Notes under the pieces: model-generated
Seen by the model: only the letters and a program-made list of their open reading frames with translations
Database searches by the model: none
What the model was told of the DNA's origin: nothing
Position numbers and translations under genes: made by a program
Shown: positions 1 to 33,660 of the stretch, in pieces
Layout of the letters: every line of letters begins with the position of its first letter
Numbering within the stretch: the stretch's first letter is position 1
Source of the DNA: a virus
Taxonomy: Duplodnaviria; Caudoviricetes
Virus record (IMG/VR): IMGVR_UViG_3300037465_000359
Coordinates: 1 to 33,660 of that record
Length of the DNA: 33,660 nucleotides
Direction: 5' to 3' (one strand)

Positions 1-3000
1 CTCATCAATAAACAGAGGGAAGCGCAAGAGATTAGGATTGCCCAACTGAAAGAGCAGGCTGAGCAACGTAGTGCAGCAGCAGCAGCAAAGGCGCAGGCTC
101 AACAGGAAGCGGCGATCGCGAAAGAACAGCAAAACCGACAGAAGCTAATTAATCAGATTGAACAGCAAGCGGCAAAGGCTCAAGTCAGGGCGGCAAGCAG
201 TGAGGAAGACAAGCGCTCCGCTCAAATCCTCGCTGAGATGCTTCGCTACAAACAACAATTAGCCGCCATCCAAAATGCTGGGTTTAGCGCTCAGGATGCC
301 CAACGCGCTAAGCAAATGGCTGACGAGTTAAACCGAATCAACCTTGAGGAAATTGAGGCGGGAGCGAAGAAAGCCAAGCTGTCTCTCACGGATTTCTTGT
401 TTGGAGGCTCAGACGCGGCGCGAGATTTGGCTCGCAACCTACAGGTCACAGCTAGTCAATTTGCAGGTGTTGGCGCACAAATTAAGGCGTTTAAATCGAA
501 AGCGTTAGAAGCGTTTGGAGAATTTAAAGCGGCGCGTGGAGATTTATCTGTCTACGCCAATGATGTGCAGGGTGTGACGATTAGGCTTAAGGCGTTAGCG
601 GGTGAGTTAAGAAACCAAGTATCTGTGACCGAACTTACCGCCAATAGTACTAAGGTGGCGCGTTTGGGCTATCGTGACACGGCTGACAACCTCGCGGTTT
701 TGAGTGCAACACAAAAACTCGCGATCACCAGTGGAACCGACTACGAGACTTCGCTGCGAACGACAACCGATATCCTCAAGGCGTTTAAACTACCAGCTAG
801 CGAGGCAGGCAAGGTTACAGAGTTATTGTTCAAAACAGCCAAGCAAGCGGGTGTGCCAGTAGGCGAGCTAGCACCACAATTTGAGGAGTTGGGAGCAACG
901 GCAGCAGCGACTGGACTAAAGTTAGGGGATCTGGCTGGATTTATTGCCCTAACCCAACAGCGGGGGGTTCCGGCTGAGCAATCAATCAGTGCTTTTAACG
1001 CCGTCCTAGACTCAGTCCAGACTGGCAAACTCGCTGACGACGCCGAAAAGTTGGGCATCAATCTAGATCGCAATGCCCTCCAAACCCAAGGATTTGCGGG
1101 TGCGTTACAGCAACTACGGACAAACGGAGTCACAAGCCAAGAGGCGTTAGCTAAACTTTTTGGCAGCACGACCAACGGCGTGATCGTGTTTGAGGCGCTG
1201 AACGGTGGACTCCAATCGGTTAACGTCACGACGGGCGAGCTAGACAAAGGATTTAATAAGCTGGCTGAGAACAATAAAGCCAAGGCTGTGGCGAATGACT
1301 TTAACGATGCGCTCGTTATTGTCGGAGAGGCGATCGCGCCCGTGCAAGCGGCGATCGCGGGTATCACTAAGTTTGCCGCTAATCTGTTCCGATCGCTCCC
1401 AGAGGGGGTGCAGACCCTTATTGGTTCGCTTGTTGGAGTAACTGGCGCGGGTTTAACGCTGGCTGCTTTGGTTACGGGCGCTACTGGTGCTATCCAAACA
1501 CTCCTGACGGCGATCGCTACGTTTACCCCAACCACAGCGGCCGCAACTACAGCGACGAGTGCGGCGGCAGGTGCAACGGCCGCAACAGGAGCTGCCGCTG
1601 CAGCGGCTACGCCAGCAGTGACGGCGTTTGGTGTGGCGTTCTCACCGTTGGCAGCAGTAATAGGCGGGGTCACCTTGGCTGTGGGCGCATTGTCAGCAGC
1701 ACTGTTTGCACTCGATTCAATCAAATTTAACCAGCTCGACGAAGAGTTAACGGCTCTACAAATCAAGGCCCAAGGCTCCGGTAATGACACAGCTCGTCTC
1801 GCGGCACGATTACAAACACTGGGTAAGGAGAGGGATCAAGGTAAGGCAGACGTTCGGAAAGAAGATGAGTATCTGAGGCAAGGTGCGGCACAAGTCAAAT
1901 CGATTGAAGATCAAATTGCCGCGCAAAAGAAACTAAGGGACAGCGCCAGTGATGCGGGACAGAAAGCCAGTATTAACCAGACGATCGCCGCGTCAGAGCT
2001 AGAACTAAAATCCCTCAATAACACGATCGCCGCACTCAAGGCGAAGCGCGAAGTTGTAACCCAGCAACTTTCGCAAGATCAGAAGAAAGCCGATGAGGAA
2101 GCAATTAAATTAGCCAAAGCGAAAGATGACTTGAACCTGAAAGCGGCATCTGACAAGGAAAAGTTACTCAGAGATGCCGCCAATAAACAGGGTGAGCAGA
2201 AGATTGAACAGAAACGCGATCGCGAAGTTGATGCGGTCAAACTTCAGCAAGAGCAGGCGATCACGAGCTTCAGGCAACAGCAAGAGAAAGCTCTAGGCGA
2301 GAAAAAACTTGCATTTGAGAGGCAGATTGCAACGTTTAAAGAAGAACGGGAAAAGGCAATCCAAGAAAAGCAACGCGCTTTTGACGTTGCCCAACAAGCG
2401 GCTAAACAGGCATTCGCTGATGCTCAGCGCAAACAGGATGAGTCTTATCAGTCAGCCAAAGAAAAGCGTCAGGAGGAATTTAATAAGCGCCTTACCGGTG
2501 CCAACGATCTGGTTAAGCGTGAGACAGATTTGGCTACTGCCAAAACGCCTGAAGATCGGGCAAAACTTGAAGCCGAACAGCAGGCGCAGGACAGGATTCG
2601 CGCGGTGATCGCCTCATCAAGTATCAGCACGGGCGCATCGAGTGCGGATATTGTGGCGCGGGCAAAACAAGCGGCGGGTGTTGGGCGGATTAGCAGCGAG
2701 GAAGAGGGTAAACGAGTAGCCTTTGCTGTGGCAGAAATTGAAGCCAAGCTCAAACAGCAAGCAGAAGAAGAAGAACGGTCGCGCGATCGTAAGTATGTGG
2801 AGGAAAAACGGGCGGCAGAGCGAGCTTTCAGCCAAGAGCAGGATGAACAAAAAATCGAGTTTTTACAAACTCAGATCAAACCCCTTGAACGTAAGCTGAA
2901 AGAGGATTTAAACGCGCAGGAACTCACGTTTAAACAAACGGTAATCCAGCCACTAGAATCCAAGCAAGCGGCGGATTTGGCAGCGTTTAGAGCGCAACAG

Positions 3001-3435
3001 GAACAGACTCTTTTAGAGATTCGCCAGAAGTACGAACAAGAACTGGATGCGTTTCGCTTGGCAGATCGCCAGAGAGAAATCGATCTAGACAATGCCGCGC
3101 AACTGGCGCGGTTAGAACGTGAGTCAGCTTTTAAGCAGCAGCAGAGGGATTTAGATCTACAAAACGCTCAGCAGATCGCCGACCTGAGTGTCGCTAGACA
3201 ATTTGCCGCACCGTCGGCAAATATTGTGCCTTTCGTCGCTTCGGGGCGTGGGGCTGGGGCTGCGGGAGTACCGCCAATTCAGTCGGTAACCAATAACCGC
3301 ACAAACAACAATACGCGCACTGCTCCCGTAACAATCCAAAACCTCAACGTTACGGCTCCTGACCCTACTGCGGCAGCGATCGGAATTGCTAGGCAAGCAG
3401 CGCGATCTAATCTAGCTGCTGCGGGTGCTGGATAA
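1..3435 (+). CDS. Tail tape measure protein (TP901-like), 5' part lies at the other end of the window
   Basis: Frame is open from base 1 (LINKQREAQE...). TP901-type core (LAVLSATQKLAITSGTDYETS...ILKAFKLPASEAGKVTELLFKTAKQAG), hydrophobic Ala/Gly/Thr segment and long coiled coil; follows major tail and chaperone genes if the genome is circular. Confidence 0.9.
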   Translation, partial: LINKQREAQEIRIAQLKEQAEQRSAAAAAKAQAQQEAAIAKEQQNRQKLINQIEQQAAKAQVRAASSEEDKRSAQILAEMLRYKQQLAAIQNAGFSAQDAQRAKQMADELNRINLEEIEAGAKKAKLSLTDFLFGGSDAARDLARNLQVTASQFAGVGAQIKAFKSKALEAFGEFKAARGDLSVYANDVQGVTIRLKALAGELRNQVSVTELTANSTKVARLGYRDTADNLAVLSATQKLAITSGTDYETSLRTTTDILKAFKLPASEAGKVTELLFKTAKQAGVPVGELAPQFEELGATAAATGLKLGDLAGFIALTQQRGVPAEQSISAFNAVLDSVQTGKLADDAEKLGINLDRNALQTQGFAGALQQLRTNGVTSQEALAKLFGSTTNGVIVFEALNGGLQSVNVTTGELDKGFNKLAENNKAKAVANDFNDALVIVGEAIAPVQAAIAGITKFAANLFRSLPEGVQTLIGSLVGVTGAGLTLAALVTGATGAIQTLLTAIATFTPTTAAATTATSAAAGATAATGAAAAAATPAVTAFGVAFSPLAAVIGGVTLAVGALSAALFALDSIKFNQLDEELTALQIKAQGSGNDTARLAARLQTLGKERDQGKADVRKEDEYLRQGAAQVKSIEDQIAAQKKLRDSASDAGQKASINQTIAASELELKSLNNTIAALKAKREVVTQQLSQDQKKADEEAIKLAKAKDDLNLKAASDKEKLLRDAANKQGEQKIEQKRDREVDAVKLQQEQAITSFRQQQEKALGEKKLAFERQIATFKEEREKAIQEKQRAFDVAQQAAKQAFADAQRKQDESYQSAKEKRQEEFNKRLTGANDLVKRETDLATAKTPEDRAKLEAEQQAQDRIRAVIASSSISTGASSADIVARAKQAAGVGRISSEEEGKRVAFAVAEIEAKLKQQAEEEERSRDRKYVEEKRAAERAFSQEQDEQKIEFLQTQIKPLERKLKEDLNAQELTFKQTVIQPLESKQAADLAAFRAQQEQTLLEIRQKYEQELDAFRLADRQREIDLDNAAQLARLERESAFKQQQRDLDLQNAQQIADLSVARQFAAPSANIVPFVASGRGAGAAGVPPIQSVTNNRTNNNTRTAPVTIQNLNVTAPDPTAAAIGIARQAARSNLAAAGAG

Positions 3436-3477
3436 CAGTGGCTCAAACGCCAAGGCGATCACGCGGCAATTGATGGT

Positions 3478-3519
3478 AATACTTCTTAGAAATATGTTGA
3501 CAATACTTCTAAGACATAT
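3478..3519. promoter_or_regulatory. Paired imperfect palindromic operators flanking the -35 box
   Basis: AATACTTCTTAGAAATAT (3478-3495) and AATACTTCTAAGACATAT (3502-3519): direct repeats, each with dyad symmetry around TCT(T/A)AGA. Confidence 0.65.
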
Positions 3520-3525
3520 TAGTAT
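3497..3525 (+). promoter_or_regulatory. Sigma70-type promoter of the csx3 cassette
   Basis: TTGACA (3497-3502), 17-bp spacer, TAGTAT (3520-3525); purine-rich RBS region GGAGGAAAAGGAG directly before ATG 3565. Confidence 0.8.
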
Positions 3526-3564
3526 TGTATGCAAGTTAAGCTTAAGTGAACGGAGGAAAAGGAG

Positions 3565-3864
3565 ATGAATCCAATTCAAATAAAAATCACACAGCAGAAT
3601 GATTTCTTCACTCTCGTGGAGATATCTATTGAAGGGGGCGTGTGCACCCCCGATGACCTGAAAAGCCTCAGTATCCCCAGCGTGAAAGGGGATGCTGGAG
3701 TGGTTATCACTGGACGAGCACCTATCTGGCTCGTCGCAAACCTAGTCCACCACTACCACGCAACCGCGTGGGTTGCCACCTTCGACCCACGGGTCGGTGG
3801 CGCGGTAGTGGTAGAAACTCACCAACGTCGTATTGACGTTGGTGACATAATCTACCCAGACTGA
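3565..3864 (+). CDS. csx3: Csx3/Crn3 family CRISPR ring nuclease (cA4-degrading), putative anti-CRISPR
   Basis: 99 aa with the Csx3 signature GVVITGRAPIWLxxxLxHxxH...WVATFDPRxGGAVVVxTH...VGDII; DPR motif and flanking His residues retained; size matches stand-alone Csx3. Confidence 0.9.
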   Translation: MNPIQIKITQQNDFFTLVEISIEGGVCTPDDLKSLSIPSVKGDAGVVITGRAPIWLVANLVHHYHATAWVATFDPRVGGAVVVETHQRRIDVGDIIYPD

Positions 3865-3872
3865 TCTCTCCG

Positions 3873-4055
3873 GTGAAGAGATCGGTCGGTCAACCCCCCA
3901 AACACCGCAAGGGGTTGACCGTTTACATTAAACCGGAAATCTGCGATCGCCTCGGATTGCCTATTGAGGCAACACCCAAAGAGGCGATCGCAGTAATTGA
4001 ACGCCTGATCCTCGCTTTCCAGATTAGCCGCGAGGATCAAAACGACAGCAAGTAA
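3873..4055 (+). CDS. Small basic putative DNA-binding protein (RHH-like), candidate Aca-type autorepressor
   Basis: 60 aa, GQPPK-HRKGLTVYIKPE-helix-helix pattern resembling a ribbon-helix-helix N-terminus; lies between csx3 and the terminator. Confidence 0.5.
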   Translation: MKRSVGQPPKHRKGLTVYIKPEICDRLGLPIEATPKEAIAVIERLILAFQISREDQNDSK

Positions 4056-4061
4056 ATTAAC

Positions 4062-4097
4062 AAAACCCCCAGATCTGTACAGATTTGGGGGTTTTTT
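4062..4097 (+). terminator. Rho-independent terminator closing the csx3 cassette
   Basis: AAAACCCCCAGATCTG-TA-CAGATTTGGGGGTTTTTT hairpin with T run; A run on the other side suggests it is bidirectional. Confidence 0.85.
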
Positions 4098-4184
4098 AGT
4101 CGATTAAGCTAAGGAAAGGAGTAGTAAACCCTTGCTGATTGATTATAGGATAAAATCTTTAACGTCTTAACAAAAAAAGTCACC

Positions 4185-6179
4185 TTGACTGTTATTATTG
4201 CTAGATCTAAGGGGCTTTTAATTAACTCAGTTAACCGAACGGGAGTGTTAGCTGAGTTGACTTTTCGCTCCAATGAATTGGATCAGTCAGGGGTGATTAA
4301 GGTCAGGGCGATCGCGCGGCTATTAGTGCCGTTTGGCTATGAGTCCGACTACACCTATATGTCCAGCCAGACGGTCGCCGCGAACTGGGCGCGGGGCGCG
4401 ATCGCCACTTATCAGATCAGTAACGACGCGGGTACTCTGGTCAACCATCCACTGTCTGGCGGGAAGCTCTTTGTACTCAAAGAGCCAGACAGCCCCACAA
4501 AATCAAATCCAGAGATCACCGTTGAGCTGGGCTGTCAACTGGCGTTTTTTGACTATCTCACCAGCGATCGCGATTTCTCAGGAGTGACCCTGGGCACTCC
4601 AAAAGCTCGCGACGAGATTATCGCGGCATACCTCGACGCCGCTGGCATCACTCACAGTCTAACGTCGATCCCGTACCCGTTTGAAGTGCCCGTACCTAGT
4701 GCTGGCGGATACGTTGAGACTGCCGGCAAGTTGGCTTACGACGCCGGACACTTTTTACGATGTCGCGCTGATGGCACGGTGGTCAACCAAGAGATCGTTT
4801 TTTCGGGTACAGCGATCGCTACGTTTACTGTTGGTACTGACGACGTGAACTTGGAGCCAAGACCAGCAGGGAGTCAAGAATTTCCACCTGGGCAGTTAAT
4901 AGTTTCGGGGATTACCCGCGAGATTGATGCGGTTAACTATCCAGACGTGTCGGTGATGACTGACACTGCCACTGTGAGATATTTTGGGATTGGCACCAGT
5001 GGTAACGTGATCACAAAGGCTGCGCAGTACACCAGTAAAGAGGTGACAACCACAGACAGTGGATGGAATGGTAGCTACGAACAGGTTGAGCAACTCACCA
5101 AAACGGGCTATCTCGTACTGGGTGTACCGCCCATACCTTATCTGTTGCCCACCAACCGCACCAACACGCTAACCTATTACGAGAGCAAACGACGACTTAG
5201 CTCAGTCGTTGTTGAGGGGTTTACCCGCACAGTCACGATCGGAGATCCCCCTGTGGTAGGTAGTGAGTTTAGAACTAGTCTGACGATCACGACCTACACC
5301 TACTCAGACGCGGACATAATTACTGCCGTAGAGACTGTTACCTATGAGTTTATGAATAGCGGGACGGGGGACAATCAAAAGGTCAGCTCAGCGACGCGAT
5401 CACTAGAAGTTTGGGTTAAGGAATCGGCGGGGTTGTGGTCGCACACCAAGCAGTACTACGACAAGATCATCACGGCGGGGCAAGAGCCAACATTAACAGC
5501 GAGCAACTTGCAGGAATGGATTAGCGCGACTAGCCCCGAATCGACCAGTGAGCGATCGCGAAACGCCCAACCGCCAGCCACAACATATCGAGTGGACGCG
5601 GAGTTAAAAGAGCGGGAAATCCGCGCTACAGTTGTGGTTGAGGCATTAGCAGGTAGCGCCTACCAGAAAAAGCCTGAGCCATACAGAGCAGATTATCTGA
5701 CTACCTACGATCAGGCTTACGATTGGGGACTGAGGCAGGCCACAATAATTTTTGGTCGAGCACGGGGCAAGCAAATCCTTGTTGGCTGGAGCACGACTCT
5801 ACTGGCAGATATCAAGCCTTTTGCGCGGATCGATATTGTCAACGGGGCGATTTTAGAGCGTTACGTGGTGGACGCGATCGCGTCCAGTGACGTTTTAGAC
5901 GAGTCTAGTTTGGGACTAACCCTGATCCTGATCAGCACGTCACCGATGGCTACACCTAGCACAGTAATTAAACCTTTGGTGGCGATAATATCAGGTACAG
6001 TCACGGCAAACGCTGGCGCAGCTACGGTCACCGCCGAAGGCGAGGTTGATAGCGGTAATGTCCTCACCGCGATCGCGGGGGCGGCTACGGTATCAGCGGC
6101 AGGATGGACAACGGCAACGGGCGATCTGCTCGCGATCGCGGGCAGATCTAGAGTAAACGCAACAGGGACGGTTAGTTAA
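4185..6179 (+). CDS. Putative tail hub/tip structural protein
   Basis: 664 aa, Thr/Ser/Val-rich beta composition, first large gene after the tape measure; TTG start; stop overlaps next start. Confidence 0.6.
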   Translation: MTVIIARSKGLLINSVNRTGVLAELTFRSNELDQSGVIKVRAIARLLVPFGYESDYTYMSSQTVAANWARGAIATYQISNDAGTLVNHPLSGGKLFVLKEPDSPTKSNPEITVELGCQLAFFDYLTSDRDFSGVTLGTPKARDEIIAAYLDAAGITHSLTSIPYPFEVPVPSAGGYVETAGKLAYDAGHFLRCRADGTVVNQEIVFSGTAIATFTVGTDDVNLEPRPAGSQEFPPGQLIVSGITREIDAVNYPDVSVMTDTATVRYFGIGTSGNVITKAAQYTSKEVTTTDSGWNGSYEQVEQLTKTGYLVLGVPPIPYLLPTNRTNTLTYYESKRRLSSVVVEGFTRTVTIGDPPVVGSEFRTSLTITTYTYSDADIITAVETVTYEFMNSGTGDNQKVSSATRSLEVWVKESAGLWSHTKQYYDKIITAGQEPTLTASNLQEWISATSPESTSERSRNAQPPATTYRVDAELKEREIRATVVVEALAGSAYQKKPEPYRADYLTTYDQAYDWGLRQATIIFGRARGKQILVGWSTTLLADIKPFARIDIVNGAILERYVVDAIASSDVLDESSLGLTLILISTSPMATPSTVIKPLVAIISGTVTANAGAATVTAEGEVDSGNVLTAIAGAATVSAAGWTTATGDLLAIAGRSRVNATGTVS

Positions 6180-6565
6180 TGGCGATCACACACGAGATTG
6201 CAACGCGCAACGGGATCTGCACCGCAGTGGCTACAGATATCGACACTGGCGGAGGCGGTGCCTTATTAAAAATCTACACAGCAGGGTTTGCAACGTTGTT
6301 GGCTACCCTCACACTATCCGATCCATCCTTTGGCTCGCCGTCTTGGGGATCGATGACTGCAAACTCGATCACGCCTGACACCAACGCTGCTGCAACGGGT
6401 GCTGCGGCGAAATTTAGGATTTACCGCAGCGACGGAACAACACTGATTTTTACAGGCGACGTGGGGATTGCTGGGTCTGGGTTCGACCTAATCCTGTCCT
6501 CTACGGCGATCGTGTCGGGCGCGACCGTTGCGGTCGTATCGTTTACCTACACAGCGCCGCCCTAA
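6179..6565 (+). CDS. Minor tail protein
   Basis: 128 aa Ala/Thr/Gly-rich; LKIYT...LLATLTL...A.ATG.A..FRI..SDG pattern typical of small phage tail-associated proteins; TAATG coupling at both ends. Confidence 0.6.
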   Translation: MAITHEIATRNGICTAVATDIDTGGGGALLKIYTAGFATLLATLTLSDPSFGSPSWGSMTANSITPDTNAAATGAAAKFRIYRSDGTTLIFTGDVGIAGSGFDLILSSTAIVSGATVAVVSFTYTAPP

Positions 6566-7812
6566 TGCCCGATCCTACCTCACGCGATCTAATTCGTCAG
6601 GCGCTCTCTCAGTCAACGACAGAGCGCCTTCAGCGATTACGCGATCGCCTAGAAGGGGAGGATCTGGCAATTAAGCCCGCGTTTTATCAGGGGACTGACG
6701 GTAACGGACATGCCCAATTTAGCCAGTTGGGGGAGGGCACGGTAGGCGGTGGATTGCTGTTGACCAATGGAGCGATCGCCATTGGCGATCCGGTCATGCC
6801 CCGCCCAACAGATGGACTGTTTCGCGGGGATGAGCGATCAATAACGATCGCATCGGAGCCTGAGCCTAAAAAATTACCGCCAGAACTCCCTCATGCACGA
6901 GCGTTGTTTGGGATTCGCATTTACCCGCAGGCAAGCGATATACCAGCGATTGTAGGTGCTGTTACGACTGATGGCAGTCAGATTTTTTATTGCACTGGGC
7001 ACGGACTAGCAGATTACGACTCGGTGGCTTTTGTGTCCCTAAACGCGCTACCAGTAGGGATATTCGAGTCGTACTCCTATGTGGTTTTTAACGCCACAGA
7101 AAATCAGTTCGAGGTTGCGCTTAACCTGGGTGATGCGATCGCGGGGATGCCTGTGTCCTTAAGCGGTTTAGAGGAAGCCCCTTTCACGCTCCTTAAAGGG
7201 ATAGCCACCGAGGTTATCGAGCCAGCGGGGGCGAACCTTTGGGATCTAAATATCCACCAAGCGATCGCTGTCTACAGCAATACAGGATTAGTAGATGGAG
7301 GCTCTCTCGCGTTTAATTACCACAACACGGGATCGTATAGCGCGCGAACTGGCAACCGGACTGTAAAACTCAGGTGGACTGCACCACAGCTAGACGTTAC
7401 AGGCACACTCTCGGCCGACGGGCTGAGCGCAATTTTTGAGATAGTGCAGGTTCCGCCCTACAATCCGTTCGATCCTACTCGCAATTGTTTCCTGTCGTAC
7501 GTCAACCGAGCGACGGTAATTTTTGCTAGGGAGATTAAAACGTTCGCCATTAATCAACTGATCCATGAGGGTGTAGTGGTTGACACCTTGCAGTACGCGA
7601 TCAACGGTATTGATTACACCTTGTCAGAGGCGATCGCTTGGTACGAGTCGGGACTTACGGACTTTACCCTAGACGAGGGTTCGCCGCCGCAAGGGATCTA
7701 CGCAATCTATCCACCTAGCGGGATAGGGAGCGGCGGTGGTGGCGGCTACTCTGTGGATCGCGGACTGCCTAACGACGGCTTTACGGTAGTTTTTAAAATT
7801 GTCCTAACGTAA
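6565..7812 (+). CDS. Putative tail tip / receptor-binding protein
   Basis: 415 aa; HGL..YD.V.F...LP.G....Y.V......FE.A beta module seen in phage tail proteins; end of the tail operon. Confidence 0.5.
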   Translation: MPDPTSRDLIRQALSQSTTERLQRLRDRLEGEDLAIKPAFYQGTDGNGHAQFSQLGEGTVGGGLLLTNGAIAIGDPVMPRPTDGLFRGDERSITIASEPEPKKLPPELPHARALFGIRIYPQASDIPAIVGAVTTDGSQIFYCTGHGLADYDSVAFVSLNALPVGIFESYSYVVFNATENQFEVALNLGDAIAGMPVSLSGLEEAPFTLLKGIATEVIEPAGANLWDLNIHQAIAVYSNTGLVDGGSLAFNYHNTGSYSARTGNRTVKLRWTAPQLDVTGTLSADGLSAIFEIVQVPPYNPFDPTRNCFLSYVNRATVIFAREIKTFAINQLIHEGVVVDTLQYAINGIDYTLSEAIAWYESGLTDFTLDEGSPPQGIYAIYPPSGIGSGGGGGYSVDRGLPNDGFTVVFKIVLT

Positions 7813-7814
7813 TT

Positions 7815-8105
7815 ATGTCTCCTAGCGATCGCGTTACCCAAAACATCAACAGCGCCCTAGACCAGTCTGGGTTAGAGCGTGTTCAGCGCCGTTTACGCGA
7901 TCGCCAAAAACTCGTGCAAGCTCAATCACTCGTGATCACAATTGAGGGAGTAGATAGCACGGGGCTGTATTACGGGGTGACTGCACTAGGCGATCGCGTT
8001 TCGGCGAAATATATTGGCAATACTCCAGTGGCGATCGGAGATGTGATCGCAGTGGTGCTACCACTAGGCAGCAAAATCGGCTGGGCAGATCAAAAGGTTC
8101 GCTAA
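7815..8105 (+). CDS. Small tail-associated protein, paralogous to the N-terminus of 6565..7812
   Basis: Shares SxxERxQR(x)LRDR, GxDxxG and AIGDx(V/I) motifs with the upstream gene. Confidence 0.55.
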   Translation: MSPSDRVTQNINSALDQSGLERVQRRLRDRQKLVQAQSLVITIEGVDSTGLYYGVTALGDRVSAKYIGNTPVAIGDVIAVVLPLGSKIGWADQKVR

Positions 8106-8255
8106 CTCGCAATATCTTCAAATCTAAGCTAAGAACTTATGTGGTTTCGGTTTCCCATGATTCGAGTTTTCAGGTTAGCTCATTAGTACTTTTGTGGATA
8201 GCGATCGCAAGGCTGGACGACTCGAAAAGGTGGCGCGATGCAGGCAAAAAAAGCA

Positions 8256-8429
8256 CTAAAATTCTTTATACTCAATTTGTTCGATTTTTTTGCAGTTCTC
8301 AAACACCCGTTTGATTTGGGCTTTGCGGTGGGATACATCACCCTCGCCAGTGACTTGGCAGTATACCCGCGTGATCTCTACTAGCCAGCGATCGCCCCAG
8401 AGTTTGACCGCTTGCTCTTTGACGGACAC
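8256..8429 (-). CDS. Small hypothetical protein, possibly a truncated regulator (not in ORF track)
   Basis: Manual translation from GTG 8429: MSVKEQAVKLWGDRWLVEITRVYCQVTGEGDVSHRKAQIKRVFENCKKIEQIEYKEF*, 57 aa, helical and protein-like, divergent from the primase gene. Confidence 0.45.
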   Translation of the reverse strand: MSVKEQAVKLWGDRWLVEITRVYCQVTGEGDVSHRKAQIKRVFENCKKIEQIEYKEF

Positions 8430-8452
8430 AAAAAATGTGGGTAGCTCACAAA

Positions 8453-8492
8453 TTTATTCAGCGTTACCCAAGTTTATTCAGCGTTACCCAAG
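8453..8492. repeat. Perfect 20-bp tandem duplication
   Basis: TTTATTCAGCGTTACCCAAG x2; overlapped by inverted repeat CCCAAGCG (8487-8494) / CGCTTGGG (8513-8520). Confidence 0.95.
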
Positions 8493-8547
8493 CGCAGATT
8501 AGGATTCCATCACGCTTGGGCGCGGCATTTCTTTTTACAAGTGTTAG

Positions 8548-11034
8548 GTGGTGGCGGTAATGGCGAAATTATATAAGGTTGAGCTATTGCATGGAGCCTG
8601 CCCAGTTTGCAACGGTGCTAGGCGCGATTGCCGAAAAACGGGTGAATTGGTGCATTGCTACACCCACAACGAGCCACCGGCGGGGTATGAGTTTAAAGGA
8701 ATTTCCAGGATTGGCGCGAGCCTTTATGCACCGATTAGTGTTGGTGCGAACGGTATACGCAATAAAGACTTGGAACGAATTGCCCGCAAAGAAAGGCAAG
8801 CGGCGCGGCAAGCTTTTTTAGACAGTTTACCGACACTTGAAGAGCGCGATCGTCGGATCAAGGCACACCAAACAACATTAACCACGTCGCAAAAAGCCGA
8901 TTTATTGCGACGTGGTTTAACGCACGCAGAGATTGATTTTGCTTGCCGTAAGCACTGGTTATTTGCGTGTGAGACCGGCTACGGCATATCAGCAATAGAT
9001 CCAGTTACTGGGCTATTGTGTGGTGCTCAGATTGCAAAAGACGACCGATCAGAGTCTCCTTATACTTGGGGTGTATTTGCTGGTAAAAACCAGCTTAGGG
9101 AGACAGGCGAAAATCCACTCTTCGTTTGGCGGTCTAGCCGCTTTGAAGCGTCAAAGTCATACGAGATCAAATATTGCGAGGGTGCATTAAAATCGCTAAT
9201 TCGTGCGTTTTTAGAATGGCGCGCCAATCCTCAGATTGTAGTTATCGGCGCTGCGGGGGGCATTTTTGGGCACAATGCTATCCAACGTTCAATCTCGGCT
9301 TTTCCGGAGCCGATCGCACATGTGATGCTCCCCGATAGCGATACTCAAAATCACAAAAAGCGAAATATCGAAACGGCTTACCGTAATCTATTGTCAGAAG
9401 TGCCCTCGATTAAGTTTGCAGACTGGGGACACTGGCAGAGCAAAGACGGCAAGGATTGTGATGAAACCTATGGCACACCCGCTTTTAGCGATTATGAGGT
9501 GAGATCACCTGATGATTGGCTAAGCTTTTTTGATGAATCGAAAGAGGTAGTCAAAAAACTAGAAAAGAGTTTTGGTGCCGACCTTTCCGACCCGTTAACA
9601 GAAATCGAATTTAAACTCGAAGAGGCGATCGCCGAAAAAAACGAGGTAAACGATTCGGTCATGGAGTTAAATGATCGGCTTAAAAATTTACGAATTAAAG
9701 ATCCGTTTGATACGGCGATCGCACCACTAGAAATAGAGCTAAAAGCTCTCAAAACCAAACTGCGAACACTAAATAGCAAAATTAATGATTTAAAAAGCGA
9801 TCGCGTGCATCACCGAATTGTTAAAAAACAAAAGGAAAGCGCAGATCGGCTAGCTAAGCGCGACGCGGAAAAGGACAACAGAACTTCGTTTGAGAAAGAT
9901 TATGAAGTCTTAAAAGAGTTGCTATTTGATCCAGGGAGATTGCGGTACAACCTACTGACGCTACAAGTAGAGATTGATGGGGAACCCAACCTACTTAACG
10001 AGCCACGAGCCAATTTAGTTGATTTGACTGGATTTAAAGGATGGAACCAAGGCGATGATGCGATTCTTAAAATCGTGGTTAACTTTGCCAAGAAAAAAGC
10101 CTACTGCCCGATCACTGATTACCTTGAATACACAGCAGGCATGAATATTGAGCACACGTTCTTGGATAACGTGGCAGAGCGGATCTATGGGGTTACAGAC
10201 CCTTTACAGAACCTATATTTTAAAACAGTCCTGATCGGCTCAGTGCGGCGCGTGTTTGAGACTGGGTGCTACTACCCGTACATGCCGATCCTTTACTCAG
10301 CCTCACAGCGTGTAGGTAAAAGCACTTCACTCAAAACACTTTACGGACTCGATTTTTCAAGTGAAGGCCAGTTGGTGCTATCCGATCCGGATTCGATCCT
10401 CATCCTCAATCAGGTGTGGATGCACGAGATCCCAGAGGTTGAGTGGGTATTTCGCGGACAGTCTAATAGCGTCATGAAAGACGTTCTGACTCGCACAAAA
10501 GACAGTTATCGTCGCCCCTACGATCGCGCTGTAACGCAAAGCCCACGCCGCACGGTGATATGGGGGACAACCAACCACAAAGAGATATTGACCGATTCGA
10601 CTGGCAATAAACGATTTTTAATTATTGAGATCCCCGAAGGTAAGCGCGTCGATTGGGGATTTTTACAAGCGTCACGCGATCTGATCTGGAGTGCAGCGAT
10701 GGATGCTTACCGTCGTAATATCCCCAGCGAGCTTGACGATGCCGCGACGGCAGCCAGTGAACTTGCTAACAAAGCCCACATGGAAATCGATCCGTGGAGT
10801 GAAGCGATTTTACAATGGCTACAAGAACCAGCTCGCCGCCATTTAACTGAGCTGCTTGATCTCGATATTTTCGTGGATGGACTGGGTTTTGATAAATCGA
10901 GGTTAACCAAAAAAGATAGCGATCGCCTTGGGACGGTTATGCGCACTTTAGGATGGGAGCGCAAGCAAAAGCGCGTATCTGGTGATCGGGTTAGATATTG
11001 GGTTAAGTTAGCTTCAGATAGCAACGAATTTTGA
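8548..11034 (+). CDS. Primase-helicase replication protein (Zn finger + TOPRIM-like + VapE/SF3 helicase)
   Basis: CPVC...C...C zinc finger; CEGALKS and LPDSD TOPRIM-like motifs; coiled-coil linker; Walker A SQRVGKST, Walker B MHEIPE, motif C WGTTN, GNKRF; C-terminal MRTLGWER. Start may be ATG 8560. Confidence 0.88.
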   Translation: MVAVMAKLYKVELLHGACPVCNGARRDCRKTGELVHCYTHNEPPAGYEFKGISRIGASLYAPISVGANGIRNKDLERIARKERQAARQAFLDSLPTLEERDRRIKAHQTTLTTSQKADLLRRGLTHAEIDFACRKHWLFACETGYGISAIDPVTGLLCGAQIAKDDRSESPYTWGVFAGKNQLRETGENPLFVWRSSRFEASKSYEIKYCEGALKSLIRAFLEWRANPQIVVIGAAGGIFGHNAIQRSISAFPEPIAHVMLPDSDTQNHKKRNIETAYRNLLSEVPSIKFADWGHWQSKDGKDCDETYGTPAFSDYEVRSPDDWLSFFDESKEVVKKLEKSFGADLSDPLTEIEFKLEEAIAEKNEVNDSVMELNDRLKNLRIKDPFDTAIAPLEIELKALKTKLRTLNSKINDLKSDRVHHRIVKKQKESADRLAKRDAEKDNRTSFEKDYEVLKELLFDPGRLRYNLLTLQVEIDGEPNLLNEPRANLVDLTGFKGWNQGDDAILKIVVNFAKKKAYCPITDYLEYTAGMNIEHTFLDNVAERIYGVTDPLQNLYFKTVLIGSVRRVFETGCYYPYMPILYSASQRVGKSTSLKTLYGLDFSSEGQLVLSDPDSILILNQVWMHEIPEVEWVFRGQSNSVMKDVLTRTKDSYRRPYDRAVTQSPRRTVIWGTTNHKEILTDSTGNKRFLIIEIPEGKRVDWGFLQASRDLIWSAAMDAYRRNIPSELDDAATAASELANKAHMEIDPWSEAILQWLQEPARRHLTELLDLDIFVDGLGFDKSRLTKKDSDRLGTVMRTLGWERKQKRVSGDRVRYWVKLASDSNEF

Positions 11035-11050
11035 ATTTATTACGCATTCC

Positions 11051-11079
11051 AAAAAGCCATCCAATTGGATGGCTTTTTT
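11051..11079 (+). terminator. Rho-independent terminator after the primase-helicase
   Basis: Perfect palindrome AAAAAGCCATCCAATTGGATGGCTTTTT followed by T. Confidence 0.85.
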
Positions 11080-11082
11080 ATG

Positions 11083-11402
11083 TGTCACAAGCTAAATCCT
11101 GTCACAAAGCTGTCACAAGCTTATTTTTTACCCCTTTGTGACACATGAAACCTTTACCTAGAGCCTTTTCTATGTCTCTGTCACAGAGTCACAAAGGGAA
11201 ATATATATATATATGTGTGGAAACACTTTTTTCGAAAAAACTTAAAAAACGAAATTGAATTTCGGATTTGAAGTTTTTTTTGAAAAAAGTATTTCTGCCC
11301 TGTAAATATAGGGAAAGCTTTGTGACTCTGTGACAAAGCCCCAAAAAACGAACCAAAGCCATACTGTGTAAGTCTTTTGGCTTCTGTGACAGCTTTGTGA
11401 CA
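11083..11402. other. Putative replication origin with inverted GTCACA/TGTGAC iterons around an AT-rich core
   Basis: About ten GTCACA/TGTGAC copies; two perfect 18-bp inverted pairs (11100-11117 / 11385-11402 and 11179-11196 / 11318-11335); (AT)n and A/T tracts at about 11198-11295; directly downstream of the primase-helicase. Confidence 0.75.
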
Positions 11403-11431
11403 AGATTTAGTATGTCAACACCAACGAAGAG

Positions 11432-11785
11432 ATGACTGAGCACCAAATTCAATCTGATTTGATTAAGTGGTTAGCCAAACATCCAGACCCGCGTACTGGG
11501 ATGATTTTCGCCATTCCTAATGGCGGTTGGCGATCGCAAAGAACCGCCAGCACATTAAAAGCTGAAGGGGTTAGAGCGGGTGTGCCAGACCTGTTTTTAC
11601 CAATTCCGTGCAATGGGTATCATGGTCTGTTTATCGAGCTGAAGACACCCACGGGGCGTCCAACTCCAGAACAAAAGCAATGGATCGATGCGCTCAATGA
11701 GCAAGGATACAAAGCAGTCATCTGTAAAGGGTTGATAGCAGCGCAGACTGAAATCAACAATTATCTGTCTCAGGCTTGCCTCTAG
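11432..11785 (+). CDS. VRR-NUC domain nuclease (PD-(D/E)xK), probable junction resolvase
   Basis: TEHQIQ...FAIPNGG.R...LKAEGVRAGVPDLFL...LFIELK...Q..W...L...GY. Confidence 0.92.
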   Translation: MTEHQIQSDLIKWLAKHPDPRTGMIFAIPNGGWRSQRTASTLKAEGVRAGVPDLFLPIPCNGYHGLFIELKTPTGRPTPEQKQWIDALNEQGYKAVICKGLIAAQTEINNYLSQACL

Positions 11786-11827
11786 AAAAAATTGACGACC
11801 TGATCGAGTTAGATCTTCGGATATCGC

Positions 11828-12208
11828 ATGAAACCTCACGCCAGTATTAAAGTTGAGTTATGGCAGTCTGCCATCCACGGCGATCGCGTGTTTGTCGTAG
11901 CAAGCAAAAAGATTGTTAATGGCGATCGCCTGTATTTTGATCATCTAGGCACTGCCTATCCAGTCGAGGCGTGTAAATCTGGCGTAAGAGTAACCGAACC
12001 TATGCGCGAAATCTGGCAACGCATCAACATCCAACCTTGGGAAGGATGCGTGTTCAAGCTAGGCGATCGCGTTAAAGTTACGACTGGCAATAAATCTGGA
12101 CAAGTCTTTACCGTCGAGGGATTTGACCACCAAGAGCGCGCGATCGGTGTAAACGGATTGATTTATTGGTACAAAGAAGAGTATCTAACATGGGTAAAGG
12201 AGGTATAA
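11828..12208 (+). CDS. Hypothetical protein with C-terminal KOW/SH3-like segment
   Basis: FKLGDRVKVTTGNKSGQVFTV...YWYKEEYL pattern. Confidence 0.55.
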   Translation: MKPHASIKVELWQSAIHGDRVFVVASKKIVNGDRLYFDHLGTAYPVEACKSGVRVTEPMREIWQRINIQPWEGCVFKLGDRVKVTTGNKSGQVFTVEGFDHQERAIGVNGLIYWYKEEYLTWVKEV

Positions 12209-12209
12209 A

Positions 12210-12332
12210 TTGACTACAAAATCGCTTCATCTACACGCTAGTCCGAGCTGTAAAAACGCTGCGGCTAATCCTAATCGCCGATCTAATCCCGTCACTTGTT
12301 ACAGCGCTTTCGGTTTTCGCATTTGCTGCTAA
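12210..12332 (+). CDS. 40-aa ORF resembling the C-terminus of FGE-sulfatase/C-lectin-fold proteins (not in ORF track)
   Basis: AAGGAGG upstream of TTG 12210; translates MTTKSLHLHASPSCKNAAANPNRRSNPVTCYSAFGFRICC*. Confidence 0.4.
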   Translation: MTTKSLHLHASPSCKNAAANPNRRSNPVTCYSAFGFRICC

Positions 12333-12354
12333 AAAAAAAATCGAGGATGTAAGT

Positions 12355-12954
12355 ATGTTTTTATGCGATCGCCAAATCAAACAAATGGCTGAACAAGGCA
12401 TGATTGCGCCTTTCGAGCCAAGCTTAGTTCGGCAGATCTCAACCGGAGACAACCCCACTACCCGTCACGTCATCAGCTATGGCTTGTCCTCCTATGGGTA
12501 TGATATTCGGCTGTCACCGCGCGACTTCCGCGTATTTCGCCACATCCCCGGCACTGTGGTCGATCCCAAAAACTTCAATCCGCATAACCTAGAAGCAGTT
12601 GCGCTGCATACAGATGTCTACGGTAGCTTCTTTATTTTGCCCGCCCACTCTTACGGTTTGGGTGTGGCGCTAGAACGCTTAGAAGTACCTGAAAACGTTA
12701 CGGTCATTTGTATTGGCAAAAGTACTTACGCACGCACGGGGGTAATTGCCAACCTGACGCCTGCCGAGGCAGGGTGGCGCGGACATTTGACGCTTGAGTT
12801 TTCTAATTCTTCTAGTGCGGACTGCCGCATCTATGCCAATGAGGGTGTTGTGCAATTGCTGTTTTTAGAAGGCGAACCCTGTGCAGTCAGCTACGAAACC
12901 CGTCGTGGTAAGTACCAAGACCAGCAAGAAACCGTCACTTTAGCGAGGGTGTGA
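12355..12954 (+). CDS. dcd: dCTP deaminase, cyanobacterial type
   Basis: ISYGLSSYGYDIRL, GKSTYARxG, TPAEAGWRGHLTLEFSN, IYANEGVVQLLF, SY..R.GKYQDQ. Confidence 0.97.
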   Translation: MFLCDRQIKQMAEQGMIAPFEPSLVRQISTGDNPTTRHVISYGLSSYGYDIRLSPRDFRVFRHIPGTVVDPKNFNPHNLEAVALHTDVYGSFFILPAHSYGLGVALERLEVPENVTVICIGKSTYARTGVIANLTPAEAGWRGHLTLEFSNSSSADCRIYANEGVVQLLFLEGEPCAVSYETRRGKYQDQQETVTLARV

Positions 12955-12955
12955 T

Positions 12956-13001
12956 GGAGATGGCGATCACAGTCAGCAGTCCGTCGGCGATCGCCATCTC
13001 C
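12956..13001. repeat. 13-bp inverted repeat (stem-loop) immediately after dcd
   Basis: GGAGATGGCGATC (12956-12968) / GATCGCCATCTCC (12989-13001); no U-tract. Confidence 0.7.
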
Positions 13002-13051
13002 CTTGACCGTGTTGCCGACGGACTTACGAGTCATGTATAGTTTTAATCAAC

Positions 13052-13102
13052 TTCGCGAATAAACTTCGCGAAACCAGAACAATATTCGCGAATAAACTTC
13101 GC
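13052..13102. promoter_or_regulatory. Repeated TTCGCGAA palindromes, putative operator array
   Basis: TTCGCGAA at 13052, 13065 and 13085 plus a partial copy at 13098; 18-bp direct repeat TTCGCGAATAAACTTCGC with 33-bp period; possible promoter TTGCCG-N18-TATAGT at 13012-13041. Confidence 0.6.
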
Positions 13103-13387
13103 ATGAAAAAATTAATTGAGATAGATGTTCCCTTGCAACCTCTTTATTCGACGCGGGAGATTGCAAGTTACGTCCAGCGCACACAGCGTCGAGTACAGTC
13201 CGTCATTGCGGAAATCCCCGAACGTACGAATGGACAGATTTCTGTCCAGCCATGCGTTTATGAGGGGCGCACGCCGTTTTACAGCCAAGAAGACATGCGC
13301 CGGATCTTGGTTGTGTTTGGATACCAGGCGCGATTTAAGATTTACTGCGTGGATTTGCGATCGCAGAAGGAAAAACATGTCAATTGA
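13103..13387 (+). CDS. Putative HTH DNA-binding protein (MerR/Xis-like winged helix)
   Basis: LYSTREIASYVQRTQRRVQSVI...GRTPFYSQEDMRRI pattern. Confidence 0.6.
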   Translation: MKKLIEIDVPLQPLYSTREIASYVQRTQRRVQSVIAEIPERTNGQISVQPCVYEGRTPFYSQEDMRRILVVFGYQARFKIYCVDLRSQKEKHVN

Positions 13388-13739
13388 ACAGCACATGGAA
13401 GAGGTACTTAATGGTCAACAGGGTGCAACGGCATCCAGAAAGAAGCGCCCTAGTGCCTCTAAGTTGATCGCTGCGGCTATGAAAGGCAGTCTGCTTACTG
13501 AAGGACTAGGGCGGCAATTAGCACGGCAGCAATTGCGCCAGATTGGCGAGGAGTACGTTCAGGAGCTGGCTCTTGGGCTGCCCGAATTGTTTGAGCAGAT
13601 TTCCCGCCTAACTGAGCGAATTGCCACTCCTATCCACCAACAGCGATCGCTCCCCCCCGCTGAACAAGCAGCATCGCGCGGATCGCTTTTTGCCGACATC
13701 TTTTATGGGGATGATTTTTATGGGGATGATGAGGAGTGA
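13377..13739 (+). CDS. Hypothetical protein
   Basis: Likely start ATG 13377 (MSIEQHMEE...) with AAGGA upstream, overlapping the previous stop; acidic C-terminus with FYGDD duplicated. Confidence 0.6.
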   Translation: MSIEQHMEEVLNGQQGATASRKKRPSASKLIAAAMKGSLLTEGLGRQLARQQLRQIGEEYVQELALGLPELFEQISRLTERIATPIHQQRSLPPAEQAASRGSLFADIFYGDDFYGDDEE

Positions 13740-14202
13740 CTTAAAAGCAGACACGATAAATGTGCTGCGCTCTCTCCCAGAAGCGGCGCGTACCGAGGAT
13801 ATGGCGATCGCAGTCTACCAGTGCCTCGCAAGAGGCATGGATGTACTCACGGTCAAACAGCAAGCGTTGGAGGTAGCGCACCAAGAAATGCGTCGTGATA
13901 TTGATCGTCTCCAGGTTCACCACGAATACCAGCAACAGGTGATCACGGAGGTTCGTCAGGATGTGCGATCGCTAACCTCCTTGCTGATCCAACAATCCCA
14001 GCGGGAAGCTGAAAACGTCAAAGCGCTAGCCTCGGAAGCGCAAAAAGGCAACCATCTTTGGGTGCATGATCCGAGCTGCGTGCTACTGGCTGTAGCGGTT
14101 CTGGTGTTTCCGTTAATGCTGATGCTGTCGGTGTTCTTTAAGCCAGCCGTTGAGGTTGAGCGGGTGCATCGTACCCAGCCTGCTAGAGTGGAGGGATATT
14201 GA
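13726..14202 (+). CDS. Coiled-coil protein with a C-terminal transmembrane helix
   Basis: Likely start ATG 13726 or 13729; heptad-rich middle; hydrophobic CVLLAVAVLVFPLMLMLSVFF. Confidence 0.65.
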   Translation: MMRSDLKADTINVLRSLPEAARTEDMAIAVYQCLARGMDVLTVKQQALEVAHQEMRRDIDRLQVHHEYQQQVITEVRQDVRSLTSLLIQQSQREAENVKALASEAQKGNHLWVHDPSCVLLAVAVLVFPLMLMLSVFFKPAVEVERVHRTQPARVEGY

Positions 14203-14205
14203 GGG

Positions 14206-14664
14206 ATGAGTAACAGACCAACTGATAGACCAACTGAAGGGATCGACTTCTACTCGATTCTCAGAGAGTCAAGAACCGCACCTGCTACAGCCACGCAAGA
14301 CGAGCCGATCAGAGAGTCAAGAACCGCACCTGCTGCAGCCACACAAGGCGAACCGAGGGATAGATTCGTAAAGGGCAGCTTAGCTGATGACAAGGCGATC
14401 GCGATCGCTCAAAAAGTTTTCACCGCGATCGCGATCTTCTTTGTCCTGTGTTTCCTCCATTTGGTGCTGGAGCGCCAGTTGACGCCAAAGATCTACACTC
14501 CGATTAGAGTATGGCTGCCTACCATCCTCTGGTTTGTGATCGTAATACCCAAAAGGCATCCTTTCGCTCTCGGCTGGCTGGGTTGGCTGGGTACGTATGC
14601 GATCGCAGGAGCGACCTGCGGGTATCTGTGGCTCTATCTCCAGCAATTTGTAGGTAACAGATAA
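14206..14664 (+). CDS. Membrane protein (about 3 TM helices) with N-terminal repeats
   Basis: Three hydrophobic stretches; 48-bp imperfect tandem repeat 14261-14356 (RESRTAPAxATQxEP). Confidence 0.7.
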   Translation: MSNRPTDRPTEGIDFYSILRESRTAPATATQDEPIRESRTAPAAATQGEPRDRFVKGSLADDKAIAIAQKVFTAIAIFFVLCFLHLVLERQLTPKIYTPIRVWLPTILWFVIVIPKRHPFALGWLGWLGTYAIAGATCGYLWLYLQQFVGNR

Positions 14665-15548
14665 TGCGTCCGCGTTTGCATCCAAACGAAGCTTTTGATA
14701 GCCTACCAGACTCAGTTCGGCAGTGGGCGTTTAAAGAGATGGCACTCTTTTTGATGGCGCGCGGGCAAGCTCCAGACGTGGTTAGCTACTGGAATTCCAT
14801 CGTGGAAGAAGACCGATGGCGGATTATTGCGTACGTGATTTTTAAAACCACCTCCAAATCCAAAAAACAGCGATCTCCTATCGCTGTACCTAAAATAGAG
14901 GCAGAAACCAGATCGGAAATGTTTAATCTTTCCGATCTGGTCGTGTTAGATCAGTGGGATCTCTATCCTCACGCCGCATGGTTTTGTCCTACTGGCTGGG
15001 GGAAAGACTACAACACAAGCGGGCTACTCGCGAAACATGCGGAGGGTAGGATAACGGCTTGCCTAATCAAGCAGCCGGAGATTTGGAAGGAACGTTGTCC
15101 GCAGGCAGAGGTAGTCTGGAATGGCTATGACTGCTCAAAGATTGAAGCAGTACTCAAAGAAGCGGTTGAAGCCAATGAGCGGCGTGTATTAGGACAGGAA
15201 AAGCCCACGCCTTGGACTATTGTGTTGAGCGACTATCCCTCGATCGCGCGTGGGATACGCGATATCACTGATCGCTATATTGGAGTAATCCTAAGAGATG
15301 GACGTTCTAATCGAATCAGGCTTTGGTTTCTGTTACAGGAATCAAACGTAGCTGCGCTTAAAATGGAAGGACGGAGTGAGCTACTTTGTAATATAAATTT
15401 TGTGCGTGGCGGGCGTTTTGCTCTAGATCATGCAGCGGCGCTTGTTAAAAATCGACTGTTCGCACCATCTAGTTATCAAATACTGGTAAGCAGCAATCGC
15501 CCATGCATGGTTGATGATTTTCTATCCAAAACTGAGGAAACATGCTAA
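14664..15548 (+). CDS. Divergent FtsK/HerA/VirD4-like P-loop ATPase
   Basis: H-preceded Walker A-like PHAAWFCPTGWGKD, Walker B-like WTIVLSDY and GRSNRIRLWFLLQ (arginine finger plus Gln sensor pattern of the FtsK-HerA clade). Confidence 0.65.
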   Translation: MRPRLHPNEAFDSLPDSVRQWAFKEMALFLMARGQAPDVVSYWNSIVEEDRWRIIAYVIFKTTSKSKKQRSPIAVPKIEAETRSEMFNLSDLVVLDQWDLYPHAAWFCPTGWGKDYNTSGLLAKHAEGRITACLIKQPEIWKERCPQAEVVWNGYDCSKIEAVLKEAVEANERRVLGQEKPTPWTIVLSDYPSIARGIRDITDRYIGVILRDGRSNRIRLWFLLQESNVAALKMEGRSELLCNINFVRGGRFALDHAAALVKNRLFAPSSYQILVSSNRPCMVDDFLSKTEETC

Positions 15549-16669
15549 AGACTTTTGACCGCGAGCGATCGCGCAATCAAAGCCAACAATACGCACGGCT
15601 GCGTATTGTTGGAGAAATACACAAGGGTTCTCCCAAAAAAATCGTCAATGGGAAGGAAATCCAAGGCGATGACTTGGACTATTTTCGGTTTGAGGCAAAA
15701 GGAACGCCAGAAGAACAAGCGGCGATCGCCACTGCATTTGCCTCGATTTATGGCGATCGCCCAACCGTGATCAATTTTTATACTTTGGCAGACACGCCAG
15801 AGCAAGCGCTTGATGCTTGGTTTTGGGAATTCGCGAAGATAAACAAGAAGGATTCGCGGGGTAAAGCCAAGATCAAATGCAATGGCGATGAAATCGTTGG
15901 CTGGTGTGATCCGAATACGCAGAAATGGCTTACCGAGCCACGCCCATGTAGGCGATCGCCCGACGAATTACACTGCTCCATGTGCAAGCCATCCGCAAAA
16001 ATGGAGCTTATGATCCCAGAACTCTGGCAAGCGGGCTATATGGGATACGTTCTGTTCCATGTTTCCAGTTTTGCCTACGATTACCCAGAGATTTTGAGCA
16101 ATCTGGAAGCGATCGCGCAAACAAGAGCGATATTTGGAAAGACGCTGAAAAACGCGCCATTGCAGTTATGCCGTGCTATCCGCACGGTTTCCACGTCTTA
16201 CCCAGACAAGGAAAACCCTGAGCGCCGCATTCCCAAGCTATCGGAAAAGTCGCTGTGCTACATCACGCAGCCAGCCGAACATGTCCAACAGTTGGTTCAA
16301 GGGTTGAAGCAGAGGCAAGTATTAACTGAATCCGTGCAACCTCAACTGGCGCTCCCAGCGCGTCAGGAAATTCTATCGATGGCGCGATCGCCTATTTCGC
16401 AAATAGAAGACCTGCGAGCCAAAGCTGAAAGGTTTTACAAGGCTCTCGTTTCCAAGGTGGGGGCGATCGCCGACCTTGAAAGCTATAACCGGCTGTATAC
16501 CTCGGTTTATAGCGAGGATTGCCTTAAACTCTGGGCAGCGCTCCCAGATCAGGGGGCATGTGTAAACTTACTCATGGATGATTTGCGATCACGACTGAGC
16601 GCGCTACTCAAGCCAAGCGCAACAATTGAAACTGAAATAAAAGGAGAGAATAGTGATGAGGATTTTTAA
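15542..16669 (+). CDS. Gp3-like (recombination directionality factor-like) protein
   Basis: VGEIHKG...DLDYFRF...YGDRP...CNGD...PC...CxxCKP...L.IPEL...G pattern as recalled for the phiC31/phiBT1 Gp3-like family; acidic C-tail. Confidence 0.6.
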   Translation: MLKTFDRERSRNQSQQYARLRIVGEIHKGSPKKIVNGKEIQGDDLDYFRFEAKGTPEEQAAIATAFASIYGDRPTVINFYTLADTPEQALDAWFWEFAKINKKDSRGKAKIKCNGDEIVGWCDPNTQKWLTEPRPCRRSPDELHCSMCKPSAKMELMIPELWQAGYMGYVLFHVSSFAYDYPEILSNLEAIAQTRAIFGKTLKNAPLQLCRAIRTVSTSYPDKENPERRIPKLSEKSLCYITQPAEHVQQLVQGLKQRQVLTESVQPQLALPARQEILSMARSPISQIEDLRAKAERFYKALVSKVGAIADLESYNRLYTSVYSEDCLKLWAALPDQGACVNLLMDDLRSRLSALLKPSATIETEIKGENSDEDF

Positions 16670-16907
16670 AGCTCTTGCTGCCATGATTGGCTATGGTGGC
16701 GATATTGACGCGCACCCGCCACGCGAGATTCCGATCTACAGTCGCGACGGCTGGGAGATTTGGCTCTATCTAGAGTCTGGATTTTACGGCTATCGGATCG
16801 CCTATCTAGGCGTCCAAAAGGCGCGATCGCAGGCTGTATACAGCTTCGATGACGCGAGATTTGCGGCAATTCGTAAGTTGGTGGAAGAGAAAAGACATGC
16901 TCAATGA
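16653..16907 (+). CDS. Hypothetical protein
   Basis: 84 aa, AAGGAG upstream, overlaps the previous stop, same strand as operon. Confidence 0.6.
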   Translation: MMRIFKALAAMIGYGGDIDAHPPREIPIYSRDGWEIWLYLESGFYGYRIAYLGVQKARSQAVYSFDDARFAAIRKLVEEKRHAQ

Positions 16908-16931
16908 TCTGTTGCATTAAGAGGAACGATT

Positions 16932-16967
16932 GTGATCAAACCATTCCTGAAGTGGGCTGGTAAGTAG
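16932..16967 (+). pseudogene. Vestigial N-terminus of a Dam-family (D12) adenine methyltransferase
   Basis: GAGGA RBS, then GTG ATC AAA CCA TTC CTG AAG TGG GCT GGT AAG TAG = MIKPFLKWAGK*, matching the Dam N-terminal KPFLKWAGGK motif. Confidence 0.6.
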
Positions 16968-16991
16968 CTAACGTTTTTTTGAGATTGAATA

Positions 16992-17460
16992 ATGCCCGCG
17001 ATAAGTTTCAGTTCCGAGCCTTTTGTTGGGAAAATCGCTTATGGGATCAAAACCCAGACGATTAGACGACCCCGCAAGCGCCCAATAAAAGAGAATGACC
17101 TCCTATCTCTCTACTACCAACAGCGATCGCCAGATGGATTTCTGATTAGGCGATCGCGGCGGCATCGAGGTTACCCGTATTTGGATCTATCCAGACAGGG
17201 TAATTTCGGAGGGCGTCTCGCTTGGCGATTTGCGTGGATTTGCGATCGCAGATGGATTTACCTGCTGGGAGGCATTCCTCGAATGGTTTAAACCAACGGA
17301 GCAACAGCCATTCGAGGGGGATCTGATTAAATGGTCATACCCCTTTCCTCTCACGTTACGAGCTTTTAGCTATTGGGCGAGTTTGTTTCCGAGGGCGGCG
17401 CTTAGTCCGTTTCTGAGGGCGACGCTTAGTCCGTTTCGTAGACGGGTGGAGCACAGGTAG
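16992..17460 (+). pseudogene. ASCH-domain protein split by a frameshift near 17145-17160
   Basis: First frame has ISF...KIAYGIKTQTIRRPRK.PIK..D.L.LY; second frame has IEVTRIWI...FAIADGF..WEAFLEWF...FEGDLIKW; together they make one ASCH domain. Confidence 0.75.
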
Positions 17461-17580
17461 AGCGAGATAACGCCTCGCCTCGTCCTCTCCGTAAGCGTTA
17501 CGGAGATATTCAGCAAACTCTTGGCGCGTGCAATTGAAGTGACGATCACCCATTGTTAGTACACCGTAGTTACTGGTCAC
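17356..17580 (-). CDS. Small protein with highly basic repeated C-terminus
   Basis: KRTKRRP x2 from a 24-bp tandem repeat (17391-17438); last gene of the minus-strand late block; start could be ATG 17553. Confidence 0.5.
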   Translation of the reverse strand: MTSNYGVLTMGDRHFNCTRQEFAEYLRNAYGEDEARRYLALPVLHPSTKRTKRRPQKRTKRRPRKQTRPIAKSS

Positions 17581-17740
17581 CGTCTGGAGATTTCTTTTGA
17601 GGCGATCTCACCCACCAGCCGGTAACTGTACCGAGCAACGAGAATCCTGACTCGGCATTGTTTGGGCGTGTCCAAATCAGCGCCATCGAAAAGAGCGCGA
17701 TCGCTGCCGTTAGTACTACCTGTACGTGAAAATCGGTCAT
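17570..17740 (-). CDS. Putative holin, 56 aa with two TM helices (not in ORF track)
   Basis: MTDFHVQVVLTAAIALFSMALIWTRPNNAESGFSLLGTVTGWWVRSPQKKSPDGDQ*; directly downstream of the endolysin; charged C-tail. Confidence 0.6.
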   Translation of the reverse strand: MTDFHVQVVLTAAIALFSMALIWTRPNNAESGFSLLGTVTGWWVRSPQKKSPDGDQ

Positions 17741-17772
17741 TGCATCCCCAAATGGGTCGTAGATTAACTATA

Positions 17773-18633
17773 TCAAAGGGATAGCCCCATCACACTTTTA
17801 GCTCTTGCCAGATAATCGCGGCGATCGCTCAGCCCATTGTAGCCACCGTTGATTAGGCGGGTGATCGTGAGGATATCGTCGGCGTCGGCGTCGAGGTTGA
17901 GTTGCATTTTGTCCCAGTACCAACCAGCGCTCAGGCAAGCTAGATCAAAATCGGCTAGGCGCTCAGGAGTCTTAATCAGGTTAGCTCCCAAGGCTAGCCC
18001 GCATTCCGCGTAGTTGGTGCGTCCCGTGACTTGAATCAGCCCCCGCCCCTTGAATCGACGCCCATCCCCCTCGTAGATGTTGCCAAGGTCATCGCGCCAT
18101 TCGTAATCGTCGCCAGAAGCATATTCTTCGTTCGTGTTGAACCCATCGCTTTCGTGAGCAACTTGGGCAATAAAGTGGGCGATCCTCAGTGGCGTATTGA
18201 TGGCGTAGCGCTGCATGGCGGCATTAAGCGGATCGATCAGCAGTGCTAATCGATGAGTTGGGCAGTGCACAGCAATCTCCCCCAACCGGTCTAAGCTTAT
18301 TAAATAGCTCTCGGTCTGCTGCTCCAACGCAGGCGCAGGCGTGCGAATGGAACCGTCAACCCCTACTACAGAGCCGTTTTCGTATACTTGGTTGATCGTG
18401 ATATGCTCTCGGAAGAGAAACCAGCCTTGCTCCTCACTTTGGCTGTCGGACTCCTCGACTGGAAGGAACCACACATGGTTGAATCGCGCCTCTGCAACCT
18501 TGACAGGGATTAGGCGATCGCCGGCCTTGTGAAGTACTTTGCGATCGCTAGGCAAGTCTGCGGACTGCTCAGTAGTACGTTTGGCGTACGTGTCACTGAT
18601 GATCAAGATTTCTAAATGGTATGACATACTCAC
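17773..18633 (-). CDS. Endolysin, glycoside hydrolase family 19, with N-terminal accessory domain
   Basis: RIAHFIAQVAHESDGF..NEE, FKGRGLIQVTGRTNY, SAGWYW, ITRLINGGYNGLSDR. Confidence 0.93.
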   Translation of the reverse strand: MSMSYHLEILIISDTYAKRTTEQSADLPSDRKVLHKAGDRLIPVKVAEARFNHVWFLPVEESDSQSEEQGWFLFREHITINQVYENGSVVGVDGSIRTPAPALEQQTESYLISLDRLGEIAVHCPTHRLALLIDPLNAAMQRYAINTPLRIAHFIAQVAHESDGFNTNEEYASGDDYEWRDDLGNIYEGDGRRFKGRGLIQVTGRTNYAECGLALGANLIKTPERLADFDLACLSAGWYWDKMQLNLDADADDILTITRLINGGYNGLSDRRDYLARAKSVMGLSL

Positions 18634-18679
18634 GCCTCACGCTCGTCTTGTAAACACACAAAACTGAAAGTCGTATTAA

Positions 18680-19186
18680 CTAATAGCGCGGCCCAGCGAT
18701 TGATCCGATTCGAGCCATTTCGAGTTTAACGCTTTGGAGATCTTGCGCGAGCGCCTTGATTTCCTGCTGTGTCGCCTGCTCGCTTTCCCTCCGTTCGGCC
18801 ACCTGATTTGCTAGCGAGGGGTAAAAGCTCCTCAGCTTATCAACCAGTGCGGTCAATTCGGCAAGCGATCGCATAAAATTCTGCGTTAGTTCCGCGCTAC
18901 GAACAGAGGACGCTTCGATCCTCGCCACTGATACTGCGATCGCATCAATCCGCATGTCTACCGCCCTAAGTTCGTCAGAGACTCGATTGATTATCTCTAT
19001 TTGAGCGCCCTGAGACGCGCTCATGTGCGACGACAGATCAACTCGTATCGCCAGTAAATTGCTGTCGTAGCCGTCGATTCTGCCTTCAAACTCCTCAAAT
19101 CGGGCAATCAAATCGTCAACTTTTTGATTAGCTTGAATACCAGCAAAAAACCACTTTTTCACCACCCCTGCAATTTCTTCGAGCAT
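18680..19186 (-). CDS. Coiled-coil protein next to the lysis genes
   Basis: 168 aa, heptad-rich; GAGGCGGGG upstream of ATG. Confidence 0.65.
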   Translation of the reverse strand: MLEEIAGVVKKWFFAGIQANQKVDDLIARFEEFEGRIDGYDSNLLAIRVDLSSHMSASQGAQIEIINRVSDELRAVDMRIDAIAVSVARIEASSVRSAELTQNFMRSLAELTALVDKLRSFYPSLANQVAERRESEQATQQEIKALAQDLQSVKLEMARIGSIAGPRY

Positions 19187-19230
19187 ATCCCCGCCTCGCT
19201 ACATAAGCAAATTATAGGCTTTCCGCTCGT

Positions 19231-19398
19231 TCAATCAGCCTTAGTTATACTTATTTTTTTGGCGTACTCCACCGCCGCTTGAATTTGTAGCCATTGTTCA
19301 ATCTCACGCTGGGCTTGCTTTTCAAGGTCGCGGTGTCTCCACCCGCGCAATTCGGCGAGTTTCTTTACAGCAAATCTTAACTGTTTCTGGGTAAGCAC
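19231..19398 (-). CDS. Small basic hypothetical protein
   Basis: Likely start GTG 19398 just after the upstream stop (MLTQKQLRFAVKKLAELRGW...); the longer ORF-track version overlaps 19400..19921. Confidence 0.5.
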   Translation of the reverse strand: MLTQKQLRFAVKKLAELRGWRHRDLEKQAQREIEQWLQIQAAVEYAKKISITKAD

Positions 19399-19399
19399 G

Positions 19400-19921
19400 T
19401 CAGTTTGGTAAGAGGTTGTCAGGAAAATTATACTCAGACACCCAATCTCTAATTTGTTGTTGCTGCTCCGAACTCCAGACACTCCACGCGATCGCAAGGG
19501 CAAACCGGATTCGCTTAATAGCCAGTCCATCCTCACCGTCTGCTGAGGCAACACGGCGATCGCTCTCCCGATTGATGTTGTCACCCAGCATGTAGAAAGC
19601 ATTTGACGCGGGAATCGAATTAGCCAAACAGAGGGTAGCCATTATCTGCGAACCTTCAACGGCAGCGCTAAGCCCAGCCCAATCAGGAGTAGGTTCAACG
19701 GGAGGGACGTAATCGGGCAGGTTGAGGAGGCGATCGCATTCGGTCGCATCTGTTTCGATGACCGCGATCGCTGTTACCCCACGCGCGATCAACTCATTGG
19801 TCAGCTTACCGTACGGATCGAGGATCGTGACGTTTTGATCAATATAGGCGATCGCCATCCCTGTATCGATTACAGAGATTTTATACTTGCGGTTTTCGGT
19901 GAGAACCAAGACTTTAGCCAT
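19400..19921 (-). CDS. Hypothetical protein, possibly fibre-associated chaperone
   Basis: 173 aa, follows the LamG/fibre genes with overlapping start; PVEPTPDWAGL linker. Confidence 0.55.
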   Translation of the reverse strand: MAKVLVLTENRKYKISVIDTGMAIAYIDQNVTILDPYGKLTNELIARGVTAIAVIETDATECDRLLNLPDYVPPVEPTPDWAGLSAAVEGSQIMATLCLANSIPASNAFYMLGDNINRESDRRVASADGEDGLAIKRIRFALAIAWSVWSSEQQQQIRDWVSEYNFPDNLLPN

Positions 19922-20588
19922 AACTGATAGAAGGATGGAGTGCTACTGAAATTGTGCCGCTTTCGGTGAACGTATAGCCATTGAAATAGTCGAGGTTGCG
20001 ATCACTGGCGGTATCCCACGTGGGATACCAAGAGCGCAAATCAGCCCAGCGCTGGGGACGCCAAATCCATTGTTCGTTTTGGAGTTCAGCCAGCGTTAAC
20101 GCCGCGTCCCAAATTTTTACTGAGTGGATTCGTCCTGCAAAAAACTGGAGGGGCGAGCCGCCGTTAAACCCCGCTGCGATCGTTAGGTGCGTACAAGAGA
20201 AGCGGGAGCTAACGTCTGTTGTGTTGCTGCTAGTTTCTGCCGCTGCTGCCGCAGACTCCGAGCCACGATAGAGGATCGCCGCTGTAGCCGAGCTGCGAAC
20301 CAGAGCCACAAAATACCAAGTATTGGCGGATAGCGTCGTCAGCCCATTTTGCTGGCTACCGCTGACCCTATTGTGTACCCACAGCGATAATGTCGCTACC
20401 GTCGATCTGAGTCCGATGTAATCAACACTTGAGTTGCCAGTATTTCGTCCCGCGACGAACATATTTTGGGTTATGCCAGTGGCAAGAGCGTCCGCGCGAA
20501 ACCAAAAACTCACGGTATAAGCGGCGTTGTAGTTGAGTAGATTAGCCGTCCTCAACCAATACGCGCCGCTAGCAAACGCGATCGCCAT
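19914..20588 (-). CDS. LamG/concanavalin A-like domain virion protein
   Basis: YTVSFWFR...NTWYFVALV...FAGRIHSVKIWDAALTLAEL. Confidence 0.85.
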   Translation of the reverse strand: MAIAFASGAYWLRTANLLNYNAAYTVSFWFRADALATGITQNMFVAGRNTGNSSVDYIGLRSTVATLSLWVHNRVSGSQQNGLTTLSANTWYFVALVRSSATAAILYRGSESAAAAAETSSNTTDVSSRFSCTHLTIAAGFNGGSPLQFFAGRIHSVKIWDAALTLAELQNEQWIWRPQRWADLRSWYPTWDTASDRNLDYFNGYTFTESGTISVALHPSISYG

Positions 20589-21460
20589 TAGCTACCCTCC
20601 AGATAGGCGAAAAGCAGATAGGCGTCACCTGTGGCGCTATCTGTTACCGCACTGCTATTGGCATCACGGTTGACCGCCAGTCGAAGGTAGTCGCCTGCGG
20701 CAAAGCTGTCGTTATTGGTCAGTGTGATCGAGATTTCTTGGAGGTAGCCAGCCGTCGCCGGCACTGTGGTAGATGAGCTGTTATTAACCGTGTCAAAGCT
20801 GGTCGTATTGCCTAGATCCGTGGCGTCGCCGCTTGTAACTGCCTCTACCTGCACCTGCCAACCTGTTGCTCCTGTCGTGGCGCTCGCCATAATCAGGTAG
20901 AGGTGCAGCGTCAGTGGTACTGTTAACCCTGTGCGGGCGATCGTCTCCCAGTAGCACGTCTCATCCGTGGTGTCGTCAAATGCCAAAACGGGGCGTTGAT
21001 TAACTTTGGTGAGCTGGGGAAAATTGGAAGAGGGGTAGGACGCTTCGTAGGGATGAAAAACTACTCCTTTTTCGGGAGTGCTTCCAGAAGCCGCAGACGC
21101 CGTAACCAGCGGACGCCATCTAGAGGTTGTACTGTCGTAGATGATCGCGTAGGACTCGTCAGCAGCGATCGCGCGATCGCTGCCCAACAAGAAACGATTT
21201 GCTGCCGCGCTAGAAGTGCTCTGGTTAGACAGGGTGATTGTGTTGGAGCCGATATTGTGGATCACAATCAGCCGACCAGATACGCCCCCAGCTAACCCAG
21301 TAATTGAGTAGGAGCTGCTGGCGGTAAGACGGAGTACTACCGCGTCGCTTAGCCCCGTTGGATTGTAGTCGTTTTGATTTGACCCGATCGAGGGCGGGGA
21401 CAAGACGCCGGTAAACTGCCAAGAAAGCGTCGCCCCTTTGTGATCACTAAAAACACTCAT
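20588..21460 (-). CDS. Putative fibre/appendage structural protein
   Basis: Ser/Thr/Gly-rich; ITGLAGG..GRLIVIHNIG...YD....RWR module seen in phage fibre proteins. Confidence 0.6.
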   Translation of the reverse strand: MSVFSDHKGATLSWQFTGVLSPPSIGSNQNDYNPTGLSDAVVLRLTASSSYSITGLAGGVSGRLIVIHNIGSNTITLSNQSTSSAAANRFLLGSDRAIAADESYAIIYDSTTSRWRPLVTASAASGSTPEKGVVFHPYEASYPSSNFPQLTKVNQRPVLAFDDTTDETCYWETIARTGLTVPLTLHLYLIMASATTGATGWQVQVEAVTSGDATDLGNTTSFDTVNNSSSTTVPATAGYLQEISITLTNNDSFAAGDYLRLAVNRDANSSAVTDSATGDAYLLFAYLEGS

Positions 21461-22143
21461 TATGCAGGCACGCTATAGGTTACAAGGATTCGAGCAGTTC
21501 CCACGGTGGAACTGGCGGCAGAGTAAGTGGCGATCAATGCCTCGGTTGATCCGCTTGCCGCCTCACCAGGGTTAGACCGATAGCGATCTTTAGCTGTCCC
21601 TTGGAGATTATTGGCAGTAGCCGCCATATATTTAGCTGTATTGCCAGAGATACCCACCGTAACCGTTGCGGCAGTATCCCAAGGCGTGTCAATCACGACC
21701 TCGACTTGATGGACAACGGCATTAGCAGGTAGGGTAAAAAGAGACAGCGTGTCAGACGAGTTAAATGCGAGGGACGTTGTGTCAACAGTAAGACATGCGC
21801 TGGTACTGCCCGCACTAACCCACGACAAAACGCCGCTACCGTCTGTTGATAGGACTTGGCTGGCGCTGCCACCGTCAACAGGCAGGGTGAGCACATAGCT
21901 CGCGGTCATACCAGACGATGGGCGGGCAAGGGTGATTTTGTAATCAGCTCCAGTCTCTGCGGCATCGGAGTTAATAATTAACCCCGTGTTACCAGTTGCC
22001 TCAAATTGCGAGGCTTGCAGCTTTTCGTCGGAGCTATCCGCTGAGTTACGTGCCGCCAATCCGCCCGTAATAGCCTTGAGCGCATGAGTTCCAATCCGAA
22101 AGATATTTTCGGTTGTCCCTTTAAGATCTGCAAAAATACCCAT
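21460..22143 (-). CDS. Putative fibre/decoration structural protein
   Basis: YVLTLPVDGGSASQVLSTDGSGVLSW fibre-type repeat, then a beta-sandwich domain (V.VVIDTPWD..ATVTVG). Confidence 0.65.
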   Translation of the reverse strand: MGIFADLKGTTENIFRIGTHALKAITGGLAARNSADSSDEKLQASQFEATGNTGLIINSDAAETGADYKITLARPSSGMTASYVLTLPVDGGSASQVLSTDGSGVLSWVSAGSTSACLTVDTTSLAFNSSDTLSLFTLPANAVVHQVEVVIDTPWDTAATVTVGISGNTAKYMAATANNLQGTAKDRYRSNPGEAASGSTEALIATYSAASSTVGTARILVTYSVPA

Positions 22144-22150
22144 AATCTTC

Positions 22151-22582
22151 CTAACTATCTAAATACAAAATCACTTGAGCCTCCCCCTGGGTGGCTCCCA
22201 CACCTGTCGAAAGATAAATATTTACCGTTGTGGCTGAAACGTATTTGTGGAACGGGTGTGCTTCGTACACGTTCGCTTCAGCCAGTATTGATTGAGATGC
22301 CGTCATTAAGCGATCGCTGTCCCCTGAATCACCGACGGTCACCGTGCTCGCAACATCCCAAGGCGTAATCACACCTATCTGGACGGCAACAATCCTTTTA
22401 CCTGCCTCAATGTCACTGATTGAACGAGTAGAGACATTGTTGTACTGAAAGAGTAGCGATCGCTGAATCGCTGAGCCACCAACAAAATTATTGACGGCAG
22501 GCTGATCTAATAGGACTACGGTTTGTCCAACCTCCTCTACCACTTGCAACCAATTGACGCTCTCTTGGAGGATCAAAGTCAT
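22151..22582 (-). CDS. Structural protein paralogous to the C-terminal domain of 21460..22143
   Basis: IVAVQIGVITPWDVASTVTVGDSGDSDRLM vs VHQVEVVIDTPWDTAATVTVGISGNTAKYM. Confidence 0.6.
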   Translation of the reverse strand: MTLILQESVNWLQVVEEVGQTVVLLDQPAVNNFVGGSAIQRSLLFQYNNVSTRSISDIEAGKRIVAVQIGVITPWDVASTVTVGDSGDSDRLMTASQSILAEANVYEAHPFHKYVSATTVNIYLSTGVGATQGEAQVILYLDS

Positions 22583-22938
22583 GCGATCGCCTCCTTGACC
22601 GTCAAAATCGGCTCATAGTAGAGCAAAACGGAGCCATCGGCATTAAATACAAAAAATTGCCCCGTCCACTCCCCTGTATCAATACTAGTAGAAGTCGCGC
22701 CCGCGATCGCTACTGTAATTACACCATTGCTTGGGATAGGGGCGCTTAGCGTGGCTATCAGTACCGATCCTGACGAATTCTCAAACTTTAGAGAGAACGT
22801 GTACCCAGTAAGGTTGAATGCGCTCGCTACACCACCACTAACCGATTGCACCGCAACCGATCGCGAATATGGAACTCCTTTAAATAGAGGAGGTTCCCAA
22901 TATTTTTGAATCGGTTCGCCGCAACAGTTTGAAGCCAT
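22579..22938 (-). CDS. BppU-N-like Ig-fold adaptor protein
   Basis: FNLTGYTF...G.ITVAI....TS.I pattern typical of small phage fibre-attachment domains. Confidence 0.5.
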   Translation of the reverse strand: MASNCCGEPIQKYWEPPLFKGVPYSRSVAVQSVSGGVASAFNLTGYTFSLKFENSSGSVLIATLSAPIPSNGVITVAIAGATSTSIDTGEWTGQFFVFNADGSVLLYYEPILTVKEAIA

Positions 22939-23573
22939 TAAAAATCTCTTGGTCTAAATTTGCGAAAGAATTTAAGTGCAAATTCGGGCATACCACCTGA
23001 CAAGGATGGCGATCGCCCCATCACATTAGCCGAATTAGATGCGCCTGCGTAACTGACGGAATACCAACCGCTAACCGACTGACTAGCAATACCGCTTTTG
23101 CCTTGTGTTCCCGACATCCACGACAACAAAACAGCCGCCATTGCTTTAATTCGCTGTATTTGAGAAGTGGCTGCACTCAAATCAAATCCAGCAGAATAGC
23201 TAACTTTGATTTGAGTGCCAAATTGCTGGAAGAGTTCGATTTTGCCATAGGTATAGTCAATCCCAAACTCGCTTGATTGCAGCGCTACCCACTCTGTAGC
23301 TGGTGCTACAGGTACTCCGTAGGGATCAAAAGCATTGGCGGTACGACTCCAAACGGAAATTGCAGGACTTGGCAGTACGGGCATATAACTCAGGTAGACC
23401 GACTGATAAGCTTTGTTTAGTGACCTGATCTCTGTGTATGGAGTGATCGCTAGCGATCGCCCGCACAATTCTGGACTAGCGATCAAGGCGTCAAGAGCTA
23501 ATAAATCAGCCGTTGTTACCTTGCCCACTAGTTCAGGTGCGTAAGATTCAATCTCCGACAGCGACAAGAGCAT
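22938..23573 (-). CDS. Putative head-tail adaptor (connector)
   Basis: Position after the capsid; IKVSYSAGF and IASQSVSGWYSVSY motifs; ends in L..FR. Confidence 0.7.
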   Translation of the reverse strand: MLLSLSEIESYAPELVGKVTTADLLALDALIASPELCGRSLAITPYTEIRSLNKAYQSVYLSYMPVLPSPAISVWSRTANAFDPYGVPVAPATEWVALQSSEFGIDYTYGKIELFQQFGTQIKVSYSAGFDLSAATSQIQRIKAMAAVLLSWMSGTQGKSGIASQSVSGWYSVSYAGASNSANVMGRSPSLSGGMPEFALKFFRKFRPRDF

Positions 23574-23769
23574 CTGGTGTATTCCTCTCGCAAGTTGGAT
23601 CTAAGAGCGGACAGATTGGCTGACCGCGATCGCCAGTTGCGTACTGATCACCGCATTTCTCGCAAACTGGTAACCCTTGCTGCTTGAGGTATGCAATCTG
23701 ATCGGCGATTAGCGAGGGGTCGGGAGCGAGGATCGGGTGGGCAATCTTTTCCTGATCTTTTTTTGCCAT
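23548..23769 (-). CDS. Small Cys-containing (Zn-ribbon-like) protein
   Basis: CEKC...CP....C; starts immediately after the capsid stop. Confidence 0.6.
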   Translation of the reverse strand: MAKKDQEKIAHPILAPDPSLIADQIAYLKQQGLPVCEKCGDQYATGDRGQPICPLLDPTCERNTPDALVAVGD

Positions 23770-23770
23770 G

Positions 23771-25582
23771 TTACACCGCCACAGAGAGTGATCGTACTTT
23801 GATAACCCGCAGTCGCTCGGAAGCAGATCCGCCTGAACGCGAGGGATCGATATCCATGCCCGTAAAGGACTCGTGAGAGAGCCATACGTAAGATTGACGG
23901 CGATTGAAGTTGGTGATTTCCGATGGGCGAATCTCCATCGGCACGCCTATCCCACGACCAATCGAATCAACACCAACAATAAAGTTGTCACGAGCTAGTG
24001 CTGTCCCAAGAGACCCCCCCAGCGTGACATTGTTTGCTCCTGGTGTGCCGTTAGCGCCAACACCAAAAGAGTTGGTTTCAAAGATGTGAAATCCACAGAT
24101 AGAGCCAAGATACCCGTCCAGCCTTTCAAACAGATTGCCGGTCATGCCTTGTAGGATATTTGTGATATCCGTGACTCCCCCGCGATCAATATACTGATTG
24201 CGCCCAGCCAAATCATTCTTGAGCTGAGCTATTGAGTAGGTGTTGCCGACGAAAGCGTATTTACCGTCTGGTAGGGTTGGAATTTGCAATACTCGCGCAT
24301 AAGCGAACAGATTATTCATGAAGGTTTCCGTGAGAACACCTTTATCGCCTGCCGTGCCGATATCGGTAACAGTAGTCGTGACAGCGTTGTTATCGTTGTA
24401 CACAACGCGCGTGGTGCCTGTCGCTAGAGAGTAAATCGCCAAGTCCTCAAAATAAGTGTAGTTATAGCGCAGGTTGCGATTTAACACGCTCATTAGATCG
24501 AGCATCGAGTATGCATTGACAAACGTTGGTAATGCGATTGGATAGTTAGCCGAAACGCCGGATTTACCCAAGCCATACTCTTGCAAGACAGCAGAAATAG
24601 CGCTCTCTGTTACGGATTGAGTATTGGTTTGATCGATATCCGCATAGGTGCCACTGCCGCTCAATAGGTAGTCGGAAACGGAAGAAGATCCAACTGTGAA
24701 GGGTGCCCTTGGAATCTTAATCGTGTCCCCTTGTCCCTTACCAAACTCAATGCGAGTTGTAGCAAACTGCCACCAAATATAAGCAGGAAAATGCTCTTGC
24801 CGCATTAAGCTCGAAAGTACGTCCAGAAACCCTTCCGGCACGTCCGCTTTAACGGTTGGTGCGTTAGTCTCGACTTGCACAGATGACCGCGAGCCACGTA
24901 GGAATCCTGCCCGTTTCATCGCCGCTTCGAGATCTCGCATGATCTCCCGTTTGTTGTCTCGAATGTATTGATCCAGCTCCCGTGTATCCCGTACGCGAAC
25001 AAGGGAACCAGCAGAGGTAGACACATCGTAAGCAGCCGCGTCCCGCAGTAATTGCAATGACTCCGCGTAGGCACCGCTTGCTTTGTCGTCGTTACCAAAG
25101 CGATTGTAATTAACAGACGGATTACCATTTCCGCGAAGCTTGAAAAGATCCTCCAGTCGCTGCTGCTCTGACTTTGACTTTTCCAGTTCCATCGTGGTGG
25201 ACTGAATTTGCTGTGTTGCCGTAGACAGCTCACGCTTTACGATTTCAAGTTCCGTTGTCACCGAATCAATCTTGGCTTTGTACTGATCCACCACTACATC
25301 AATTTTTTGTTTGATTAAAAGATCGATGTCGGGTGTCGCGATCGCTGGCGCTGGCGTTTGCGCCGTACTGATTGGTGTAGCCGGTTCGGGCGACGACTCT
25401 AGCGAGACAATCCCGGTGGGCGCTACTACCTGCTGGGTTTCGATGGATTTCCTTTCAGCTTTTTGTTTGTTAATGACATCGCGAATTTCTAAATCCGTCA
25501 TAATTTCGCCAAAACCAACAGCTTTTTTGCCCATAGTAGAGTAGCCAAAGAATAGCCAGTTTGCTCTGTTAGGATCGCTCAT
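23771..25582 (-). CDS. Major capsid protein with fused N-terminal scaffold/delta-like region
   Basis: 603 aa; Pro/Thr linker and coiled coil in the first ~200 aa, then GQGDTIKIPR, GYLGSICGFHIFETN and C-terminal WLSHESF pattern of HK97-fold capsids; downstream of the protease. Confidence 0.8.
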   Translation of the reverse strand: MSDPNRANWLFFGYSTMGKKAVGFGEIMTDLEIRDVINKQKAERKSIETQQVVAPTGIVSLESSPEPATPISTAQTPAPAIATPDIDLLIKQKIDVVVDQYKAKIDSVTTELEIVKRELSTATQQIQSTTMELEKSKSEQQRLEDLFKLRGNGNPSVNYNRFGNDDKASGAYAESLQLLRDAAAYDVSTSAGSLVRVRDTRELDQYIRDNKREIMRDLEAAMKRAGFLRGSRSSVQVETNAPTVKADVPEGFLDVLSSLMRQEHFPAYIWWQFATTRIEFGKGQGDTIKIPRAPFTVGSSSVSDYLLSGSGTYADIDQTNTQSVTESAISAVLQEYGLGKSGVSANYPIALPTFVNAYSMLDLMSVLNRNLRYNYTYFEDLAIYSLATGTTRVVYNDNNAVTTTVTDIGTAGDKGVLTETFMNNLFAYARVLQIPTLPDGKYAFVGNTYSIAQLKNDLAGRNQYIDRGGVTDITNILQGMTGNLFERLDGYLGSICGFHIFETNSFGVGANGTPGANNVTLGGSLGTALARDNFIVGVDSIGRGIGVPMEIRPSEITNFNRRQSYVWLSHESFTGMDIDPSRSGGSASERLRVIKVRSLSVAV

Positions 25583-25657
25583 ATTCCTTTCTGTTCGCTA
25601 GTTTTACGCCTAGCAGTGTTACCGTATAACCAGGAGTAATAATTGCGGAGGAATTTT

Positions 25658-25873
25658 ATGACTCCAGAGAAACGGTTAGCGATCGCGATCAAAAAACGCA
25701 GGCAATTACTAGATTTAAAGCAAAAGGATTTAGCAGCGAAACTGAACTTAAGCCAAAGCCGCATTTCGCAAATCGAACGCATGGGAAATGCGTCAGGGGT
25801 ACAGCTAATTCAGATCGCGAAATCCTTGAATACATCTGTTGACGCGATCGCCAAGGACGCCAATATTCCCTAA
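25658..25873 (+). CDS. XRE-family HTH transcriptional regulator
   Basis: IKKRRQLLDLKQKDLAAKLNLSQSRISQIERMG...LIQIAKSLNTSVD; GGAGG before ATG 25658. Confidence 0.92.
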   Translation: MTPEKRLAIAIKKRRQLLDLKQKDLAAKLNLSQSRISQIERMGNASGVQLIQIAKSLNTSVDAIAKDANIP

Positions 25874-26574
25874 CGCAACACGCCTGCATTAGGGAGGTTG
25901 CCTAGCACCACTACACTCAACTCGATCAATTCGGTGAATCCATCTTTAATTGCATATGGCGCGGGATCTGGATGGCTTTCGTAAGGGATGGGAATCGTGT
26001 GCGGACAGGATGGATCGCTAAAAGATACGTTACACAATGGACAGATTAGCCCACTTAAAGCCCCTGATGGCGTGATCCTGATTCCGCCTGTACTGCAATT
26101 TTGATAAACGCCAGAAGCAATGTACTCAAGCGTTTTGGAATCCGATGGAAAGAATACATCTATTTCTAAAGTGATGTACCCAGAATCCCTGCGCATCTGG
26201 CTTAGATTGCAGTCCCTTTGCCCGATCGCGTCAATCACCTCACTAGGTGCGTCCGCATACCGCACTATACGCGAGTCAAAAATCACGCCCTGCACATCCT
26301 CGCAATCCCACCAATCGTGATCCATGAGTAACGATTTACCATAGGAGGAAGCAGCCATACCCTGCAAACAGCCAAGACTCCAAGCCATAAGGTCTCTGTT
26401 TACAAAATTATCACTTGCTACGAAAGTTACATATCGAAAATCTTTTGGCTTGGGGTCTTCCGATCCGTACGGCAGGAGTGCGGCAATTTTTGCCATTTGT
26501 TGTTCGTCTGGGATTCCAATCGCTGGGCGCGAGATCGGACGCATATCAAGCAGAACTCTTGAGGTGATCGCCAT
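25870..26574 (-). CDS. Prohead (capsid maturation) protease
   Basis: SLLMDHDW (His), CSTGG (Ser), ELSVVVLG (Glu) pattern of HK97/SH-type proteases, with a CPLC..C.H insert. Confidence 0.75.
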   Translation of the reverse strand: MAITSRVLLDMRPISRPAIGIPDEQQMAKIAALLPYGSEDPKPKDFRYVTFVASDNFVNRDLMAWSLGCLQGMAASSYGKSLLMDHDWWDCEDVQGVIFDSRIVRYADAPSEVIDAIGQRDCNLSQMRRDSGYITLEIDVFFPSDSKTLEYIASGVYQNCSTGGIRITPSGALSGLICPLCNVSFSDPSCPHTIPIPYESHPDPAPYAIKDGFTELIELSVVVLGNLPNAGVLR

Positions 26575-26629
26575 ATTTTTTTTTGTTTTGCACTAAGCTT
26601 AATGGTAATCGGTAACCCCAAACAAAAAT

Positions 26630-27916
26630 ATGTATCTGTTTAGTCCAGGTAGAAACTCTCTTTTTGAAAACATCAAGCGGGCAATTTACCGTTTTTTTAA
26701 TCCCAACACGATCGCAGGACAACAGCGATCTATCACGCAGGTTGCCAGAGTTAATCCGCGCAACTGGGATCTGGAAATAAAAGAGTACCCAATCCGATCG
26801 CCTAGCGAAGCGAGGGCAATACTCAAGATCGAAAATTACGTACCTGAGACGGCAACAGCCCTGAACATATTAGCGACCGATGTTATCGCGTCCATTGATG
26901 GCGATGATGTCGGCGTTACCGTATCCCCCGAACTGTCGGATGGGACGGCGATCGATCCAGAGGTTTATGAAATTGTTTTAAAGGTTTGCCAAGAGTACTT
27001 TTCTTCCAATTTCTTGAGTAATACAGTTGAGCGCATGGTTGGAAGGGGCGATCATTTTGTTTCGATTGGGATTGATCGTGTGTATCAAGGGAGCGGTTAT
27101 GAAATTGTAAAGTTACTACCCTTACCTACTTGGGAGATGTTCCGATTGGAAGACGATAAGGGTTCGCTGTTGGGGTTTGAGCAGCGGCGCTTTGTTTACA
27201 GTAACGGCACAATGGGCGAAGATCGGATCAGCTTTAATCCAATTCAGATCGCTCATTTCCGATTTCGCCAAGAGTGGCTTTATGGGCGATCGCTATGGCT
27301 GTCATCTCTTACTACTGATCTCCCAAAACTTGAGAAGGCTATTGACGCCCTCTACGAGGCATGTATGGCGATTGGTTACAATCCAAACGTTCATGTCATG
27401 CCGCCTGAGATGGAGAAGATTGACTTCGACGCATACAAGGACAGCTACGAAGCCAAAAAGCAGGAAGGAGTTATCACTGATCTGTATATGCTCAACGGCG
27501 GTGTGATCCAGAAGTTGCAGGGACAGACCGATATCAGTGCCCTAATCACTCAAGTTGAACTTTACCGTAAACGGATCATAATGCCATCAATGATCCCTTT
27601 ATGGCGCTTCGCGGGTTTTGAGCAGAGTGCAGCACAGGATATTGCAGGACAACCCGCATTGGCGTACGCTCGGTTTATTAATGGCGTACGTGGTCAACTC
27701 GTTAGCGGGCTAAAAGAGATTGTAGACGTACAATTAGTGCTAAAGCTTGGCTACGACGCATTCTTAGCACGAGCTAAGGATAAATATCGGTTAATTTTTC
27801 CAAAAATTTCTGTCAGTCAATACGATGGGGTTTCCGACGAAAGCAGCGATCTTGGTTTTGAGGATTTGGATTCGGCGATCGCGTGGAGCAAAATCCCAAT
27901 CCAAGCGCGGCGCTAA
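26630..27916 (+). CDS. Portal protein
   Basis: 428 aa; GDHFV, F.P.QIAHFR...LYGRSL portal motifs; between terminase and protease but on the opposite strand. Confidence 0.8.
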   Translation: MYLFSPGRNSLFENIKRAIYRFFNPNTIAGQQRSITQVARVNPRNWDLEIKEYPIRSPSEARAILKIENYVPETATALNILATDVIASIDGDDVGVTVSPELSDGTAIDPEVYEIVLKVCQEYFSSNFLSNTVERMVGRGDHFVSIGIDRVYQGSGYEIVKLLPLPTWEMFRLEDDKGSLLGFEQRRFVYSNGTMGEDRISFNPIQIAHFRFRQEWLYGRSLWLSSLTTDLPKLEKAIDALYEACMAIGYNPNVHVMPPEMEKIDFDAYKDSYEAKKQEGVITDLYMLNGGVIQKLQGQTDISALITQVELYRKRIIMPSMIPLWRFAGFEQSAAQDIAGQPALAYARFINGVRGQLVSGLKEIVDVQLVLKLGYDAFLARAKDKYRLIFPKISVSQYDGVSDESSDLGFEDLDSAIAWSKIPIQARR

Positions 27917-29299
27917 TCAGTAAGGCGCAAACAGCCTAACCTTACCCTCAATCGTTCCAACCGCATAGCGAATACAGTCTATCCCATGCGTTGATTGTCC
28001 GTCCTTGGCTTCTTCTTCTAAAATATTTCCGTACCTGTCTTTGGCTCTGTGATAGTTTTGTAGCTCTTCAAACAGTTTAGGTAATTGCGTAGATACAAGG
28101 ATTCTTTTGTGGTAGAAATTAGAACTTAGGATATTTATCCCTTGAAAAAATTGGTTTATCGCGCCCTTTGCCGAAACAAGACTCGGAGCGTGTTTTTTGA
28201 GTGCTTTGATAGCATCGGGGCGGGATGGATCACAAAATATAGCAGACACTTGCCAGCGCTGAGCGAGGCGATCGCACTCATCTCTAAACCTATCTTCCAG
28301 TATTGCCGTTCCTTGCTCCGCTTCTGGTACGCGCCATTCGTCCACAATCCACCACCGATACGCCGTTCCGTCGTGTTTGTATCCGCAAACTGTCGCGCGA
28401 GGATTTACTGCACCCCAGTCTACGCCCATAACGTAGCGATCGCATTTTGGGATAGAACTGGGATCTACTAAGTGTGTTTGTTCGGTAAGTGTTTCGAAAA
28501 ATTGTCCTTCAAAAACCACAAAATCAGCCAACATCTCTTGAGCAAATATACGAGGATGTAGGGATTTTTCAAGCCGAGCCAGCTCGTCACGAGGGAAAAA
28601 CGGATTATCAGACGTGCGAAATCTGAAAGCCTGCCAAGACGGGTTTTCGGAAGCCTGTTGGTATCTGTGATAAGTGTGGTTAGCTTTGCCTTTTGGGGTG
28701 CATGTAAATAGTGCCGTGCTACCCAATAAATCACCCATTGCTGGGGCGACAATTTCATCAAAAATTGAAGGAATCCAATCTTGCCACTCGTCGCCCCCGA
28801 TATGCCAAATTTTTAATCCGCGCGCGCGATCGCCATTGTTATTGTTGATGCCCATAACGGTTAAATCTGGCATGTAATACCGATATGGATCTGGATTGTT
28901 AAACCGGATCACAAACTCAGACTTATTGATCCCATTGGGAGCTACAGCGGGATGATCGCGCAAAAGGTTCACAAGTGGATTCCAAAGCAACCGACGCGCC
29001 ATTGGGAAGGTAGGCGCAGCTAGGACGACAACAGGCGGCGATGCGGGGTTATAGGGAGCGCCAACAGCGACACGTTTAAGGGCTTGACGTATTTGTAAAA
29101 CGGTTTTCCCGAAGCGGCGTCCTGATACCGTCAAGACGTACTTAGCTGTCGATTGGCAAATCAGTTTCTGTAGGGGATGCAGGCTGATCGTCTTGCGTGT
29201 CGAACAGATTACTGAGGGGAGACATAGATCTCTCTGATTCTGCCCCAACCATTGACGAGTTTTGAGACTCAAGCCCCTCTGCGATAACTCGATAGCCAC
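27917..29299 (-). CDS. terL: Terminase large subunit
   Basis: LHPLQ, Walker A SGRRFGKT, Walker B GGDEW, CTPKG coupling motif, nuclease GVDWG, CDPS, HGIDCIRY. Start codon uncertain. Confidence 0.95.
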   Translation of the reverse strand: MAIELSQRGLSLKTRQWLGQNQRDLCLPSVICSTRKTISLHPLQKLICQSTAKYVLTVSGRRFGKTVLQIRQALKRVAVGAPYNPASPPVVVLAAPTFPMARRLLWNPLVNLLRDHPAVAPNGINKSEFVIRFNNPDPYRYYMPDLTVMGINNNNGDRARGLKIWHIGGDEWQDWIPSIFDEIVAPAMGDLLGSTALFTCTPKGKANHTYHRYQQASENPSWQAFRFRTSDNPFFPRDELARLEKSLHPRIFAQEMLADFVVFEGQFFETLTEQTHLVDPSSIPKCDRYVMGVDWGAVNPRATVCGYKHDGTAYRWWIVDEWRVPEAEQGTAILEDRFRDECDRLAQRWQVSAIFCDPSRPDAIKALKKHAPSLVSAKGAINQFFQGINILSSNFYHKRILVSTQLPKLFEELQNYHRAKDRYGNILEEEAKDGQSTHGIDCIRYAVGTIEGKVRLFAPY

Positions 29300-29657
29300 G
29301 GGATTTCAACTCGTTTAATAATTCTTCGTCGGTTTTTGAGTAACAGCCTTGGATTTTGGCGATTGAATCTAGGGTTTGTAGTGCAATCGCCCAACGCTTC
29401 TCTTTAAACGCATTGTAGTAAATTTCTTTCCTTTGCGCGATCGCTTCCGCCTTAAATTCTTCGCGATTGGTTTTTGCTTCATCGAGGAATTTTTCTCTCG
29501 CCTCAGCGATCATGGCATCAGTAGTGGATACCTTAATCCCCCAGTTTTTAGCGGCATACTCTAGAATTCGGGTACGCGACGAACCCATAATCAAGAGTTT
29601 ATAGATCTCAGTGATTCGACGTTCTCTTTCTACGATTGTTGGTTTTTGCGCTGCCAT
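29142..29657 (-). CDS. Putative terminase small subunit
   Basis: N-terminal HTH (RITEIYKLLIMGSSRTRILEYAAKNWGIKVST), helical middle, A...LD.IAKIQG; immediately upstream of terL. Confidence 0.7.
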   Translation of the reverse strand: MAAQKPTIVERERRITEIYKLLIMGSSRTRILEYAAKNWGIKVSTTDAMIAEAREKFLDEAKTNREEFKAEAIAQRKEIYYNAFKEKRWAIALQTLDSIAKIQGCYSKTDEELLNELKSRGYRVIAEGLESQNSSMVGAESERSMSPLSNLFDTQDDQPASPTETDLPIDS

Positions 29658-29686
29658 GTGATTGCTCCGATAAAACCGTCCGAGGA

Positions 29687-30178
29687 TTACGTGTACTTAT
29701 CTAGCTCGGTTAGCGTGATTTGAGGTTGATAAAACTTTGCGCCAGTGTTGTATTTCCAGTCAATCGCCATACCTACTTTAAATTTAGCGTAGTAGGAGAT
29801 AAATCCATCACCCTCACTAGTGGCACTGGCTGCGGTTTTTTGACGTGTCGGGCTAGCGGCAATCTCTCGGTAAAGTTCAACTTCGTCGGTCAAGATAATG
29901 CCCGTGAAAGTTTTTGTTTCGAGCTGTGATCGCTGCAAAGCTTGAATCTTCCTAAGTGTGATTACCCCTTCTGGGGTTAACAAAGACTCAAAAATCCACA
30001 GGTATTTCTCCTCGCTCGCTGCCGCTTTTGCGATCGCGGTCTGACTGGAAGAGTAGGTAAATGCAGGCACTTGTTCCTTAATGGGGATTCGAGGCTCAGC
30101 GCGAACGATTGAATTTAGGCATTGCCCAAACTGAATGGAAACGGTGCTGAGTGCGAGTGTGTACTTTCTGGTAGCCAT
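29687..30178 (-). CDS. Putative distal-tail-like structural protein
   Basis: 163 aa ending ITLTEL, in the virion joining cluster; assignment from size, context and C-terminal pattern only. Confidence 0.4.
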   Translation of the reverse strand: MATRKYTLALSTVSIQFGQCLNSIVRAEPRIPIKEQVPAFTYSSSQTAIAKAAASEEKYLWIFESLLTPEGVITLRKIQALQRSQLETKTFTGIILTDEVELYREIAASPTRQKTAASATSEGDGFISYYAKFKVGMAIDWKYNTGAKFYQPQITLTELDKYT

Positions 30179-30585
30179 TACGTTCTGAATACCCCTGACA
30201 CTTTGCGAAATGTTTTGACCGTGGCATCAACCAGCGGATCGGAGTCAATCAGCATGGCTGTAAAAATTCCCTCGCGATCGCGATCAGCTTGCGCCCAAGT
30301 CATGCTGTATTTAGAGCCTACCTCCAAATTACAGGACACCGTGCTATCCAGATAAAGTTCTAACGGATATGCGTTGTAATCCTTACCTAGTCCGATTTGT
30401 TCACGGCGAGGATCGCTGACTGGGATTAGTCGGGCAAATACTTGTAGACAAGTTTCTTGCTCGAAAAACTGAGGATTGCCATCAGCGTCAGTCCCCCCCG
30501 TATCAGCCAAGCGCTTGATCTTAAGTGAGCAGTTTTTTGATGCGCCAAAAGGAGGAGTTAGATCGATCACTGTAAATACCTCCAC
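30178..30585 (-). CDS. Putative head-closure protein
   Basis: 135 aa with a GGTDADGNP hairpin motif typical of head-closure proteins; in the neck gene cluster. Confidence 0.5.
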   Translation of the reverse strand: MEVFTVIDLTPPFGASKNCSLKIKRLADTGGTDADGNPQFFEQETCLQVFARLIPVSDPRREQIGLGKDYNAYPLELYLDSTVSCNLEVGSKYSMTWAQADRDREGIFTAMLIDSDPLVDATVKTFRKVSGVFRT

Positions 30586-30656
30586 AAAGTACTATCCCAA
30601 TGCGATCGCCATCTACAGGCGCAGACCACCGCGATAGGGATTGCGAAAACCTAGAG

Positions 30657-31070
30657 CTAGTCATAAATATGCCTCCTTAACCTCAAACGCGCCTTAGCTC
30701 TAGCTTCCTGACTAAATCCAAGGAACGGACGAACCTCGGCAACAAAACCAGCATATCCACTAGCTTTACCCGTAACACCGATGCTCACAACGCGCCGATC
30801 CACCTTCACGACAGCGATTCCCTTTCGTAGGAAATCGAACTGTCTCAGGATCGTGAGATACGCGCCTAATTGTTGCTTGCGCTTAATTGTCGAGGGTGAC
30901 AGCGCCTTCCACGCGGCTCTAGTGTCAGGATCGCCTCCCTCGTCGAGGATGTTCTGGCGCAAATCCTCGACTACATCTGCACCAATATCTGGCAGTACGT
31001 CACCGATCGTCGTGAGTTTGGCGGCAAGTTTTGAGGCAAATGGCGATCGCTGCTTAAACTGAAAATCCAT
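30657..31070 (-). CDS. Virion morphogenesis / tail completion protein (Mu gpG-like)
   Basis: WKALSPSTIKRK...IL....LR...YA...RPFLG. Confidence 0.8.
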   Translation of the reverse strand: MDFQFKQRSPFASKLAAKLTTIGDVLPDIGADVVEDLRQNILDEGGDPDTRAAWKALSPSTIKRKQQLGAYLTILRQFDFLRKGIAVVKVDRRVVSIGVTGKASGYAGFVAEVRPFLGFSQEARAKARLRLRRHIYD

Positions 31071-31505
31071 TTATCCAACCTCGCAAACTTGCGCCAACAC
31101 GTCAAGAATAACGACCGCAACATAAGCATCGGGATTGCCGTCTGGCTCTGGCTGCCTCACGTTCTGGATCGACAGTCCATGCGAAATTGCTTCAACGGCA
31201 GGTAATAGGGATACATATGGCTCCCAACTGCGAAGAAGGATTGAGTATCTTGTTTCGACGGCAGCCTGACTATTGAGCAGCGGTTGCACGTCAATCCGAT
31301 TGGCATCAATAATCAAACACTCAATGCCCGTTGCAGCAACATCCTTGCCGTCGATCTTTTCGGGTGGGTAGCTGTAGTCAAGCTGAGCATGGGGGAGTGA
31401 GGCGATCGCGCGTTGCCAGTTGATCCCGCCCACCGTATACCAGCCAAGTAAATTGGCGGCGGTCAGGCGATCATAGCAGTGCTGCCTAAGCTCTTCGCGG
31501 GTCAC
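31071..31505 (-). CDS. Putative tail terminator
   Basis: 144 aa, adjacent to the tail completion gene; context-based. Confidence 0.45.
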   Translation of the reverse strand: MTREELRQHCYDRLTAANLLGWYTVGGINWQRAIASLPHAQLDYSYPPEKIDGKDVAATGIECLIIDANRIDVQPLLNSQAAVETRYSILLRSWEPYVSLLPAVEAISHGLSIQNVRQPEPDGNPDAYVAVVILDVLAQVCEVG

Positions 31506-31699
31506 AAGTACCTCTTTACGCTACGGTTTTGTGTTTGTAGCTTAATCTGAGATTGCGATCGCGACTCTACGAAATAAACAATCGCAAACTTGATCGCCTT
31601 AGATTTGTCCCCACGCGGGACATGCAAAGGTAGAGCGTTAAACAACGCCTGCATCAGATCTTCCTCTATTCTTACTGAGTGCGAGGGAGAACGCGCCAT
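31502..31699 (-). CDS. Ribbon-helix-helix regulator
   Basis: MARSPSHSVRIEEDLMQAL...KSKAIKFAI strand-helix-helix pattern; likely start ATG 31699. Confidence 0.6.
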   Translation of the reverse strand: MARSPSHSVRIEEDLMQALFNALPLHVPRGDKSKAIKFAIVYFVESRSQSQIKLQTQNRSVKRYL

Positions 31700-31803
31700 C
31701 GGTAATACCCGTGCAAGACCACTGTAAGACCCTTCGATCATACAACAAGCCAGACGGAGGACAATAAATAGGACTCCAATACCACACAGTAGGGGGGGAT
31801 AAG

Positions 31804-32535
31804 ATGACCACTTGCCCTGTTTATTCGTTAAGCAATGGCACTAAAATTTATTTTGCACCGCTCGCGGTAGGGAGTTGTGCCGAGCCAGAGAAATTTACTT
31901 TTGTCGTCAAAACAGCGGCAATCAAAGGCGCGACAAGCCTTGAGATTACAGCCACAACAACAACGGCTTCAAAGGCGATCTCGATCCCTGCGAACACTTA
32001 TATCACGGTCACAACTGCCGCAGGCTTAGCTGTACCTGTTTTGGTGACAGCAGCAGCTTCTGGCACCACAGACAGCTCTGCGCCATTCACGGCTGACCTC
32101 ACACTAACTGTTAGCGCTCTCTATGCCGCGTTAGCAGTTGGTGCTAGTGGACAATTTCCCGAAGTTCTGACTGGTCGTTCTAAGGCGTCGATCGCGCGAA
32201 CCGGTGTCACAGAGGAGATTGTCAACTTTGAAAGTGTTTACTACACCGCAAAAGTTGGGACAAGCGGATCATGGGCTGTTTCTGCTGATGGGCAGTTTCA
32301 GATCACTGCGCCGTATCTCAATGCGCAGTACGTCAAAGAGAATGCAGGTAAAGGATTTCTTGAAATCGTGCTACCTAGTACCAATGCCGAACTCTATTCG
32401 GTGGGTGCGATATACAAAGGAGAGGTTGTCGTAGGTGACATGCCGATTGATCTAGAACCCAAAAAGCCGATTATTGGCAACATCGCTTTTGAAGGTGCAG
32501 GCGATCTTGTCTTTATTCCCCCTGTTGCTGCCTAA
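31804..32535 (+). CDS. Major tail (tube) protein
   Basis: 243 aa Ala/Thr-rich; GTKIYF N-terminus, SWAVSADG, C-terminal F.G.G; precedes chaperones and tape measure. Confidence 0.75.
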   Translation: MTTCPVYSLSNGTKIYFAPLAVGSCAEPEKFTFVVKTAAIKGATSLEITATTTTASKAISIPANTYITVTTAAGLAVPVLVTAAASGTTDSSAPFTADLTLTVSALYAALAVGASGQFPEVLTGRSKASIARTGVTEEIVNFESVYYTAKVGTSGSWAVSADGQFQITAPYLNAQYVKENAGKGFLEIVLPSTNAELYSVGAIYKGEVVVGDMPIDLEPKKPIIGNIAFEGAGDLVFIPPVAA

Positions 32536-32750
32536 TGCTGGAACGGTTGACTAATCGCGAGATCGCGTGTGTTGGTTGTTTTCCCGTAGAGGATGGTTTT
32601 GAGGTCGCAATCGTGACACTCGAACATCCTCTACCAGAGGGGGCGATCGCCACACTCTACGACGAGAACGAGAAAACCTACACCGTTAAGATTCCGCCAA
32701 TCAATTCTTTAAACGCTTACGAGATTAAAATCGAACATGCTTGTATTTGA
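32535..32750 (+). CDS. Hypothetical protein in the tail operon
   Basis: 71 aa, TAATG-coupled to the major tail gene. Confidence 0.6.
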   Translation: MLERLTNREIACVGCFPVEDGFEVAIVTLEHPLPEGAIATLYDENEKTYTVKIPPINSLNAYEIKIEHACI

Positions 32751-33198
32751 CGAAAAGCCACTCCTAGAACCAATTATCATTAAAGGGTTGAAAACACCTA
32801 TCCCCCAGCTTGGTTACACGACCGTAAAAGAGGAGGCGGCGATTGATGAGGTTAGGGCAGCGATCACGACGGATAACAGCGATAACACTTTTTTTTGGTG
32901 TAGGTTGCTATCAGCATGGCTATCGGTTCGACTAAAGAGTCCAATTAAAGACGACTTACTTGATGCACCTAGAGCCATTCTTGACGAATTGAGGAATTTC
33001 TATCTAAGAGAGAGGAGCGCGGGACAGTCCCCTTTAGAAGAGGCGATCGAAAAAATGATCGCAGAAAACCTCAAACTTCAGAGAACGATCACGGAACTGA
33101 CCGAAGAGCGCGATCACCTGAAGACGTTGATAGGGACTGGAACAACATCTACTGGCGAATCAGACGACACTATCCCAGTGACCCAAGATTCTCACTAA
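32737..33198 (+). CDS. Tail assembly chaperone (gpG-like)
   Basis: Position between major tail and tape measure; overlapped by a long open -1 frame. Confidence 0.65.
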   Translation: MLVFDEKPLLEPIIIKGLKTPIPQLGYTTVKEEAAIDEVRAAITTDNSDNTFFWCRLLSAWLSVRLKSPIKDDLLDAPRAILDELRNFYLRERSAGQSPLEEAIEKMIAENLKLQRTITELTEERDHLKTLIGTGTTSTGESDDTIPVTQDSH

Positions 33199-33212
33199 GC
33201 GAATTTGGTGAT

Positions 33213-33515
33213 TTGCCTTACTACGTGTTCGAGTCAGTTTGGGAATGGATTTGTGATTACGAACTGGAGCAAGCATCGCTAATATCCACACCGATCGCGC
33301 GGGCAGTCGTCTCAACAAACGAATTCAAAGACAGGGAGGGTGCTTATAGGGGTCTGGCTTACGAACAGACTCAACTCAGGCGAAAGCAGGCTCTAGGCAA
33401 GGTAGACAAAGATATGGCACAGCTCTATCTGAAGTTACTGAACGATGTTGAGCTACCTCTTTGGGCGCTTCAGAATTGCGAGTACGAAATCTTACAAATT
33501 GCAGCAGAGGAATAA
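33213..33515 (+). CDS. Tail assembly chaperone extension (gpT-like), probably reached by -1 frameshift
   Basis: Only a TTG start; frame is open upstream through RDWNNIYWRIRRHYPSDPRF back past 33030; -1 relative to 32737..33198. Confidence 0.6.
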   Translation: MPYYVFESVWEWICDYELEQASLISTPIARAVVSTNEFKDREGAYRGLAYEQTQLRRKQALGKVDKDMAQLYLKLLNDVELPLWALQNCEYEILQIAAEE

Positions 33516-33518
33516 CGC

Positions 33519-33660
33519 ATGGCAACAGCAGAGCAGTATCAGATCGACATAATCCTAGGTGGTACTGATGTCGCTCTAGCTAAGCTTCGCGAGCTACAAA
33601 CGGCTGCCAGCAATATTGGCAAAAACGCACCGGTTGGAGGAGATGGAAAGAACCTTGATC
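33519..33660 (+). CDS. N-terminus of the tape measure protein (runs off the window end)
   Basis: ATG 33519, MATAEQYQIDIILGGTDVALAKLRELQ...KNLD, no stop; GAGGA upstream. Confidence 0.8.
   Translation, partial: MATAEQYQIDIILGGTDVALAKLRELQTAASNIGKNAPVGGDGKNLD

Follow-up and report, generated by a model that had tools for sequence, protein, structure and literature searches.

Viruses are known to carry stand-alone cOA-degrading enzymes, namely AcrIII-1, AcrIII-2 (vSAVED), Crn4b, Csx16, Csx20 and the proposed AcrIII-3 (vCsx15) (PMC12409355, PMC12751052, PMC12830947, bioRxiv 10.64898/2026.10.26.761840). Among 28,114 cultured phages, one survey found AcrIII-1 in 36, Csx20 in 4 and Csx16 in 2; Crn3 profiles were used in the same survey, and its available text reports no Crn3 (PMC12409355). 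The csx20 ring-nuclease operon is repressed via an inverted repeat by the RHH protein Aca14, and Acr proteins with built-in DNA-binding domains exist, such as the RHH protein AcrIF25 (PMC13551039). Crn3 cleaves cA4 with Mn2+, its dimers being stacked head to tail on the molecule; cleavage is sigmoidal with enzyme concentration (Hill 1.8), and a cellular Crn3, that of M. mazei (MmCsx3), relieved Csx1 immunity only partly in E. coli (PMC7371418).

The locus studied here resembles the viral ring-nuclease Acrs in the strategy that we infer for it, but its fold differs (Csx3, STAS-like, with a Mn-dependent composite site). Its protein is like cellular Crn3/Csx3 in profile, fold and catalytic residues, but the gene is phage-borne, stands without a CRISPR locus and has its own promoter-operator-terminator cassette, in which a likely RHH frame follows.

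The DNA analyzed (the window) is a linear IMG/VR virus record of 33,660 bp, 33% complete. Profile scans found tape measure, terminase, primase-helicase, endolysin and neck genes in it, and no integrase in this 33% complete record. The crn3 unit lies between the tape-measure ORF (PF10145, E 2e-20), which stops at 3435, and the next tail gene, which runs from 4185. A first-pass annotation had described the unit as carrying its own near-consensus promoter, ribosome-binding site, intact Csx3 homologue, second gene and terminator, and all of these parts were found where it had placed them (Table 1). It had not remarked on the two palindromes, the hairpins at the crn3 stop or the fact that the ORF2 frame is open from 3846.

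Table 1. Features of the crn3 cassette (window coordinates)
Feature	Position	Strand	Remark or basis
Operator-like imperfect palindrome 1, 17 bp	3479..3495		Directly 5' of the -35 box
Predicted sigma70-type promoter: TTGACA 3497-3502, 17 nt, TAGTAT 3520-3525	3497..3525	+	10/12 consensus
Operator-like palindrome 2, 17 bp	3503..3519		Occupies the entire 17-bp promoter spacer
Ribosome-binding site GGAGG	3552..3556	+	8 nt 5' of ATG 3565 (sequence)
crn3/csx3 ring nuclease gene, 99 aa	3565..3864	+	Profile, alignment, structure model
-1 frame relative to crn3, open over the crn3 stop	3846..4055	+	R-x-V-G-x-P basic arm, then RHH-like strand and helices
C_CCA tetramer, weak candidate slip site	3855..3858	+	Relatives have X_XXY_YYZ heptamers here
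Hairpin 1, spanning the crn3 stop, ORF2 GTG in loop	3859..3887	+	Folding
ORF2 from GTG, 60 aa, without Shine-Dalgarno; likely RHH/Aca-like repressor	3873..4055	+	Atlas neighbours; orthologous frame in L002
Hairpin 2, perfect 11-bp arms	3887..3921	+	Folding
Intrinsic terminator, hairpin 4062-4095 and T-run to 4097	4062..4097		Folding

A promoter scan of 3000-5000 returned three promoter-like sites versus 1.8 in shuffles, which is weak evidence taken alone. The two palindromes flanking the -35 box are 24 bp apart, and a pattern derived from both has no other occurrence in the window with up to 2 mismatches. Palindromes within the promoter spacer were seen in the window and at two other crn3 loci (L154 and L009). 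The terminator hairpin, which a pattern scan had not listed, folds at -24.8 kcal/mol (z -6.0). It is likely bidirectional, because an A-run precedes the hairpin and a T-run follows it. A promoter-like site on the minus strand (4170-4142, 10/12) is directed at this terminator, which would also keep late transcripts of the tape measure from running on into the tail gene. The window has no Rfam match.

Which host the phage infects can be judged from composition and gene content. The octamer GCGATCGC, which we take to be the cyanobacteria-associated HIP1, occurs 90 times in the window versus 3.4 expected, and a dCTP deaminase gene (12355-12954) shows up to 73-76% DNA identity with cyanobacterial chromosomal genes. 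Both fit the cyanobacterial host supposed in the first-pass annotation, and we consider such a host likely. Comparison of the first 20 kb with 401 cyanobacterial genomes, with two candidates scored per genome, yielded neither a spacer-like match nor a host. Two contigs from one freshwater run cover 2500-5500 and bridge both cassette junctions at a depth of 9-10 with 0 differences. They argue against a chimeric assembly, which is unlikely, though the run is possibly the record's own source and hence not independent. Elsewhere in the window, an AT-rich gap after the primase-helicase gene (11087-11415) holds two nested inverted-repeat pairs (31 nt, 84-90%) and TGTCACA motifs and is origin-like.

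By profile, alignment and modeled structure, the 99-aa product is a member of the Crn3/Csx3 ring nuclease family, and an intact one, as had been claimed. It scores 102.5 bits against PF09620 (cut-off 21) and 93.5 bits against TIGR02579 (cut-off 55.4), and it aligns with Archaeoglobus fulgidus Csx3 (AfCsx3; AF1864, PDB 3WZG/3WZI/6YUD/6VJG) over 83 residues (E 5e-18). The AF2 model (pLDDT 96) superimposes on AfCsx3 chains with Foldseek TM 0.83-0.89 and rmsd 1.2-2.1, at 40-44% identity in the structural alignment. AfCsx3 residues H57, H60, D69, R71 and H80 are essential or conserved (PMC7371418); all five are present in the window protein, as H62, H65, D74, R76 and H86, so that both catalytic faces are kept, the one with H62, H65 and H86 and the one with D74 and R76. 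G45, R46 and I49 of AfCsx3 are also kept, and S44 is replaced by Thr. The catalytic H/H/D/R set is kept in 112 of 115 scored Crn3 relatives. Identity with AcrIII-1/Crn2 (DUF1874) was rejected: the sole Pfam match is Cas_csx3, and the Csx3 fold accounts for the whole chain. The BFVD viral structures gave no match to the window Crn3 at E<=0.001.

Could the gene belong to a phage-borne CRISPR locus? Two profile scans (Pfam and TIGRFAM-type, 45 and 23 window ORFs) found no further cas family, Cas10 is absent from the 33% complete record, and none of the 20 largest of 42 direct-repeat families in the window is CRISPR-like. The earlier statement that the window has no other cas gene or array thus holds, and we rejected a phage-borne CRISPR locus. 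Thirteen further csx3-bearing IMG/VR records were found, 11 loci by alignment scan and 2 by motif scan; one of them, L012, nearly duplicates L006 but has a broken frame. Six records from two relaxed motif scans proved on inspection to be chance matches. The viral loci were recovered by these alignment and motif scans; a single query sequence, whether Crn3 or the tail protein, matched nothing in viral contigs, and tblastn against 50,697 GenBank phage records gave no match to the window Crn3. No cas Pfam family occurs among 122 neighbouring ORFs of ten viral csx3 loci (L002-L011), and Cas10 is absent from all ten viral crn3 records searched, the window included, five of which are at least 90% complete. 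Finding crn3 again in further phages that lack Cas10 speaks for a role in counter-defence. Chromosomal csx3 loci served as a control: of 121 obtained, 51 were full-length, and 30 of these were chosen at random; 23 of the 30 have a cas neighbour, as scored with NCBIfam rather than the Pfam used for the viral loci. The remaining 7 have none among their nearest ORFs, and hence the orphan status of crn3 is not phage-specific. These seven are L027, L042, L049, L060, L075, L079 and L083, and L079 adjoins a serine recombinase.

The surroundings of crn3 vary among its carriers. A Tad2-like anti-defence gene lies 4 kb from crn3 in L008, and barstar is near crn3 in L002. In the metagenome contig L154 crn3 adjoins an integrase, and in L015 (5828-6887), a phage-like Pyramidobacter record filed as a plasmid, a stand-alone crn3, annotated as such but apparently never commented on, directly follows a phage repressor pair; in these two, crn3 sits in early regions of temperate elements. 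Two other plasmid csx3 matches adjoin CRISPR-associated genes.

The first-pass annotation had proposed that the phage captured the off-switch of its host. The closest relatives of the window Crn3 are, however, other phage-type Crn3s at 58-60% identity, whereas cyanobacterial chromosomal Csx3 (found in 47 of 401 genomes) reaches only 38-49%, which argues against the phage having recently taken the gene from its host. In a FastTree phylogeny of this short domain, the window protein is sister to the L002/L003/L154 clade with support of 0.74-0.81, the wider group having 0.90-0.95; phage copies are scattered over several positions of the unrooted tree. A profile search with 1,502 matches, 120 of them listed, contained about 45 proteins among those listed that are 70-91% identical to L002 Crn3 and, judged by their place in the tree, presumably of viral origin. 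No prophage copy close to the window Crn3 was found in the 401 cyanobacterial genomes. One copy 100% identical to L002 was present among 71 genomes, in a prophage of genome G444, and none in 90 further genomes; another 173 genomes held only 49-61% matches within long frames (308-379 codons).

No close relative of the phage was found with which to compare the insertion site. At four prophage loci (L302-L305), distant relatives with one more gene at the site and tail genes 24-34% identical, the position after the tape measure was empty in one and occupied by other cargo in three. Names read from the translations were a HigBA-like pair, LysR and a response regulator. This suggests that the site is likely a moron hotspot.

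We turn to the second gene. ORF2 lies in the -1 frame relative to crn3, which stays open for 64 codons past the crn3 stop. Of 221 distinct csx3 matches surveyed, 180 end soon after the domain, and in 61 of these the -1 frame is open for at least 35 codons; most such frames are ordinary next genes starting at the overlap. A group of seven loci, chosen by eye (the window, L002, L003, L004, L006, L009 and L154), has a -1 peptide of 47-69 residues with a basic G-R/Q-P-type arm. The register past the crn3 end is common to the window, L002, L003 and L154, and RSVGQP of the window and RPVGRP of a relative stand in identical register, gapless from the crn3 end. The L002 and L003 peptides match the PHROG 2639 Arc-like repressor (E 4.5e-4 and 0.004, respectively) and, weakly and below cut-off, Pfam RHH/Arc (E 0.014-0.12). 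Among Atlas neighbours of the window ORF2 peptide are RHH-named clusters at 0.90-0.93. Searches of ORF2 against Pfam, PHROG and PADLOC gave no match, a word-based search gave no homologue, and BLASTP gave no alignment to the L002 peptide. The ORF2 monomer model (pLDDT 61) has two helices, and a structure search on this low-confidence model gave a best Z of 3.2. The cassette layout is Aca-like, with a small last gene and inverted repeats over the promoter. ORF2 is thus predicted, from its link by register and a short motif to the relatives' peptides and from its Atlas neighbours, likely to encode an RHH (Aca-like) repressor of the cassette.

The csx20-aca14 operon is the nearest precedent: it likewise has a ring-nuclease gene followed by an RHH regulator and an inverted repeat in the promoter. 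We liken the two by layout and not by Aca14 sequence. The window differs in having Crn3 instead of Csx20 and a regulator frame that runs over the nuclease stop in -1; among its relatives that frame has no start of its own. The word "frameshift" is absent from the available main text of the csx20-aca14 paper, and csx3/crn3 is absent from one supplement, whose incomplete text also lacks csx20 (PMC13551039).

How would such a start-less frame be translated? An X_XXY_YYZ heptamer lies within the last five crn3 codons in 5 of the 7 group members (CCCTTTG twice, CCCTTTA, CCCAAAA and CCCAAAG) versus 3 of the 173 other copies. The enrichment (Fisher p 8e-7, or 2e-4 when counted as 3 of 5 lineages) is indicative, the group having been chosen after inspection. 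The L002 -1 frame contains no ATG, GTG or TTG, and no start of eight kinds before codon 30, i.e., beyond the start of the Arc-like match. Between L002 and L003, differences in this frame fall 9/5/16 by codon position (p 0.019), with 12 synonymous and 12 non-synonymous codons. Five loci with a heptamer, one of them lacking any start before the Arc-like match, indicate a Crn3-repressor fusion made by frameshifting, and we conclude that in the relatives the repressor is probably produced as a -1 extension of Crn3. The heptamer with a downstream hairpin is also the arrangement of IS3-family programmed -1 frameshifts, X_XXZ_ZZN and including C_CCA_AAG, the most efficient frameshift motif in E. coli (PMC4066793). 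The proposed Crn3-RHH fusion would resemble the built-in regulator of AcrIF25-type Acrs.

Several observations temper this reading. Stems begin 6-7 nt after the heptamer in L002, L003, L154 and L006 and are modest (z -2.4 to -0.7); the hairpin spacing in L004 fits a frameshift signal poorly, and L009 has neither a heptamer nor a canonical start in the -1 frame. Long start-less -1 frames also occur in 6 of the 173 other copies. The protein ends speak for the reading: all 49 sister-clade tips, three of them loci possibly duplicating protein entries, end in IP[L/F]x, which is what C_CCT_TTN would require, although the conservation of IPL may be structural rather than due to recoding. Pro-Lys is kept in 33 of 38 L004-clade tips and all 8 L006-clade tips, versus 11 of 270 in the wider set. 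No in-frame Crn3-RHH fusion was present among the 28 longer representatives listed or the nine profile-search proteins of more than 112 aa (proteins of up to 254 aa being covered), and among 165 proteins the G-R/Q-P arm motif was seen only in ORF2 itself and one ATPase fusion.

With its junction IYPD, the window departs from the rest of its clade. Where its relatives and IS3 elements have heptamers, its only candidate slip site is a C_CCA tetramer, and C_CCA frameshifting in E. coli is 1.8-3.6x background (PMC4066793). An inner stem begins 4 nt after it (criterion 4-10 nt), and the two hairpins at the crn3 stop together fold at -35.2 kcal/mol (z -5.9). The window's -1 frame also has its own GTG at codon 5, without a Shine-Dalgarno, in the loop of hairpin 1. 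Hence re-initiation is the likelier route here, since the heptamer is missing and a GTG is present: we lean, at somewhat better than even, toward ORF2 being translated by re-initiation at GTG 3873 once hairpin 1 has been opened by the ribosome that terminates there. We regard a weak frameshift at C_CCA, with a fusion of about 163 aa as its product, as possible but on the unlikely side, and we think it quite unlikely that ORF2 is hardly made at all. The frameshift-linked repressor is therefore well supported in the relatives and doubtful in the window. The loop of hairpin 1 that holds the GTG (3871-3875) is complementary over 5 bases to that of hairpin 2 (3903-3907); a kissing-loop contact between them would mask the start codon or stimulate frameshifting.

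What would the cassette do? With fair confidence, on sequence and model, we favor its being an acr-aca-type operon directed against type III CRISPR that encodes an intact Crn3. A pulse of Crn3 would come from the strong promoter, and this enzyme is predicted to break down cA4 and thereby weaken the host effectors that cA4 activates; the likely RHH product of the second frame would then close the promoter at the two palindromes. Early timing, cA4 as the substrate in vivo, and repression are the inferred elements of this proposal. The sigmoidal dependence of Crn3 cleavage on enzyme concentration is in keeping with a need first for a strong promoter and then for its repression.

The genome that carries the L002 prophage bears on this proposal. 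In the order to which this lysogen belongs, 18 of 71 genomes have a Cas10 above the cut-off, but draft genome G444 itself has no Cas10 or RAMP match, which counts against a simple anti-type III story. It does carry a SMODS nucleotidyltransferase, which would suit an anti-CBASS role: the enzyme may be active with another cyclic-nucleotide defence as its real target, such as cyclic-oligoadenylate CBASS, or it may mainly sequester the signal. Slow multiple turnover by AfCrn3 (PMC7371418) and the broad specificity of Csx15, another filament-forming ring nuclease (bioRxiv 10.64898/2026.10.26.761840), point the same way. However, characterized Crn3 is described as cA4-specific (PMC7371418, PMC8284326), and catalysis is argued for by catalytic residues that are all kept in the window and nearly always in its relatives. 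A phage may, moreover, lysogenize a strain without the defence that it counters elsewhere. We judge this explanation improbable, and we hold equally improbable that the cassette is a lysogeny moron, with expression from the prophage set low so as to limit self-targeting by type III systems or the toxicity of background cA4. The latter would suit a unit with its own promoter and terminator within a late tail region, at a site that bears host-type cargo in distant relatives, and L002, L154 and L015 are temperate elements. Against it stand the lack of an integrase in this incomplete record, the acr-aca layout of near-consensus promoter and operators, and the place of crn3 among early genes in L015 and L008; biochemically, such a moron would be anti-type III all the same.

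Least probable, in our estimate, is that the protein is a Mn-dependent RNA 3'-deadenylase or weakly active cargo of no benefit, with ORF2 a decayed remnant. RNA deadenylation was the earliest activity reported for AfCsx3 (PMC8284326), and the window junction has diverged from that of its sister clade. AfCsx3 nevertheless binds cA4 about 100-fold tighter than poly(A) RNA (PMC7371418); promoter, operators, ribosome-binding site, both frames and terminator are all intact, and the family recurs in many phages with its catalytic residues conserved.

A phage Crn3 cassette is absent from the literature that we found, yet the concept is known, viral ring nucleases and csx20-aca14 having been published. 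No published phage-encoded Crn3 was found in the full-text literature, a coverage that mostly excludes subscription journals, nor was any Acr regulator that is added to a fraction of chains by frameshifting. If our reading is correct, the Crn3 fold joins the viral ring nucleases. Crn3 and type III systems are common in freshwater and mat cyanobacteria, and the cassette would be the first candidate cA4-directed anti-CRISPR for them. It offers a direct way to ask if a cellular off-switch with cooperative action and slow turnover can become an anti-CRISPR through expression level alone. Tentatively, and at less than even, we propose that cyanophages carry a widespread, undescribed anti-type III Crn3 family whose repressor is a programmed -1 frameshift Crn3-RHH fusion. 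Such a fusion, if real, would be a new mode of acr operon regulation, an anti-CRISPR metering itself by recoding. Because Crn3 dimers stack on cA4, it could tie the acr promoter to the host alarm signal or to the Crn3 level. The window member would then either still make the fusion at a low rate or have turned it into a coupled second gene. Since the relatives' -1 frame has no start codon, gene callers would overlook such operons, and a -1-frame repressor could serve as a new marker for anti-defence operons missed in this way.

Other arrangements of viral crn3 were also seen. In L020 (118-1133) and L022 (1-538), phage crn3 is followed by a separate P-loop ATPase, a second phage architecture; the L020 ATPase matches the Csx3-AAA partner domain. 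In L006 (5401-6282), crn3 is in frame with an upstream ORF of 186 aa and no known family, either as a fusion or with an internal ATG start. In L008 (1486-6294), a 272-kb phage, crn3 has small genes around it that carry the same recurrent promoter-like motif.
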